50,470 nt of DNA from a virus. Its lineage: Duplodnaviria > Caudoviricetes. The stretch spans positions 1 to 50,470 of IMG/VR virus record IMGVR_UViG_3300020123_000124. One strand, given 5' to 3'. Below the pieces are notes generated by a model. The model saw nothing but the letters and a program-made list of their open reading frames with translations. It was not told the origin of the DNA and made no database searches. The position numbers and the translations under genes were made by a program. Within the stretch, counting starts at the first letter, position 1. Each line of letters starts with the position of its first letter. Positions 1 through 50,470 of this stretch are shown here, one piece after another.

Positions 1-127
1 TCTGGCGGGCGTTGGCACCCTCACAGCGACGCTCTCACTTGCCACAGCCCTGACCGAAACGAATACAGGCATAGGCCAGCTTTCAGGTACCCTTGCAGCG
101 AACACCGCCCTGAGTTTGAGTATGGCA
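1..127. repeat. Terminal direct repeat, copy 1 (circular assembly overlap)
   Basis: Identical to 50344-50470; lies inside a coding sequence; 127 is a common assembler k-mer length. Confidence 0.95.
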
Positions 128-412
128 GGTGTTGGGACGCTGGCCGCTCAGATGTCCGCACACGTGATACTCTCGACATCACTCGTTGGGGCGGGTACAC
201 TTTCCGGCGTCTTCTCACTTCGAGTCGCCCTGTCGCTCACCTGTGCCGGAGCTGGCACGTTCATATCCAATCTCACCATCACAGGCACGACCATCCAATT
301 TCTCACGGCGACCTGGGTCACGAGAGACGGGAACGCAACGTGGACGACGAGAGATGAACAGGCGTCGTGGCAAACGCGCGACGAACTAGTAGCAGCATGG
401 AAAGGAAGGTGA
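1..412 (+). CDS. 3' end of the LamG/repeat tail protein that starts at 48824 and crosses the contig junction
   Basis: ORF 116-412 is in frame with 48824 across the overlap; GVGTL repeats continue; ends in WxTRD repeats. Confidence 0.85.
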   Translation, partial: LAGVGTLTATLSLATALTETNTGIGQLSGTLAANTALSLSMAGVGTLAAQMSAHVILSTSLVGAGTLSGVFSLRVALSLTCAGAGTFISNLTITGTTIQFLTATWVTRDGNATWTTRDEQASWQTRDELVAAWKGR

Positions 413-547
413 CGAGATTAGAGGTCATCCATGTCGGAAAAGAAGGCAATGGCGAGCTGCTCAAAGAAATCACGAATGGGCTTCGTCACGATACGAAAAA
501 ACTTTTTCATGGGAGAGAGTATACCACAGCAGGCAAGGAGGTAACAC

Positions 548-907
548 ATGTCATGGTCGCCTTTGACCGCCGGAGACGGGCGGGCATCACATCACACATT
601 TACGACCGATAGCGGCACGTTTCTCTTGACAGGGGTGGCGAATGGTTCACTAGCGATGCACTTAGAGGACATTAACAACAACTATGCGTTATACATATGT
701 ACGGGGGCCTGGAACATCACGAACGTCGGCTCGGTAGGCCCGCCGGTTGTGGCATCGACGGCAGACTTTACGCCGTCTGCTGCCGATCTCTTACCTGCCA
801 ATCCGCTCGGCAAGCCAGGCCTGTACAAAGCCTACCCGGTCGTGACGCTCGGCACCGGGCCGGTTGCGATGGACAGCCAGTTACTTCAGGTAATAAGTGA
901 GCCATAG
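548..907 (+). CDS. Putative virion tail-associated beta-sandwich protein (BppU N-terminal-like)
   Basis: SD AAGGAGG upstream; beta-rich 119 aa; at the end of the tail module. Confidence 0.5.
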   Translation: MSWSPLTAGDGRASHHTFTTDSGTFLLTGVANGSLAMHLEDINNNYALYICTGAWNITNVGSVGPPVVASTADFTPSAADLLPANPLGKPGLYKAYPVVTLGTGPVAMDSQLLQVISEP

Positions 908-918
908 AAAGGAGTTCT

Positions 919-1116
919 ATGAAACGATCATTTCTTCTCGCTCTCATAGGTGTCGCCATCATTGTCGTCGTGATCAGTGGAGTGCTCGCCTTCACCCGTG
1001 CGGCACCGACAATCGTTCCAACACCAACACCAACTCATACCCCGACGAGTGTACCAACTGGCACACCGACACACACGCCTACGCCTATCATGACACCTGA
1101 GAACGGGCTAGGCTAA
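919..1116 (+). CDS. Small membrane-anchored protein with Pro/Thr-rich tail
   Basis: SD GAAAGGAG; N-terminal hydrophobic helix; PTPTPTHTPT repeats. Confidence 0.75.
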   Translation: MKRSFLLALIGVAIIVVVISGVLAFTRAAPTIVPTPTPTHTPTSVPTGTPTHTPTPIMTPENGLG

Positions 1117-1135
1117 CACTGAAAGGAAACATTTT

Positions 1136-1330
1136 ATGTCTCTCTTACTCAAACTCGTTCAACCCCATGCCGTCACCATGTTTATATTAGCTCTTATCTG
1201 TCTCGTCGGGTATGGCTATCCAGGGTATCGAGGACGATCAGAGTCGGGAGGCGGCGGCTTCCTCTGGCTGCTGTGGCTCATCGGTGGGATAATGGCGGTC
1301 GTTGCCTGGATTATACTCGTCTTCGCGTAA
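1136..1330 (+). CDS. Small 2-TM membrane protein (holin-like)
   Basis: SD GAAAGGA; two hydrophobic segments; next to endolysin. Confidence 0.65.
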   Translation: MSLLLKLVQPHAVTMFILALICLVGYGYPGYRGRSESGGGGFLWLLWLIGGIMAVVAWIILVFA

Positions 1331-1340
1331 AGGAAATCTC

Positions 1341-1547
1341 ATGAAATGCATATGGTGTCGTAAGCGTGAAGCTACACAAGATATGTATTGCGAACAATGT
1401 AACGCTGCGCTGACAGAAGTGCAAAAGGCTTTCATGGCTGATACATTTGAGGCGGCGTGCTGGCGTTTAGCCAAAAGCATCCTTGAATTGAAGAAGGCCA
1501 TTCGAGCAGATTTGCCACGCTGGTTGAAATGGTTGGTAAGCGTATGA
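1341..1547 (+). CDS. Hypothetical protein with two CxxC motifs
   Basis: SD AAAGGA before ATG 1341; ATGA overlap with endolysin. Confidence 0.65.
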   Translation: MKCIWCRKREATQDMYCEQCNAALTEVQKAFMADTFEAACWRLAKSILELKKAIRADLPRWLKWLVSV

Positions 1548-2656
1548 CATTATTTGGTCTAGATTATATAACCGGCCCACCGATTGCCGATATGAAGGCG
1601 GCTGGTGTCTCGTTTGTGTGCCGCTATCTCTCCTTTGTGAATAGCCTGACACAGATCAAGCTGCTGACCCCAGGTGAAGCCAAAGCACTTTCAGGTGCGG
1701 GTATCTCCATCGTGAGCAATTATGAGTGGTATGCGGCGCGAGTAGTCGAAGGCGCAGTTGCAGGTCAGCAGGATGCACAGATCGCGGCAAAACAGCACGC
1801 CGCATGTGGCGGACCACCTGATAGGCCGATCTACTTTAGCGTGGATGCCGATCTCACAGGTTCGCTATGCGCGGAGTATTTTCAGGGCGTCGCATCGGTG
1901 ATAGGCAAGGGTCGCACAGGCGCCTATGGCTCCTATCGGGTCTTGCATGACTTGTTCAACGCGGGACTCATTACCTGGGGATGGCAGACGTATGCATGGT
2001 CGGGAGGCGCATGGGAGCCAAGGGCGCACATCCAGCAATACCTGAATGGTGTTTCAATGTCCGGCCATTCAGTCGATTATGACCGCTCGATCAAGGGCGA
2101 CTTCGGACAGTGGCGAGTAGGAGGTACGTTTATGATTGATCTCTCGACGCCTGGCGTGGGCAACTACTTTACGCAAGGAGCAAATGGGTGGTGGATTTCG
2201 ACACGAACAAAAACATCAACAGGACAGCCGATCTATATCCACGGCGAAATCCTGGCCACGTATCAAACCTTTGGAGGGAATTACTCATGTGGTCTGACAC
2301 ATCTCGGACTTCCTGTGAGTAACGAGATACCGCTTGGCGGTACGCATGGGGCCACGAAACAGCACTTCGAGAACGGGGTACTATTCTATGACCCGGCGCA
2401 TGAATTCGATAGCAGACCAGGAGAGCCAACGTCGGTATCAGTCTATCTGGCGCACATTTACAGCGGGCCGGGAATGGATCCTCTCGTTGCTGAACTGCAA
2501 ACCGAAGTAGGGCAATTACAACAACAGCTTGCAGTGGCTACGCAACCGATAGGCATACCAGCCGAGAAGGTGGCTATTCGATTGGAAGCGATTGGGCTTG
2601 CTTCTCACAATGGGGATGCCGCTATTCAGGCGTTGGTCACACAGCCTATTAGTTAG
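1544..2656 (+). CDS. Endolysin: DUF1906 (Rv2525c-like) glycoside hydrolase plus LGFP-like wall-binding region
   Basis: Motifs GLDY, FVCRYLS, PIYFSVD, GAYG, WQTYAWS; C-terminal LGLPVSNE...QHFENG. Confidence 0.85.
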   Translation: MTLFGLDYITGPPIADMKAAGVSFVCRYLSFVNSLTQIKLLTPGEAKALSGAGISIVSNYEWYAARVVEGAVAGQQDAQIAAKQHAACGGPPDRPIYFSVDADLTGSLCAEYFQGVASVIGKGRTGAYGSYRVLHDLFNAGLITWGWQTYAWSGGAWEPRAHIQQYLNGVSMSGHSVDYDRSIKGDFGQWRVGGTFMIDLSTPGVGNYFTQGANGWWISTRTKTSTGQPIYIHGEILATYQTFGGNYSCGLTHLGLPVSNEIPLGGTHGATKQHFENGVLFYDPAHEFDSRPGEPTSVSVYLAHIYSGPGMDPLVAELQTEVGQLQQQLAVATQPIGIPAEKVAIRLEAIGLASHNGDAAIQALVTQPIS

Positions 2657-2667
2657 GAGGAATTATC

Positions 2668-3195
2668 TTGAATACGAATACGACCCGTCTTATTGACATA
2701 CCATCAACCATCCTGGCCATCCTTCTCATCGTTGGTGGCCTCATCCTCTTGTTCTTTGGCAAGGTGACGTATGTGGAGCTGTCCTTTTTCATCGTGACGG
2801 GCGTGGGACTCGTCGGTGGCGTTGCCGCGCTCAAAGCCCCATCACCAGCTCAGGCGCAACAACTCTCGACGCTTGCAGAGACAGCACAGACGCACGCAGA
2901 CCAGATGAGCGCAACGCAACAACAACTCGGGCAAGTGCAAGAACTGGCGTTACGCGCTGCCAATGGTGTGTCATACCTACAGCAGCAAGGACAAGCTCCT
3001 ATGCAACCACAGGGGATGGTCAATCTTGCAACGATGGCAACGTCAGCACAACCACAACTGCAAACGCAATTCATACAGCCCGTTCCGCAGCCTGTACAAT
3101 ATGTAGACTACGGGAGGCATTTCGGTGATTCACAGGTGATGCCCGCCGCACAGGTCGGCCCGACTCTGCCCTATCCAACCGTGCCAGCGCAGTAG
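2668..3195 (+). CDS. Putative holin (2 TM helices, Gln-rich tail)
   Basis: SD AGGAGG with TTG start; two TM segments; directly after endolysin. Confidence 0.6.
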   Translation: MNTNTTRLIDIPSTILAILLIVGGLILLFFGKVTYVELSFFIVTGVGLVGGVAALKAPSPAQAQQLSTLAETAQTHADQMSATQQQLGQVQELALRAANGVSYLQQQGQAPMQPQGMVNLATMATSAQPQLQTQFIQPVPQPVQYVDYGRHFGDSQVMPAAQVGPTLPYPTVPAQ

Positions 3196-3200
3196 ACACG

Positions 3201-3228
3201 AAAAAGCCCTGGTGATGAGCCAGGGCTT
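3201..3228 (-). terminator. Intrinsic terminator between convergent units
   Basis: AAGCCCTGG/CCAGGGCTT stem with T-run on the minus strand. Confidence 0.7.
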
Positions 3229-3250
3229 GGGATGGACGAGGGAGTGCGAG

Positions 3251-3529
3251 CTATTCCATGATCTCTCCATTTTTCTTTGAGAGATAGAGGCAGTACGTAA
3301 ATCCGCCCAATCCATTTGGACGCTTGAACTCGCGGCAATCTCGCCCGATTCCTTGCGTATCGGTGAATGTCCAGTGTTTCACGCCAGCACGATCAGAGAC
3401 GTGTGTATCAGGCGGGAAAGATACATAGACTCCATCAGATCGCAATACTCTATTCTCTGAGCCAATGACGGCCCTGATATTGCCATGCACAAAATCAAAT
3501 CGCTCGATGATCTGTTCGTTCATGCTCAT
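3251..3529 (-). CDS. Hypothetical protein
   Basis: 92-aa ORF with SD GAAAGGA. Confidence 0.65.
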   Translation of the reverse strand: MSMNEQIIERFDFVHGNIRAVIGSENRVLRSDGVYVSFPPDTHVSDRAGVKHWTFTDTQGIGRDCREFKRPNGLGGFTYCLYLSKKNGEIME

Positions 3530-3591
3530 TTCCTTTCCTGCCCTCTTGCGGGCTACTCGCTCGGCACTGCGGCGTGTGCGATAACTACTAC

Positions 3592-3948
3592 TTAATTTGC
3601 AAACACTTCGTCAAAATTGGCTAGAAGCAATTTATAGGCGGCCTCATAATCGCCTAACTCGTTTCTTTCGCAGTACAAGACAGCCTTTTTGTAAGCGTCG
3701 AACTGCGCTTGACTGCAATTCTTTGCTCCATGTTGCAAGTGATCGGCGTAACGACGTTCAATCGTGATGTATGCGCCATTCTCGCCAAACGCCTTGAAGC
3801 TGTAGCGTGTCTTGATCGTCGGTTGCGCCGCAAGCCTAATAAGCTGTTGGCGTATCCAGGCCTGCCGATCTTGGCCGTCTTCACTAGCCTTGACGGTCAG
3901 AGCATTGGCGATGTCTTCAGGAACATCGCGAATGAGAATATCAGGCAT
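3592..3948 (-). CDS. Ribbon-helix-helix (FitA/Arc-like) DNA-binding protein with C-terminal extension
   Basis: N-terminus MPDILIRDVPEDIANALTVKA...WIRQQL fits the RHH pattern. Confidence 0.75.
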   Translation of the reverse strand: MPDILIRDVPEDIANALTVKASEDGQDRQAWIRQQLIRLAAQPTIKTRYSFKAFGENGAYITIERRYADHLQHGAKNCSQAQFDAYKKAVLYCERNELGDYEAAYKLLLANFDEVFAN

Positions 3949-4141
3949 TGCTTACCTCTTTCTCGACCACTTGCACACGGCACGCTACTTGTTTGCCATT
4001 ATATTCTACGTAGATGCGATCACTTGCGTACACCTCGAAATCTTCTGGCATATCCTTCTCAGCAACTTCGTGAACAATAACATGAGGCACACGGTTCACT
4101 GGTAGAATGCTTACAAACTGTACAACCTTTGCCTTTGCCAT
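3941..4141 (-). CDS. Hypothetical protein
   Basis: SD AAGGAG; first gene after promoter at 4198-4226. Confidence 0.7.
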   Translation of the reverse strand: MAKAKVVQFVSILPVNRVPHVIVHEVAEKDMPEDFEVYASDRIYVEYNGKQVACRVQVVEKEVSNA

Positions 4142-4169
4142 GTCCGTTTCTCCTTGACTCTTCTCTCAT

Positions 4170-4226
4170 TCAGATATCACATATATCTGATAGAGTAAGT
4201 ATATATCGTAGATATCTGTATGTCAA
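4170..4226 (-). promoter_or_regulatory. Sigma70-type promoter with palindromic operators
   Basis: TTGACA(4226-4221)-17 nt-TATACT(4203-4198); inverted repeat TCAGATAT..ATATCTGA at 4170-4190 and a related site at 4201-4218. Confidence 0.8.
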
Positions 4227-4272
4227 GTGTTTTTGGCACCAAAATAAGCACTTTCAAAATATTCGCAAAAAC

Positions 4273-4677
4273 TCATAATCGGAAGTCATCGTCGGATGCT
4301 CGCAGTTCAACTTTATGCGGCGGCTTGACGACTTGCAAGCCTGTGACGGTTTCAGGGCCGAGTGTGCGCGTGATCTGCTTCCTGTGTCTCATATCGGTAT
4401 CGATCTTCAAGAGCTTGCCTGGTGGCTCCATGTTCAACTGACGCCTGAATGATCTCTGACGAGCACCTAAGACCTGTATCGGGCCTGTCGTTTGTGGCGG
4501 CGGCGAGTTCACAGAGAGATGTGGCGCAGTGTTGATGGTAATCATCTCACGCGCGTGCTGCACTTCCGCTTCAAGCTCGTGGATGCGTTCGAGCAACTCT
4601 GCTGCCGTCGGCTTTTCAGGTGGAAAGATGCTATTCAGGAGGCGCAGGAGTGCGAACCTCACCCATATCAGCCTCAT
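4273..4677 (-). CDS. Hypothetical protein with short coiled coil
   Basis: 134-aa ORF in the leftward operon. Confidence 0.55.
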   Translation of the reverse strand: MRLIWVRFALLRLLNSIFPPEKPTAAELLERIHELEAEVQHAREMITINTAPHLSVNSPPPQTTGPIQVLGARQRSFRRQLNMEPPGKLLKIDTDMRHRKQITRTLGPETVTGLQVVKPPHKVELRASDDDFRL

Positions 4678-4921
4678 TGCTGTCTTTCTCTCCGTTCTCT
4701 AACCGTTCATCTCGAAGAAGCACCAGGGCATCGAGTCCCATAGCGTGCATCTTTGTGCCATTCGCCTCTGTGAAAAGCGGTGCTGCTCTCTCGTAGCCTT
4801 GCACATGCCTGGGGTCAGATCCCATCAGGGCAACCATACAGATAGAGTTGAGCTCCAGATCAGTCAGTTGATCTGTGATCATTTTCACGGCTGCATAGAC
4901 GTATGCGGGTATGTCACTCAT
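4631..4921 (-). CDS. Hypothetical protein
   Basis: Likely start MSDIPAY at 4921, coupled to the upstream gene. Confidence 0.55.
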   Translation of the reverse strand: MSDIPAYVYAAVKMITDQLTDLELNSICMVALMGSDPRHVQGYERAAPLFTEANGTKMHAMGLDALVLLRDERLENGEKDSNEADMGEVRTPAPPE

Positions 4922-5108
4922 GCTCTTCCACTTTCTTTCGCCTGGCTTCATCTTGCACGCGCAACTCTTCCAGCAGTCGGTACCGATGCTTTGCGACCCA
5001 CTCGTAAACGTACAAGGCGCTTTCGATGTCGATGTCGATGAACGAGTTATCCACATCAAAGAGGCGCACACGCCGATCAACCTGCACGATGTTTCCTATC
5101 AGCATCAC
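4914..5108 (-). CDS. Hypothetical protein
   Basis: SD AAAGGAG; overlapping start/stop coupling. Confidence 0.65.
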   Translation of the reverse strand: MMLIGNIVQVDRRVRLFDVDNSFIDIDIESALYVYEWVAKHRYRLLEELRVQDEARRKKVEEHE

Positions 5109-5353
5109 GCATCTCCTTTCGCAGCCTCACGCCTGACAGGATGTACTGGTATACAGAGCATACCATCTTGCCACTTGCGACCATAATGATTGCAGAGGAA
5201 GACACACTGAGCCCTGAACTCTCCAATTTGTTGTGCCGACAACCTCAGTTCAATCACGGATACATCAGTCCAGAGATAGAGTGCGCCTTGTTCCTCGTCA
5301 ATACTCCACCGTGTCGGGGCAACTCCATAGCGCGCCAATTCACTGCTCATCAC
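5105..5353 (-). CDS. Hypothetical protein
   Basis: SD AAAGGAGG; start/stop coupling. Confidence 0.65.
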   Translation of the reverse strand: MMSSELARYGVAPTRWSIDEEQGALYLWTDVSVIELRLSAQQIGEFRAQCVFLCNHYGRKWQDGMLCIPVHPVRREAAKGDA

Positions 5354-5832
5354 GCGCCTCCTTTCGGCAGGCGCGTGACTCGTCGAGGTCGTGCTGGTAT
5401 GGGGGAAGGTAGTTCGATGGTTCGCATCTCAAGCGCCTTGATATCAGTTCGTGCCTCCTGTAAGGCATCGTTCAAGGCGGCATTCTGCGCCATGAAGTGC
5501 TCGCTCTCTTGCTGGTAGCGAGTTATAGAATCCCTCTGATTGAGCAGCTTTTCGTGCAGATCATCATTCTCACGGTTGAGTTTGTCGCGCTGTACACGCG
5601 CCTCAGCAAGCTGGGCTGAGATCCTCAAATTCTCCGCGCGTGCTAGACGCAGGTTTTCGACCGCGCCTGTGAGCGTGCTATTCTCCGCGCGTACCGTATC
5701 GAGTGTTGCCGTCACTTCTCTCGCTCCGCGCTCATAGCCCTGGATCTGCCCTGCAATCAGGCCTACGATAGCACTTGTCACGCCGACACCGAGCAGCATG
5801 ACCACGGCAATCGGCCAATAAAAAGTAAGCAT
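5350..5832 (-). CDS. Membrane-anchored coiled-coil protein
   Basis: N-terminal TM helix then ~100-aa heptad coiled coil; SD GAAAGGA. Confidence 0.8.
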   Translation of the reverse strand: MLTFYWPIAVVMLLGVGVTSAIVGLIAGQIQGYERGAREVTATLDTVRAENSTLTGAVENLRLARAENLRISAQLAEARVQRDKLNRENDDLHEKLLNQRDSITRYQQESEHFMAQNAALNDALQEARTDIKALEMRTIELPSPIPARPRRVTRLPKGGA

Positions 5833-5843
5833 ACGTTTCCTTT

Positions 5844-6056
5844 CTACAATGCTGCAAACAACTTTGCGAGGCCACCAACAAAGAACCAGTAGAGGACAGC
5901 CCCTGCCAGGTTAAAGCCTTGCGTCAGCCATATAGCAATGCCCGACGTGGGCGCGACAAACTTCACGATCACCGCGATTACAATAAGGATGATCAGCCAT
6001 TCGATCAATTTCAATCCCCAGCGTGTCGGTAATACATTTGCAACTCCACTAGCCAT
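5844..6056 (-). CDS. Small 2-TM membrane protein
   Basis: SD AAGGAG before MASGVANV; two hydrophobic helices. Confidence 0.75.
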   Translation of the reverse strand: MASGVANVLPTRWGLKLIEWLIILIVIAVIVKFVAPTSGIAIWLTQGFNLAGAVLYWFFVGGLAKLFAAL

Positions 6057-6057
6057 G

Positions 6058-6489
6058 TCATGCTCCTTCCTGAGCGGCTTCATCGTTCAACAGTTCAACA
6101 CCGCTTTTCAGGTAGGAATGTATCCAGCCTATTTCACGCTCTCTGGGCGAAACGTTATCGTCAACGACTTCTAACGTTAACATCCAAGGCAGCATATCGG
6201 CATCAAGGATGGCTTGTATCCTATCTTGCTTAGGTTTATTCTCACCTGTCATAAGCATGTGTTGCTTGAATCGAAGATAAAGGTTATTGGTAAATCCAAT
6301 GTAAAAAACTTGTCTATCTCGTGGGTCAACTATTCCATAAATCACCGTTGAACCTTTGTGATAGGCCGCTCCCATGTTGGAGCCATCATTGATACGCTTA
6401 TTGTAGCGGTTCGTTTTGCTGCCATCGAATACGAGGTCTAGCTTCTTGATTTTGCGCTGAGGGGTATCTTGAGGTATAGTATTATCCAT
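6058..6489 (-). CDS. GIY-YIG nuclease family protein
   Basis: VIYGIVDP..VFYIGFT..LRFKQH..ERE..LLN; likely start MDNTIPQ. Confidence 0.85.
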   Translation of the reverse strand: MDNTIPQDTPQRKIKKLDLVFDGSKTNRYNKRINDGSNMGAAYHKGSTVIYGIVDPRDRQVFYIGFTNNLYLRFKQHMLMTGENKPKQDRIQAILDADMLPWMLTLEVVDDNVSPREREIGWIHSYLKSGVELLNDEAAQEGA

Positions 6490-6570
6490 GCGAGAACTCA
6501 CTTTCTTGCATCGGCTAGGGGTATTCCAAGTACCGCCTAGCACCACAATATCTTTACACTCATTATACCA
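6490..6570 (-). promoter_or_regulatory. Extended -10 promoter and hairpin leader of the GIY-YIG gene
   Basis: TGGTATAAT; hairpin GCTAGG-C-GGTA-CTTGGAA-TACC-CCTAGC; second hairpin covering the RBS. Confidence 0.6.
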
Positions 6571-6581
6571 CATAAGTCAAC

Positions 6582-6926
6582 TCACCCCGCCTCAGAAGCC
6601 GCTTCAACAGGTGTTTCTGTTAAAGGAAAATCATAGCCTTCCGTTAAACAATACTCCCACAATTCGTTAACCAAATCACGCCTGACTTCCAACGGCCAGA
6701 CTGTTGTATCAACGTCTTCTACATCGGCAAAGGCTTCAGCAAAGGCTTGAAACTGCTCAGGTGTGCATGTCTCAGCATCACATACCTGTTCCAGTCCTTC
6801 GAGATTGAAGGTCAATCGGTGTAGATCGAGTAACTTGAACCTTCTTTCCTTTTCGTGCTTTGCGGAAGTATTCTGGATATTGCCGTCTGTAGTATCGTCG
6901 CATTTGTTCTGAGACGTAGTTGTCAT
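6582..6926 (-). CDS. Hypothetical acidic protein
   Basis: ORF overlapping the 3' end of the upstream extension by ~150 nt. Confidence 0.55.
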   Translation of the reverse strand: MTTTSQNKCDDTTDGNIQNTSAKHEKERRFKLLDLHRLTFNLEGLEQVCDAETCTPEQFQAFAEAFADVEDVDTTVWPLEVRRDLVNELWEYCLTEGYDFPLTETPVEAASEAG

Positions 6927-7527
6927 TAGGCCACGCTCCATTTCTAGCTTGGACTAGAGTTAACAAATCAATCACTTGTTCGTTTGTTCGCTGCCTCCCT
7001 ATCTTCCCTTTGAAGTGCATTTTTTTTGGAAACTTTGGGCCGGAAAAAATTAACGGCTTCGTTTCCTTATTCGTGCCTGAAAAATTATTTTTTGTTAATT
7101 TTTCAGGCTTCGATTTCTGAACATTTGTTAATGGTTTTTCCTTAACGGGCGTTAAAATCTTCGAAGGCTCTGGCGTTAAACTTTTCGAAGGTTCGGGTTG
7201 CCTCACGACCTCCTGCACAGGTGACGTTGCCACCGTCTCAGGATGCCGAGTCACGACAGGTTGTTCAGGTACGACAGGCTGCACACGCGCTACAGGTTTT
7301 TCGGGTATCACAGGGCGGTACGGTGCGGTGATAAACGGCCTATGTGGTCGTTGGTAGGGCGGTAATGATTCGGGTCGGCGTTTCGGTTGTTCAGGTACAC
7401 GGTCTACAATAGGTGCCGGGTATTCGTAGGGCAGGGGTGGCACAATCTCGATTGGCTCAAAATTGCGCTCTATCCCGATAGGCTCAGATGGCCGGTCTTC
7501 TTCTTCATCTGAGCCTCCTATTTTGGG
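6778..7527 (-). CDS. -1 frame extension (Pro-rich linker plus basic C-terminal domain) of the 7518-8261 membrane protein
   Basis: -1 frame opens exactly at the slippery heptamer (TAG CCC AAA ATA...); no SD at GTG 7443. Confidence 0.7.
   Translation of the reverse strand, partial: PKIGGSDEEEDRPSEPIGIERNFEPIEIVPPLPYEYPAPIVDRVPEQPKRRPESLPPYQRPHRPFITAPYRPVIPEKPVARVQPVVPEQPVVTRHPETVATSPVQEVVRQPEPSKSLTPEPSKILTPVKEKPLTNVQKSKPEKLTKNNFSGTNKETKPLIFSGPKFPKKMHFKGKIGRQRTNEQVIDLLTLVQARNGAWPNDNYVSEQMRRYYRRQYPEYFRKARKGKKVQVTRSTPIDLQSRRTGTGM
7480..7527 (-). other. Programmed -1 ribosomal frameshift signal
   Basis: C CCA AAA (7527-7521) just before TAG; 11-bp stem AGGCTCAGATG/CATCTGAGCCT (7516-7506/7490-7480). 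Confidence 0.75.
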
Positions 7528-8261
7528 CTATTGCCATTGCTTGATATAGGCTCATAGTTCATGAAATCATTGGCCATGCGCTCATTTTCATCAAAGGTTT
7601 TCTGTGCGGCGTCTTCACGATCCTTCGTACGGCGCGCATCTTCCCGTCGTGCAGCTTCATCGGCATCAAGTGGCTCATGTAAAGCAGTCGGATCACCTTT
7701 CCAGAAACGACGAAGGCCAGGAAGCCCCAGGCGTTTTGCCTGCTTATATCCAGTTGTGGCAATCTCACGACCTGCTTGTTCACGTGTTCGCCCGAACTCA
7801 AGAGAGGCTGGTCGGTTCGTCTGCGCGTGGATAATGAGTCCCAGGTTATAGGCGAAGCGTAGCATGAGGATACCGATAATCCCCGTGATAATCGCACCAA
7901 CTGGTGAGACGAACCATGTCATATAGCAGCGATAGGCAAGGCTTGAAAGTTCTAAGGCCGCGACGATCTTCTGACTTTCACTTAAAGCAGGTAGGAAATG
8001 ATTGGTGTTGGATTTACGCTGGTAGGCTTCAAGGTCTTCGCGCGTATACTCGTGATAGACGAAGACGATCATGGCAGCAATAAACAAGACGACACCCATA
8101 ATGATGCCGAAGATCTCACCACCATGTGGGATATCTCCGAGGATGAGGCTTCCTAACAGACGCCCCAGGTAAAACATTCCGATGGCAAACAAGAGGTGGA
8201 CGCCGATACAGACGACGACGATAAGCGTACGGCCAACCTTGCCGTTAAAGATAGCTCGCAT
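7518..8261 (-). CDS. Multi-pass (about 4 TM) membrane protein with charged helical C-terminus
   Basis: Hydrophobic segments; SD GAAAGGA. Confidence 0.8.
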   Translation of the reverse strand: MRAIFNGKVGRTLIVVVCIGVHLLFAIGMFYLGRLLGSLILGDIPHGGEIFGIIMGVVLFIAAMIVFVYHEYTREDLEAYQRKSNTNHFLPALSESQKIVAALELSSLAYRCYMTWFVSPVGAIITGIIGILMLRFAYNLGLIIHAQTNRPASLEFGRTREQAGREIATTGYKQAKRLGLPGLRRFWKGDPTALHEPLDADEAARREDARRTKDREDAAQKTFDENERMANDFMNYEPISSNGNSPK

Positions 8262-8368
8262 ATTCGAGAGTCCTTTCTATGCCTCATCCGTTTATACAGA
8301 CAAGGTGATGAGCCGCGTTGAGAGACTTGGGAGCGCGGCGACTCCCTTTTTTTTGAAGCTTTACGGTT

Positions 8369-8875
8369 TTATGCGCTCAGTGGCTTGCAGGGTAATACTT
8401 GTGAGGTAATCACCAGATTTGGCTCAACAAACGCTATAGAAGTCTTGCCCGTTGCAGGGTCTATCAATTGCACCCAGTCAGCATTGGTATTTCCACCAGG
8501 ATAGAGGGCATTTGGTTCGGGGACAGACCCGCCACTACCACCTGAGTTTGGCTGTGACCACTGTGTATCATACGGCACTCCAAAGCCTTTGACTTTCCCC
8601 AGGCATCGTAAACTTCCATCATTCGCAGCAATGTAGGCATTCAGCACAAGTTGAGGATTATCACGCGCTTCATAGATTTGCTTCAACTGCAAGTATTCAT
8701 AGTAGTTTGTGATGTTAGGTGAAGCCCCCCACTTATTAGCGGCTGTATTCGCATTGTTGATAGTGGCCTGTGTTTGTCCTCCACAGGTATCTGCCATAAA
8801 TGCAACTGCTATAAGGCATAAAACAAAGGGCAAGAGGACTTTCCACACAGGGACTTCTTTCTTGAAAATTGACAC
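8369..8875 (-). CDS. Putative lipoprotein/exported protein of a conserved phage family
   Basis: SD AAGGAG with GTG 8875; signal peptide ending ADTC; motifs IYEARD, GFGVPY.TQ, PEPNALY, FVEP. Confidence 0.7.
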   Translation of the reverse strand: MSIFKKEVPVWKVLLPFVLCLIAVAFMADTCGGQTQATINNANTAANKWGASPNITNYYEYLQLKQIYEARDNPQLVLNAYIAANDGSLRCLGKVKGFGVPYDTQWSQPNSGGSGGSVPEPNALYPGGNTNADWVQLIDPATGKTSIAFVEPNLVITSQVLPCKPLSA

Positions 8876-8886
8876 GGTATTTCTCC

Positions 8887-9240
8887 TTACGGATGGGTTA
8901 CATCCTGAATAGCCTGATTGACACAAGATCGTGTCGTATCGGGCATCTGAATTTTAGTGAGATCAACGGTAGAGGCAACTTGATAGATATCTTGTTCTAT
9001 CGCTTTTTTGGTTGTCGTATCCTTGGCTTGTGCTAACTGTAAACAATCATCGCTGAACTTCTGAGCTACAGCATTGGTATGTTGTGCTGAGTTATTAAAG
9101 AGGTTATAATCTAGCTGGTTAAATGCTGGCCCTAAAATGTTGACCCAGGCAAGCACTAAAGCACCAATGAGTAAGCAAGCAACGAAGCCATAGATAATCC
9201 ATTTTAGCCAATATGCCAGTTCTACTTCATCTTCTCCCAT
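8887..9240 (-). CDS. Single-TM membrane protein, partner of the downstream lipoprotein
   Basis: TM helix followed by helical domain; SD GAAAGGA. Confidence 0.75.
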   Translation of the reverse strand: MGEDEVELAYWLKWIIYGFVACLLIGALVLAWVNILGPAFNQLDYNLFNNSAQHTNAVAQKFSDDCLQLAQAKDTTTKKAIEQDIYQVASTVDLTKIQMPDTTRSCVNQAIQDVTHP

Positions 9241-9254
9241 GACTATTTTCCTTT

Positions 9255-9356
9255 CTACACAAGTAATATCAGCAGGCCGAGTACCGCGAAGACGATGATC
9301 CCCACAAAGACGGCGAACGCGGCAAGCCTGAGCATGAGCCAGAGCACACGTATCAT
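9255..9356 (-). CDS. 33-aa single-TM peptide (absent from ORF track)
   Basis: MIRVLWLMLRLAAFAVFVGIIVFAVLGLLILLV; SD GAGGT; ATGA coupling. Confidence 0.6.
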   Translation of the reverse strand: MIRVLWLMLRLAAFAVFVGIIVFAVLGLLILLV

Positions 9357-9763
9357 GCTGATACCTCTATCAATCCTTTCACGATGCATGTCTCAACGAA
9401 AATACACATATTCTTATGGCCTTGCTCTGCCTCTTGTCGGGTGGCATAGCGTTTCTGGATGTCGATACCGCCAAAGAAGGTGCTAAAAATGCTCCTGTCA
9501 TCGGTCTCTGAAATCTCTAAAAGTCTTTCTATGACTTCATCAGAAGCAAACACCATCGTCTCATACAGCATCACATTGTCATTGCCGATCTCTTTACTGA
9601 TGTGAGCCGAAGCAAGAAAGATGGTAGATATCCACATATCTCCGAAATGATCATTCCCGATATGCCTTTCGTCATGTCGCTCTGCTCTCTCAAACCACAC
9701 GGCCCATTTCAGATAATCAGGTTCAAGGATTGGGTTTCCTTGGCTATCCAATATATAATTCAC
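9353..9763 (-). CDS. Conserved phage hypothetical protein
   Basis: Motifs ISTIFL, LYETMVF, RYAT..EAEQGH; GTG start coupled to upstream stop. Confidence 0.7.
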   Translation of the reverse strand: MNYILDSQGNPILEPDYLKWAVWFERAERHDERHIGNDHFGDMWISTIFLASAHISKEIGNDNVMLYETMVFASDEVIERLLEISETDDRSIFSTFFGGIDIQKRYATRQEAEQGHKNMCIFVETCIVKGLIEVSA

Positions 9764-9915
9764 TTCTTCTGTACCTCCTTCAGCACGCCTTCCCAATCAA
9801 CGAACGGCTCCGGCTCCCTCGGCGCGATAGGGCAACGATGCCACAGGCCGTGTACACTCAGGCCCAGGATGAAAAACACCAGGGCAGTCAGGCACAGGGC
9901 CATCAGATCAAACAT
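9760..9915 (-). CDS. 51-aa single-TM peptide (absent from ORF track)
   Basis: MFDLMALCLTALVFFILGLSVHGLW...; SD GAGGT. Confidence 0.6.
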   Translation of the reverse strand: MFDLMALCLTALVFFILGLSVHGLWHRCPIAPREPEPFVDWEGVLKEVQKK

Positions 9916-9929
9916 ACTGCACCTCTTTC

Positions 9930-10751
9930 TTACAAATTCGCTCTGTAGTCATCACCAGACATGTCAACGGCAATCTGGCCAATAGACAAGCGCGAGCATG
10001 CCGCGCCACCGACGAACACCGCCAGCTCGCTTACACGGTTCGTCGAGAGTGCAATCGGTAAGCCTCTGTTCACACGCTCATTGATAATCTGGAAGTAGAC
10101 ATCTTGCCTGAACTCGTTTGACTTTGCCTTATCTACATCATCCAAGACAAGGAGAGGCGTAAAGATGGCCTTGTGGATAAATTGTGCATACGGTTCGTTA
10201 TGCGCGATACGGTCTTGAATGGCAAAGAACAATTTCGGCATGGTCACAAACCTGGATGCCTTGCCATTGAAGCGCAACGTGTTGACGATAGCGGCGAGCA
10301 AGTGCGTCTTGCCAGTGCCGAAATCCTCAGAGTGTAGGATGAGCGAACCATGCATATCCTGCATCCATTCCTGCACCGTTGCAAAGGCTTCATCCTGATA
10401 GCCTGCCTCGAAGTTACCGAACGCCTTATCAACAAGAGATGCGTCTGACCAGTGCTCGCCAAGCCATTCATAATTCTCTTTGATCTGAGAGACCATGAAA
10501 GCAAGTCTTTCTTTGGCTTGCTGCTTTTCCTGGTAGCGGACTTCGTAACACTGGCATGTCCCTTTAAGCCAGCGACCAGTTAAGACGACGTAGCGCGGGA
10601 TGATCGGGCCGCACTTGGCACATTCGTCATATGCCTCTTCCGGTGTCAGATAGCCGCGGCGCGTGACACCATGCGCGGGGTCTGGTACGTTGCGTCGTTC
10701 TTGCTGCATGCCTTGCTCCAAACGGGCCACAATGCTGTAGATGTTATCCAT
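9930..10751 (-). CDS. DnaC/IstB-like ATPase, helicase loader
   Basis: N-terminal Cys motifs; Walker A GTGKT; Walker B LLVLDD; STN motif; follows initiator. Confidence 0.9.
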   Translation of the reverse strand: MDNIYSIVARLEQGMQQERRNVPDPAHGVTRRGYLTPEEAYDECAKCGPIIPRYVVLTGRWLKGTCQCYEVRYQEKQQAKERLAFMVSQIKENYEWLGEHWSDASLVDKAFGNFEAGYQDEAFATVQEWMQDMHGSLILHSEDFGTGKTHLLAAIVNTLRFNGKASRFVTMPKLFFAIQDRIAHNEPYAQFIHKAIFTPLLVLDDVDKAKSNEFRQDVYFQIINERVNRGLPIALSTNRVSELAVFVGGAACSRLSIGQIAVDMSGDDYRANL

Positions 10752-12258
10752 TCGCTACAAGTCTCCTTTTCTCAGCGTTGCGCGCTTTCATGGCGTCGAT
10801 GTTGCGCTGGTTACGCTCTTCATCAATCACAAATGGCTTCGCTCCATTCGTCTTGGCTGTTGGCTGTTGTGCCTGCTTCCAGCCGCTATAACAGTTGACG
10901 CAATTACCAAGCTGCACCGCTTTGCGCTTGATACCGGCTGACTCAGCGAGGTCTTTGCGGGTATAGTCGATGAGGCTGTTCAACTGTTTGGCAGTGGTGA
11001 TAAACGGCGCGAGTTCCGTCACATGCCTATGCGCTGTCTCTGTCATCGTAGGCTTGATATCCTGATTAAACCAGACGTTGCACCACAGCGACCAGAACGC
11101 TTGCTGCTGTTCTGTGAGCAGAAAGGGCGGCGTTGGTCGTTTCGGGATGATCTTACGCTTCACCGGAGCACCCCCCTGCACAGCACCGGCACTGTTGGCG
11201 GGGGAGTCAACAGAAGAGATGCCGCTATGCTGTGCAGGTGTTTCGCCGGGTTCACCAGTGGAAGTAGCCTGGTCGCTGGTGCTCTCATCCTGGCCGTCAC
11301 CTGGGGGAGTGACGACTGAGGCGCGCATTCCAGCGCCAGGCGAGTGCTGTGAAGGACTTACCACCTGTCTTTGGTCTTGTCCGTCAGATTGCTCAGAAAG
11401 AAGCCGATTCTGGTTCCCAGGTAGAAGCCCCCTATCGTCGTGATCATCACGATCACCAATGCGGTGAGGGCTATCAACAGTTCTTGCATCGCTGTGTCCT
11501 TTCGTGGGTGTGAGCGTGAGCACAATCGGGCGCTTTGCCGTGTCCTCAAGGTCACTCTCCTCTTCGTCCAGGTCTTTCGCATAGTCACTTGCTATATGAA
11601 GACTGACGGCTTTCTGCTTACCCGTGTCCTCTTTCCATTTTTCAATGTCTGTTACATTTTCGGTGGGCATACTGCGATCTTCGTCAGAAGTCGCAGTAAT
11701 TACTTCTTGCTCTGTAGTCTTAAAAGAAAGTGTAGTCTTATCTTGTAATCTTATATTTGTATCAAAATCTGAACGCTCTCGTTCATTTTCTGAACGCTCT
11801 TTGCTAGAAGTGTTCATATTTTGAACAGTAGCGTTCATTTTCTGAACACCTGTATCATGAGACTGTTCATTTTCTGAACACCTTGAGAAGAAATCAAGAT
11901 TCAATTGCCAGATATCGGTAATGGTGATGTGGTATTGTGCTTGATCTGATTGCTTCCCACTTCTGCTCACCCTGCGCTTGATCTCTGCATGAATAAGGCC
12001 AGCATGATGCAGGTTGCGTATCATGCCAGGATTGTTTTTCTCAGGGTCTTTCGAGCCGCTTAGTGCTCCAATAGAAATACCTGTTCGATCTGAGATATAG
12101 CGTAGGGATAAATGGCGTGTCCCCTCTTTGCCACACAAATAGGCAAGATTGATAAACAGCCACTTTTCTTGTGGGTGTAAGTCCTGATAAGACTCAAAGA
12201 GTATGTTCGGTGTGCGCGTATAATACTTTGCTTCCTGCTTGATCTGCTGTGCGCTCAT
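10744..12258 (-). CDS. Phage replication initiator protein
   Basis: N-terminal wHTH (YYTRTPN..SLRYISDRTGIS); internal iterons; upstream of DnaC-like gene. Confidence 0.8.
   Translation of the reverse strand: MSAQQIKQEAKYYTRTPNILFESYQDLHPQEKWLFINLAYLCGKEGTRHLSLRYISDRTGISIGALSGSKDPEKNNPGMIRNLHHAGLIHAEIKRRVSRSGKQSDQAQYHITITDIWQLNLDFFSRCSENEQSHDTGVQKMNATVQNMNTSSKERSENERERSDFDTNIRLQDKTTLSFKTTEQEVITATSDEDRSMPTENVTDIEKWKEDTGKQKAVSLHIASDYAKDLDEEESDLEDTAKRPIVLTLTPTKGHSDARTVDSPHRIGDRDDHDDRGLLPGNQNRLLSEQSDGQDQRQVVSPSQHSPGAGMRASVVTPPGDGQDESTSDQATSTGEPGETPAQHSGISSVDSPANSAGAVQGGAPVKRKIIPKRPTPPFLLTEQQQAFWSLWCNVWFNQDIKPTMTETAHRHVTELAPFITTAKQLNSLIDYTRKDLAESAGIKRKAVQLGNCVNCYSGWKQAQQPTAKTNGAKPFVIDEERNQRNIDAMKARNAEKRRLVANG
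11358..11489 (-). CDS. Candidate nested 43-aa TM peptide in an alternative frame of the initiator gene
   Basis: AAAGGA-7 nt-ATG; MQELLIALTALVIVMITTIGGFYLG... Confidence 0.4.
   Translation of the reverse strand: MQELLIALTALVIVMITTIGGFYLGTRIGFFLSNLTDKTKDRW
11760..11879. repeat. Replication origin iterons
   Basis: GTTCATTTTCTGAAC at 11781, 11833, 11865; variant at 11812; partial near 11760; spacings 21/31/21/32; AT-rich tract adjacent. Confidence 0.85.
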
Positions 12259-12320
12259 TCTTCACCTGTCGATCTATACACTCTGGCTTGCGCCAGGAAC
12301 ATGTGTCGCTTGTTTTGCCC

Positions 12321-12965
12321 TCACGCTGGTATCTCCAATTCTCCTTGTTGTGGCATATCAGGCATGAGGAACGGTTGCACGGTCTGTAATCGAGCTCGAG
12401 CGATTGCAGCCGCATCAGGGTCTATCTCATAGGCAATGAAGTTACGATCTAATACCTTACAGGCTACAAGTGTCGTACCACCTCCTGTAAATGGCTCCCA
12501 AATGGTATCACCCGAGCTCGAGAAACAATCAATATAGTAGCGTGCCGTACTCTCATCTTGCCCCCACACATGGAAGCGTTTATCCTGCACTCCTGTAGAC
12601 CACAGACTCATCACATTGCAACGAGGTAATCCTCTTCCTTTTGAAAATGCCAGAATTGATTTATGGCGGGAAATGATTTTACGCTGCCACATGATAGGCG
12701 CATGACCCAAATTCGTTGAAACAAAGTCCCAAAAGTAATCAAGATGTTTAGACATATCCGCTAGTACCTGAGCTTTCCAGTACACGCCGGCATAGGCAAG
12801 GCAAAAACCTCCTGGTTTCAAGGCTCGCTGTGCTTCCTGCGCCAGCCATCCGTAGAGTGGTATATACTCTCTGAGGTAAGGCGGATCGGTGAAAATCAGG
12901 TCTATCGAATTGTCGGGGATGCTCGAGCTCAGAAGACGAGCATCCCCTGTGATAATCTCATTCAT
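12321..12965 (-). CDS. Orphan DNA N4/N6 methyltransferase (beta class)
   Basis: DPPY catalytic motif precedes EPFTGGGTT SAM-binding motif; start MNEIITGD. Confidence 0.9.
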   Translation of the reverse strand: MNEIITGDARLLSSSIPDNSIDLIFTDPPYLREYIPLYGWLAQEAQRALKPGGFCLAYAGVYWKAQVLADMSKHLDYFWDFVSTNLGHAPIMWQRKIISRHKSILAFSKGRGLPRCNVMSLWSTGVQDKRFHVWGQDESTARYYIDCFSSSGDTIWEPFTGGGTTLVACKVLDRNFIAYEIDPDAAAIARARLQTVQPFLMPDMPQQGELEIPA

Positions 12966-13209
12966 GCTGCACTGCCTCTGGTTCCCCTGGCAACTCTGTG
13001 ACGAGTTGCCAGGGGGTGATACCAAGCGCGTCTGCGATCTTGCAGATGGTCTCGTTGTGCGCGCCCTGGTATTTGCCCATCTCAATATTCATGATGGTGT
13101 ATTTACTCACGCCTGCAAGACGGCTTAATTGCTGCTGTGAGAGAAAGGCTGCTTTGCGCCATGCGAGTAAATGGGGTACGGGCGTCCCAGTGTTGTCAAT
13201 CTTTCTCAT
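12958..13209 (-). CDS. XRE/Cro-family HTH regulator
   Basis: LSQQQLSRLAGVSKYTIMNIEMG...KIADALG. Confidence 0.85.
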   Translation of the reverse strand: MRKIDNTGTPVPHLLAWRKAAFLSQQQLSRLAGVSKYTIMNIEMGKYQGAHNETICKIADALGITPWQLVTELPGEPEAVQHE

Positions 13210-13212
13210 GCG

Positions 13213-13446
13213 CTATCCTCCCTGATGCGTGCCGAAAAATTTGGTAATGATTCGTCGCACTTCCGCGACCGTCTGGTAATGGTAGTTGAAGTGGAACTCC
13301 GCACCTTCCAGCGTCCCGGAAGCCGTTCCTACAAAGCGGCTTGTCGCGCTCTCTTCAACCGTTACCGGGATGCCGCTTTGTGCAAAGATCGTGCTTACAT
13401 CCTCACCCCATGCGAGAACATACTTCTCTTTCTCTTCTTCATTCAT
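13213..13446 (-). CDS. Hypothetical protein
   Basis: ORF in leftward operon; ATGA coupling. Confidence 0.6.
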   Translation of the reverse strand: MNEEEKEKYVLAWGEDVSTIFAQSGIPVTVEESATSRFVGTASGTLEGAEFHFNYHYQTVAEVRRIITKFFGTHQGG

Positions 13447-13598
13447 GCTCTTACCCACTTTCGCCAGAAGTCACGCCGTCGCCGGTAGCGATCTTCTAAC
13501 AGACAGGGTTGATCGAAGTCGCAGATGATGCACTCCGATACATGCTCATGCCAACGAATATCGGCACAGTGGAAGCGCCACGCGGCAAACCGTTTCAT
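13443..13598 (-). CDS. 51-aa His/Cys-rich hypothetical protein (absent from ORF track)
   Basis: SD GAGGAGG; coupled at both ends. Confidence 0.5.
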   Translation of the reverse strand: MKRFAAWRFHCADIRWHEHVSECIICDFDQPCLLEDRYRRRRDFWRKWVRA

Positions 13599-13927
13599 AA
13601 CGCCTCCTCAAGCAACGGACGTGGATCTACTTTGCCGAATGATTTGGGGATTTGTTTGCGGTTCTCGTAGCGTCTACCCATCCAATAGCCAGCCTTGCTC
13701 CGGTAGATCGTCATAGGCTCGCCATTCACCATGTAGCGTACAGCCATATCCGCTTTCTCTTTGAGTATCTCGGCACGGCGTTCTTCTTCTCGTTGCTCTT
13801 TCTCATAGCAGAGGTCACATGCCCGATTCGGGAAGATTTCTCGGCTGACTCTCGGCGGCTGCACTGGCCGCGCCTTCACACATCCGCACTTGTATGTCAC
13901 CGTCACGTACACAAGCTCAATGACCAT
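13595..13927 (-). CDS. Hypothetical Zn-binding protein with GYW..RR..FGK motif
   Basis: CGC/CxxC motifs; SD AAGGAGG. Confidence 0.7.
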   Translation of the reverse strand: MVIELVYVTVTYKCGCVKARPVQPPRVSREIFPNRACDLCYEKEQREEERRAEILKEKADMAVRYMVNGEPMTIYRSKAGYWMGRRYENRKQIPKSFGKVDPRPLLEEAL

Positions 13928-13938
13928 GTTGCGCCTCC

Positions 13939-14178
13939 TTATCCTGGCTGCTCATTGCCGAATCCTGCTTCGTAGACATTGAATACATCCGACGATTCAA
14001 AATCTGCCTTACCTTGCTCTTCCGCTTCAATCAATAATTCATAGCCGAATGTATGCCCATTTGGACATTGCATTCCAGCCCACATTTTGAGAGTGGTAGG
14101 CGTGAAGACATAGAGGTCGCTATAGTCAAACACCTTTAGGATATGAGTGCAAAATGGGCAGCGTATTGTCACTTTCAT
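13939..14178 (-). CDS. Hypothetical Zn-ribbon protein
   Basis: CPFC...CPNGH; SD GGAGG. Confidence 0.65.
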   Translation of the reverse strand: MKVTIRCPFCTHILKVFDYSDLYVFTPTTLKMWAGMQCPNGHTFGYELLIEAEEQGKADFESSDVFNVYEAGFGNEQPG

Positions 14179-14372
14179 TTGCTCACCTCCATCTGTGCTA
14201 TATCGACGTTCAGGTATATGGCCAGACCGTTATAGAGTTCCTTTTCATGCGAACTCAGATCGTCCCACTTCCTGATCGTGCTCTGTGGAAACTTCATGCC
14301 ATGCAGATACTTCTCATCGCGTAACACCTTGTTATAGGCGGCGTGAACCTGCTCGCCTGTGAGTGCAATCAT
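14175..14372 (-). CDS. Hypothetical protein
   Basis: Start MIALTG with SD AAGGAGG. Confidence 0.65.
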   Translation of the reverse strand: MIALTGEQVHAAYNKVLRDEKYLHGMKFPQSTIRKWDDLSSHEKELYNGLAIYLNVDIAQMEVSK

Positions 14373-14698
14373 GCAGCGCCTCCTTCTGGCTGTGCGCTCT
14401 GCCCATCGGCACGAACGCACATCTGCGTGAAGGCGTAGCAGGAGCTACACAGGCGTTTCAGGTCATTTTCCGATGTGATGTAGAGGTACGTCCACTGCGC
14501 TTCGCACCGCTCTCTGATTTCTTCACCGTCTTCATCTATACCCATCAGGAATTGAGACTCGCACTGCCGATCGCTGGCCTTGTGCTGGAAGTAGTGCAGG
14601 TCGCACAGCATTACCGCGCGGCTATCTGGCAACGTGAACGGGATGATGCCTCGACTCTCACACAGCGAATCAGGCCCGCCGTAACAGGTCGTAGTCAA
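14369..14698 (-). CDS. Cys-rich hypothetical protein
   Basis: SD GAGGT with TTG start; multiple Cys/His pairs. Confidence 0.6.
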   Translation of the reverse strand: MTTTCYGGPDSLCESRGIIPFTLPDSRAVMLCDLHYFQHKASDRQCESQFLMGIDEDGEEIRERCEAQWTYLYITSENDLKRLCSSCYAFTQMCVRADGQSAQPEGGAA

Positions 14699-14802
14699 AA
14701 TGCCACCTCGTTCTCGTTTATGGTAGAATGAATGTACGTATTTTTACGGTACAGTGGCACGCTATAGTAATGTATAATTGGATAGTCATAGAAATATGAC
14801 AT
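14695..14802 (-). CDS. Candidate 35-aa Tyr-rich leader ORF
   Basis: SD GAAAGGAG inside hairpin; stop overlaps next TTG start. Confidence 0.4.
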   Translation of the reverse strand: MSYFYDYPIIHYYSVPLYRKNTYIHSTINENEVAF

Positions 14803-14869
14803 CACACAACTCCTTTCGAGTTGTAACTAGGCCCTGTACACACCCCTGTTGCGTGTAATACAGCATCTG

Positions 14870-14963
14870 TGCTATACTACAAGCAAAGACAGATGGAGTG
14901 TCCAGGGTGGACACTGACGGAACCTGGAGCGCAAAGTTTTGCCGCCAAACGCTCCAGGTTTTT
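14870..14963 (+). ncRNA. Candidate small RNA (promoter plus two hairpins/terminator) convergent on the Xis-like gene
   Basis: TGCTATACT 14870-14878; GTGTCCA/TGGACAC hairpin; CCTGGAGCG/CGCTCCAGG plus TTTTT. Confidence 0.45.
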
Positions 14964-15168
14964 AATTGCCTTCTTTTTTCGGTCGCCTCTGCCTTCTTAG
15001 ATAGTCTTCAAAGTCATCAGGGTCAATGCGCCACTCTCGACCAACCTTATACCCTGTCAAAACTCCGTCACGTAACATCTTATTGACATACCGCGGGTTC
15101 GTTCTCAGAATTTTGGCGACGTCCTCGACCGTCAGCATAGGTTCCAATTGGGTGAGCTCCGCTACCAT
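14962..15168 (-). CDS. Excisionase-like HTH_17 (MerR-type wHTH) protein
   Basis: LTVEDVAKIL...G.L.GYKVGREWRI. Confidence 0.85.
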   Translation of the reverse strand: MVAELTQLEPMLTVEDVAKILRTNPRYVNKMLRDGVLTGYKVGREWRIDPDDFEDYLRRQRRPKKEGN

Positions 15169-15188
15169 GATATCTTTTCCTGAATGAT

Positions 15189-15246
15189 ACTAATAAGCAC
15201 TAAAACGAACTAAGTACAATATATCATGCTATAGATAAAATGTCAA
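15189..15246 (-). promoter_or_regulatory. Promoter with 10-bp phased repeats
   Basis: TTGACA-17 nt-TATATT; ACTAA at 15189, 15199, 15209. Confidence 0.7.
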
Positions 15247-15263
15247 GAAGCAAGCGGTATTCT

Positions 15264-15470
15264 TTATGCAATCTTTATATGTTCGTTCTTTACAACCGCC
15301 TCGCACTCGAAACGGAAGGTGAGCTGTATCTCAGGATGATACACATAGAACGCCTCTAGTTCTGCTAAGATATGTCGTCTTAGGCGATCGCGTAGAGCCA
15401 ACAAGTCCTTTTGTTGCTCTGGCGTCAACTTTTCCCAATTACTCGTACCCGCAGGATCCCATTCGTTCAT
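15264..15470 (-). CDS. Hypothetical protein, paralog of 23688-23900
   Basis: Shared W.KL..Q..D...LR...AE.EAFY..HPE. Confidence 0.7.
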   Translation of the reverse strand: MNEWDPAGTSNWEKLTPEQQKDLLALRDRLRRHILAELEAFYVYHPEIQLTFRFECEAVVKNEHIKIA

Positions 15471-15531
15471 CGTTCCCTCTTTTCAGCAGAAATGCCTATC
15501 CATTGTACACCGCCCGACCATTGAGAAATCT

Positions 15532-15771
15532 TCACCGATTTGGTTGAGAAACGATATCATGAAACTGTAGCTGCTTTATCTCTTCAACAATGTCATTGAG
15601 CGTTGCAAACTCCCGCTCCAGCAGTTCTCTATTCTTTGCATTGGCTGCTCGCATACGTGCAAGATCAGCCTTCGTGTGTTTGTACCGGGGCGCATTGCGC
15701 GGGCGAGCAATCTTTACTTCGAGCGTATAGCACTCTTTCCATTGCCGTATCGTGAAAATATCAAAATACAA
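15532..15771 (-). CDS. Hypothetical protein
   Basis: 79-aa ORF, start uncertain. Confidence 0.45.
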   Translation of the reverse strand: MYFDIFTIRQWKECYTLEVKIARPRNAPRYKHTKADLARMRAANAKNRELLEREFATLNDIVEEIKQLQFHDIVSQPNR

Positions 15772-15907
15772 TTTTTACATTCTTCACTTTCTCACGTCTC
15801 TTATAGTGTATACTGTTTGTAGGCATCTCGTAGCGCATCCTCGTACCTCTTCCCTTTGTGTTGCCCTGGCGTCCGTGTACCATTTTGCATAGTGCTGGAA
15901 CGTGTAT

Positions 15908-16891
15908 ATGGATGCCAGTTGGCAACGCTGCCTCGATGCATTTCTCGACTCCATCGAAGACATTTCTGGCTCTCAGAGGAGCCGCGCCCGCTATGCCTAC
16001 ATCCTGGCATCATTCTTCACTGATCCAGAGCGTAACCCTGATACGTATACTCATACAGAAGTACAGTCATTTCTCAACGCCAAAAGTACCAGTCCTCGCA
16101 ATCGAGGCCGCGACATCTCCCCCAACACGAAAAATAACCGGCTCATGGTGCTCAACTCATTCTACAAGTTTGCCGCCACCTATCAGATCAATGGCGATGC
16201 GCTCTTGCAAACCAAACCGCCGACTTATGGCCTGAAATATCTCAAGATCAGAAGCAACCCTCATGCGCTCTCCGCCCAAGAAATCGAACGCTTCTTTGCT
16301 GCTATCCCTCATGATACCATCAAAGGCGTGCGTGATCATGCGCTCTTTCTAACCTATTTCCTGACGGCCAAACGAAGAGCCGAAATCATCTCCCTCACCG
16401 TGTCCGATATCCAGGAGGCAACGCTCATTGATCGAGCAGGCGAACGTTACCAGGGTCATCTCTTCCAGTACCATGCAAAGGGCCGCTCACGTATCCTCGA
16501 GACGCACGAACTACCACCACTGGCCTATGATGCTATCCTGCGCTACTGGCGGGCGTCTGGCCGCTTTGATACATTGCAGCCGACCGATCCGGTGTTCACT
16601 TCAACCAGGCCAGATCAGCTCAACCAGATGCTGACCGGCGACTACGCCAACGCACTGTATAAAGACTACAATACGAAAGCAGGATTGGACTCGCGCTATA
16701 GTCTGCACTCGCTTCGACATGCTTCCGCACGCCAACGCTACGAACTCGGCTCTGATATTAGAGCCATACAAGAGACGCTCGACCACACATCGCTCACAAC
16801 CACATCACTGTACCTGAAATCGCTGACGGTGAACCACGATAGCGGAGCCGACTTACTCACGAAACGGTTCGGCCATCTCGGTCATTTCTAG
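15908..16891 (+). CDS. Tyrosine recombinase/integrase (XerC/D-like architecture)
   Basis: Catalytic residues R (KRRAE), HSLRH, H and Y (LDHTSLTTTSLY); core-binding N-domain. Confidence 0.9.
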   Translation: MDASWQRCLDAFLDSIEDISGSQRSRARYAYILASFFTDPERNPDTYTHTEVQSFLNAKSTSPRNRGRDISPNTKNNRLMVLNSFYKFAATYQINGDALLQTKPPTYGLKYLKIRSNPHALSAQEIERFFAAIPHDTIKGVRDHALFLTYFLTAKRRAEIISLTVSDIQEATLIDRAGERYQGHLFQYHAKGRSRILETHELPPLAYDAILRYWRASGRFDTLQPTDPVFTSTRPDQLNQMLTGDYANALYKDYNTKAGLDSRYSLHSLRHASARQRYELGSDIRAIQETLDHTSLTTTSLYLKSLTVNHDSGADLLTKRFGHLGHF

Positions 16892-16900
16892 CAATCTGGA

Positions 16901-17170
16901 TTAGACGCCGTTAGACTTCCTACGGAATGCAATAGCGAGATTTCTGTTGAGAACTGTAATAGACAGCCAATCTAACTCTTCATCGGTGAAATTAATTTCA
17001 ATATTTCCACTCGGATAAATTCTATCTACCTTACATGAATACCAACCAGTTCCAGGTAATAGGTTTGCTCCCTGTTCTACTCCCATAACGTGATATTCAA
17101 TTTCTTCATCGTCTTCTAGTGCCTTGCGTATTTCATCTAAATTCATACTAATCTCCATGTAACTGCGCAC
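16901..17170 (-). CDS. Hypothetical protein (AT-rich)
   Basis: 89-aa ORF. Confidence 0.6.
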   Translation of the reverse strand: MRSYMEISMNLDEIRKALEDDEEIEYHVMGVEQGANLLPGTGWYSCKVDRIYPSGNIEINFTDEELDWLSITVLNRNLAIAFRRKSNGV

Positions 17171-17173
17171 ATG

Positions 17174-17362
17174 TTACCTCACGTACACGACGGTGATTCC
17201 CTTGCGGCCCAGGCTCACCTTCTCCAACGGCGATTGACTGGTCACCCGCCAACCCTGCTTGGCCAGCTTCTGTGCGTCGTGTTGAAACGATTTGACCGCC
17301 GAGTACCTGGGCCAGCTCCCTTTGTAGACCTTGATTAACTGCTCCGGTGGGCGTTGTATCAT
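17174..17362 (-). CDS. Hypothetical protein (QGWRV motif)
   Basis: SD AAAGGA. Confidence 0.65.
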   Translation of the reverse strand: MIQRPPEQLIKVYKGSWPRYSAVKSFQHDAQKLAKQGWRVTSQSPLEKVSLGRKGITVVYVR

Positions 17363-17373
17363 GATTTTATCCT

Positions 17374-17637
17374 TTATGGTATCTGGTATATCAGCTCCTG
17401 TGTAGTCGTTTCTATTGTGTGCTTTTCTCTATTGTGTACGGCTCTAGCCCACAGTGGAGGAGGGCTCGTGTGGAGTAGTAAATACTGCAATTGCCCTTGG
17501 CATTCTTCAAAACTATTGCAAGCTATAGAAGAGATACCTAGATTCGGGCCAGGTGAGCCGTAAGAATATTCCAAACTCCAGGTTTCATGTATGTCTAATA
17601 TCGTTTCCAATGTAGGCTCCATACTGCGCCGTGGCAT
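17374..17637 (-). CDS. Hypothetical protein
   Basis: SD GAGG. Confidence 0.55.
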   Translation of the reverse strand: MPRRSMEPTLETILDIHETWSLEYSYGSPGPNLGISSIACNSFEECQGQLQYLLLHTSPPPLWARAVHNREKHTIETTTQELIYQIP

Positions 17638-17652
17638 ACTCTTTCCTCTCTA

Positions 17653-17752
17653 TGGTATACTATCCTTGTGGTTGTTGAGCAGCGATGAAACTGTGATGAG
17701 GAAGCATCATTGCTCATGACTCAGGGCGGCGGTCGGTCAGGCCGCCGTTTTG
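17653..17752 (+). ncRNA. Candidate antisense small RNA overlapping the 3' end of the wHTH gene
   Basis: TGGTATACT 17653-17661; TGAGCA/TGCTCA stem; GGCGGC/GCCGCC plus TTTT. Confidence 0.4.
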
Positions 17753-17991
17753 ATTGCTGGCCTCTTATCGGTATCATCCTTTGGCTTCCGACCCGCGCCT
17801 TTTCGCCTGATAAGCAGAATTTTCTCAGCATCTTGCTTGCTGTACACATACGTTCTCCTATCTATCTGCTTTCTGGCTATTCTGCCTTTCCTTGCCAGGA
17901 TAGATAAATAGTTCGGGTGTACATCCCTCTGATTATTCCTGCTCAATATTTCCAAGACCTCGGGTGCGCCAATCCAATCAACTTTTGTCAA
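17737..17991 (-). CDS. MerR/Xis-like winged-helix DNA-binding protein (candidate repressor)
   Basis: SD AAAGGAGG with TTG start; helix-helix-wing pattern and basic tail. Confidence 0.65.
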   Translation of the reverse strand: MTKVDWIGAPEVLEILSRNNQRDVHPNYLSILARKGRIARKQIDRRTYVYSKQDAEKILLIRRKGAGRKPKDDTDKRPAIKTAA

Positions 17992-18010
17992 TGTGCGCCT
18001 CCTTTATGTA

Positions 18011-18114
18011 CTAGATAATAGTATACTATGTTCTAGCCAATTTTGCAAGATACGGTAAAATTGGCTGAAATTGGTCTAAAAACACTTGACATTATTAGCT
18101 AGATAATATATAAT
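18011..18114. promoter_or_regulatory. Divergent promoter pair with shared operator-like repeats
   Basis: Right: TTGACA(18086)-17-TATAAT(18109). Left: TTGCAA-17-TATACT. CTAGATAATA at 18011 and 18099; inverted repeat AGCCAATTTT/AAAATTGGCT. Confidence 0.8.
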
Positions 18115-18212
18115 ATATATAGATGAGGGAAGTGGGGAGGCTCGGAAAGCCATTTACCGGACTGGTTGCAGGATGGCACACTTCCCTCTCAGAGACACGA
18201 AGGAGTGAGACA

Positions 18213-18356
18213 GTGGAAGAGTTTAACGAGTTACAAAAATTCATGATCGAAGTCTTGTACGATGAGCAATATACGCAGGAGTGGAGCGATCTCTACTGGG
18301 GATGGTTCAACTACCTGGCGCTCACGCGTAAGATGGCCGAGTTGAAACAAGCATGA
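18213..18356 (+). CDS. Hypothetical protein
   Basis: SD AAGGAG with GTG 18213. Confidence 0.6.
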   Translation: MEEFNELQKFMIEVLYDEQYTQEWSDLYWGWFNYLALTRKMAELKQA

Positions 18357-18625
18357 GGTTACTAGAAGACGAGCGGGAGTCATGGCGGCTCTTGCTCGAA
18401 GAGGCGCAGAGAGAAGGAGAATTTTCGATGTTTGTGAAGATTGGTGAGATGGCGATAAACCTGAACAATGTCCTGTTTATTGAGCGTGGTACGTATGATA
18501 ATCGCGCTTGCGTGAAAATCTGGTTTAGTGGATTAAAACATCCTTTATATATCTTTCCCAAGGAACCTGGGTACGCTGAGCTAGTAGCATTTATCGAGGA
18601 GCAAACCGCGCTCCTCCACGATTAA
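18353..18625 (+). CDS. Hypothetical protein
   Basis: ATGA coupling; alternative start at MFVKIG. Confidence 0.65.
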   Translation: MRLLEDERESWRLLLEEAQREGEFSMFVKIGEMAINLNNVLFIERGTYDNRACVKIWFSGLKHPLYIFPKEPGYAELVAFIEEQTALLHD

Positions 18626-18637
18626 GGAGAGTTTGAA

Positions 18638-18847
18638 ATGGAACACCAAGAATTTTACGAGGGCTTATTCCTGACGATGGAGCGATCAGGTCAGGACTTC
18701 CGATCTGAGCATGAAAAGCTCGAACAGGAATTGATTGACTGGATAATGACCATTGACCTGTGGAACGTCTACACGAACAAGATTGGGCAGGCCAGTTTGA
18801 CCGTCAGTTGCTACGATGAACAGTCGCAGCATGAGTTCTACTTCTAA
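18638..18847 (+). CDS. Hypothetical protein
   Basis: SD AAGGAG. Confidence 0.7.
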   Translation: MEHQEFYEGLFLTMERSGQDFRSEHEKLEQELIDWIMTIDLWNVYTNKIGQASLTVSCYDEQSQHEFYF

Positions 18848-18857
18848 GGAGCACATC

Positions 18858-19052
18858 ATGCAAGAAGCTATCAGAATCCTGTATGAAGAGAACGACCCGA
18901 TTGAGCACAACGAGGGCCGCCCCTTCTGTGGTCGGCCTGAGTGTCCGTGTAAAGAAGACCGTGAGAATATCAACCTGCTCAACGACTTGATTGAGCGGGG
19001 CTTGCTCACCAAAGACGAGGCTGCGTTGATTCTGCGCGGCGCCACGATTTAA
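18858..19052 (+). CDS. Hypothetical protein with H..PFC..CPC.ED motif
   Basis: SD AAGGAG. Confidence 0.7.
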   Translation: MQEAIRILYEENDPIEHNEGRPFCGRPECPCKEDRENINLLNDLIERGLLTKDEAALILRGATI

Positions 19053-19062
19053 GGAGGGTAGT

Positions 19063-19182
19063 ATGAAGAAAAATGTCGTTTACGCGGTTCGTGTTCATTC
19101 TGTCGATGGCAAGCGCATCATCGTTCGCGAGAATAAAACGCACGTGTGGCGCATCGGCAAATACACGCCACGAAAGGTATAG
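19063..19182 (+). CDS. 39-aa basic hypothetical protein (absent from ORF track)
   Basis: SD AAGGAGG; MKKNVVYAVRVHSVDGKRIIVRE... Confidence 0.6.
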   Translation: MKKNVVYAVRVHSVDGKRIIVRENKTHVWRIGKYTPRKV

Positions 19183-19186
19183 TACA

Positions 19187-19909
19187 ATGACCACATTGAG
19201 AGAGATTGCAGCACAATTATCCGAGCCATTTGCGCTCGACGATATAGACTTCTTGCCGAAGAAGACCATCGAGAAGGAGGGCAAGACGCTGTGTATGGCC
19301 TTGCCCTATGCAGACCCACGCGCCTATGAGGACAGATTGAACGCGCTCTGTCCTGGCGAATGGTCAACGCCACCTCCAACCGCCATTGTCGTTGGCACGA
19401 AGCTGGTCTGCTTCGTCACCGTTGTGATCTGTGACGTGCCACATAGCGATGTTGGCGAAGCAGGTCCAGGAGAAAATCAGGGAACGGAGGCATGGGCGCA
19501 AGGATTTAAGCGAGCATGTTCACAGGCTGGCCTTGGTAGGTACCTGTACAATCTTGAAAAGGAATGGGTGCCGTTCAGTGTGCAGCGTAAGGTGATCGAT
19601 CTTGACAAGGCTGGCAAGTACGCTATTGTGCGTAAGATGTATCAGAAGGCGGGTATCATATCAGGACAGCCACCACAACCAAAGCCAGCCTTGCAGACGG
19701 TACCAGCACAGTCTGAGACACCATCCGTCAAGGATTTACAAAAACGTTGTAACTCACTCTTCGGCGTGGGTTACTGGCAAGCCATGATCTTGAAGGCGTT
19801 GAAAGTTGAGAACATGGATATCGTGCTTAAAGCAGATGACCTGACGGCAGATGACCGGCTCAAGATCGCGGCGTATATGGACTTTGCCGAGGCGAAGAAG
19901 GCAAGTTGA
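19187..19909 (+). CDS. Rad52/22 (Sak-like) single-strand annealing recombinase
   Basis: L..PF...I...ALPYADPR...RLN...P.EW...FKRAC...GLGRYLY. Confidence 0.85.
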   Translation: MTTLREIAAQLSEPFALDDIDFLPKKTIEKEGKTLCMALPYADPRAYEDRLNALCPGEWSTPPPTAIVVGTKLVCFVTVVICDVPHSDVGEAGPGENQGTEAWAQGFKRACSQAGLGRYLYNLEKEWVPFSVQRKVIDLDKAGKYAIVRKMYQKAGIISGQPPQPKPALQTVPAQSETPSVKDLQKRCNSLFGVGYWQAMILKALKVENMDIVLKADDLTADDRLKIAAYMDFAEAKKAS

Positions 19910-19923
19910 AGCATCATAACACA

Positions 19924-19952
19924 TTGCTTTTTCCTCTCAATGTGGCTATACT
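19924..19952 (+). promoter_or_regulatory. Candidate promoter of the late region
   Basis: TTGCTT-17 nt-TATACT. Confidence 0.6.
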
Positions 19953-19986
19953 ACTCTTAGATAACCATCGTACCAGGAGTCATCTC

Positions 19987-20190
19987 ATGCATTGCTGCGA
20001 CACCGGAAAAGTGCCAGCCGTGAGGCTCGAGCATCTCACGGTGAAAGATACCAAGAAGCTCAACCGCGTGGTTGGCGCGATCAAGAACGTCTTTCGCGGC
20101 GATGCCAATATCATGCTGATGTTCAGTGGCGGCAAGATCAGCAAGATCAAGTTCCTGGAAACCACCATCCCACTTCCTGACGAGGAATAG
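19987..20190 (+). CDS. Small protein, possibly YezD/DUF2292-like
   Basis: SD AGGAG; helix followed by beta-hairpin IMLMFSGGKISKIKF. Confidence 0.55.
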   Translation: MHCCDTGKVPAVRLEHLTVKDTKKLNRVVGAIKNVFRGDANIMLMFSGGKISKIKFLETTIPLPDEE

Positions 20191-20200
20191 TAACTGTCCT

Positions 20201-20467
20201 TGCTGGCCGGCCAGCACCCATGATGCAGCATGGTGAGTACTAGGCACGCTGCATACGGCCTAGTACACGTGAAGTGTCGTAGCAGGCGTACTCCGCCAAA
20301 ACGCAGACGCTGGATCTGAACATGATCTGGCGTCTTTTTTATGTCCTGGTCATGCCTGCTCTCATCGATCTCTGCCAGTGTCCTCGATGGAGAGCAGGGC
20401 ATGGGGTAGAGCTTTAATAGGGCAACATAAGGGTCGTTTGGTAGCCCTATTTCAATAGAACTCTACC
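20201..20467 (+). ncRNA. Candidate structured leader RNA containing an intrinsic terminator (20305-20340)
   Basis: At least six hairpins; 7-nt loop complementarity; no plus-strand ORF. Confidence 0.55.
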
Positions 20468-20519
20468 ATACAAAACAAGCAATAAACGTACTTAGGGCAA
20501 GCAAGCAAGCGGTGTCACG

Positions 20520-20687
20520 ATGATCGAAATGCTCAGTTATATCCTGTATGCACAGTTCTTGTTCTATCTCTATCAGACGTTCTTTCTCATGCTCGGCATC
20601 GCCACCCTGCTCGTCGTCCTGTATATCGTGGTTGGCCTGCTGCTCTGGAAACGCTACATGCAACGAGGTGAAGATGTTTCGCAATGA
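20520..20687 (+). CDS. 55-aa TM peptide (absent from ORF track)
   Basis: MIEMLSYILYAQFLFYLYQTFFLMLGIATLLVVLYIVVGLLLWKR. Confidence 0.6.
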   Translation: MIEMLSYILYAQFLFYLYQTFFLMLGIATLLVVLYIVVGLLLWKRYMQRGEDVSQ

Positions 20688-20781
20688 CTATCGCTACCCG
20701 AAACGTGCATGTTGCCTGCTGAGTATAGGCACGGCCATCGTCCTCTGTCTGATTGTGGCACTACTCACACACGCGCATTAG
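20674..20781 (+). CDS. 35-aa TM peptide
   Basis: SD GAGGTGA; hydrophobic C-terminus. Confidence 0.55.
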   Translation: MFRNDYRYPKRACCLLSIGTAIVLCLIVALLTHAH

Positions 20782-20791
20782 GAGGTGAAAG

Positions 20792-20911
20792 GTGAGTACA
20801 TTCGAGCGCCGTGCCTGGCAGATTGCCGGTCTTCTCTTGCTTGTGTGGGCCATCACCTTTGGATTGTGGCTTATGCTCACACCAACCTATCCGCCCATAC
20901 TCTACCCTTGA
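20792..20911 (+). CDS. 39-aa TM peptide (absent from ORF track)
   Basis: SD AGGAGGTGA with GTG; AWQIAGLLLLVWAITFGLWLML. Confidence 0.6.
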   Translation: MSTFERRAWQIAGLLLLVWAITFGLWLMLTPTYPPILYP

Positions 20912-20921
20912 AGGAGGTGTT

Positions 20922-21134
20922 ATCACGTCCGAGAAACCCATTCCCATGCGCCGATCCGCATCCGAACCCATCAAGTTTCCGCCACCTGCGACGTTTGATC
21001 AGCGCATCCGACGCAACATCACCCACATCCTGTACCATGTGCTGCGCTCCTCTATGCCCCTGGATATCAGGAATATGAGCTATCAAGAGTTCGTCGCAAC
21101 CATTGAAAGGATGATTGCCGAGGATGAAGCATGA
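20922..21134 (+). CDS. Hypothetical protein, start uncertain (possibly ATC after AAGGAGGTG)
   Basis: 3' part of ORF 20811-21134; strong SD at 20911-20919. Confidence 0.45.
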   Translation: MTSEKPIPMRRSASEPIKFPPPATFDQRIRRNITHILYHVLRSSMPLDIRNMSYQEFVATIERMIAEDEA

Positions 21135-21364
21135 GTTCTAGGCGTACCTGGCTTTTACAGGATTTGCGTCTTGTTCGCGTACATCTTGAAAAGGCAGTTG
21201 ATTCTTTACGTGATATGAACCTCTATTCTCTGGAATTGGCGAGTGTTGCGTTATTGAGAACAGAGGAAGCACTTGAAGCTCTCAATATGGAAATTGACAA
21301 AGGCACTGCTCCACATAATCACGATTGGCCTAAACGCTCAGAGGATGAGGTGAATGTATCATGA
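21131..21364 (+). CDS. Hypothetical helical protein
   Basis: ATGA coupling at both ends. Confidence 0.6.
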   Translation: MSSRRTWLLQDLRLVRVHLEKAVDSLRDMNLYSLELASVALLRTEEALEALNMEIDKGTAPHNHDWPKRSEDEVNVS

Positions 21365-21531
21365 TTGAAGTGAGTGCTGCCATCACGCTGTTCCTGTTTG
21401 GCGTCGGTATGGCCCTCTTGTGCGTCTTCGCTGGTGCCATCCTGCACATGCGCTTCCTTGATCGCAAGTTGCTCCCACCTGTTCCCAAAGCCGCGCCCAT
21501 CACGCAGCAGATACCGGCGGTGAAGAAGTGA
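21361..21531 (+). CDS. 56-aa TM peptide (absent from ORF track)
   Basis: SD GAGGTGA; GTGA overlap with TerS. Confidence 0.6.
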   Translation: MIEVSAAITLFLFGVGMALLCVFAGAILHMRFLDRKLLPPVPKAAPITQQIPAVKK

Positions 21532-21983
21532 GTCACGTTGATTGGCAAGCGATACGAAGTGAATATGAGCATGGAGCTTCTCAAAAGTCGCTTGCTGCTA
21601 AATATGGTATCACTCAGCAGGCAATCTCTAAACGCGCACTCAAAGAAGGGTGGGTTGTATCCCCCCTGGTTGTAGTTGTACCCTCTACAACCAATGAACC
21701 GGCCCTTGTCGATCTGGCATTAGCGGATTTGGCTATTCACCTCACTGGTGATCCAGTAAAAGCAAAGTTGCAATTGAATCAGCATAAGCTCTTTGCCGAT
21801 TCATTTAGCCAGTACATGAAAGCTAAATTGCTTTCATCACAGGACCAGGAGTTACCCAAAGGTATCGATTGGAGCATGTTCACTCAGGCTGAACTAGATA
21901 TCATTCAGCCTATTTTTGCGCAGGCCGAGGCTCGCCAACGAGGGCTACAGGAGAATATTATAGCGATAAGGAGAGTTGGATGA
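21528..21983 (+). CDS. terS: Terminase small subunit
   Basis: DWQAIRSEYEHG.S..SLAAKYGI...AISKRA.KEGW HTH; precedes TerL. Confidence 0.85.
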   Translation: MSHVDWQAIRSEYEHGASQKSLAAKYGITQQAISKRALKEGWVVSPLVVVVPSTTNEPALVDLALADLAIHLTGDPVKAKLQLNQHKLFADSFSQYMKAKLLSSQDQELPKGIDWSMFTQAELDIIQPIFAQAEARQRGLQENIIAIRRVG

Positions 21984-23695
21984 TTGCCACACTTCCGCTC
22001 TCCAAAGAGATACAGGCAGAGCGCGCCTACAACTCCTTCTCTCTCTTTGCCAAAGAAGCCTGGCACATCATCGAGCCAGGCAAGTCCTATGTAAGCGGTT
22101 GGCATCTTGACGCTATAGCGGAGCATCTACAGGCTGTCATTGAAGGCGATATCAAACGCCTTCTGGTAAGTATGCCACCTCGTCATGGCAAATCTAGTTA
22201 TATCTCTACGCTTATTCATCCCTGGTCCTGGCTGCATAACCCGTCTCTTCGATGGCTGTGCGCTTCCTATGCACTCAACCTCGCAACGAGAGATAATCTC
22301 AAATGCCGGAGAATTATCAAATCAAGATGGTGGCAGCAGTATTATGGGAACAGGTGGTGGCAGCAACGCTATGGTCACTTATTTGAGCTTACCAAAGATC
22401 AAGATGCCAAAATGAAGTTTGAGAATAACTTCTCTGGCTATAGACAGGCTGTGAGCGTTGGCGCGGCTGGGACCACTGGCGAAGGCGGCGATATTCTTGT
22501 CATCGATGACCCACACCCTATTGAGCAGAAACGGTCTGACATCAAACGTGAAACGGTGCTTGACTGGTTCCTTAATACCTGGACATCCAGGCTGAATGAT
22601 GAGGCTACGGGCGCTATGATCGTGGTAGGGCAACGAGTACATAGCCAGGATGTCTCAGGGTTGATTATCGAAGGTGGAGCTGGTGGACAATGGGTGCATC
22701 TCAACTTACCTGCTGAATACGAAACTGGTTCGCCATGCAGAACACTATTTTTACCACGGCTCGGTAAAGTGTGGGAAGACGAAAGAAAAGAAGAGGGCGA
22801 GCTTTTATGGGAGGAAAGGTTTCCTAGGCCGGTTATCGAGCAAAAGAAACGCATTCATGGTCCACTTGGCTATGCATCCATTTATCAGCAAAGGCCGGTT
22901 CCTGCTGGCGGCAATATCTTTCAGCGTGCAAATCAGCGGTACTTTACCATCGACTACACCACAGAATGCTATTTGCTGGAAACACCACGAGGTATCAAAC
23001 CTGTTCCTTTCAGTGATTGTTGGAAGCTCTGTACCGTCGATCTGGCAATCTCTGAGAAACAATCAGCAGATTATACCGTGTTTGCGGCCTATGCGGTGAC
23101 ACCGTTCAAAGATTTACTTCTGCTGGAAATCATCCACGAGCATTTCCCCTTCAAAGAGCAGACTGATCAATTGGTTCTGTTCCATGAAAAGCACGGTTTC
23201 TCTTTAGCGGCTATTGAGTCAGTCTTCTATCAGCTCGCTATGGTTCAGACCGCAAGAGATAAAGGTTTGCCCGCGCAAGAATTTCATCCTCCATCTGACA
23301 AGGTGACACGCTCAACTACCGCATCGATTTGGGAAGCGAACGGGAAAAGCTACAGCCATAAGAATTCAAGCTGGCTATTTGAATACGAGAAAGAAATCTT
23401 TGACTTTCCGAAAGCCACTCATGACGATCAGGTGGATACGCGTTCAATGGCGGCTATTGTCGTTTGCACGCGCAAGGTGCCAGGCATACTAGACCTGAAT
23501 AGTGATGATACCGTGGGTAAGATTGACCCGACACTCTCCATAGAGCAGATTATCGATGCATCCGCAATTCAGGCAGAGCAAGCCTTACTAGCACTGGAGG
23601 AAGCCAAAGAGCAAGAGGCAGATTTATACAAGCGTGGGCCGCAGATAGACCCGTTTCAATGGGCTACGACAAACGAGGGAGGTTGGTATGAGTGA
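21980..23695 (+). CDS. terL: Terminase large subunit
   Basis: Walker A MPPRHGKS; Walker B LVIDDP; YQQRP; nuclease motifs VDLA and HDDQVD. Confidence 0.95.
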   Translation: MIATLPLSKEIQAERAYNSFSLFAKEAWHIIEPGKSYVSGWHLDAIAEHLQAVIEGDIKRLLVSMPPRHGKSSYISTLIHPWSWLHNPSLRWLCASYALNLATRDNLKCRRIIKSRWWQQYYGNRWWQQRYGHLFELTKDQDAKMKFENNFSGYRQAVSVGAAGTTGEGGDILVIDDPHPIEQKRSDIKRETVLDWFLNTWTSRLNDEATGAMIVVGQRVHSQDVSGLIIEGGAGGQWVHLNLPAEYETGSPCRTLFLPRLGKVWEDERKEEGELLWEERFPRPVIEQKKRIHGPLGYASIYQQRPVPAGGNIFQRANQRYFTIDYTTECYLLETPRGIKPVPFSDCWKLCTVDLAISEKQSADYTVFAAYAVTPFKDLLLLEIIHEHFPFKEQTDQLVLFHEKHGFSLAAIESVFYQLAMVQTARDKGLPAQEFHPPSDKVTRSTTASIWEANGKSYSHKNSSWLFEYEKEIFDFPKATHDDQVDTRSMAAIVVCTRKVPGILDLNSDDTVGKIDPTLSIEQIIDASAIQAEQALLALEEAKEQEADLYKRGPQIDPFQWATTNEGGWYE

Positions 23696-23900
23696 AGTAG
23701 GTACGGCAATCTACGCTGATTGGGATAAGTTGAGCCTTTCACAGCATGTCGATGTGAAGCTCTTACGTGAGAAAATCAGCACTCTCTTCATAGCTGAAAC
23801 CGAAGCCTTTTACAAAGTACATCCTGAATTACGGATAGACTGGCAATTTACCCTTCGTGCAGACATATGGGAGGCGAAAGTGAGGGTCAATCATGAGTAG
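23688..23900 (+). CDS. Hypothetical protein, paralog of 15264-15470
   Basis: SD GGAGG; EAFY..HPE motif. Confidence 0.7.
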   Translation: MSEVGTAIYADWDKLSLSQHVDVKLLREKISTLFIAETEAFYKVHPELRIDWQFTLRADIWEAKVRVNHE

Positions 23901-25419
23901 ACGCCGTAATCGCCCAACACAACACTACACCGAAAAGGCTGACCCCAACATCCAGGTTGTCGTCGCGCAGCAAGGCGTCGCCACACCCGCCACCATGCCA
24001 CGTCACACCCGCGCCTACATCCAGGAGGGCTACCGTGGCAATAAGACGGTCTTTCGCGTGGTCGGGCATATCGCCCGCGCATCGGCCGGCATCAAGTGGA
24101 AGCACTATACCGACGAGACGAAGGAACGTGAAGTAGCCAACTCCGACTTGCTGACACTCTGGAACCAACCCGCGCCCAAGACGGCAGGCACGGCATTCAG
24201 GGAGGCCATGGTCGCCTACTACTGTATGACGGGTAACTCCTACGTCCTGGGCATCCAGGGCAAGCTGGTACAAAACCCCACCGCCAAGTTCGACGAACTC
24301 TACAACCTGCGCCCCGATCTCACCAAGATCAAGGTAGATGACAACGGCCCTTTGTACTACGAGTTCGGCAACTTCTCACCGCCACGCCGCTATGCAGACC
24401 CCTTTGTGATGCACAACAAACTCTTTGCCGGTAACGATGACGTGTACGGCATGAGTCCGGTAGAGGTAGCGGCCATGCTGGTTGACATCCAGAAAGCGGG
24501 GCAAAAATGGAACTTAGGTTTGCTATCCAACATGGCTCGCCCTGGCGGCGCGTGGGTAACGGACGCCTTGTTGGGCGATACGGAATACAAGAGCCTGAAA
24601 GAAGAGATACGGAGGAAGTTCGCAGGGCCGCGCAACGCTGGCGAAACCGCTATTTTACATGGCGGCGTGAAATGGCAATCCATGAGCATGTCACCGTACG
24701 AGTTAGATTGGTTAGAAAGCGATACCAAGGGTGATCGAGATATAGCGGGTATCTTCTTCAACTTCCCCTTGTTCTTGCTCGGGTTAGCTGACAGCACCTA
24801 CAGCAATCAGGAAGAGGCGCGTTACGCCTTGTATACTGAGATCGTCTTTCCCATTCTGGATCTCTTTCAAGATAGCTTGAATATGTGGCTCACGCCGCGT
24901 TACGGTGGGTACCTGGGCTACGACCAGCGGGATGTAGAGGCCATCCAGCGACGCTTGCAGGAAGCCTTAGCGCAAGCCTCAGACCGCGCGCAGAATGAGT
25001 TTACCGCAGGGACGAAGACCTTTCACGAGGCGCGTGAAATCCAGGGTGCTCCCAAGTTGCCCGTCAAGGACTTCGTGATCCTCAATCAGATACCGGTACA
25101 TGTCGAAGACCTGGACGACTACATCGCAGCCATGAGTGGTAAGACCATCAACCCGCCGCCGCAGTTACCACCACCGCATACAACCGTGACAGAAATTCCC
25201 GATGACAACGGTGTGGATAACTCAGATGGGAATGTGGATAACCAAACGAGCAGTGATAATGCACCACCGCAGAAAAGCCTGGATGATGCTGAACTTGACA
25301 CGAAACACGAAGAGGACGAAGATGAGACGAGCGAGGCATTGAAGAAGTACGTGAACACGCTGCCACAACTGGCCGTGACGAGAGAACAATACAGGGAACT
25401 ATTGAGGGCAAAGCGATGA
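23893..25419 (+). CDS. Portal protein, HK97 family
   Basis: GNSY..LRPD..YGMSP..G..NAG...L.GG..W..TYSNQEE; acidic C-terminal tail. Confidence 0.95.
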   Translation: MSRRRNRPTQHYTEKADPNIQVVVAQQGVATPATMPRHTRAYIQEGYRGNKTVFRVVGHIARASAGIKWKHYTDETKEREVANSDLLTLWNQPAPKTAGTAFREAMVAYYCMTGNSYVLGIQGKLVQNPTAKFDELYNLRPDLTKIKVDDNGPLYYEFGNFSPPRRYADPFVMHNKLFAGNDDVYGMSPVEVAAMLVDIQKAGQKWNLGLLSNMARPGGAWVTDALLGDTEYKSLKEEIRRKFAGPRNAGETAILHGGVKWQSMSMSPYELDWLESDTKGDRDIAGIFFNFPLFLLGLADSTYSNQEEARYALYTEIVFPILDLFQDSLNMWLTPRYGGYLGYDQRDVEAIQRRLQEALAQASDRAQNEFTAGTKTFHEAREIQGAPKLPVKDFVILNQIPVHVEDLDDYIAAMSGKTINPPPQLPPPHTTVTEIPDDNGVDNSDGNVDNQTSSDNAPPQKSLDDAELDTKHEEDEDETSEALKKYVNTLPQLAVTREQYRELLRAKR

Positions 25420-25658
25420 ATGAGAAAGTTGAAGCATTTCTCCTTGCTATGCTGTACATGGGACTGAAGACTGGCCAAGTGAATAAAAAAACGTATGAGT
25501 ATGCGCTTGCGTTACTGCTTGACCAGGAGCCTATAGGCAGTTGCATAACTGCAACCATGATGGAAAGCGCGGTAGGACTCGTCAAGGATGCATGGGCAAG
25601 TAAGGATGTAGATCGCTTTGCCAAAGAAATGCTACTTCAGGAGAGGGCGAAACGATGA
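25416..25658 (+). CDS. Hypothetical protein
   Basis: ATGA coupling. Confidence 0.65.
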   Translation: MNEKVEAFLLAMLYMGLKTGQVNKKTYEYALALLLDQEPIGSCITATMMESAVGLVKDAWASKDVDRFAKEMLLQERAKR

Positions 25659-25993
25659 ACGGCACTGAGCTTTTCAAGAAGGCAGAGAAAGCAGCCTATA
25701 CCTATAAATCAGTGTATGGCACGTTTCCCGATAAGATAGGTATTCACCATCGGCAGTTGGAATTATTACCATTATATATCAGGTTTCCTCTTCTGCCTCA
25801 GGTAAACATATGCTCTAAAACTGAAATGGAAGACATAGGAAGTTACATGATAGAGGTACATGAGACAAAATTTGAACCAGTCATAGGGCATGATATTCAT
25901 ATGGATGAAGTGTATTTTCAAATGCCAGGAACCCGCTCGAATAGAACTATGAGCAGCGAGCTTGTAGCGAAAATGGCAAAGGAGTTTGAGTAA
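25655..25993 (+). CDS. Hypothetical protein (AT-rich)
   Basis: ATGA coupling. Confidence 0.65.
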   Translation: MNGTELFKKAEKAAYTYKSVYGTFPDKIGIHHRQLELLPLYIRFPLLPQVNICSKTEMEDIGSYMIEVHETKFEPVIGHDIHMDEVYFQMPGTRSNRTMSSELVAKMAKEFE

Positions 25994-26269
25994 ATGACAG
26001 AAGAAAACGGATCCGTTGCATTACAGACAGAACAGCCACCACAGCCTGCACCTGGGCAAGTGGGCTTGAACATGCAGATCAACCCGCAAGGCGTGGTACT
26101 CTCGTTTCCCGTCAATCTCGGCATTGACAACGAGACGATGAAGCAACTCATAAAAGCCTACCTGCAAGCACATCCCGAACTCATGCAAGAGATCGCGAGG
26201 GAAGCACTGGCACAGAAACAACAAGAGTGGAACATTTTACAGATGGTGAAACAGAGTCGGACGGATTGA
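25994..26269 (+). CDS. Hypothetical protein
   Basis: SD AAGGAG. Confidence 0.7.
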   Translation: MTEENGSVALQTEQPPQPAPGQVGLNMQINPQGVVLSFPVNLGIDNETMKQLIKAYLQAHPELMQEIAREALAQKQQEWNILQMVKQSRTD

Positions 26270-26278
26270 GGTGAAGCC

Positions 26279-26467
26279 ATGAGCGGACATGACGGTGATC
26301 TTGGTGATGGGTATACCGTCGCCATGCATTACTCTAATGTCGAGATCGAAGATGGCAAGGCTGAGTTTGTCGCATTGACACCTGAACAAGCTATCAAACT
26401 TCTTGCATGGCTAGAGCAAGAATATCCGAACTTGCTCCAGCTAATGAGAGGGGAACAAAAGCCATGA
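26279..26467 (+). CDS. Hypothetical protein
   Basis: SD GAGGTGA. Confidence 0.65.
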   Translation: MSGHDGDLGDGYTVAMHYSNVEIEDGKAEFVALTPEQAIKLLAWLEQEYPNLLQLMRGEQKP

Positions 26468-26682
26468 CAGCACAGTCAGGAGAGTATATTGATGAACAGA
26501 CAGGTATACGCCTCACCGTTGAGACGGAGTATCCTTACGACCCTGACTGGCCTCATATCACGGCATACCCGCCTGAACCATGCACACTGACGAGTGAGGA
26601 AATAGAGGAAGCGGTCAAACGCTTAGTACGTCAAGCGGGCTACGATGAAGCTCTCCAAGAGTGGGCAGAAAGGAAGCCATGA
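26464..26682 (+). CDS. Hypothetical protein
   Basis: Start MTAQSGE; ATGA coupling. Confidence 0.65.
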   Translation: MTAQSGEYIDEQTGIRLTVETEYPYDPDWPHITAYPPEPCTLTSEEIEEAVKRLVRQAGYDEALQEWAERKP

Positions 26683-26891
26683 CAGCACAAGAATTAGCAC
26701 AACAAATCCTTGAGATCGCGCACAAAGCCACTGAGCAGGAGGCCATACACAACATCGTCTACATCGGGGATGTGTGCCATGCCCAACTCGGCCTTGATGC
26801 CATTGTGAAGCTCTGCCAGGAAGTCCCCAAAGATCAAGAGGCATTCAAGCAGTATGAGAAGAAGGTGAGCCATGCGACTAGCAAAGATTGA
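26679..26891 (+). CDS. Hypothetical protein
   Basis: Start MTAQELA; ATGA coupling. Confidence 0.65.
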   Translation: MTAQELAQQILEIAHKATEQEAIHNIVYIGDVCHAQLGLDAIVKLCQEVPKDQEAFKQYEKKVSHATSKD

Positions 26892-28383
26892 ACGCAAAAC
26901 GGAATATTTTCCTATCCTGAACGGGGAAATCAAGGCTGTGAGTGATAAGGGAATCATTGAAGGCTATCTGAACTATATCGGGAATATTGACTATGGCGAT
27001 GATAGGACGATGCCAGGCGCGTTTAAAAAGACGCTAGCGGATAGCTATGCGAGAAAAGCTGCACAGGGGCTTGACTTCCTGTACCCGTACCTCTGGAATC
27101 ACGACTACAGCATACCCCCTGCGGGCGGTATTTTTGAGGCAGACGAAGATCGTCGTGGCTTGCACGTGAAGGTTCAGATGAATATGGATACGGAACTTGG
27201 AAGGAATCTCTATTCAAGTTTTCGTTCAGGTTTTCTCAAGAAGCAATCGATGGGCTACCGTGCAGTAGTCGTTGATTGGGTCAAGGAGAGTGGGAAATCC
27301 ATTCGCAACTTGATCGAGGTCGCCGTCATGGAAGGCTCGGCGGTCGTCTTCCCGATGAATGATATGGCTCAGGTTGATACCGTCAAACGTTTCTGGCAAG
27401 GCTACAGCGCGAAAGGTAGCGCATCGGGCAAGACATCCTGGCCGTTAGCAGAGCGCGGCGTGTCCTGGGATGGCGGACAAGCTCGTAAAGATATCCAGGC
27501 ATGGGCTAGTGATAGTTCTGGAAATGTCGATTGGTCAAAGGCCGCGCAGTGCTTCTTCTGGGTCGAGAAAAGCCCACCCGAAAATCTCAGTCAGTGTAAA
27601 ATGCCCTTTGTGGCCAAATCGGGCGGCTCCATGAAGGCCATACCGCAAGGCATTATCGCTGCTGCTGGCTCCGTCTCAGGAGCGCGTGGCGGCGCGAACA
27701 TCGATGATGTGGATGGGGTCAAATCAAAAATAGCCAGCTACTACCGTAAAATGAAGATGACCCCACCGTGGGAGAAAGGGAATGTGATGGACATTCATTC
27801 AAAAGACTACGCCGAAAGCTATATGCAGGTTAATCAACAGGACTGGGTATCTGACCTGTGGAACCTGTGGTATCCACTCCGCAACGAAATACTGACGGCA
27901 TTCCAGACAGGCGACACCATCGAGGATGATGTGCAGCAGGCACTCGCACAGTTCGCACCGGCTGTGCTCGCCTATGTGCAGAAGGGCATCGAGTTGGATA
28001 TGATGGAATGCTTGCAGCCATCTGGCGATAGTTCCATGCCGATGATGATGTCATCTGACGACAACCCTGAGACGAAGCTTTACCTGATCTCTCCTGAGAC
28101 GAAGGCAGGCCGCGTGATCTCAGCCGCCAATCACGCCAAACTCAAGGCGGCGGCGAATGGTATCCAGGAGCATGTTGCTACCATTCATGGTGTGCTCAAG
28201 CAAGCATCATCGATCTCTGAAGGGCAGAACAGGCTTTCAGGCTATCAAGTCTACTCAGGCAATGAACCACCTGAGCAGAAAGACGAAGAAGAGCAGAAAG
28301 AAGAGGTTGTCGAGGATATCCATAGCGTATTGCATGACTTGACGTTATTGCTGGCTGCTGACAATGCGAACCGAGCCTTGTAA
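26872..28383 (+). CDS. HK97-family prohead protease with extra domains
   Basis: GIIEGY..D...PGAF..LWNHD..SMGY..EGSAVVFPMN; C-terminal KAGRVISAAN scaffold-like segment. Confidence 0.9.
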   Translation: MRLAKIERKTEYFPILNGEIKAVSDKGIIEGYLNYIGNIDYGDDRTMPGAFKKTLADSYARKAAQGLDFLYPYLWNHDYSIPPAGGIFEADEDRRGLHVKVQMNMDTELGRNLYSSFRSGFLKKQSMGYRAVVVDWVKESGKSIRNLIEVAVMEGSAVVFPMNDMAQVDTVKRFWQGYSAKGSASGKTSWPLAERGVSWDGGQARKDIQAWASDSSGNVDWSKAAQCFFWVEKSPPENLSQCKMPFVAKSGGSMKAIPQGIIAAAGSVSGARGGANIDDVDGVKSKIASYYRKMKMTPPWEKGNVMDIHSKDYAESYMQVNQQDWVSDLWNLWYPLRNEILTAFQTGDTIEDDVQQALAQFAPAVLAYVQKGIELDMMECLQPSGDSSMPMMMSSDDNPETKLYLISPETKAGRVISAANHAKLKAAANGIQEHVATIHGVLKQASSISEGQNRLSGYQVYSGNEPPEQKDEEEQKEEVVEDIHSVLHDLTLLLAADNANRAL

Positions 28384-28608
28384 CTAAAAGTGTGGAAAAA
28401 GTCTTTGGGCTACTGCTTCCCCAAAGACTTCACCGACAATGCCAATAAAGCTATCTTTTTCACCTTGCTCTATGGTCGCTAGAGGAATGATGATCTTTCT
28501 GCGACATGCCTTGCAGTAGACTGTGTAATCCGATGATGCCATGAGATACACTTCAACTGTGATCTCAGGATGAGGGCATGGGTCAATTGCTATAATCTCT
28601 GTATTCAT
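28384..28608 (-). CDS. Antisense moron, small Zn-binding protein, probably leaderless
   Basis: CPH..CKAC; TGCTATACT ends 6 nt before ATG. Confidence 0.6.
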   Translation of the reverse strand: MNTEIIAIDPCPHPEITVEVYLMASSDYTVYCKACRRKIIIPLATIEQGEKDSFIGIVGEVFGEAVAQRLFPHF

Positions 28609-28614
28609 TTCACA

Positions 28615-28637
28615 AGTATAGCAGGATATGCTATACT
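28615..28637. promoter_or_regulatory. Back-to-back extended -10 promoters
   Basis: Inverted repeat AGTATAGCA-GGATA-TGCTATACT. Confidence 0.7.
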
Positions 28638-28643
28638 ACGAAT

Positions 28644-28829
28644 AACAAAGTATCAACAGGCGCGGTCAGTCGCCCTGTATCCATACAGAATGAAACCCCG
28701 ATGGGCGCGGTATGTCCGCCCCACCGAGCAGCATACAACTGAATAACGCTGTGAAGCGCTGATATTGAATCTACCTTCGAAGCGTGGATGAAACACCAAA
28801 TTTCAACCATGAACGGAGGTAGATTTTTT
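28644..28829 (+). promoter_or_regulatory. Structured 5' leader of the major capsid gene
   Basis: Two related GGCGCGGT..CGCCC hairpins; 12-bp anti-SD stem 28768-28779/28814-28825. Confidence 0.6.
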
Positions 28830-30146
28830 ATGAACGAGGAAGTAAAAGAGCTTGTAGAGCAAATTCACAAGCTGAACAAGCACCTCGACGAACGTGTCAA
28901 AACCATTGAAGAGCGGCAATCCAAGACCGAAACCAGGATCAGCCAGGGCGGACCTGTTGCTGCTGAAGCACGCGCTGAACTGAACAAGATCAACGACGCG
29001 ATCAGCAATGAGATTAAGGAATACCGCAAACTGGTCTTAGAGCAAAAAGAAGCCATGCTTGCCATGCAGCGCCCGCCTCCCACCAACGGCTATCGTGGGT
29101 CATCCGCCAGTTCGTACAAGCCACTTGCCACTAAAGCCCTTGAGAAATGGATTAGGAAGGGCGGCGATGTGCAAGCCCTCACGATGGAAGAGCGCGGCTA
29201 CATCGACTTCAACCACATGAATTGGGATCAGTATACCCCTGAGCAAAAGGTGATGGTATCAGCCGCCGCCGATTTAGGCGGCTTCTTTGCTGGCACCGAC
29301 CTCTCAGATAAGTTCATTCAAAAGCTGTTCCTGATCTCCCCACTTCGCGCGTATGCCGATACGCAGACCATCGGCGGCGAGAAACTCTTGATACCGAGTG
29401 AGGGCGCGACCGATACCAACATCTTCTGGTCGGACGAGCAAACAGGCTATCAGGCATCGCCTGACCCGAACCTCGGCATGATCGAGATATTCGCGCGTGA
29501 GTTGAACGGCTACTTGAAAATCTCCAGGCAGAACTTAGAAGACTCGGTATTCGATGTCGAGGGCTATATCCTCAAGCGTCTCACTCGTCAATTCGCGCAA
29601 AAGGAAGGCACCGCGTTTATCAACGGCAACGGTGTAGCACGTCCTGAAGGCATCCTGACGGTAGCGGCGCTTGCCTCTTACGGCGGCATGAACGGCCTGC
29701 TCGGAACGAGTGCTTCACACTTGCTCCTGCCCTCAGACCTGATCTCGCTCATGCACGTCGGCAAATCAGGTTACCGTGCGACAGGTACCTGGCTCATGAG
29801 CAACTCGACCATCGGTATCTGTCGGCTGTTTGCGGATACCACAACTCGCCCATTGTGGACGGTCTTCGGTGACGAGTTCCGCGAAACCCTCTTCGGTCGC
29901 CCCATCGTCGAAATGCCCGACATGCCCAACCAGAGCGGAACATTCCCCGCCTTCAGTGCTGGCCAGTTCCCGGTCATCTTCGGTGATATCGGGCAAGGCT
30001 ACCAGATCGTTGATCGTGTGGGACTGACGTTCCAAACCCTCAAAGAACTGTACGCCATTCAAAATCAGGTGGCCTTCTTAGCGCGTCAACGTGTGGGGGG
30101 CAAGGTCGTACTCCCTGAAGCGATTTCCGTCCTGAAGATGATCTAG
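28830..30146 (+). CDS. Major capsid protein, HK97 family with N-terminal delta domain
   Basis: SD GGAGGT with ATG 28830; GG..A..L..ISRQNLEDS..E..AFINGNG...PEGIL..L.GRPIV..FGD..Y.IVDR. Confidence 0.95.
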   Translation: MNEEVKELVEQIHKLNKHLDERVKTIEERQSKTETRISQGGPVAAEARAELNKINDAISNEIKEYRKLVLEQKEAMLAMQRPPPTNGYRGSSASSYKPLATKALEKWIRKGGDVQALTMEERGYIDFNHMNWDQYTPEQKVMVSAAADLGGFFAGTDLSDKFIQKLFLISPLRAYADTQTIGGEKLLIPSEGATDTNIFWSDEQTGYQASPDPNLGMIEIFARELNGYLKISRQNLEDSVFDVEGYILKRLTRQFAQKEGTAFINGNGVARPEGILTVAALASYGGMNGLLGTSASHLLLPSDLISLMHVGKSGYRATGTWLMSNSTIGICRLFADTTTRPLWTVFGDEFRETLFGRPIVEMPDMPNQSGTFPAFSAGQFPVIFGDIGQGYQIVDRVGLTFQTLKELYAIQNQVAFLARQRVGGKVVLPEAISVLKMI

Positions 30147-30149
30147 GCC

Positions 30150-30437
30150 ATGAGCAAGAGAGGAAAGAAACCCATGTTAGATGCATATGGGCTGCCAGTC
30201 GAAGAGGCAGCAGTTGAGCCAGAAGCGGCACCGGAAGAGGAAGTCAAGGTTGAGAAAGTCGTGGTCTTGCCCGGCAATTGCGACGGCGAACTGGTGATGC
30301 TGCCCGATGTCGAGGGCGTCACCTATCACGAGTACACCTGCAAGGTGTGCGGGCAATTGGTGCATGTCGGGCTGGAAGACCTTGAGCAGAACGGACTCCC
30401 GCCACAACATCACAAACTTGAGGAGGAGGTCAAATAG
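30150..30437 (+). CDS. Hypothetical acidic protein with CxxC
   Basis: Follows capsid gene. Confidence 0.65.
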   Translation: MSKRGKKPMLDAYGLPVEEAAVEPEAAPEEEVKVEKVVVLPGNCDGELVMLPDVEGVTYHEYTCKVCGQLVHVGLEDLEQNGLPPQHHKLEEEVK

Positions 30438-30878
30438 ATGAGCTTTATTGGGCCTGTTGGGAAAAACCCGTCTAGGTACTTCTGGACGATACAACTGTCT
30501 GTGCCTGCGGTCTACAAGACGGCACAGACCACCGTCGTTGACCGCTACCGCAACGGTGGCTATGCCGCGCTCACGCTTGAGTTATGCCCTGGTGCCTGGA
30601 CTGACGGCTCGCACGCCTTCGCGATTAACGACTCGGATGATAACTCAACCTGGGTAGCGGTCGTTGCGAATGACCTGATGCCGAACCCGGAAGTAGGCGT
30701 GTATGGCACAGCAACCTCATTCGTGAGCATCACGGCCGCCACAACTACGGTGCAACGTATCGACTACATCGGGCGCAGACGCTACGTGCAGATCGTGACG
30801 ACCGAGACAGGGGCAACGGGCGCCGCCTACGCGCTCTTAGCACACCTGTTCGCGCCGATGGTCTTACCGGCTGCATAA
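30438..30878 (+). CDS. Putative capsid decoration (jelly-roll) protein
   Basis: SD GGAGG; DSDDNSTW and YIGRRRYV motifs; position. Confidence 0.6.
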   Translation: MSFIGPVGKNPSRYFWTIQLSVPAVYKTAQTTVVDRYRNGGYAALTLELCPGAWTDGSHAFAINDSDDNSTWVAVVANDLMPNPEVGVYGTATSFVSITAATTTVQRIDYIGRRRYVQIVTTETGATGAAYALLAHLFAPMVLPAA

Positions 30879-30897
30879 GAAGCAAGAGGCGCAGCAC

Positions 30898-31107
30898 ATG
30901 GAAGTAGAACAGAAGTTTCTCGTATGGAAATTAGCAGACCTTGACACATTTCTGAATGACGAGGAAAAAGCCTTTCTCTTCCGACTTCAGCATAAAATTC
31001 GCGTGCTGAGGGCTACACAAGGAAAGTCGATGAATAGCTACATCGTCATCAACCAGGATGAGCCGTACTTTCCCGATATCCTGAATCTGATGGAAAAGGC
31101 GAACTAG
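30898..31107 (+). CDS. Conserved phage hypothetical protein
   Basis: KFLV.K..D..NSYIVINQDEPY. Confidence 0.65.
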   Translation: MEVEQKFLVWKLADLDTFLNDEEKAFLFRLQHKIRVLRATQGKSMNSYIVINQDEPYFPDILNLMEKAN

Positions 31108-31119
31108 GAAGGGTGAGAT

Positions 31120-31311
31120 ATGACGATACAAGCGGCAGAACTTACCGCCAAGATCAATTTTGAGATGACGGACACGAGTAAGGACATACTCAGGAATGAG
31201 ATGCTCAAAATCCTGAGTGAACCTACTGTGCTGCAAGAACTCTTGAAACTCTTAGTGCAGGAAAGTAGCCGAGTAGAAGGCTCAATGTATGACCGACGCA
31301 CTGAAACTTGA
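31120..31311 (+). CDS. Hypothetical protein
   Basis: 63-aa ORF with SD-like GGTGA. Confidence 0.5.
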   Translation: MTIQAAELTAKINFEMTDTSKDILRNEMLKILSEPTVLQELLKLLVQESSRVEGSMYDRRTET

Positions 31312-31957
31312 TTGGGCTGTCACCGTCCCGCCAACGGTTGAGCCTGTGCAGTTGAGCGATCTCCGTTCAACGTCTACAGGCTCCTACCTGCGTGTGGACT
31401 TTAGCGACGACGACTCGGTGCTGCTGTTCTTGATACAGCAGTGCAGGGCCGACGCCGAGCGCATGACGGGTAAAGCGTTCGCGCCGCAGACCATTCAAGC
31501 CATGTGGACCATGCCTCAACTCTCAGGCAATAGTTTGAGCGCGGATAAGCTCTTGTACGACCAGGACTTTTACCAGTACAACGAGAGTCTAGGGGCCAAC
31601 CCGTACAGCCCCGCGCCATTCATCCTGACTTTACCCATGCCGCCGCTTGTTGCTGTCTCGCTGTTTGAGTATCGCATCAACGCCTTCGCCGCGTGGCAGA
31701 CCTGGCCAGCGACGGTTTCGGGCATTGCCAATTATATCGTTGATACCTTGCCTATTCCTGGGTTGGTGTACCTGCAATACCCGCCGCCTGCCTATCAGTA
31801 TCGACTGACCTATACCTGTGGCTACTCGACGTTACCGCCTGAACTGAAGTTAGCATTGGTGCAATATATTGCCTGGAAGTATGAGAACCGCATCGGCGAG
31901 GACAAGTCCGACGAGCTGCGGCTGATCTTCCTGGGTAGAAAGTCGTGGGTGCTGTAA
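31289..31957 (+). CDS. Head-tail adaptor (gp6/gp15-like)
   Basis: PTVEPV..YLRVD..DDD..AE..TG..LP.ELK.A....I...YENR. Confidence 0.85.
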   Translation: MTDALKLDWAVTVPPTVEPVQLSDLRSTSTGSYLRVDFSDDDSVLLFLIQQCRADAERMTGKAFAPQTIQAMWTMPQLSGNSLSADKLLYDQDFYQYNESLGANPYSPAPFILTLPMPPLVAVSLFEYRINAFAAWQTWPATVSGIANYIVDTLPIPGLVYLQYPPPAYQYRLTYTCGYSTLPPELKLALVQYIAWKYENRIGEDKSDELRLIFLGRKSWVL

Positions 31958-32322
31958 TGCCAAATCTGCCGGGACTTGATCTCTATGGAAATGTCGGGCT
32001 GTACACCTTCAAGCCGGTCAAGGCGGTTGCGATTACAGCCGCCACGCCCGTTGCGGTCTGGACGCCTGCTACCGGCAAACGATTCAGGTTGCTTGGTTTC
32101 TGCCTTGTGCCTACGGTTGCGGCTTCCATCTTGTTTGAAGATGCGACCGGTGGGAGCAATGAGTTTCTGCGCTTTCCACTGACAGCGGCTGTGCCTACCA
32201 ACCAAATGCCGGTGAGTTTAGGGCTGCTTGGCTATCTGTCAACGGCCATCAACAACGCGCTCTTTCTAGATGTCACCTCGACAGCCACGATTTCGGGCTA
32301 TGTCTACGGAACGGAGGAGTGA
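31957..32322 (+). CDS. Hypothetical virion-associated beta protein
   Basis: TAATG coupling; beta-rich. Confidence 0.6.
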   Translation: MPNLPGLDLYGNVGLYTFKPVKAVAITAATPVAVWTPATGKRFRLLGFCLVPTVAASILFEDATGGSNEFLRFPLTAAVPTNQMPVSLGLLGYLSTAINNALFLDVTSTATISGYVYGTEE

Positions 32323-32325
32323 TTC

Positions 32326-32712
32326 ATGCCTGGAATAGCAAGTCGCAAAATCGTCGAGAGCCATGCATCGGGCCGTAAGGCCATCGTGCATATCCAACAA
32401 CTCACCGGCGGCAATACGACGCAAGGCGTCACCGATAGCGGCATCTGGGCAGATGTGCCAGGGCTATCAAACGTGCCAGGCACCTTCAAAACATGGAGTC
32501 CCTATGAGAAATTGCAGGCGGGGCAGGACTTCCAGGGCGTCGGGAGTCGCTTCTACATGCGTTGGCGTAAAGGCGTGAACATCCGTTCAAACATGCGCAT
32601 GGTGTACGGGAACCATATCTACCGTATCACGGAAGCCAGCAACTATGACGAGGCGAACACCGATATTGTGCTGTACCTGCAAGAATGGCAGCCCACGGGA
32701 ACGGTGAGGTGA
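32326..32712 (+). CDS. Head closure/stopper protein (SPP1 gp16-like)
   Basis: MRWRKGVNIRSNMRMVYGNHIYRI; position. Confidence 0.8.
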   Translation: MPGIASRKIVESHASGRKAIVHIQQLTGGNTTQGVTDSGIWADVPGLSNVPGTFKTWSPYEKLQAGQDFQGVGSRFYMRWRKGVNIRSNMRMVYGNHIYRITEASNYDEANTDIVLYLQEWQPTGTVR

Positions 32713-32715
32713 GAC

Positions 32716-33165
32716 ATGGCTGTAGTAGCAAGTTTCAATCACTTTCCACTCATCGCAAGTCGCATCATACCTGCGTGCAAACGGGTGGTACGTACAACGG
32801 CAAAAGATATTCGGGATATGGCCACTCTCAATGCGCCAAGGGATACAGGGTGGTTGGAGTCAGGCATGTATGCAGCCACAGATCAGGGTGTGCAGTATTC
32901 AGGCGCGAAGTTCACAGGCACGGGCTATCAGTTGCAGTCAAAAGAGATGTTCCCGCCCGAATTGCCGAGTAACGAGTTGGAGGCTATCGCGGGCGTCGGG
33001 GCAACCTATGGTATCTACGTCGAGATGGGGACGCGCTTTATGCCAGCGCAACCCTACTTTTACCCGGCTGTTGCGTGGGCAGAGAGCCACTTCATGCAAT
33101 CCCTGGATTTTGAAGGGCTGCTGGCATCGGGCGTGACTGGCTCGATAGGAGTAGCGGCTATATGA
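32716..33165 (+). CDS. HK97 gp10-family tail completion protein
   Basis: APRDTG.L..YGIYVEMGTRFMPAQPYF.PA. Confidence 0.85.
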   Translation: MAVVASFNHFPLIASRIIPACKRVVRTTAKDIRDMATLNAPRDTGWLESGMYAATDQGVQYSGAKFTGTGYQLQSKEMFPPELPSNELEAIAGVGATYGIYVEMGTRFMPAQPYFYPAVAWAESHFMQSLDFEGLLASGVTGSIGVAAI

Positions 33166-33590
33166 GTGAGACCGCACAAGCCTATCAGTGGGTCGCCAGT
33201 ACCATGCAGGCCGATAGCGCACTCATGGCAGTAGCAACAGGTGGCATCTATCGGGAATATGCGCCGCTAGATACGGTGGCGCCATTCGTGATCGTGCAAC
33301 AACAGGTCGCAACCGATGTGCTCACGGTGAACGCCATCAGGCTGTTTGTGCAGATCTTGCTGCAAATCAAAGCCCTTGGACCAAGTGGGATAGGCGGGAA
33401 TTATACGGCGCTTATCACGATTGCTGATCGTATAGATGCGCTTTTCAAATCAGTGCGTGATGTGGGACTAGGTAGCGGAGGCGTGCTCTGCTGCTACCGC
33501 GAGCAGAGTCTGGCCTATTCGGAACTTATCAATGGGCAGCCTTGGAGTCATCTCGGAGGCTTGTATCACATAGAACTACAAGGAGTGTGA
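33162..33590 (+). CDS. Tail terminator (DUF3168-like)
   Basis: GGIY...AP....PFVI; precedes tail tube. Confidence 0.75.
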   Translation: MSETAQAYQWVASTMQADSALMAVATGGIYREYAPLDTVAPFVIVQQQVATDVLTVNAIRLFVQILLQIKALGPSGIGGNYTALITIADRIDALFKSVRDVGLGSGGVLCCYREQSLAYSELINGQPWSHLGGLYHIELQGV

Positions 33591-33594
33591 AATT

Positions 33595-34893
33595 ATGGCC
33601 TGGACAGCCGAACGCTCAACAATCAACCAGACCTTACAATTCGGGCTTGAGACCACCCCAGGCGTCAACGTCCCGGCCAACAAAAGCATCCAGTGCTTTG
33701 CCGTCACCTTTGGGCCAATGGCCGATGTGACCGAGTTTAGTGCCACGGGCCGCAAATACCCGAGTATCCTGATTGAGAATAGCGAGTGGGTCGAGGGGAC
33801 GCTCACCGGCTCGCTTGACTATAACGGCATCGTCTACGCGCTGGCCGGGGTCTGTGGCGCACCCACCATCGGCGCGCATGGCGCGTCAGCCACGGCGAAA
33901 GATTGGCTCTTCGTCCCACCCTTAACCGGGAGTGTGCAGCCCCAAACCTTCACCATTGAGCAAGGTGAAAACAACTCGTTTGGTAACGCCATCTGGAACC
34001 ACAAGGTCAACTACGGCCTGATCAGTGAGTTTGGCTACAAGGGCGACCGCAAATCGGGCTTTAACGTCTCCGGTAAGGTGCTGGCCCAGGCACTGCAACG
34101 CGCCATCACTATGACAGCTTCGCCGACCACGGTCGCCATCCAGCCATCGGCAGGCAAGCACTTCAATATCTACCTGGACTCAACCAGCGCCGCACTCGGC
34201 ACGACGCAACTGTTGAAGTACCTGGATGTTGATTTTGCCTTTACCGGTCTGTATGGGATGTTCTTTCCCTTGAACCGTGCTAATCTTGGATGGGCGGCAC
34301 ACGTCGATCTCAACCCTGGCTGCACGATCAAGATACTGATGGAAGCTGATGCCACCGGTATGACGCCGCTCACCTACCTGCAAGCAGGTACCACGAATTT
34401 CCTGCGCATACAAGGCCAGGGGGCCATCATCGACAATATCCATACGCTCACCTTCGGCGGTGGCGTCACCGGTGGGACGTTCACCCTCTCCTATAAGGGG
34501 TTGACCACTGCGCCAATCACCTATGCCGTTGGCCTGACCGCAGCAACGATAAACACGGCCTTCCAACTGCTCACGACTGTCGGCGCAAACTGTACGGTGA
34601 CAGGTTCAGCAGGCGGGCCATACACCTTTACCTTCTCAGGGCCACTCGCCTCGGATATGTCGCCGGTGACTGTGACGAATGTCAGCCTCTCAGGTGGCAC
34701 ACCGACCGTAACACTCGTCGCCACGGCATACGCCACGTTCCAACATGACATGGCCGTCAAAGTCAGCAAGCCCAACCCGTTCAGCGATAAGGACGGCGTG
34801 TTTGCCGAGGAATGGGAGTTCACCATTGTGGAGGATGCGACCTGGGGCGCCGCGCAGAAGTTCTTGATAACAACGCTTTTAACAGCATTATAG
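33595..34893 (+). CDS. Major tail tube protein with inserted Ig-like domain
   Basis: GLETTPG, FTIEQG motifs; insert TGGTFTLSY.G.TT.PI.Y..V.G..GGPY..TF. Confidence 0.85.
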   Translation: MAWTAERSTINQTLQFGLETTPGVNVPANKSIQCFAVTFGPMADVTEFSATGRKYPSILIENSEWVEGTLTGSLDYNGIVYALAGVCGAPTIGAHGASATAKDWLFVPPLTGSVQPQTFTIEQGENNSFGNAIWNHKVNYGLISEFGYKGDRKSGFNVSGKVLAQALQRAITMTASPTTVAIQPSAGKHFNIYLDSTSAALGTTQLLKYLDVDFAFTGLYGMFFPLNRANLGWAAHVDLNPGCTIKILMEADATGMTPLTYLQAGTTNFLRIQGQGAIIDNIHTLTFGGGVTGGTFTLSYKGLTTAPITYAVGLTAATINTAFQLLTTVGANCTVTGSAGGPYTFTFSGPLASDMSPVTVTNVSLSGGTPTVTLVATAYATFQHDMAVKVSKPNPFSDKDGVFAEEWEFTIVEDATWGAAQKFLITTLLTAL

Positions 34894-34962
34894 CCCTGGC
34901 CGGATTTGAACCGACACCCTACCCGCCTACAGGTGGGTGCTCTACCGTTAAGCTACAGGGCT
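34891..34962 (-). tRNA. tRNA-like element (GUA at anticodon position, aberrant anticodon stem, no CCA)
   Basis: Acceptor AGCCCTG/CAGGGCT; D arm GCTT-AACGGTA-GAGC; T arm GTCGG-TTCAAAT-CCGGC; TGCTATACT promoter 6 nt upstream. Confidence 0.65.
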
Positions 34963-34988
34963 AGAACAAGTATAGCATAGGAGTTTAT

Positions 34989-35393
34989 ATGCCAGTTACC
35001 GTTGGGCAGATTACCAGCAATATCGGGAAAGCGACCTTTACCGTCACGATCACGGAAGAAGACGAGAACGGCTCTCTGCACACGTACCAGGAGAAAGTCA
35101 ACCTGACCTACTACCCGGGGCGTGTCACCGAGCGCACCATCGCACTCGCAAATTCGTTTCAGGTGGGTAGTGAAGTTGCCGAGGTCATCGCAGGATTTCA
35201 CGCCTTCAACGCTGAGTTGGTGCGGCTTATCAAATGGTGGGATGTCCTGGAAAATGATGGCGTCACCATGTTCCCGATAGATATTACCCGCCTTGAAGAA
35301 CTCTCGATTGATTTTCGCGGGCAGTTGCTGGTGGCGATTATGGAGGAGATAAGCCCGGAAGCGATAGCGCCTCAGATGAACGGCGCGCACTGA
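34989..35393 (+). CDS. Tail assembly chaperone G
   Basis: SD AGGAG; between tail tube and tape measure. Confidence 0.8.
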   Translation: MPVTVGQITSNIGKATFTVTITEEDENGSLHTYQEKVNLTYYPGRVTERTIALANSFQVGSEVAEVIAGFHAFNAELVRLIKWWDVLENDGVTMFPIDITRLEELSIDFRGQLLVAIMEEISPEAIAPQMNGAH

Positions 35394-35581
35394 GGCGATG
35401 GTTAGCGACCGAGGGTAAGTTCGGAGAGCCGCCAGAGGACTACGTGCTCTTTAAGGCAGCGGAATACATGCGTATCCCAACGCCGCAAATTGTGGATGTG
35501 CCGCTCTGGTGGATCCACAAGGCCATCAATTATATGTCAGCAGAGGCCGAAGCACAACAGATTTTAGCAGACAGGAAATAG
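35354..35581 (+). CDS. Tail assembly chaperone T domain (-1 frame of G)
   Basis: Open -1 frame LRRWLATEGKFGEPPEDY..VPLWW..ADRK*; candidate shift site C CCG GAA 35354-35360. Confidence 0.7.
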   Translation, partial: PGSDSASDERRALRRWLATEGKFGEPPEDYVLFKAAEYMRIPTPQIVDVPLWWIHKAINYMSAEAEAQQILADRK

Positions 35582-35594
35582 CCACATATGGCAA

Positions 35595-36644
35595 TCAGGC
35601 AAGGAAAGCATGCGGAAGTTTTGTTCCTTTGCGGCTATTGCATGAACGGCAAGCGACACGCAGATTATCGGCGGTATGTGAGCCGCCATGGAAAAGAGGG
35701 ATAACATGATCGAGTGTGACGTTTTGAGGCGTGCAGATCAGCCCACAGAGGTAGCACGTCCATTTGTCGCGCTCAATGATAGCCATGCGGTCAATCTTCT
35801 CAATTCTAGATGCATTCAATTGACGAGCGCGGCGTCGATTCTGCGTATCAGTGTGCTTTTCAGGAAATGTTTGCCTCCAAAGGCGTCCATACGCACGCAA
35901 ATGATTCTTGTTTACCATTCCATATTCTTGACGCCACTCACGTCGTTTCTCATATTCCAGACGGCGAAACTCAGGCGTCTCTTTGCTATGGCGAATGCGA
36001 TCATAAGCATGCCGTTCTTTGCGATGAGTCTCATTGTACTCACGATAATACCTTGTGCGATGCTCTTTATTAGCAGCTTCCCAACGATAATACCTTGCGT
36101 GATGCTCTTCAGGATGCTTATACGTCCATTTACGCGATATAGCACGGTAGTGCTCTGGATTGTTGTCATAGAGAAGCTTTTTAAGTGTCTTATCACATTC
36201 TTTGCATTTACCATGTCGCCTTTTCCCACGTTTGCTGTTTGTATAGAACTCGCTCACCGGCTTTTCGACATGGCAGTACGTACACCGCTTGACCATGACT
36301 CCCGCTGCATTCTCAAAAGCACGGTAGAAGCGCCCCGTAGGGTCATTTCGGTACTGCTCACGTCGCTTCTCATGGTCAAGAGCTACTTCACAAACCTTAC
36401 ATCGACTATGAAAGTAACCAGGGTTAGCAGGGCTAAACTCACTAATAGATTTGACTTCCTGGCATCGTTTGCACTGCTTTGTTTGGATTTTGGGTTGTGG
36501 TGGGTTAAGCTTGCGCTTTGCCATCCACTCCTTGTCCGATTTGGTTTTACATTCTCGACACTCAGCACGCCTGCGGCCTCTGCTAGGTTGCATTGCAAAA
36601 GCCTCTTCAGGCTTCTCGATACCACACTTGGTACATCGCTTCAT
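35595..36644 (-). CDS. HNH endonuclease with three N-terminal CxxC zinc-finger repeats
   Basis: SD GGAGG before MKRCTKC; RD...CYLCG..LDHVIPL..GG.H...NL...C..CN..KG. Confidence 0.9.
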   Translation of the reverse strand: MKRCTKCGIEKPEEAFAMQPSRGRRRAECRECKTKSDKEWMAKRKLNPPQPKIQTKQCKRCQEVKSISEFSPANPGYFHSRCKVCEVALDHEKRREQYRNDPTGRFYRAFENAAGVMVKRCTYCHVEKPVSEFYTNSKRGKRRHGKCKECDKTLKKLLYDNNPEHYRAISRKWTYKHPEEHHARYYRWEAANKEHRTRYYREYNETHRKERHAYDRIRHSKETPEFRRLEYEKRREWRQEYGMVNKNHLRAYGRLWRQTFPEKHTDTQNRRRARQLNASRIEKIDRMAIIERDKWTCYLCGLICTPQNVTLDHVIPLFHGGSHTADNLRVACRSCNSRKGTKLPHAFLA

Positions 36645-36671
36645 GATCGCCTCCAATGTTTTGTAGCTAAC

Positions 36672-36700
36672 ATTATAGTACAAGGAGCAGGAGGTGTCAA
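36672..36700 (-). promoter_or_regulatory. Consensus sigma70 promoter of the HNH gene
   Basis: TTGACA(36700-36695)-17 nt-TATAAT(36677-36672). Confidence 0.85.
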
Positions 36701-39244
36701 ATTCCTATCGTAGCAAGCCAACTCGTCGCACAAGTCTCAGTTCAAGGTGCTCAGGCCGCGCAGGGCCAGTTGTTAGGCGTGGGCCAGGCGGCTGATGCAG
36801 CGGAGGCGCGTTTCCGTTCGCTGGCCGTGATCGGTTCGGGGCTGCTGGTGGCAGCCCTGATTGCCGTGGGAGTCATCTCGACCAAAATGGCGGCCGACTT
36901 CCAGCAAGGGGTCAATCGCCTCAAGACCGGCGCCGGTGATGCGACTGATAGCTTCTCAACCCTCGCCGGTGGTATCCTCAAGGTATCGGTAGCAACTGGC
37001 CTGATGTCAGGGCCGCTCACCAAGGCCATGTATGAAATCCTCTCAAGTGGGCAGCGCGGTGCACAAGCCTTTGATACGCTCTCCGCAGCCGCCAAGGGCG
37101 CCGTAATCGAACAAGCCAATGTGGTCGACGTGTCCGATACCTTAGCCGGTGCCATGACCAATTTCGGCACGAAGACCTTTGGCGCGGTGGCCTACATGAA
37201 CGGCCTGATCACGGCAGTCTCAAGAGGGCGCATCACTTTGCAAGACCTCTCAACGGCGATGGGGCCAATCGAGCCAGTGGCGCACGCCATGGGCATCTCC
37301 TTTGCCGACCTCTCTGCTGCCATGAGCACTCAAACCAATGCCGCCATACCGGCGGCCAGGGCTGCGACGGGGCTGCGCTTCATGATGCAAGCCCTGGAAG
37401 TTCCGACGACCAAGGCCAGCAAAGCCATGCAAAAGTGGGGACTCGATACCGTGGCGGTGGCCGATGAGATGAAGGTCAGTCTACCTGGCGCTCTGCAAAT
37501 GATCTATGACGCCGCCAAGAAAGCAGGGCCAGAGGGTTCGGTGCCTTTCGATCGGGCAGTGTCCGATATGGTTGGCGGTCAGCGCAGCCTCGGCGCCTTT
37601 TTGGCACTCACCGGCAGCCACATGAAAGATTTCGCGGCCAATTCTGCGGCCATAGCAGCCTCCATGAGAACCGGCGCAGGTGAGGTAGCAGGGTGGGCTT
37701 TAGCGCAGACGAACTTTAATGTGATCATGGACCGGGCGAAGGCGGCGATTGCGTCGGCGGCTATTGGCCTGGGCCTGCTGCTCCTGCCTGCTCTGGGGCG
37801 TATCGTGGGCATCATTCCGCAAGTCGTGGACTACGTCACCAACTTCTCAGCACATGCCAATGTGCTCGTCCCCATCCTGGCGGGCGTGGCTGCCATCATT
37901 GCGGGCTTCCTGGTTCCGGCAGTCATCGCACTCGCGGCGGGTGTGATTGCCGCCACCTGGCCGGTGCTCGCCATCGGCGCGGCGGTGGCGGGCCTGGTCG
38001 CCATCTTCATGCACTGGTATTCGACGAATGCAGGCTTCAAGGCGTTCATCGACACTCTGGTGAACGGGTTCAGAACGCTGTGGTCGCTCATCCAAGCCAA
38101 TTTCATGCCCACGATGCAGAGGTTAGGGGCTTTCTTCCAATCGACGATCTTACCCGTCTTGCAGCAGGTCGGGAGTTTTATTATCGGCACCTTCAAGCCA
38201 GCCTGGGATCAGCTTGTCACCACCTGGAAACAAAATCTGTTGCCTGGGCTTCAAATGCTGTGGGGCTTGTTCCAACAACTCCTGCCTGTCCTGAAAGTGG
38301 TGGGGATTGTGCTGCTGGCCAGTGTGGTTCTCCCGATGGCGGCGGTGATTGCCATTGTGGTTGTCGCAGGGGTGGCTATCATGAAATTCGTCGCACTGCT
38401 CATCCAGGGTTGGGGCTTGCTGGTCTCGTTTGCGGGCGCCGCTTTCTCGGCTATCGGGACGACCATCACGAATTTCAAGAATCTGGTCGGCAACACCTTC
38501 AATGCCATCGGGACGTTCATCCATGACAAAATTCTCTGGATTTACAACCATAATGTCTATGTCAAGGCGTTCGTCGATCTGATCGTCAACGAGTTCCACC
38601 TGCTGCAAAATATCGTTGGTACCGTCTTCGCGACCATCGCCGCGCTCATCGGGCAAAAACTGGCCCAGGCGCAGGCATTCGTCGCGACCTTTGTGAATGT
38701 ACTCGGTGGGCAATTCAGTCAACTTGGCTCATCCATCCAATCGAAAGTCAGCGCCATCGGCTCCTGGATTGCCAGTACCATCGGCGGGTGGGCCAATGCC
38801 GCCTACCAATGGGGCGCGAACCTCATCGGGAGCTTTATCAACGGCATCTGGAGCATGATCGGGGGCGTGATCTCGGCTGCCCAAAATGTCATGGGACAGG
38901 TGGCCAATATTCTTGGCTTCCACTCGCCCGCCAAAGAAGGGCCAGGTAAGGATGCTGACACCTGGGCGCCCAACCTCATGAAGATGTACACGCAGGGGCT
39001 CGTCGCCGCCCTTCCGAACATGCAAGCCGCGCTTAATACCTTGATGATACCGGTCGGGAATATGCTCTCCGGGCAGAGTCCAACACTGTCGGCACCGATG
39101 AGAGCACCGGCACCTGGCGCGAGTTCGCAGGCCTCGTCCTCACCGATCAATGTCAATGTCTACCTTGCAGGCGCTCCTGTGGCGAAGGCACTCATGCCGC
39201 ATATCGCCCAACAAATCCGCACGGCGACAGGAGCGAAGTTCTGA
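36701..39244 (+). CDS. Tape measure protein (TP901 family), proposed ATT start, 847 aa
   Basis: Ala-rich helical protein with aromatic periodicity; AGGAGGTG SD 4 nt before ATT; ORF track starts at TTG 36770, which has no SD. Confidence 0.9.
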   Translation: MPIVASQLVAQVSVQGAQAAQGQLLGVGQAADAAEARFRSLAVIGSGLLVAALIAVGVISTKMAADFQQGVNRLKTGAGDATDSFSTLAGGILKVSVATGLMSGPLTKAMYEILSSGQRGAQAFDTLSAAAKGAVIEQANVVDVSDTLAGAMTNFGTKTFGAVAYMNGLITAVSRGRITLQDLSTAMGPIEPVAHAMGISFADLSAAMSTQTNAAIPAARAATGLRFMMQALEVPTTKASKAMQKWGLDTVAVADEMKVSLPGALQMIYDAAKKAGPEGSVPFDRAVSDMVGGQRSLGAFLALTGSHMKDFAANSAAIAASMRTGAGEVAGWALAQTNFNVIMDRAKAAIASAAIGLGLLLLPALGRIVGIIPQVVDYVTNFSAHANVLVPILAGVAAIIAGFLVPAVIALAAGVIAATWPVLAIGAAVAGLVAIFMHWYSTNAGFKAFIDTLVNGFRTLWSLIQANFMPTMQRLGAFFQSTILPVLQQVGSFIIGTFKPAWDQLVTTWKQNLLPGLQMLWGLFQQLLPVLKVVGIVLLASVVLPMAAVIAIVVVAGVAIMKFVALLIQGWGLLVSFAGAAFSAIGTTITNFKNLVGNTFNAIGTFIHDKILWIYNHNVYVKAFVDLIVNEFHLLQNIVGTVFATIAALIGQKLAQAQAFVATFVNVLGGQFSQLGSSIQSKVSAIGSWIASTIGGWANAAYQWGANLIGSFINGIWSMIGGVISAAQNVMGQVANILGFHSPAKEGPGKDADTWAPNLMKMYTQGLVAALPNMQAALNTLMIPVGNMLSGQSPTLSAPMRAPAPGASSQASSSPINVNVYLAGAPVAKALMPHIAQQIRTATGAKF

Positions 39245-41559
39245 TGAGCTATCAATCGACGGTGCTTGCAGACAATCCTATACGGTACTACCGCCTCGGC
39301 GAGTCCTCAGGAACAGTGGTCAATGACCTGGGCAGCCAGGCGCAGAACGGGACGCGCGTCGGCAGTGGCATTACCCTTGCGCAAACAGGACTTGTGAGTA
39401 GTGATACCGATACCTCCTATGCATGGAACGGGACAGCCGATAGTTACCTCACCTGCCCCAATGCGAGCATCACGACAGGCTCATTTACGCTAGAAGCATG
39501 GGTGTACCTGGCAGGGGCCGGAACGGTCGGGTCGGGAACCTATGCGGAGATTTTCGGCATAGGGTCGGGTGGCACGGCGCGCCTCCTTTTTGCGACAGCC
39601 GCCGGAACGCTGTTGACTCAGCAGGGTGGGAACTATGTTTCTACCACCGTCTTATCGTTGAATGCCAGACATCACATCGTCCTGGTCTGGGATGGCACAC
39701 ACGAAAGTTACTGGATAGATGGGATTCAGGACTCCACCTTTACGCCGTCGGGCGCACCAACGTGGAGCGGTGCCTTTCAGATTGGATCGGACATCGGCAA
39801 CTACTGCTGGAATGGACGCATCGACGAAGTAGCCATCTACAATACCGCGCTCACCCAGGCCAAAATTAGCAAGCATTATAACGTCGGGAGTGGACGAACG
39901 TCGGCAGGCGGGCAGGTCTTTCCTCTCAATAATATCTGGAATAGACGCATCGACAATTTGCCAATCCATGCCAGTTCCGCTACCTGGATCAGTAATAGCG
40001 GCACAGCGCTGCAAGCGAATTTCAATGCACTCGGGGGTATTCCCGTGAACACCTCGACCAGTACTGACGCGCTGGTATCAGTGACGTTTACGACCTTCCC
40101 GGCGGAAAGCGATCCAGGGCCGTATCGTATCCCGCTTAATGCCGCGATTGAAGCAGCGGGTGACGCGCATTGCCTGTGTTACGACACCTCGAATAACATC
40201 CTGTATGAGTTGTACGGGGCATCTGCCGGTGGAAGTAGTTGGACGGCCTCCAATGGGGCAAAATGGGATTTATCCTCCAATGCGCTGCGTACCGAAGGAT
40301 GGACGAGCGCCGACGCTGCCGGCCTGCCGGTTGCGCCCGGCCTTGTGCAGTATGACGAAATCTACACGGCTGGCGTCATCAACCACGCGATCCGCATTGT
40401 GCTACCCGGAACCGTGGGGCATATCTGGCCTTCTACGCACACAGCAGGGCCGCAACCGGCAAACTCCCCTCCGCTAGGGGCGCGTCTTCGCCTCAAGGCG
40501 AGCTATAACATCAGCGGCTTTAGCGCAGGTGAACAGGTACTTTACCGATGCCTACAGCAATACGGGGCGTTTGTGGCCGATAACAGCGCAGGGACGACGG
40601 CGGTCGTGCAGGGTGCCACCGATGGACGCTGGGTCGGCACGCCGTTTAATGGCGGCTTGTCTGGTATGCCTGCGCTCTCCAACTTCGAGTATGTTGATGA
40701 ATCTGCTGTGATGCTCTCCAGCACGAGTGCCGCAGTCATCGCGCTTCTCCAATCAGCAACGGGCAGCGTCGGCGGTTCCAATGCCAACAGCGTCACCGTC
40801 ACCACCGCCGCGACCGGCAGCGGGAACCTGCTCGTCGCCTTTGTCATGGTGCAAGGAAGTGCCGTCACCATCACGCCGCCCGCCAACTGGACGCAGGTTG
40901 GCGCAACGCAAGGCATAAGCGGCGGTACTGGCTCCGTTGCCATGTTCGAGCGACAAAACAGCGCGTCGGGCGTGACCTCTCATATTTTCTCTTTTAGCGC
41001 ATCCTGCAACGCGGCGGTGGCCTTTGAAGAGTGGAGCGGCGTGGCGACCTCAAATGCGCTCGATCAGCAAGTCGCAAAGCAGAACGCGAAAAGCGCCACA
41101 TCGGCCACAGGCACAACAGCGGCGCTTGCCGGATCGGGCGAACTGGCTATCTGGGGCTTAGGCGTCCCTGCGACGGGCGTCCTGACCTATAGCGGCATCA
41201 CGAACAGCTATGTAGAGGATACGAGCGCGAACGCCACTTCTTCAGAGACGACGAGAGCGCAGGCCACGCTGTTCTACAATGCCAGCGTGGGCAGTGCCGC
41301 CACCAGTTCAGGGGCCACGATGTCAGGCACCGGCGGCGCTGGCAACACGACCATCCTCGGCGTGTTCAGGGCTGCTGGGGCCGGTACCTCACTCTCAGGC
41401 ACACTTGCCGGTGTCGGCCAGCTTTCCGCGACACTGACCACACCTGGCGCGCACCTCTCAGGTGAGTGTGACGGGGTCGGCACGCTTACAGCCTCGCTCT
41501 CTCTTCCCATGAAGCCGCCCGGCACCTATACCATCGTGATTGGAGGGCTGATTCTCTAA
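39244..41559 (+). CDS. Tail-tip protein: LamG/ConA-like domain, conserved unknown domain, beta-sandwich, GVGxL repeats
   Basis: YYRLGE..FTLEAWV..HHIVLVWDG..G.IDEVAIY; ESDPGPY.IP..GWTSADAAGLP. Confidence 0.8.
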   Translation: MSYQSTVLADNPIRYYRLGESSGTVVNDLGSQAQNGTRVGSGITLAQTGLVSSDTDTSYAWNGTADSYLTCPNASITTGSFTLEAWVYLAGAGTVGSGTYAEIFGIGSGGTARLLFATAAGTLLTQQGGNYVSTTVLSLNARHHIVLVWDGTHESYWIDGIQDSTFTPSGAPTWSGAFQIGSDIGNYCWNGRIDEVAIYNTALTQAKISKHYNVGSGRTSAGGQVFPLNNIWNRRIDNLPIHASSATWISNSGTALQANFNALGGIPVNTSTSTDALVSVTFTTFPAESDPGPYRIPLNAAIEAAGDAHCLCYDTSNNILYELYGASAGGSSWTASNGAKWDLSSNALRTEGWTSADAAGLPVAPGLVQYDEIYTAGVINHAIRIVLPGTVGHIWPSTHTAGPQPANSPPLGARLRLKASYNISGFSAGEQVLYRCLQQYGAFVADNSAGTTAVVQGATDGRWVGTPFNGGLSGMPALSNFEYVDESAVMLSSTSAAVIALLQSATGSVGGSNANSVTVTTAATGSGNLLVAFVMVQGSAVTITPPANWTQVGATQGISGGTGSVAMFERQNSASGVTSHIFSFSASCNAAVAFEEWSGVATSNALDQQVAKQNAKSATSATGTTAALAGSGELAIWGLGVPATGVLTYSGITNSYVEDTSANATSSETTRAQATLFYNASVGSAATSSGATMSGTGGAGNTTILGVFRAAGAGTSLSGTLAGVGQLSATLTTPGAHLSGECDGVGTLTASLSLPMKPPGTYTIVIGGLIL

Positions 41560-44500
41560 TGGCATTACGTTCAAATCCCTACGGCGTCACCACGGCGCTG
41601 CGTACCGCGAAAAAGAAAATTGACCCGCAGTTGATCACGGATTTCGTGACCCTGGGCCTGGGGTGGGTACGCATCATGATCTTGTGGACAAGCATCGAAC
41701 TCAGCCCTGGCGTCTATGACCCAGGCGCGCTTGATGTGCTCGACGATGCCGTCAATCGCTGCACCAATGCGGGCCTGCATGTGCAATTCCCCATCCAGCA
41801 GGCACCCGCCTGGCACCTGGTCGCCGCCGACTGCGACCCGTCGAGCAATACCCATCATATGATGGACCCAACGGCGGCGGCGACCTTTGCCTCCTTCCTG
41901 TCAAACCGCTATAACGGCGTGACGAACATACCTGGGTACGGGCCGCTCACCATCGACGCCTTCGAGGTCGGCAACGAGGAGTTTGATGTCTATTTCTGCC
42001 AGGGGCAACCTGTGACCGTCGCGGGTCAGACGTGCCGCACACCCAACTGGTTCATCCCCGTCTTGAAAGCCGTCTCGCCCGTTATACGCGCCAACGCGCC
42101 CAATGCGCTCGTCGGTATGTGTGCCTTGTGGTGGCAGTACAGCCCACACCGCACAAGTTTCATGCAAGCCCTGTATGACAATGGCTGCAAAAATTTGTTC
42201 GATTATGCCAACGCGCATATGTACACCAGCCCGGTTGCGCCCGGCACGAACACCAGTTCTACCCAACTCTCGATGACGGGGCAGATCAACGAAATCTATA
42301 ACGTGATGGCCGCCAATGGGGATGGCAACAAGAACATCTGGATCACGGAATGGGGCGTGCCTGTCCCGACCGATATGAGCGACGCGGCGCGCGTGACCTA
42401 CTACAATGCGGCCTTCGATATCATGCGCACATCAGGTCACGTCGGGGTCACGGATTTCTACACCATGAACTACACTGACCCGTTAGTGAATGCCGCCACG
42501 CAGACCTTCTCGCTCACGCAATTCAACGCCCCGCACTATACGGCCACGTTTACCGGCGTGCAGAACTACATCGCGGCCCACCCCACCTGGCCATCGGGTG
42601 GCGGCGGCGGCGGCGGTGGTGGCGGTGGGAGTGTCGTCGTGCCGCACGTCTGCGTCGTGGCGCTTGAAAACCACTCATACAATGACTCGACCGCCAAATA
42701 CGTGCTCGGTAATCCCAACTTCCCGCATGTGAACGCGCTCGCCACCGCCAACGGCTATGCCACGCATTTCGATGGGCTGACGCATCCTTCCCTGGGCAAC
42801 TATATCGGCTTCGCCTGTGGTGACACGCATGGCATCGTCACCGATACGGTCAACCCGGCAACCAACCCGATTGCCGGGAATACTCTGGTTGATAGCCTGG
42901 CGGCGGCGAATATCGCCTGGAAACACTATGCCGAAAATCTGCCCTCAACCGGCTACTTGGGCGGTGACTCGGGCGGCTATGTGCAGCACCATAACCCGTG
43001 GGTCTACTTCACGAGCGTACGCGGGAGTTCTGCGCAAAATGGCAATATCGTCAATTATAGCGATGCATCGGTAGGGCTGGCACACGACCTGAACAACGGC
43101 GTCGCGCCACCGTTCTTCTTTGTGCAGCCCAACAATACCAATAACGGGCATTCAGGAACGGATACGCAGTGCGACAACTGGGTCAATACGTTTGTCACCC
43201 TCGTACAGGCCTCGAGCTGGTACACGCTCAATAACGGGCAGATCGTCTTGTGGTGGGACGAAAGCAACCCCGATACCGATACGGCTGGCATCGGCGATGC
43301 GACACCAGGCGGCGGGCATTGCATGTTCATCGTGATCAACGCGCAAAACAGCGGCGCCACCTACACGACGAACGTCAATACGTATGGCTTTCTCAAGGCG
43401 CTGGAAGAGTTGTACAGTCTGCCACAACTAGGCAATAGCGCGCATACCACCAACGGCGACCCCTCCGCGCTGTTCGAGGCGGCGCCGGCCTCCGCGATTG
43501 CGGCCAGTCAGACCGCGCTCTCGTATGCCGGGGTCGCGGGAGACGCAGCGCCGACCGCGCAAACGGACACGATCAGCAATAGCGGCGGGAGCGCAGCCGC
43601 CTATACCACCGCTTCCTCACAAAGCTGGCTGACCGTGTCGCCCACGTCCGGCACCATTGCCGCCAATAGCAGCATCATCTCAACCATCAGCGCATCGCCC
43701 ACGAGCCTGTCGGCCGGCACCTATAGCGGCACGATCACGTATACGGGGCCTGCTAACGCGGTCGTCGTCACCGTAACCTTCACCGTCTCCGCGACGGCGT
43801 CGAACCTCCAAATCACCGCCTCGCCGCTCGCGCTCGTCTTCAGTGACGTCATCGGCGGGTCTGACCCAGCGACGCAAAGCCTGACTCTCATCAATGTCAA
43901 TAGTAGTGATGCAAGTTACAGCATCACCAGTTCGGCCTCCTGGCTGTCCGTCTCCCCAGGCGTCGGGGTCGTACCGGCGGGTGGCACCACGCCCCTCACC
44001 GTCAGCGTCACAAGTGGGGGCTTATCAACAGGCTTCTATAGCGGCGTGCTCACCTATGTCACATCAGGCGGTACTGGCGTGGTCGGCGCCTCGTTCGCAG
44101 TCACGACGGATGCAAGCCATTTAGCTATCGCAGGCACCTTGCAGATCAATAACACCATCGGCAAGCGTTCCACGGCCAGTTTTAGCGCGCTCACCGATAC
44201 GAGCCTGCATTTTCAGCAGTACCAGCAGGTGCAGATATACGACCCGAAGAACGTGCTGGTCTTTAGCGGCTATGTCTTCGATGCGCCGGCGCATCAGCCA
44301 GGCTTCCAGAATACCCTCGTTCACGAGATCACCTGCATTGACCAGCACTACCTGGCAGATAAGCGCATCGTGGCGCAACTCTACCGCAACAATACCTGCG
44401 GCTTCATCGTCAATGACATCATCTCAAATATCCTCTCACAAGAAGGCGTGACGGTGGGACTGGTGGCTCTTGGGGCCACCATACCGGTCGCCAACTTCGG

Positions 44501-45566
44501 CTACTGCACCGTCTCTGACGCGCTGGACGCGCTCGTGCAGGCGGCGAGCGCATCAGGTATTCCCCACTACTGGCAAATCAACCCGGACAAGAGCCTGGAT
44601 TTCGTGCCATACACGGCGATTGTCGGGCCGACGGTAGACGGAACAACCATTGATGATGGTCGAGCGTCAGGCGTCGTGCCGAAAGTCTCACCCGGTAATA
44701 TCAAGTATCGCAACACGCAGTATGCCGTGGGGGGCGTAGCGCAGACGCCTTTAAACGATGAGACGGTGCAAGGCGACGGGCAGACACGCGCCTTTCCCTT
44801 CAAGTATGACCTTGCTCAAGCGCCCTCACTCTTCCAACTCAACGGCGTCACCAAGACGCTCGGCACCAAAGGGCAGACCGGCTTTCAATACTACTGGGCG
44901 CAAGGCGACAAGGTCATCGCGCAGGATAGCAGTCAAACCATCCTCGTCTCGACTGATCGCTTGCACATGCAATACATCGGGCAGTACCCATCCGTGTTTA
45001 CCGCGCAAAACGCGGCGCAGGTCGCGGCGCAGGCGGCGCTCGACGGCTCATCAGGCATCAATGAAGCGGTGCTCGAAGACAAGACCATCGCCAATGCCAA
45101 TGATGGCAATGCGAAGACCAATCAACAACTCACGCAGTACGGGATACCAGGCGAACGCTTCCAGTTTGCAACCCTGGATGCGGGGTATGCGGCCGGGCAA
45201 CTGATCACCGTTATCTACCCACCGCTTGGCTTTGGCACGATCGCTACCTTCACGACTAACTCGTATGTGCCGCGCGCCTTTGGCAGCACGCTCCTCAATG
45301 TGCCAATCCAGAACACCGTCATAAGCGGAGCCGTGCAGATGCTGGTGGAAGAGGTGGACACCAGCGACCAGGCCGATAGCAACAATATGTGGAATACGGT
45401 CAATGCCGTGGTGGGGCCATATGACACGACCTGGGTTGAGTTCTTCGGCAATCTCTTTAACAAGCCGACGACCATCGCCAATTCAATCAGCCTGGGTGTG
45501 ACGCTCAACGTGCCACTGGCGCCGTCAACCACCCTGGCACCGTCAACCACCCTGGCGCCAGGCTAG
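41559..45566 (+). CDS. Baseplate hub/Tal-like protein with N-terminal clan-A glycoside hydrolase, phosphoesterase and two BACON domains
   Basis: EVGNEE and WITEWG; ENHSY, HPSLGNY, HHNPW, WWDE; SWL.VSP..G; hub region from ~44121. Confidence 0.8.
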   Translation: MALRSNPYGVTTALRTAKKKIDPQLITDFVTLGLGWVRIMILWTSIELSPGVYDPGALDVLDDAVNRCTNAGLHVQFPIQQAPAWHLVAADCDPSSNTHHMMDPTAAATFASFLSNRYNGVTNIPGYGPLTIDAFEVGNEEFDVYFCQGQPVTVAGQTCRTPNWFIPVLKAVSPVIRANAPNALVGMCALWWQYSPHRTSFMQALYDNGCKNLFDYANAHMYTSPVAPGTNTSSTQLSMTGQINEIYNVMAANGDGNKNIWITEWGVPVPTDMSDAARVTYYNAAFDIMRTSGHVGVTDFYTMNYTDPLVNAATQTFSLTQFNAPHYTATFTGVQNYIAAHPTWPSGGGGGGGGGGGSVVVPHVCVVALENHSYNDSTAKYVLGNPNFPHVNALATANGYATHFDGLTHPSLGNYIGFACGDTHGIVTDTVNPATNPIAGNTLVDSLAAANIAWKHYAENLPSTGYLGGDSGGYVQHHNPWVYFTSVRGSSAQNGNIVNYSDASVGLAHDLNNGVAPPFFFVQPNNTNNGHSGTDTQCDNWVNTFVTLVQASSWYTLNNGQIVLWWDESNPDTDTAGIGDATPGGGHCMFIVINAQNSGATYTTNVNTYGFLKALEELYSLPQLGNSAHTTNGDPSALFEAAPASAIAASQTALSYAGVAGDAAPTAQTDTISNSGGSAAAYTTASSQSWLTVSPTSGTIAANSSIISTISASPTSLSAGTYSGTITYTGPANAVVVTVTFTVSATASNLQITASPLALVFSDVIGGSDPATQSLTLINVNSSDASYSITSSASWLSVSPGVGVVPAGGTTPLTVSVTSGGLSTGFYSGVLTYVTSGGTGVVGASFAVTTDASHLAIAGTLQINNTIGKRSTASFSALTDTSLHFQQYQQVQIYDPKNVLVFSGYVFDAPAHQPGFQNTLVHEITCIDQHYLADKRIVAQLYRNNTCGFIVNDIISNILSQEGVTVGLVALGATIPVANFGYCTVSDALDALVQAASASGIPHYWQINPDKSLDFVPYTAIVGPTVDGTTIDDGRASGVVPKVSPGNIKYRNTQYAVGGVAQTPLNDETVQGDGQTRAFPFKYDLAQAPSLFQLNGVTKTLGTKGQTGFQYYWAQGDKVIAQDSSQTILVSTDRLHMQYIGQYPSVFTAQNAAQVAAQAALDGSSGINEAVLEDKTIANANDGNAKTNQQLTQYGIPGERFQFATLDAGYAAGQLITVIYPPLGFGTIATFTTNSYVPRAFGSTLLNVPIQNTVISGAVQMLVEEVDTSDQADSNNMWNTVNAVVGPYDTTWVEFFGNLFNKPTTIANSISLGVTLNVPLAPSTTLAPSTTLAPG

Positions 45567-45581
45567 AAAGGAATCTGTCTC

Positions 45582-46202
45582 ATGACGTTTACAACATACG
45601 GAAACACGGGGCCATTCACGAACAATGTCGTGCCACCGGGCATTAATGCCACATTCTTGAACAATGTGGAAAACTTCTTAGATCAGATCATCAGTTCCGC
45701 CGTGGCAGACTCACACATCACCGCCGATGGCTCAGGCAACGAAACGGCGGTGAGTGTCACGCTGACCGCCTCCGGGACGGGCCTCACGGTGCAGCATAAC
45801 GCGCAAGTTTCAGGCAATATGACGATCTCAGGCACCGAAACGGTAGCGGGAGCAGCCACCTTCAACGGGTCAGGAACGGGCCTCACCGTGGCGCATAATG
45901 CCACGATCAACGGCACGCTCACAGCGCCGACCTATGGCGGCAACCCCACCTTTACCGGCAATGTCTCGCTCAATGGCATCCTGAACTTGATCAATGGCTC
46001 GCTTTCGCGTATCGGCTTTGGCTTTAGCGCGATCACGACGGGCGGCACGGCCATCAATCATGGCCTGGGTGCCAGTCCGGTCGCGATCTTCCTCACGCCG
46101 AGCGCCAACGTCAATGCCTGGGTCAGCTCAACGGTGACATCATCGATCTTCACGGCGTTTGTCTCGAGCAATAACAACTGCTGGTGGCTGGCTATCGCAT
46201 GA
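45582..46202 (+). CDS. Putative receptor-binding/tail fibre protein
   Basis: N-terminal P.INATFLNNVE anchor; beta repeats; C-terminal NHGLG..P domain. Confidence 0.65.
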   Translation: MTFTTYGNTGPFTNNVVPPGINATFLNNVENFLDQIISSAVADSHITADGSGNETAVSVTLTASGTGLTVQHNAQVSGNMTISGTETVAGAATFNGSGTGLTVAHNATINGTLTAPTYGGNPTFTGNVSLNGILNLINGSLSRIGFGFSAITTGGTAINHGLGASPVAIFLTPSANVNAWVSSTVTSSIFTAFVSSNNNCWWLAIA

Positions 46203-46216
46203 GGAGGGAAGAAGGC

Positions 46217-46768
46217 ATGGACAGTCAGGATATTCGCCCCATACCAGACCCGACGGTGCTCACCACCGAGGCAAGTAACCGCCTGGAAACCATGCTGCGC
46301 ACCCTGATCAAGACGGAGATCGAGCACCAGCACGACCTGTTTACCGAGAAGTTCACGCGCATTATCACGCAGTTCGCCATGCTTGAGGACAGGACGGCCG
46401 AGCAGAAAAGAGACGTCAAAGACGCACTGGATGCGGCATTGGCAGCCCAAAAGGAGGCGGCGGCTTTGCAAACGACGAGTTTAGAGAAGAATATCGCCAA
46501 ATCGGAGACGGCGACCAACGAGCGCATCAAAAGCGTTGAGAACGCGCTGTCCACCTCGACCAAGGCCAGTGACGACAAGATAGGCGACTTGAAAGATCGG
46601 GTCGTGGCCATCGAAGCGGTGAAACTCGGCAACGTCGAAGCGGTGACAGCAAGCCGCGCCGGTGGCGTCGACGCACGCGGCAACATGGCGGCCATCATGA
46701 GCATCATCATGGCCATCATCGCCGTCGCCAGCATCATTATCGCCATTATCGTCGTAACGAAACCATAG
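46217..46768 (+). CDS. Coiled-coil protein with C-terminal TM anchor
   Basis: PIPDPTVLTT..ALDAALAAQKE..DLKDR; hydrophobic C-terminus. Confidence 0.75.
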   Translation: MDSQDIRPIPDPTVLTTEASNRLETMLRTLIKTEIEHQHDLFTEKFTRIITQFAMLEDRTAEQKRDVKDALDAALAAQKEAAALQTTSLEKNIAKSETATNERIKSVENALSTSTKASDDKIGDLKDRVVAIEAVKLGNVEAVTASRAGGVDARGNMAAIMSIIMAIIAVASIIIAIIVVTKP

Positions 46769-46784
46769 AAAGGAACACAAGAAC

Positions 46785-47201
46785 ATGGCAGGCAAAGCAA
46801 CCTACCTGGAAGATCAAGTGCTGAACTACATGAAGGGGACGACCTTTGTAGCCCCCACCACGAATGTCTATGTCGCATTGTTTACCACAGCGCCCGCCGA
46901 TGACGGTACAGGCTACGTGGAGGTGTCGGGCGGCTCCTATGCGCGCGTGCTCATGGCACGCTCAACCGCATGGTCGGCCATCACCGGCGGCACCTCGCCG
47001 CACCAGATCAGCAATAACGGCGTGCTGACCTTCCCAACGCCCACTGTCTCATGGGGGACGGTCGTCGCGGTGGGCATCTTCGATCTCGTGACGCTCAACG
47101 CTGGCAACCTCTTGTACTGGAATACCATCACGTCCCAGGCAATCGGAATTGGGGTCGTGGCAAGTTTTGCCATAGGAGCGCTTGTGATATCTGAGGACTA
47201 G
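46785..47201 (+). CDS. Minor tail protein (actinophage-type fibre-associated family)
   Basis: YVALFTT.P...EVSGGSYAR..FP.....WGTV...GIFD..GNLL. Confidence 0.75.
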   Translation: MAGKATYLEDQVLNYMKGTTFVAPTTNVYVALFTTAPADDGTGYVEVSGGSYARVLMARSTAWSAITGGTSPHQISNNGVLTFPTPTVSWGTVVAVGIFDLVTLNAGNLLYWNTITSQAIGIGVVASFAIGALVISED

Positions 47202-47254
47202 TTGACGTATCTTACACAATGTGATATACTATACCAATAGGAGGCATATCACAT
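47202..47254 (+). promoter_or_regulatory. Promoter and RBS-sequestering hairpin of the second HNH gene
   Basis: TTGACG-17 nt-TATACT; ATGTGATAT(47219-47227)/ATATCACAT(47246-47254). Confidence 0.75.
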
Positions 47255-48044
47255 GAAAAAGATGAGTCAAGAGATCGAGTTGAAGATTGTTCAACTGTAT
47301 CAAGATGGAGCGCGTCCAACGTATATTGCGAAAGACCTGAATGTAAGTGAAAACACAGTTCAGAGGGTGCTTGACAGAAATGGAATAGCCCGACGTGGCC
47401 CTGTACAGCGTCGGATGAAGCCTCATCTACAGGCCAGCATTTGCGAAAGGTATGCAGCGGGAGAAAGCGTCAAACTTTTAGCAAAGGATTTTGATGTATC
47501 AGTCTTCACTATAAGGGATATCGTGAAATCAAATGGTGGAGAAATCAATCCTAGAGGACAGCAATACAGGAGGTTTACTAACGATGAGCTTGAAACTATG
47601 AGACAAATGCGCGATCAAGGAGCTAGCCAGACGGCTATTGCGACAACTCTCAACACAAGCCAAATCGTTGTTAGCCGTGTCATGAAAGAAAATGGGATAG
47701 TACCCAATCAGGTTGGACATGCCACAGGTTCGAAACATGCTTCATGGAGAGGCGGGAGACATATTACTCAGAGTGGTTACTATGAGATATGGCTTGACCC
47801 GAAAGACCCAATGGCTCCATTTATGCGTAATCGTATGGGCTACGTGCTTGAACATCGCTTAGTCCTGGCAAGAAAGTTAGGCAGACCCTTGAAGAAATCT
47901 GAGACTGTTCATCATATCAATGGAGATAAGTTGGATAATCGCTCAGAAAACCTACAGTTACGACAAGGAAGGCATGGCAATGGTGAAGTCTATTGCTGTG
48001 CTGACTGTGGTTCACGAAATATTGTGCAATGTGAAATCGAGTAG
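47253..48044 (+). CDS. HNH homing endonuclease with three HTH repeats
   Basis: WRGG..YVLEHRLV...LGRPL...E.VHHINGDKLDNR.ENL. Confidence 0.9.
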   Translation: MKKMSQEIELKIVQLYQDGARPTYIAKDLNVSENTVQRVLDRNGIARRGPVQRRMKPHLQASICERYAAGESVKLLAKDFDVSVFTIRDIVKSNGGEINPRGQQYRRFTNDELETMRQMRDQGASQTAIATTLNTSQIVVSRVMKENGIVPNQVGHATGSKHASWRGGRHITQSGYYEIWLDPKDPMAPFMRNRMGYVLEHRLVLARKLGRPLKKSETVHHINGDKLDNRSENLQLRQGRHGNGEVYCCADCGSRNIVQCEIE

Positions 48045-48134
48045 TTTTTAGAATTGTACGCTTAGTATCTTTTGCCTAGTGCCTGGGCAGTTCGCTGTTC
48101 AGACATTAGGCCAAGGGTGATTAGGAGAAACAAC

Positions 48135-48800
48135 ATGGCGGTAGGAAGTACCCCAAGAGACTCAGGTAATATCCCTCTCGGATGTGTACTCGTTCCTGGC
48201 GACAACACACCGCAAGCCCTGCAAGGAGGGGCAGAATTCACCGATGCTGGCGGCAACGTCTCAGCACCGGCCAGGGTGGAGATCACACCTGGCTCAAAGA
48301 AGACCTACACCTATACCATTTCGGCAACGGCCCCGTATGCCACGCCGACTGATTGGGTGGTGCTGCGTGGGTCAGCCACCACGCTCGTCAAAGTCGTGCA
48401 TATTGAATACTCAGGGGTCGCGACGGCGGCAACGGCGGGCAATATCATTCTGATCAAGAAGCACACGATAGCCAATACAGGTGGCACCAGTACGACCCCT
48501 GCGTTCATCAAGCATGATAGCAATGATGCTGCGGGAACGGCGGTGATCTTGCTCTACTCGGTGGCTCCCACCATTGACGGTACGGCGGTCATCTGGAAGA
48601 CGGTCAGACTGACGTATGGACTGGTCGCGGCGGCGGCTGGCACATGGGCGCAAGACCGCTACGTGTGGGATCATAGCAGTTCGCCATTTGAACCGATGAC
48701 CTTGCGTGGTGTCGCTCAAGAACTGGCGTTCAACTTTAATAGTGTGGCTATCCCATCGGGCGGCGTGTATGACCTGTCCGTGACATGGACTGAGGAATAG
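48135..48800 (+). CDS. Putative virion structural protein
   Basis: SD AGGAG before MAVGSTP; T/A/G-rich beta protein ending WTEE. Confidence 0.7.
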   Translation: MAVGSTPRDSGNIPLGCVLVPGDNTPQALQGGAEFTDAGGNVSAPARVEITPGSKKTYTYTISATAPYATPTDWVVLRGSATTLVKVVHIEYSGVATAATAGNIILIKKHTIANTGGTSTTPAFIKHDSNDAAGTAVILLYSVAPTIDGTAVIWKTVRLTYGLVAAAAGTWAQDRYVWDHSSSPFEPMTLRGVAQELAFNFNSVAIPSGGVYDLSVTWTEE

Positions 48801-48823
48801 CAGAGCTTTAATCAGGATAAGGC

Positions 48824-50470
48824 ATGAGCTATCAAAGCACTATCCTTGCTGACAGCCCTATCCGGTACTACCGTCTCGGTGAGTCATCCGGGACGGTAGC
48901 GACTGATATCGGGAGCCAGGTGCAAAACGGCACGCTCTCCGGCACGATCACGCTCTCGCAACCAGGCTTGCTTGTTGGTGACGCGAATACTTCTATGCTT
49001 TTCGGCGGCGGCTCTATCGCGCTCCCCACGACGGGGATGCCAACGAACGCAGTTCCCTGGTCAGCAGAAGCATGGGTAACGCTGACCGCTGCCGACTCCG
49101 TGTACCGGTCTGTCCTGACATTTGGCACGTTTACAGGCACTCCGCATTCTGGTATACGGTTTGACTACGGTGGCGGGTTCGGGAATGCCTTTGCTCTCAC
49201 AAATGTCAATTACTCCTTTAGTATCCTGAGTGGCGCCCTGACTGCTGGCACCACGTATCATCTGGTGGGAACCTATGACGGGACGACGGTAACATTCTTT
49301 GTGAATGGGACATCTGTTGGAACGCAGGTCGTCACCCTTACGCTTGGAACTGCTCTTTGCAACATAGGCACAAACGAGGCAGGCAACGCCTGGGCTGGTG
49401 TCATTGACGAGGTCTCCTTTTACAGCACAACGCTCTCAACCGGGCAAGTCGCCGCGCACTACACGGCTGGCACAACAGCCCCTGTCATCCTGACACCGCG
49501 TTTCATCGGGCGTGCATTGGGTGCAACCATCATTCCTGAGCCGATCAAACAGCCGCTCCCCTATATCAGGCGTGCGTTCGGCTCAACCATTATCTACGAG
49601 AACCGGACGTTTGTCCCGCGTGCGTTGGGTGGGGTCTACATGCCTGATACGGTGATGTGGGTGCCGCGCGCACTGGTCAGCACAGAGCAATTCGCGCTCT
49701 TGCGTAGCCTCACGCTTGCAGGCGTTGGGACACTCACGCCAACGCTTTCAGCAAATACCGCGCTCAGTAGTACCCTCGCGGGCGTCGGCACACTTGCAGA
49801 AACGTTGACGCTGGCTACCGCGCTTTCTGATACCCTCGCGGGCGTCGGCACACTCACCGGGACGCTCACCCTTGCGACAGCCCTCAGTACGACGATAGCA
49901 GGCGTTGGGACGCTTTCAGGAACGCTTTCAGCCAATACCGCACTCTCCACAACGGATGCAGGGGTAGGAACGCTCTCAGGAACACTGTCAGCGAACACGG
50001 CGCTTGCAGCGCAGCTTGCCGGTACAGGTACACTCACCGGATCACTTTTTGCGGTAAGTCAGCCACTTCCCTACATCGGGCGCGGGCTGCTTTCAACCAT
50101 CGTCTACGAGCAACGGACATTCATTCCGCGCGCCATAGCGGGAACCTACATTCCTGATACGATCTTGCCGGTGCCGCGTGCGCTGCTCAGTACGATACAG
50201 GCGACGGTCGGGCTTTCTTGCACGCTGGTCGGGGTTGGCACCCTCACAGGAGTCCTATCAGGTCCAGGAGTTCTTACATGTACGATGGCCGGGGTTGGAA
50301 CGCTCACCGAAACACTCTCACTGGCAACAAGCCTGACTGATACTCTGGCGGGCGTTGGCACCCTCACAGCGACGCTCTCACTTGCCACAGCCCTGACCGA
50401 AACGAATACAGGCATAGGCCAGCTTTCAGGTACCCTTGCAGCGAACACCGCCCTGAGTTTGAGTATGGCA
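48824..50470 (+). CDS. Tail fibre-like protein: LamG domain plus 20-aa GVGTL repeats; continues to 412 (about 643 aa); missing from ORF track
   Basis: Manual translation is open to the contig end; N-terminus MSYQSTILADSPIRYYRLGESSG is paralogous to 39244. Confidence 0.85.
   Translation, partial: MSYQSTILADSPIRYYRLGESSGTVATDIGSQVQNGTLSGTITLSQPGLLVGDANTSMLFGGGSIALPTTGMPTNAVPWSAEAWVTLTAADSVYRSVLTFGTFTGTPHSGIRFDYGGGFGNAFALTNVNYSFSILSGALTAGTTYHLVGTYDGTTVTFFVNGTSVGTQVVTLTLGTALCNIGTNEAGNAWAGVIDEVSFYSTTLSTGQVAAHYTAGTTAPVILTPRFIGRALGATIIPEPIKQPLPYIRRAFGSTIIYENRTFVPRALGGVYMPDTVMWVPRALVSTEQFALLRSLTLAGVGTLTPTLSANTALSSTLAGVGTLAETLTLATALSDTLAGVGTLTGTLTLATALSTTIAGVGTLSGTLSANTALSTTDAGVGTLSGTLSANTALAAQLAGTGTLTGSLFAVSQPLPYIGRGLLSTIVYEQRTFIPRAIAGTYIPDTILPVPRALLSTIQATVGLSCTLVGVGTLTGVLSGPGVLTCTMAGVGTLTETLSLATSLTDTLAGVGTLTATLSLATALTETNTGIGQLSGTLAANTALSLSMA
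50344..50470. repeat. Terminal direct repeat, copy 2 (circular assembly overlap)
   Basis: Identical to 1-127. Confidence 0.95.

Follow-up and report, generated by a model that had tools for sequence, protein, structure and literature searches.

A candidate site of programmed -1 ribosomal frameshifting in an early gene for a non-structural membrane protein of an uncultivated soil phage

The question raised by this locus is whether two overlapping reading frames on the minus strand of a phage genome are translated as two separate genes or as a single gene in which part of the ribosomes change frame. The window, that is the whole stretch of DNA analysed here, is a complete phage genome of 50.5 kb. 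On comparative sequence grounds, ribosomes very probably undergo a programmed -1 frameshift at the site where the two frames meet, in a phage gene that is early and non-structural. The same message appears to yield both a short membrane protein and a membrane-anchored form twice as long.

The zero-frame gene, ORF1 (8261..7518, minus strand), encodes a 247-aa membrane protein with 3-4 TM helices and a charged C-terminal tail. By hydropathy, TM segments were located at 13-31, 50-68 and 116-134, a weaker one being present near 95-112 in the relatives, and the charged tail that follows them measures about 110 aa. On the minus strand, the 3' end of ORF1 reads AGC CCA AAA TAG. It holds the slippery heptamer C CCA AAA (7527..7521), in X XXY YYZ phase with ORF1, and directly 3' of it the zero-frame stop TAG (7520..7518); a conserved motif, ..SSNG[HN]S.., lies just upstream of the slip site. 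The -1 frame ORF, or ORF2 (7527..6778, minus strand), is closed by a TAG (7530..7528) directly 5' of CCC and is then open for 249 codons counted from this CCC, up to the stop TGA at 6780..6778. Slippage would join both parts into a predicted fusion of 247 + 247 = 494 aa, with the junction ..GNSPK/IGGSDEEE.. and the predicted junction peptide ..SSNGNSPKIGGSDEEEDRPSEPIGIER. The first 150 residues of the -1 part contain 21% Pro and constitute an acidic/Pro-rich linker (7520..7078, minus strand), while its last 99 residues constitute a basic C-terminal module (7077..6781, minus strand) with a pI of 10.9. The first start codon of the -1 frame in the window is a GTG at 7443 (codon 29), with no SD-like 4-mer at -18..-4. 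This layout agrees with the first-pass annotation, which had described a multi-TM ORF of 247 aa ending in CCCAAAA, a -1 frame shut by TAG just upstream of the heptamer and open to 6778, a downstream ORF lacking a usable RBS, and a product of ~494 aa with a Pro-rich linker and a basic C-terminal domain, the size and junction peptide of which were recovered by translation.

A perfect 11-bp stem starting 4 nt past the heptamer had also been noticed at that stage, and this candidate stimulatory hairpin is indeed found at 7516..7480 (minus strand). Its 5' arm AGGCUCAGAUG (7516..7506) forms 11 perfect pairs with its 3' arm CAUCUGAGCCU (7490..7480) around a 15-nt loop (7505..7491), and the spacer that separates it from the heptamer is UAGG (7520..7517). 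Counted without the outer A-U pair, the stem has 10 bp and begins after 5 nt. A programmed -1 frameshift cassette was taken to include a stable downstream RNA fold behind a short spacer of ~5-9 nt; the 11-bp stem with its 4-nt spacer provides such a fold in the form of a simple hairpin. It is both the MFE and the centroid structure of a 101-nt segment, the folding energy of which is -35.8 kcal/mol, compared with -22.5 +/- 3.0 for shuffles (z -4.46; 0 of 200 shuffles as good). The whole window contains, on both strands, 100 XXXYYYZ heptamers (Y = A/T). A single one of these, CCCAAAA at 7527..7521, is followed by a perfect stem of at least 9 bp beginning 3-9 nt downstream, and the mean number of such sites in block-shuffled windows is 0.085. 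A search of Rfam with 6700..8300 returned no family, the sole match being a sub-threshold one to an sRNA. Two additional types of stimulator were considered and rejected. Helices between the loop and the downstream sequence, as in a pseudoknot, are no better than those formed by shuffled loops (fraction at least as good 0.22-1.00 over the 14 junctions introduced below), and the AGGAGG that follows the stop, a potential upstream SD-like element, is present in the window only, the relatives displaying GACGG, GATGG or GGTGG.

Searches starting from DNA or from ORF1 were of little help in finding relatives: blastn of 6500..8500 against a phage collection gave no DNA match, a search with ORF1 alone gave no related loci in viral contigs, and the ESM Atlas yielded nothing useful for ORF1 (best 0.78). 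Neither ORF1 nor ORF2 matched Pfam or PHROGs below E 0.05. In all, 31 related loci were fetched, 24 of which reach the junction, the other 7 beginning inside ORF2. These 24 loci represent 13 distinct junctions, or 14 with the window. In all 24, ORF2 stands in the -1 frame, the slippery motif is in phase and a hairpin of 10 bp follows. By tblastn, ORF2 is in the -1 frame and overlaps the end of ORF1 in 16 of the 17 related loci in which both ORFs are detectable. In L011, L024 and L027, an unrelated-looking membrane protein of 314-319 aa precedes the same slip site.

A phased slippery motif occupies the homologous place in 14/14 distinct junctions, as well as in two distant relatives. A perfect X XXY YYZ heptamer is present in nine junctions (CCCAAAA three times, CCCTTTT once, CCCTTTC three times and AAATTTC twice). 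The other five keep only the A-site tetramer T TTT, in the form N-NNT-TTT (GCCTTTT twice, CTCTTTT, GACTTTT and GGATTTT), and these P-site-imperfect heptamers need single-tRNA slippage or mismatch tolerance. The sequence of the heptamer changes while its predicted slipperiness is kept. The zero-frame stop is adjacent to the heptamer in 9/14 distinct junctions and is TAG in all nine. The two distant relatives, L035 and L036, come from genomes of the same class as the genome holding L007. In L036 the heptamer AAATTTT is in phase and is separated by 6 nt from an unrelated stem of 10 bp, the -1 frame opening 4 codons upstream; in L035 the phased heptamer is CCCTTTA, the spacer again measures 6 nt and the stem has 5+4 bp. 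A separate and adverse observation concerns L021 and L022, where the zero-frame stretch that carries the slip site lacks ATG, GTG or TTG and is out of frame with the ORF1-like gene.

The hairpin is maintained together with the motif. A 10-bp stem located 4-6 nt downstream is found in 14/14 distinct junctions, with compensatory changes. MAFFT alignments broke the 5' arm with gaps, and the pairs were therefore counted by fixed offsets and on a covariance-model alignment. By fixed offsets, 131 of 140 cells pair, a value that none of 10,000 partner shuffles attained; the corresponding figure for slid registers is 27-43%. On the covariance-model alignment, 86.2% of 130 cells pair, against 23-45% for slid registers, and in five of the ten pairs both members have changed (18 cells). 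Covariation scores 0.336, versus 0.129 for shuffles, none of the 500 shuffles being as high. Since the stem overlaps coding sequence, part of its sequence conservation is protein-level.

These observations have to be confronted with other explanations of the same layout. If ORF1 and ORF2 were separate genes, ORF2 would be translated independently, either starting at GTG 7443 or through termination-reinitiation at the ORF1 stop; the heptamer and hairpin would then be incidental or serve the coupling. The GTG does exist, L003 possesses an ATG preceded by AGGAG at codon 27, and in the distant L035 the ORF1 stop shares bases with a GTG (TAGTG) at -1 codon 19, where coupled re-initiation could produce ORF2; gene callers also annotate the ORF2 relatives as separate proteins, with lengths of 142-275 aa for 16 homologues. 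The position of the start is nevertheless not conserved. The first ATG, GTG or TTG of the -1 frame falls at codon 23-95 in the relatives, most often without an SD-like 4-mer, no conserved start-codon position was found across the loci, and neither the window nor L002 has a -1 frame start beside the stop. Upstream of these starts, from the slip site onward, the peptide is already conserved and variation concentrates at third positions, with entropies of 0.30/0.38/0.78 for codon positions 1/2/3 right after the site (6 loci). In several loci the first -1 start comes only after the conserved PIPPYEYP block, and that of L036 is codon 82, within the conserved module. The long -1 ORF is constrained from the site on and has no conserved initiation signal of its own. 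In L004, L005 and L021, moreover, 15-19 codons separate the site and its hairpin from the ORF1 stop further downstream, yet it is at the site that the homologous -1 peptide begins, which re-initiation cannot explain. Separate genes are on this balance improbable.

Transcriptional slippage, in which RNA polymerase would add or drop a base in an A or T run and fuse the frames in some mRNAs, is rendered even less probable by the same alignment. Short homopolymer runs do exist at the site (A4 in the window, T5 in several relatives), but known bacterial sites of this type contain about 7 or more A/T, and 5/14 junctions offer 3-nt runs only (CCCTTTC three times, AAATTTC twice). Without exception, the motif keeps X XXY YYZ phase with the zero frame and is accompanied by a covarying hairpin kept at 4-6 nt, a distance typical of ribosomal stimulators; RNA polymerase needs neither the phasing nor the hairpin. 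A broken gene or an assembly error, that is a 1-nt indel in a once continuous gene, is the default worry for split ORFs in metagenome contigs, and nothing specific speaks for it here. The same -1 layout recurs with differing heptamers in 13 other distinct junctions and two distant relatives, no in-frame version was found, and bridging contigs from three other, independent sequencing runs are identical at the site, with 0 differences and 0 gaps (X3, 7402-7552; X4, 7391-7541; X5, 7290-7852), so that this explanation has a negligible probability. The programmed -1 frameshift put forward by the first-pass annotation is consequently the favored reading: the homologue motifs, the covarying stem and the indel-free contigs, which it had named as checks, are all in its favor. 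The slippage is presumably ribosomal and efficient enough to matter.

The mechanism can be pictured as follows. Most ribosomes would terminate at UAG 7520..7518 and release the 247-aa integral membrane protein. Some would pause over the 11-bp hairpin with CCA and AAA in the P and A sites or, alternatively, with AAA in the P site and the slow UAG in the A site, then slip back by one base on C CCA AAA and go on in the -1 frame. The resulting product of 494 aa would carry the same anchor and charged tail, extended by an acidic/Pro-rich linker of ~150 aa and a basic helical module of ~60-100 aa. Its C-terminus should face the cytoplasm, where an even number of TM helices and a positively charged N-terminus would put it. 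Provided that the basic module binds nucleic acid, the long form would hold phage DNA, or a partner bound to DNA, at the membrane, its amount being fixed relative to that of the short, untethered form. In-frame fused homologues were absent from the 22 representative clusters, all of 98-282 aa, and from proteins of 437-2000 aa, the latter being weak evidence; the predicted fusion product is thus one without a natural in-frame counterpart.

Within the -1 part, the linker varies in length and sequence among relatives except for ..EPIG.EPNQEP..PIPPYEYP.., and the core of the module, GRQRT..VIDLLT.VQ..G.WP..VS.QMRRYYRR.YPEYF, is located at about 6999..6862. This C-terminal module is homologous to the C-terminal part of GIY-YIG proteins. 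It follows a GIY-YIG domain in the representative clusters P0029, P0035, P0036 and P0038 (PF01541, 26.7-39.6 bits for a cut-off of 22.6), in which the module itself was matched by phmmer with E 9e-9 to 3e-4. It also follows a GIY-YIG-like domain in L035:1102-1776 (20.8 bits, under the cut-off of 22.6), a protein that BLASTP aligns with P0001 at E 9e-14 over 64 aa. The fusion of the same module to GIY-YIG nuclease domains suggests that the basic module binds nucleic acid, and DNA may be the ligand in view of these fusions and of the pI of 10.9. The GIY-YIG gene that neighbors the cassette (6058..6573) is devoid of the module. Sequence-profile searches of the PDB with the ORF2 module gave 0 matches at E <= 10. 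In the ESM Atlas, the C-module retrieved unnamed clusters only (0.92-0.93), one of which has HTH_Tnp_Tc5 in 10% of its members; the hint of an HTH fold comes from that one cluster.

The cassette belongs to an early/replication operon and not to the structural genes. It is located downstream of a DnaC-like loader (9930..10751) in a leftward operon of the minus strand, and the tail region (~33.6-45.6 kb) is on the opposite strand. A tail assembly chaperone of the G/GT type was considered as an identity for the cassette and rejected on account of this position in the minus-strand early operon, the tail genes being elsewhere. The downstream gene encodes an acidic protein of 114-119 aa with conserved ATGs (6941..6582, minus strand). 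It shares ~146-161 nt with the end of the -1 ORF, in the +1 frame relative to it, and adjoins ORF2 in every locus that reaches that far. This overlap is a conserved dual-coding arrangement.

All these elements can be assembled in a broader reading, which is speculative and rather unlikely as a whole: a three-layer recoding cassette of uncultivated phages, the hosts of which are probably Ktedonobacteria. The frameshift would set the ratio between a free membrane subunit and a version bearing a DNA-binding module at the end of a long Pro-rich tether. Early in infection, this second version would fix phage DNA, or the target of the adjacent GIY-YIG nuclease, to the membrane, and the acidic protein from the overlapping +1 frame would bind and regulate the basic module. 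The membrane part would be exchangeable (compare L011, L024 and L027), and the conserved unit would consist of the slip site, the hairpin, the tethered module and the overlapping partner.

In the literature consulted, frameshifts of tailed phages are documented or annotated almost only for tail assembly chaperones, capsid or tail proteins, and tail chaperones account for 2397 of the 2476 joined genes in the SEA-PHAGES collection. None of these sources was found to describe frameshifting in an early gene or a membrane-protein gene of a phage. The mechanism is known; the gene family is new. The comparative support is as strong as that which established the chaperone case, this time for an early, non-structural membrane-protein gene, in a phage lineage without a cultured member. 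For annotators, the locus defines a new recoding family, the members of which would, if it were overlooked, be entered as pairs of 'hypothetical proteins' with arbitrarily chosen starts. For experimenters, it supplies a natural set of 14-16 heptamer/hairpin variants with which to study frameshift rules in a Chloroflexota-type translation system. It also raises the possibility that phage DNA metabolism includes a membrane-tethering step.

Non-structural genes that associate an X XXY YYZ heptamer with a hairpin in order to make two products in a set ratio exist outside phages, in E. coli dnaX (tau/gamma) and in the transposases of IS3 and IS1. In the IS elements a DNA-binding N-terminal part is fused to a catalytic part; in dnaX, frameshifting leads to a truncated protein and is assisted by an SD-like element upstream, whereas no conserved SD-like element is present here. 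No sequence relation to the dnaX or IS3/IS1 transposase families was detected with Pfam and PHROGs. The head and tail frameshifts of Lactobacillus phage A2 reportedly take place on this very heptamer, C CCA AAA, at the end of the ORF, with a stem-loop downstream. Their products are said to be structural virion proteins with an Ig-like extension, unlike those of the present cassette. The use of -1 frameshifting by phage A2 for a capsid extension is mentioned in a review.

Among phages, a close precedent, described in PMC5009743, is the -1 frameshift of the lambda tail assembly chaperone G/GT (Levin 1993; Xu, Hendrix, Duda 2004). There too the slip occurs near the 3' end of a gene and yields a short and a C-terminally extended product sharing their N-terminal part, and there too the site is conserved over diverged phages even though its sequence varies; G/GT, however, encodes chaperones and sits between the major tail and tape measure genes, whereas the present cassette belongs to an early/replication operon. 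The zero-frame product here, unlike that of lambda, is an integral membrane protein. The lambda frameshift is not known to need a strong hairpin, whereas a covarying hairpin is kept in all the relatives of the present locus. As for the -1 part, GIY-YIG homing endonucleases of the I-TevI type carry tethered C-terminal DNA-binding modules. An ORF2-type module is likewise C-terminal to GIY-YIG domains in four representative clusters and one locus; in the window it is joined to a membrane protein instead, via the predicted frameshift. With respect to function, p16.7 of phi29 is, according to PMC4974454, an early membrane protein organising Bacillus phage DNA replication: anchored in the membrane through its N-terminal part, it binds DNA or the terminal protein by its C-terminal part and brings replicating DNA to the membrane. 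It differs in being a single small protein made without recoding, and the likeness is one of architecture and genomic neighborhood only, a membrane anchor and an early-operon position having been found here. By analogy, the long form would resemble p16.7 in membrane tethering for replication.

The membrane-protein gene of the cassette (ORF1, 8261..7518, minus strand, 247 aa) encodes three to four hydrophobic helices within the N-terminal ~135 residues, followed by a charged tail. Its 3' end reads AGC CCA AAA TAG, in which C CCA AAA (7527..7521) lies in X XXY YYZ phase with the stop codon directly after it. Four nucleotides past this heptamer begins a perfect 11-bp stem (7516..7506 paired with 7490..7480, 15-nt loop), which is both the minimum-energy and the centroid structure of the predicted fold; the 101-nt segment folds with a z-score of -4.46, and 0 of 200 shuffles are as stable. 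The -1 frame (ORF2) is closed by a TAG immediately 5' of the heptamer and is thereafter open for 249 codons, to 6778, its earliest start codon being a GTG at codon 29 without SD-like sequence. Of the window's 100 XXXYYYZ heptamers (both strands), only this one is followed at 3-9 nt by a perfect stem of at least 9 bp, and shuffled windows contain a mean of 0.085 such sites. The heptamer, stem and open -1 frame described in the first-pass annotation are confirmed in full. The annotation also called for a search for an indel fusing the two ORFs, and none was found: contigs from three other public soil sequencing runs, X3, X4 and X5, bridge the slip site (7402-7552, 7391-7541 and 7290-7852, respectively) with 0 differences and 0 gaps, which rules out an assembly artefact; the contigs of run X2 do not cover this site. 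The GTG at 7443 lies within a second predicted hairpin (7440..7468, minus strand, 12 pairs, G-U included); the nearly identical sequence of the related locus L002 is predicted to fold in a similar way, and the other relatives are not.

Protein relatives of ORF2 (n=16 within 136-436 aa) have annotated lengths of 142-275 aa, which indicates that no start is called consistently. A profile-guided scan returned 31 related loci (5 viral, 1 Ktedonobacteraceae MAG record and 25 metagenomic, with several duplicates), of which 24 reach the junction, in 13 distinct sequences, and 7 begin within ORF2. Where both ORFs were detectable with the window's proteins, ORF2 lies in the -1 frame and overlaps the end of ORF1 in 16 of 17 loci, the exception being L021. 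A phased slippery motif occupies the homologous position in all 14 distinct junctions, window included. It reads CCCAAAA (window, L003, L008), CCCTTTT (L002), CCCTTTC (L011, L004, L021) or AAATTTC (L007, L024), and the P-site position is imperfect in five heptamers that keep the A-site T TTT: GCCTTTT (L006, L014), CTCTTTT (L027), GACTTTT (L009) and GGATTTT (L005). A TAG stands directly 3' of the heptamer in 9 of the 14 junctions. The ORF1 stop comes one codon later in L007 and L024, and 15-19 codons later in L004, L005 and L021, where the homologous -1 peptide still begins at the motif (PF.GGS.., GFSGRS.., PFRESPG..). This variation among canonical shifty sequences, with slipperiness and phase kept, is a signature of selection on frameshifting.

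A 10-bp stem is likewise present in every junction, starting 5 nt past the heptamer (4-6 nt by folded structures). Its outer half, GGCUCAG/CUGAGCC, is mostly conserved and its inner half displays compensatory pairs (GAUG/CAUC, UCUG/CAGA, GGAG/CUUC, UUG/CAA, UCGC/GCGA). At fixed offset, 131 of 140 cells pair, a value reached in 0 of 10,000 trials when the 3' arms were swapped among sequences (mean 74%); with the 3' arm displaced by 1-2 nt, 27-43% pair. A covariance model trained on the stem-loops yields a single strong hit on the sense strand in each close locus (14/14, E 6e-9 to 7e-4) and no match in the two distant relatives, L035 and L036. In the alignment to this model 86.2% of 130 cells pair, with both-side changes in 5 of 10 pairs (18 cells) and a covariation score of 0.336 versus 0.129 (0 of 500 shuffles as high; slid registers 23-45%); being fitted to the structure, this alignment leans towards it, whereas the fixed-offset count does not. 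The element has no family match in Rfam. A pseudoknot was rejected: loop-to-downstream pairing is no better than chance, and the element is therefore a plain hairpin.

Starting at the first shifted codon, the -1 peptides of six loci can be aligned (PKIGGSDEEE../PFLGGPGDED.., followed by EPIG.EPNQEP..PIPPYEYP). Past the stem, nucleotide entropy in six loci is 0.30/0.38/0.78 for the first, second and third codon positions, the signature of coding in the -1 frame. The earliest ATG, GTG or TTG in this frame is found at codon 23 to 95 depending on the locus, preceded by an SD-like 4-mer in a few cases only (e.g. the L003 ATG with AGGAG, codon 27), and neither independent initiation of ORF2 nor termination-reinitiation can explain the conserved N-terminal part of the -1 peptide. 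Transcriptional slippage, which would place the frame change in the messenger itself, is unlikely, since five junctions offer only 3-nt runs and since polymerase slippage needs neither X XXY YYZ phasing nor a hairpin at ribosomal spacing. The conserved phased motifs, the covarying stem with its compensatory changes, both kept in 14/14 junctions and both named as checks in the first-pass annotation, and the -1 coding signature argue strongly in favor of its interpretation: the site very probably directs programmed -1 ribosomal frameshifting. The mechanism, a heptamer and a hairpin, is canonical.

An in-frame fusion of ORF1 and ORF2 was found neither among longer proteins, which is weak evidence, nor among 22 representative clusters (1.84 billion proteins), all of 98-282 aa. 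Within the class to which the L007-bearing genome belongs, 3 of 169 genomes match the ORF2 profile. In the distantly related locus L036, a 248-aa multi-TM ORF precedes a relative of ORF2. The frame of the latter opens 4 codons ahead of a phased AAATTTT, which is followed by a 6-nt spacer and a 10-bp stem unrelated to that of the close relatives; the earliest start codon in the ORF2 frame is codon 82, within the conserved C-terminal module. In L035, also a distant relative, a phased CCCTTTA accompanied by a 5+4-bp stem lies 17 codons ahead of the stop, and a GTG overlapping this stop makes coupling possible in its lineage. In L021 (481..930) and L022 (316..765), the ORF1-like gene (ending ..SRN* and ..NQN*, respectively) is followed by an out-of-frame stretch of ~70 codons carrying the CCCTTTC slip site. 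This zero-frame stretch has no ATG, GTG or TTG and displays a C..H / CHEC pattern; it may be translated via two successive -1 shifts or from a non-canonical start. The -1 ORF of L014 (287 codons) contains a CxxC..CxxC zinc-ribbon-like insert in its linker.

In every locus extending that far, ORF2 is followed by an acidic ORF, located in the window at 6941 or 6926..6582 (minus strand, 114-119 aa) and overlapping 6778..6941 of ORF2. The acidic ORF shares the final ~146-161 nt of ORF2 and is read in the +1 frame relative to it. Across the 20 loci examined, the acidic frame is open for 152-188 nt (326 in L006) ahead of the ORF2 stop, and the overlap holds one or two conserved ATGs in the loci examined; in the window, GGAG is located 9 nt before the second ATG (6926). 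At the third codon positions of ORF2, entropy decreases from 1.04 in the part of the C-terminal module outside the overlap to 0.54 inside it. In the last ~20 codons of ORF2, third positions are nearly invariant and first positions variable, which designates the downstream frame as the constrained one. This overlap is a genuine, conserved case of dual coding.

The window, 50,470 bp long and carrying direct terminal repeats, is a complete virus record. A rightward structural block encodes terminase, portal, major head and large tail ORFs, and the cassette sits in a leftward early block that also encodes a DNA methyltransferase and a DnaC-like helicase loader and has a weak match to a replication initiator. 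Upstream of ORF1, a gap of 107 nt contains a terminator-like plus-strand hairpin (8329..8346, plus T8), all nearby genes being on the minus strand; similar GGGAG..CTCCC and CCTnATCC..GGATGAGG repeats were read by eye upstream of ORF1 in L002. At 34989..35581 (plus strand), a tail-chaperone-like ORF of 134 aa precedes a putative tape measure gene and has a -1 extension of 62 codons past its stop. Its last 40 codons contain no perfect phased X XXY YYZ, so that the expected structural frameshift would use a non-canonical site. Between these two genes, an opposite-strand ORF (35595..36683, minus strand, 362 aa) with many CxxC pairs and, by eye, a C-terminal HNH-like motif is possibly a homing endonuclease insertion.

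Neither ORF1 nor ORF2 matched Pfam, PHROGs or PDB sequences. Relatives of ORF1, both those encoded in the loci and 6 clusters (247-255 aa), have in common the TM core and the motif ..ANRP..; towards the end of the protein, the N-G of ..SSNG[HN]S.. is invariant. In L011, L024 and L027, the same slip site, with its hairpin and ORF2, is preceded by a different-looking, longer membrane protein (314-319 aa), which tblastn with the window's ORF1 misses and whose tail also ends ..S.NG..; the cassette's membrane component thus seems to be interchangeable. No earlier programmed frameshifting in such a gene family or context was found in the literature searched; as far as these searches show, the novelty lies in both: the phages are uncultivated and from soil, and the membrane protein is an early one.

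The -1 part is composed of a linker, with 21% proline over the first 150 residues, and a terminal basic module of ~100 residues (pI 10.9), in agreement with the Pro-rich linker and basic C-terminal domain predicted earlier. A 13-pair inverted repeat (GCCTGAAAAATTA..TAATTTTTCAGGC, 7075..7108) inside the linker was flagged as terminator-like on the plus strand. The module recurs C-terminal to GIY-YIG catalytic domains scoring above the Pfam cut-off in four representative clusters (P0029, P0035, P0036, P0038). It is also carried by an L035 protein (1102..1779) whose GIY-YIG score falls just below this cut-off and which has a match in the GIY-YIG gene of the window itself (E 9e-22). The latter gene (6058..6573, minus strand; PF01541, 26.2 bits) is devoid of the C-terminal module carried by relatives of the same nuclease, and the missing module is the one joined to the membrane protein by the frameshift. 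Such a distribution resembles domain shuffling between adjacent genes.

In I-TevI-type GIY-YIG enzymes, the DNA-binding domain is C-terminal to the catalytic domain. Because the module sits at this position, it could tentatively be regarded as binding nucleic acid; in that case, the 494-aa product would be a binding protein tethered to the membrane and made at a fixed ratio to the untethered 247-aa form. Functionally, the closest analogue of such a product is the p16.7 protein of phi29, described in PMC4974454 as recruiting replicating phage DNA to the membrane.

Follow-up and report, generated by a model that had tools for sequence, protein, structure and literature searches.

An antisense HNH endonuclease cassette inside a phage tape measure gene, and a probable restart of the gene at ATT

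In a complete soil phage genome of 50.5 kb with terminal repeats, an HNH endonuclease gene on the opposite strand separates the tape measure protein (TMP) gene from the tail genes that precede it, and the TMP frame behind the insert lacks a canonical start codon. Where does this TMP begin, and how might it still be translated? The explanation that we favour, with a probability of roughly 0.7, is that a nuclease cassette inserted just inside the old TMP gene and that TMP was restarted at ATT 36701. Positions are those of the window, the whole stretch of 50,470 nucleotides that was analysed; L and P numbers denote the loci and proteins compared.

The gene order at the locus is major tail protein, G, T, TMP. 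A plus-strand ORF of 134 aa (34989-35393) between the major tail protein gene (phrog_10909) and TMP is a putative G-like tail assembly chaperone, named by position only; it had no Pfam or PHROG match, and L002-L006, L051 and L055 have homologous ORFs in the corresponding position. The candidate T extension is an open frame in -1 that overlaps the end of G (35312-35581, plus strand, stop TAG 35579-81) and is conserved, with 55% amino acid identity to L051 and 41% to L053. We regard the G/T frameshift as putative because no XXXYYYZ slippery heptamer was found in the 82-nt overlap. GC content is 0.415-0.505 in 200-bp intervals across 35800-36699 and 0.585-0.660 in those across 36700-38099. The sequence of the locus is real and circulating, with identical contigs in three other soil runs: the left junction of the insert is spanned in runs X2 and X7, and the right junction, with the ATT, in X2, X7 and X9, by contigs that all show 0 differences. 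A preliminary description of this DNA had given the layout and the positions of the remnant, stop, ATT, Shine-Dalgarno sequence (SD) and promoter, and each of its coordinates was correct on direct reading of the sequence.

The nuclease cassette and its movement between phages

The HNH gene occupies 35595-36644 on the minus strand and encodes 349 aa, in agreement with gene call P0121, from an ATG at the complement of 36642-44 to a stop codon at the complement of 35595-97. A start at TTG 36683 is less likely, since the ATG, with its SD (GGAGG, 36650-36654, minus strand) 5 nt upstream, is better placed. The protein has an N-terminus with repeated CxxC zinc-finger-like modules and a C-terminus with an HNH domain. 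We assigned it to the HNH endonucleases using the curated cut-offs of Pfam PF01844 and PF14279; residues 310-360 scored 50.7 bits against HNH_5 (1.7e-13; cut-off 27.5) and 37.8 bits against HNH (2.2e-9; cut-off 21.4). The protein also matched phrog_1035 at 1.1e-33, and D312, H313, N327, N336, C297, C300, C332 and C335 were invariant across 23 HNH homologues. From general knowledge of the HNH fold, we take the His and Asn residues to be catalytic and the Cys pairs to hold zinc. The gene is present as a single copy in the phage genome.

A predicted sigma-70 promoter for the HNH gene lies at 36672-36700 on the minus strand and matches the consensus TTGACA-17-TATAAT at 12 of 12 positions (-35 element 36700-36695, 17-nt spacer 36678-94, -10 element 36677-36672). 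The exact pattern TTGACA-N17-TATAAT occurs twice in the 50,470 bp and in none of 100 shuffles (0.00 expected), and the consensus promoter is conserved in L051, L052 and L054-56. The control region between the HNH gene and TMP, which is the only part of the insert outside the HNH ORF, measures 56 bp and carries this promoter on the minus strand and AGGAGGTG on the plus strand. Three observations mark the HNH gene as free-standing, outside an intron or intein: it is encoded on the other strand and has a promoter and SD of its own, the TMP of relatives begins at a plain ATG directly behind the cassette, and no Rfam match was found at E<=1 on either strand of 35000-37300. The same search yielded no intron signature for the RNA excision that had been put forward as an alternative.

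We compared the chaperone/TMP site among related phages. In L002, L003, L004 and L006, which lack the HNH gene, the chaperone stop is followed after 4-7 nt by the TMP start, while an antisense HNH gene occupies the site in the window, L051, L052, L053 and L054-56. L052 and L055 share 83-87% DNA identity in their flanks, yet their HNH proteins are only 45% identical; conversely, the L052 HNH protein is 64% identical to that of the window, and the right flanks, the side covered by this comparison, had no blastn match to each other. These comparisons show that the cassette moves between phages at the chaperone/TMP site, as homing genes do, and the HNH protein would presumably cleave the empty site. 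The exact empty-site sequence predicted for HNH-less relatives was not found, the closest being L002 with 70% protein identity.

At the left junction, 6 nt past the T stop, lies ATG GCA ATC (M-A-I; 35588-35596, plus strand), which by its position and by comparison with relatives is the remnant of the ancestral TMP start. ATG-NCN-ATC adjoins the HNH stop in L051 and L053 as well; L052 and L055 have no left remnant. Removal of 35597-36709 (1113 bp, 3 x 371) gives MAIVASQLVAQV and, as had been claimed, restores the frame with ATC at both junctions. The 3-bp ATC repeat by itself is within chance (1 in 64), so it is position and the comparative data that make the remnant meaningful. Remnant and new codons differ in amino acid in the window (A versus P) and in L051 (S, I versus L, L), and for this reason ATT CCT can be assigned to the cassette or to TMP alike in the window clade. 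Among the duplicated non-start codons of L041, L062, L064 and L038, by contrast, 15 of 21 differ synonymously and 0 in amino acid. The earlier proposal that the element makes its promoter indispensable was too strong: partial deletions of the cassette would remove the TMP ribosome-binding site (RBS), but a precise one would bring the old gene back.

The start of the tape measure gene

Read from ATT 36701, the TMP gene (36701-39244, plus strand) encodes 847 aa, and its identity fits both the family profiles (PF10145, 2.5e-27; phrog_58, 1e-46) and its place after the tail chaperone genes. Its frame opens behind a TAA at 36668-70 and reads ATT (36701), CCT, ATC (36707), GTA GCA AGC CAA. We found no ATG, GTG or TTG in this frame between that stop and TTG 36770, as described previously. 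The SD AGGAGGTG (36689-36696, plus strand) ends 4 nt before the ATT (6 nt from its GGAGG core) and lies where the HNH promoter has its spacer and -35 element, bearing out the reported overlap with the 17-bp spacer on the opposite strand. The arrangement ATTATA, G-rich 17-nt spacer, TGTCAA, then start is shared by the window, L051, L052 and L054/55/56; in the alignment, TGTCAA is followed by ATG in 5/5 other loci (3 lineages) and by ATT in the window, and SD-like G-rich spacers are kept in all aligned cassettes. This conservation of a cassette-borne SD and start supports the suggestion that the cassette supplies replacements for both.

TMP homologues, whose N-termini the preliminary description had named as the place where its reading could fail, favour that reading: the motif M(x)[IVL]x[AGS][SA][QE][LI] is present in 34 of the 59 others listed, at the called N-terminus or, in P0014, close to it. 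Openings among the 59 include MAI (7), MSI (5) and MPI (1), and P0012 begins MSIVASQL; MAI and MSI are the commonest M-x-I openings, with the shorter M-I-x form commoner still. Positional homology to the ATG of relatives, together with the SD spacing, supports the ATT reading, and TMP probably initiates at ATT 36701. The predicted product would begin fMet-Pro-Ile-Val-Ala-Ser-Gln, or PIVASQ after removal of Met. In E. coli reporters AUU is reported to give 1-2% of the activity of AUG, and the phage host may differ (10.1101/063800).

A second case was found in L038 and L039, two assemblies that are identical over both junction stretches compared. On the left they have a remnant ATG CCT GTG, and on the right GGAGGG, 9 nt, and ATT CCG GTT. 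No canonical start occurs in their TMP frame from the upstream stop to 30 nt past the N-terminal motif; the first is a TTG about 50 codons into the protein, and the L038 TMP matches PF10145 at 5.7e-21. On this comparison, the L038/L039 cassette is more distant and carries its ATT independently of the window.

Initiation at TTG 36770-36772 (plus strand), with the 23 upstream codons as untranslated leftovers of a protein truncated by the cassette, is unlikely. This is the first and sole canonical start in the TMP frame, the gene caller's choice in the ORF list and in the database (P0001, 824 aa), and a weak AGGG lies 4 nt before it; but the strong SD precedes the ATT, related cassettes have ATG at the ATT position, and a start here would cost 23 residues that match the conserved N-terminus of the 34 homologues. 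The TTG is itself a conserved internal Leu codon among relatives, with CAG TTG TTA GGC inside the ORF of L002. Less probable is that TMP is dead, through a recent disabling change of ATG to ATT in a defective or hitch-hiking phage genome. The ATG found at this position in all three other lineages and the poor performance of AUU in E. coli (10.1101/063800) fit such a loss, whereas an intact ORF of 847 codons in a complete genome with terminal repeats, the identical sequence assembled in at least 3 further soil runs and the ATT of an unrelated cassette lineage argue against it, as does phage Corndog, which grows normally with an ACG start (PMC4351075).

Very improbable, too, is initiation at another near-cognate codon such as ATC 36707; it is also near-cognate (10.1101/063800) and lies 10 nt past the SD, but the ATT, at 4-6 nt, is better spaced, and relatives have their ATG at its aligned position. 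Least probable is that the cassette is spliced out, excised or bypassed, so that ATG GCA ATC is joined to GTA GCA to give MAIVASQ. The deletion would be in frame with ATC on both sides, bypass is one of the two options left for Corndog (PMC4351075), and an HNH-interrupted TMP in ICP1 is spliced (PMC10055350). Against joining stand the lack of an intron or other Rfam family at E<=1, the mere 56 bp of non-coding insert, and the frame from ATG 35588, which stops at 35702. The contigs of 4 runs contained no HNH-less, joined or skipped form of the locus, and thus no sign of the DNA excision raised earlier. In L052 and L055 there is no left remnant that could be joined, and relatives have a normal ATG directly after the cassette, so joining is not needed there. 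We know of no precedent for a ribosomal hop of 1.1 kb.

The antisense frame across the insert

The plus strand opposite the HNH gene contains a long open frame, the bridge ORF (35706-36713), which runs antisense to the HNH gene in codon register, is open from 35682 and ends at TAG 36711-13 over TMP codons 4-5, overlapping TMP by 13 nt. Its start candidates are ATG 35688 and ATG 35706, the latter with an SD-like GAGGG at 35696-700. Because this ATG and SD-like motif are antisense to the catalytic DHV(I/V)PL codons, their conservation is uninformative alone. In 9/9 cassette lineages, not fully independent of one another, 92-100% of the length of the HNH gene is free of stops in the aligned antisense frame, which ends between -5 and +10 nt from the TMP start. 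HNH-less L003 and L004 also have an other-frame stop next to the TMP start (ATGAT), and the coincidence of bridge end and TMP start is therefore weaker than it appears.

Codons that create antisense stops (TTA/CTA/TCA) are depleted in the cassette nuclease genes. The window HNH gene has 2 in 362 codons, the lowest rate among the 27 gene-like ORFs of the window, compared with 276 in 9869 for the other window ORFs pooled. Across loci, the count was 6/2500 in cassette HNH genes versus 35/1520 in sense-oriented ones (Fisher p = 3.9e-10), the latter being 7 HNH genes from isolates, namely six homologues of the window HNH and Corndog gp56. The stop-free antisense frame, with its end close to the TMP start, is new here and suggests that ribosomes may pass by relay from the old TMP start to the new. 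The remnant ATG opens ORF-a, of 38 codons (35588-35704, plus strand, stop TAA 35702-04); its equivalents in L051 and L053, of 38 and 35 codons, stop 1-10 nt short of the first ATG that is well placed in the bridge frame. In L035, L038, L041 and L062 the remnant start and the bridge share one reading frame.

We propose that an HNH homing cassette entered antisense between the chaperone frame and TMP and stranded ATG GCA ATC on its left, and that its control region does two jobs, as HNH promoter and SD on the minus strand and as TMP SD AGGAGGTG on the plus strand. The cassette's sense strand would be kept translatable, with ribosomes passing from the remnant ATG through the 38-codon ORF-a to ATG 35706 and through the 335-codon bridge ORF to TAG 36711-13. 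Such a relay would mean that ribosomes cover the 1.1-kb insert, which would avoid polarity, and that they terminate at a place permitting re-initiation on the new TMP start; re-initiation plus the 8-nt SD would help the weak ATT to work. Work on re-initiation in E. coli points to a 30S-IF3 complex, and such a complex would still discriminate against non-AUG codons (PMC2268962).

More tentatively, and as a possibility rather than an expectation, antisense HNH cassettes could be self-contained 'home-and-rescue' modules with their own promoter, a TMP RBS and start, a stop-free bridge and recoded codons. The cassette would re-supply the first 1-9 TMP codons in recoded form, which could shield the carrier against its own nuclease and against being lost through repeat recombination; the 15/21 synonymous differences, with no amino acid change, support the recoding. 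Thanks to the bridge, translation of the late operon would continue across the insert, and re-initiation could occur even on ATT, or on the ACG of Corndog, where a sense-strand HNH gene would serve as bridge.

These observations matter for annotation, as gene callers shorten this TMP by 23 residues, with similar truncation in L038/L039, and the Corndog TMP was annotated about 600 bp short; P0002, P0044 and P0052, with short called N-termini, could be additional cases. They also point to three devices by which a selfish gene could sit inside an essential one: re-supplying the RBS and start codon, leaving or carrying a copy of the first codons, and keeping the antisense strand stop-free. Non-canonical starts after HNH insertion recur in unrelated lineages (ACG once, ATT twice), which makes a pattern, and in all of them the end of an upstream ORF falls at the odd start. 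Coupled re-initiation thereby becomes a testable hypothesis, also for the Corndog tape measure, and antisense-stop depletion offers a simple signature with which other antisense insertions in operons could be screened.

Comparison with known systems

The closest precedent for the HNH/tmp arrangement is Corndog, which like Firecracker and YungJamal has an HNH gene flanked by the tail assembly chaperone gene and by tmp (Cresawn et al. 2015, PMC4351075). According to that account, proteomics places the Corndog TMP N-terminus at an ACG directly after the inserted HNH gene, RT-PCR saw no splicing, and ACG initiation and bypass have both been left possible since 2015. On our reading of the locus, the Corndog HNH stop TGA lies 4 nt before the ACG. 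In both phages the HNH gene sits at the chaperone/TMP boundary and is absent from close relatives, TMP lacks a canonical start and has an odd codon at the position of the relatives' ATG, the gene caller picks a downstream start, no sign of splicing was seen, and an upstream ORF ends beside the odd start. In Corndog, however, the HNH gene is on the sense strand and replaces the old start position, whereas in this phage it runs antisense under a consensus promoter of its own; the ACG has proteomic support, whereas the ATT start is a prediction from sequence. The Corndog HNH was not among the matches listed for the window HNH (40 of 43 phage records).

ICP1 likewise has TMP as the target of a homing endonuclease gene (HEG) and gene fragments beside it; its HNH gene lies in a TMP intron, TMP is described as a frequent HEG target, and essential-gene fragments beside HEGs are proposed as recombination substrates (Barth et al. 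2023 preprint, PMC10055350). The interrupted TMP of ICP1 is repaired by RNA splicing, whereas here no intron was seen. HEG insertions within coding regions have also made genes in pieces that still function, as in Aeh1 mobE/nrdA and T4 mobA/gene 39/60 (PMC2988022, PMC8351571); those yield two reassembling polypeptides, whereas here just 3 codons were severed and re-supplied. A rare AUU on a real gene has precedents in E. coli infC and pcnB (10.1101/063800). The infC AUU serves IF3 autoregulation (cited in PMC2268962), whereas this TMP has no evident connection with a loop of that kind.

The free-standing HEGs of T4-like phages (seg, mob) undergo intronless homing and are wedged inside essential genes or between them (Edgell et al. 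2010, PMC2988022). They embed promoters of essential downstream genes, which favours their retention, and stop/start overlaps of 11-24 bp suggest translational coupling (PMC2988022). T4 segD is antisense to capsid genes and is described there without an identified promoter; the passages on segD in that source do not report an antisense stop-free frame such as the one found here (PMC2988022). Like the T4 HEGs, this cassette brings a nuclease gene to essential genes with signals for the downstream gene embedded in it, but the embedded signals are promoters in T4, and here they would be an RBS and a start codon inside the nuclease's own opposite-strand promoter.

Tape measure starts on either side of the cassette

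The record is a whole virus genome; it spans 50,470 bp, has direct terminal repeats and is estimated to be complete. The region occurs in 21 runs, every one labelled as a soil metagenome and none listed as an RNA run, and a search of 50,697 records of isolated phages found no DNA similarity to the window. Reading positions 35200–37000 together with the ORF list bore out all elements of the observation made in the preliminary description. On the plus strand, the major tail protein gene (33595–34893; phrog_10909) is followed by a 134-aa ORF, assigned from the ORF list and its position as the chaperone-position ORF (34989–35393), and by a −1 frame that overlaps its end by 82 nt (35312–35393) and runs to a TAG at 35579–81. 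Neither chaperone-position protein matched a Pfam or PHROG family, and the 82-nt overlap holds no slippery heptamer of the form XXXYYYZ; a frameshift site, if any exists, would be unconventional. Six bases past the TAG lies the stranded sequence ATG GCA ATC (35588–96; the remnant), the final two bases of which are shared with the stop codon of the minus-strand HNH gene. At the other end, 56 bp of control region between the HNH start and the tape measure protein (TMP) frame serve both strands. The minus strand carries the HNH Shine-Dalgarno (SD) sequence GGAGG (36650–54) and a promoter with TATAAT at 36677–72, a 17-nt spacer and TTGACA at 36700–695. The plus strand carries the TMP SD AGGAGGTG (36689–96), then TCAA, then the opening ATT CCT ATC GTA GCA AGC CAA from 36701. 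TAA 36668 closes the TMP frame upstream, and both sequence and ORF list confirmed that its first ATG, GTG or TTG is TTG 36770. The gene is identified as TMP by PF10145 (2.5e-27) and phrog_58. In contigs from other soil runs, the left junction is identical in X2 (35544–35694) and X7 (35508–35658), as is the right junction, including the ATT, in X2 (36411–36808), X7 (36650–36800) and X9 (36639–36789); these runs possibly stem from one campaign, so the identity counts against an assembly artefact only.

We located TMP relatives in viral contigs at 32 loci, four of them HNH-less with readable junctions. In these, the TMP start lies 4 nt (L002), 7 nt (L003 and L004) or 6 nt (L006) past the chaperone-frame stop; ATG 35588 lies 6 nt past it in the window. 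The expectation that homologous TMPs open like M[AP]IVASQL was borne out: the motif M(x)[IVL]x[AGS][SA][QE][LI] stands at, or in P0014 near, the called N-terminus of 34 of the 59 other homologues printed, where openings include MAI (seven), MSI (five), MPI (P0015) and, in P0012, MSIVASQL. Homologue N-termini and stop-to-start spacing thus make ATG GCA ATC look like a TMP start, and the residues predicted from 36707 (IVASQLVAQVSV...) are the conserved TMP N-terminus. The gene caller's start, TTG 36770, is unlikely: it would delete this conserved N-terminus, and it corresponds to an internal conserved Leu codon in L002. Called N-termini of P0002, P0044 and P0052 fall 5–11 residues inside the conserved motif, and these may be further TMPs with non-canonical starts; P0002, the closest homologue at 90% identity to the window's TMP, begins VEGAAAAQ, its called start being 11 residues short.

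The close relatives of the cassette share the window's layout of chaperone frames, antisense HNH and TMP. Their HNH proteins are 66% (L051), 64% (L052) and 42% (L054, L055 and L056, contigs that agree fully in HNH protein and junction sequence) identical to that of the window, and their TMPs were identified by Pfam where length sufficed, L051 scoring 29.1 bits, below the cut-off of 30.2. In an alignment of six right junctions, all have CAT, ~25 nt, ATTATA, a G-rich 17-nt spacer and TGTCAA, followed directly by the start codon; to its right the sequences diverge because they belong to different phages. That codon is ATT in the window and ATG in all five other loci, which represent three lineages. 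This agreement supports, at the level of sequence, the earlier proposal that the cassette supplies the SD and ATT start for TMP. The match to the anti-SD is longest in the window (AGGAGGTG, against AGGAGGT or AGGGGGTG elsewhere), a single case and too few to show compensation. At the left junctions of the window, L051 and L053, ATG-NCN-ATC directly adjoins the HNH stop; no remnant is present in L052 or L055.

Two other suggestions of the preliminary description fared less well. The idea that the element makes its own promoter indispensable was not supported. Nor was precise excision: contigs of X2, X7, X8 and X9 contain no insert-skipping form or joint, although contigs drop rare variants and a minority form is possible. 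An intron reading was rejected because 35000–37300 gave no Rfam match at E ≤ 1 and because of the architecture of the relatives.

The HNH gene and its antisense frame

The HNH gene starts at the ATG complementary to 36642–44 and encodes 349 aa, the same as database call P0121. It matches Pfam HNH_5 (1.7e-13) and HNH (2.2e-9) and phrog_1035 (1.1e-33); the catalytic D-H, N and N and four Cys are invariant across 23 HNH homologues. Its GC content is 0.42–0.50, compared with 0.59–0.66 in the adjoining TMP gene. N-terminal to the HNH domain, residues 1–170 contain three to four C-x2-C ... K-P-x-S-E-F ... C-x2-C repeats; this part gives a weak Pfam Stc1 match and a PHROG 'Lar-like' match, and the repeat modules are presumably for DNA recognition. 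Scans with an alignment of 143 homologues (E ≤ 0.001) returned 16 viral, 39 metagenomic and 7 genomic loci, the best genomic relative being 41% identical over one third of the protein and therefore no clue to the host. The exact promoter consensus TTGACA-17-TATAAT has two copies in the genome, where 0.00 are expected. Its other copy (18086–18114, plus strand) stands at the head of a run of small ORFs reading rightward from 18123, with an 84-aa ORF (17737–17991) leading away from it leftward, and is probably the phage's early promoter region. Our guess is that the nuclease, with the same 12/12 consensus, is likewise made early.

The phage-sense frame antisense to the HNH gene, here called the bridge, is an ORF at 35688–36713. 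It is codon-aligned with the HNH gene, so only the HNH codons TTA, CTA and TCA can close it. The HNH gene has 2 such codons in 362, the lowest rate among 27 gene-like ORFs despite its low GC; the other ORFs of the window have 276 in 9869, each with 1.7–5.4 per 100 codons. In all nine lineages of cassettes at the TMP site there are 0–2 closing codons per gene (6 in 2500 total), and the antisense frame is open across 92–100% of the HNH gene. By contrast, seven sense-oriented HNH genes of isolates have 2–12 each (35 in 1520), with open runs of 31–63% (Fisher p = 3.9e-10, the cassette lineages being related to one another). The sense-oriented set comprised window HNH homologues from Pam1, Hyacinthe, Samisti12, Baka, TunaTartare and RHph_X2_25, plus Corndog gp56, which is not among the window-HNH matches listed. 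The depletion of closing codons over the cassette is the solid part of the case; ribosomes may use the bridge.

In all nine lineages the bridge closes at an offset of −5 to +10 nt relative to the TMP start: at TAG 36711–13 in the window, as ATGA in L055, as TAA-ATG in L035 and as TAATT over the ATT in L038. Even loci with no cassette can have a stop in another frame next to the TMP start, as in the ATGAT of L003 and L004. In L035, L038, L041 and L062 the bridge frame includes the remnant start codon; an ORF of 35–38 codons is opened by the remnant ATG in the window, L051 and L053, its stop lying 1–10 nt ahead of a bridge-frame ATG. ATG 35706 with its SD-like motif was not counted in favour of the bridge, since both are the antisense of catalytic-motif codons. 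Between the major tail gene and the chaperone, too, there are antisense HNH relatives: in L036 (near stop-free, 1 closing codon in 260), L040 (4) and L065 (3). In L063, another HNH relative, with 0 closing codons in 199, a GC-rich terminator-like hairpin takes the place of the remnant at the left side.

Duplicated codons and cassette mobility

HNH relatives of 30–43% identity are antisense too, between a chaperone frame and a Pfam-confirmed TMP. L035 retains only an SD and ATG on the left, and an ATG starts the right copy. Elsewhere codons are repeated: six in L062 (MPVASE; 4 synonymous differences), seven in L064 (2 synonymous differences, the left start decayed to ACG) and nine in L041 (MAMTVSELQ; 7 codons differ, all synonymously). 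L038 and L039, two IMG/VR contigs from two assemblies that are identical across both compared junction stretches, have a left remnant ATG CCT GTG and, on the right, GGAGGG, 9 nt and ATT CCG GTT. From the upstream stop to 30 nt past the conserved N-terminal motif, ATG, GTG and TTG are all absent from their TMP frame. A gene caller can start this TMP only at an internal TTG, the first canonical start, ~50 codons in, a second annotation error of the window's kind.

In L041, L062, L064 and L038 together, 15 of 21 duplicated non-start codons differ, with 0 amino-acid changes. Drift in a dead remnant does not yield differences that are all synonymous, and an origin of the repeats by target-site duplication would leave this unexplained. 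Either both copies were selected as protein in two phages before joining, or the cassette carried a recoded copy. The window clade deviates from this pattern (A vs P in the window; S, I vs L, L in L051), so ATT CCT may belong either to the cassette or to TMP.

L052 and L055 have flanks of 83–87% DNA identity and HNH proteins only 45% identical. The L052 HNH is 64% identical to the window's in protein and 70% in DNA over its length, and the right flanks of the two, the only flanks compared, gave no blastn match. This mismatch of flank and HNH, with presence or absence at a single site, fits a homing gene, and the cassette looks homing-gene-like in its mobility.

A proposed ribosome relay and known systems

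We propose that the late transcript passes through the insert, that ribosomes would initiate at the stranded old TMP start and be handed over to the bridge, and that they would terminate atop the new TMP start, where the strong SD would hold 30S subunits and initiator tRNA would decode the ATT. Such a relay would leave no 1.1-kb stretch of the operon untranslated ahead of downstream genes that are all required, and would also feed the weak ATT start. Few copies of the tape measure are needed per virion, so a weak start may be tolerable. AUU is put at 1–2% of AUG in E. coli reporters (10.1101/063800). Re-initiation in E. coli is suggested to remain under IF3 scrutiny (PMC2268962), so the relay may bear on polarity more than on the choice of start codon.

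Parts of this arrangement have published precedents. In T4, essential-gene signals lying within homing genes help the element to be retained, segD is an antisense homing gene, and overlapping stop/start arrangements suggest coupling (PMC2988022). ICP1-like phages carry gene-fragment remnants beside homing genes, with TMP a frequent target, and splicing repairs their interrupted TMP gene (PMC10055350). In searches of openly accessible main texts, we found no ribosome-binding site or start inside a nuclease's own opposite-strand promoter, no recoded duplicate of first codons and no antisense stop-free frame across a homing-endonuclease gene.

The closest parallel described is Corndog, which has an HNH gene between chaperone and tmp and an ACG in place of its relatives' ATG. 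Its peptides extend upstream of the annotated start, no splicing was detected by RT-PCR, and the authors kept ACG initiation and bypass as the two candidate mechanisms (PMC4351075). The HNH gene of the window is antisense, whereas that of Corndog is on the sense strand; at its start the Corndog gene overlaps the chaperone stop, and it terminates 4 nt short of the ACG. That locus fits the relay proposed for the window, the nuclease ORF then serving as bridge, and the relay hypothesis makes the question of Corndog TMP initiation testable.
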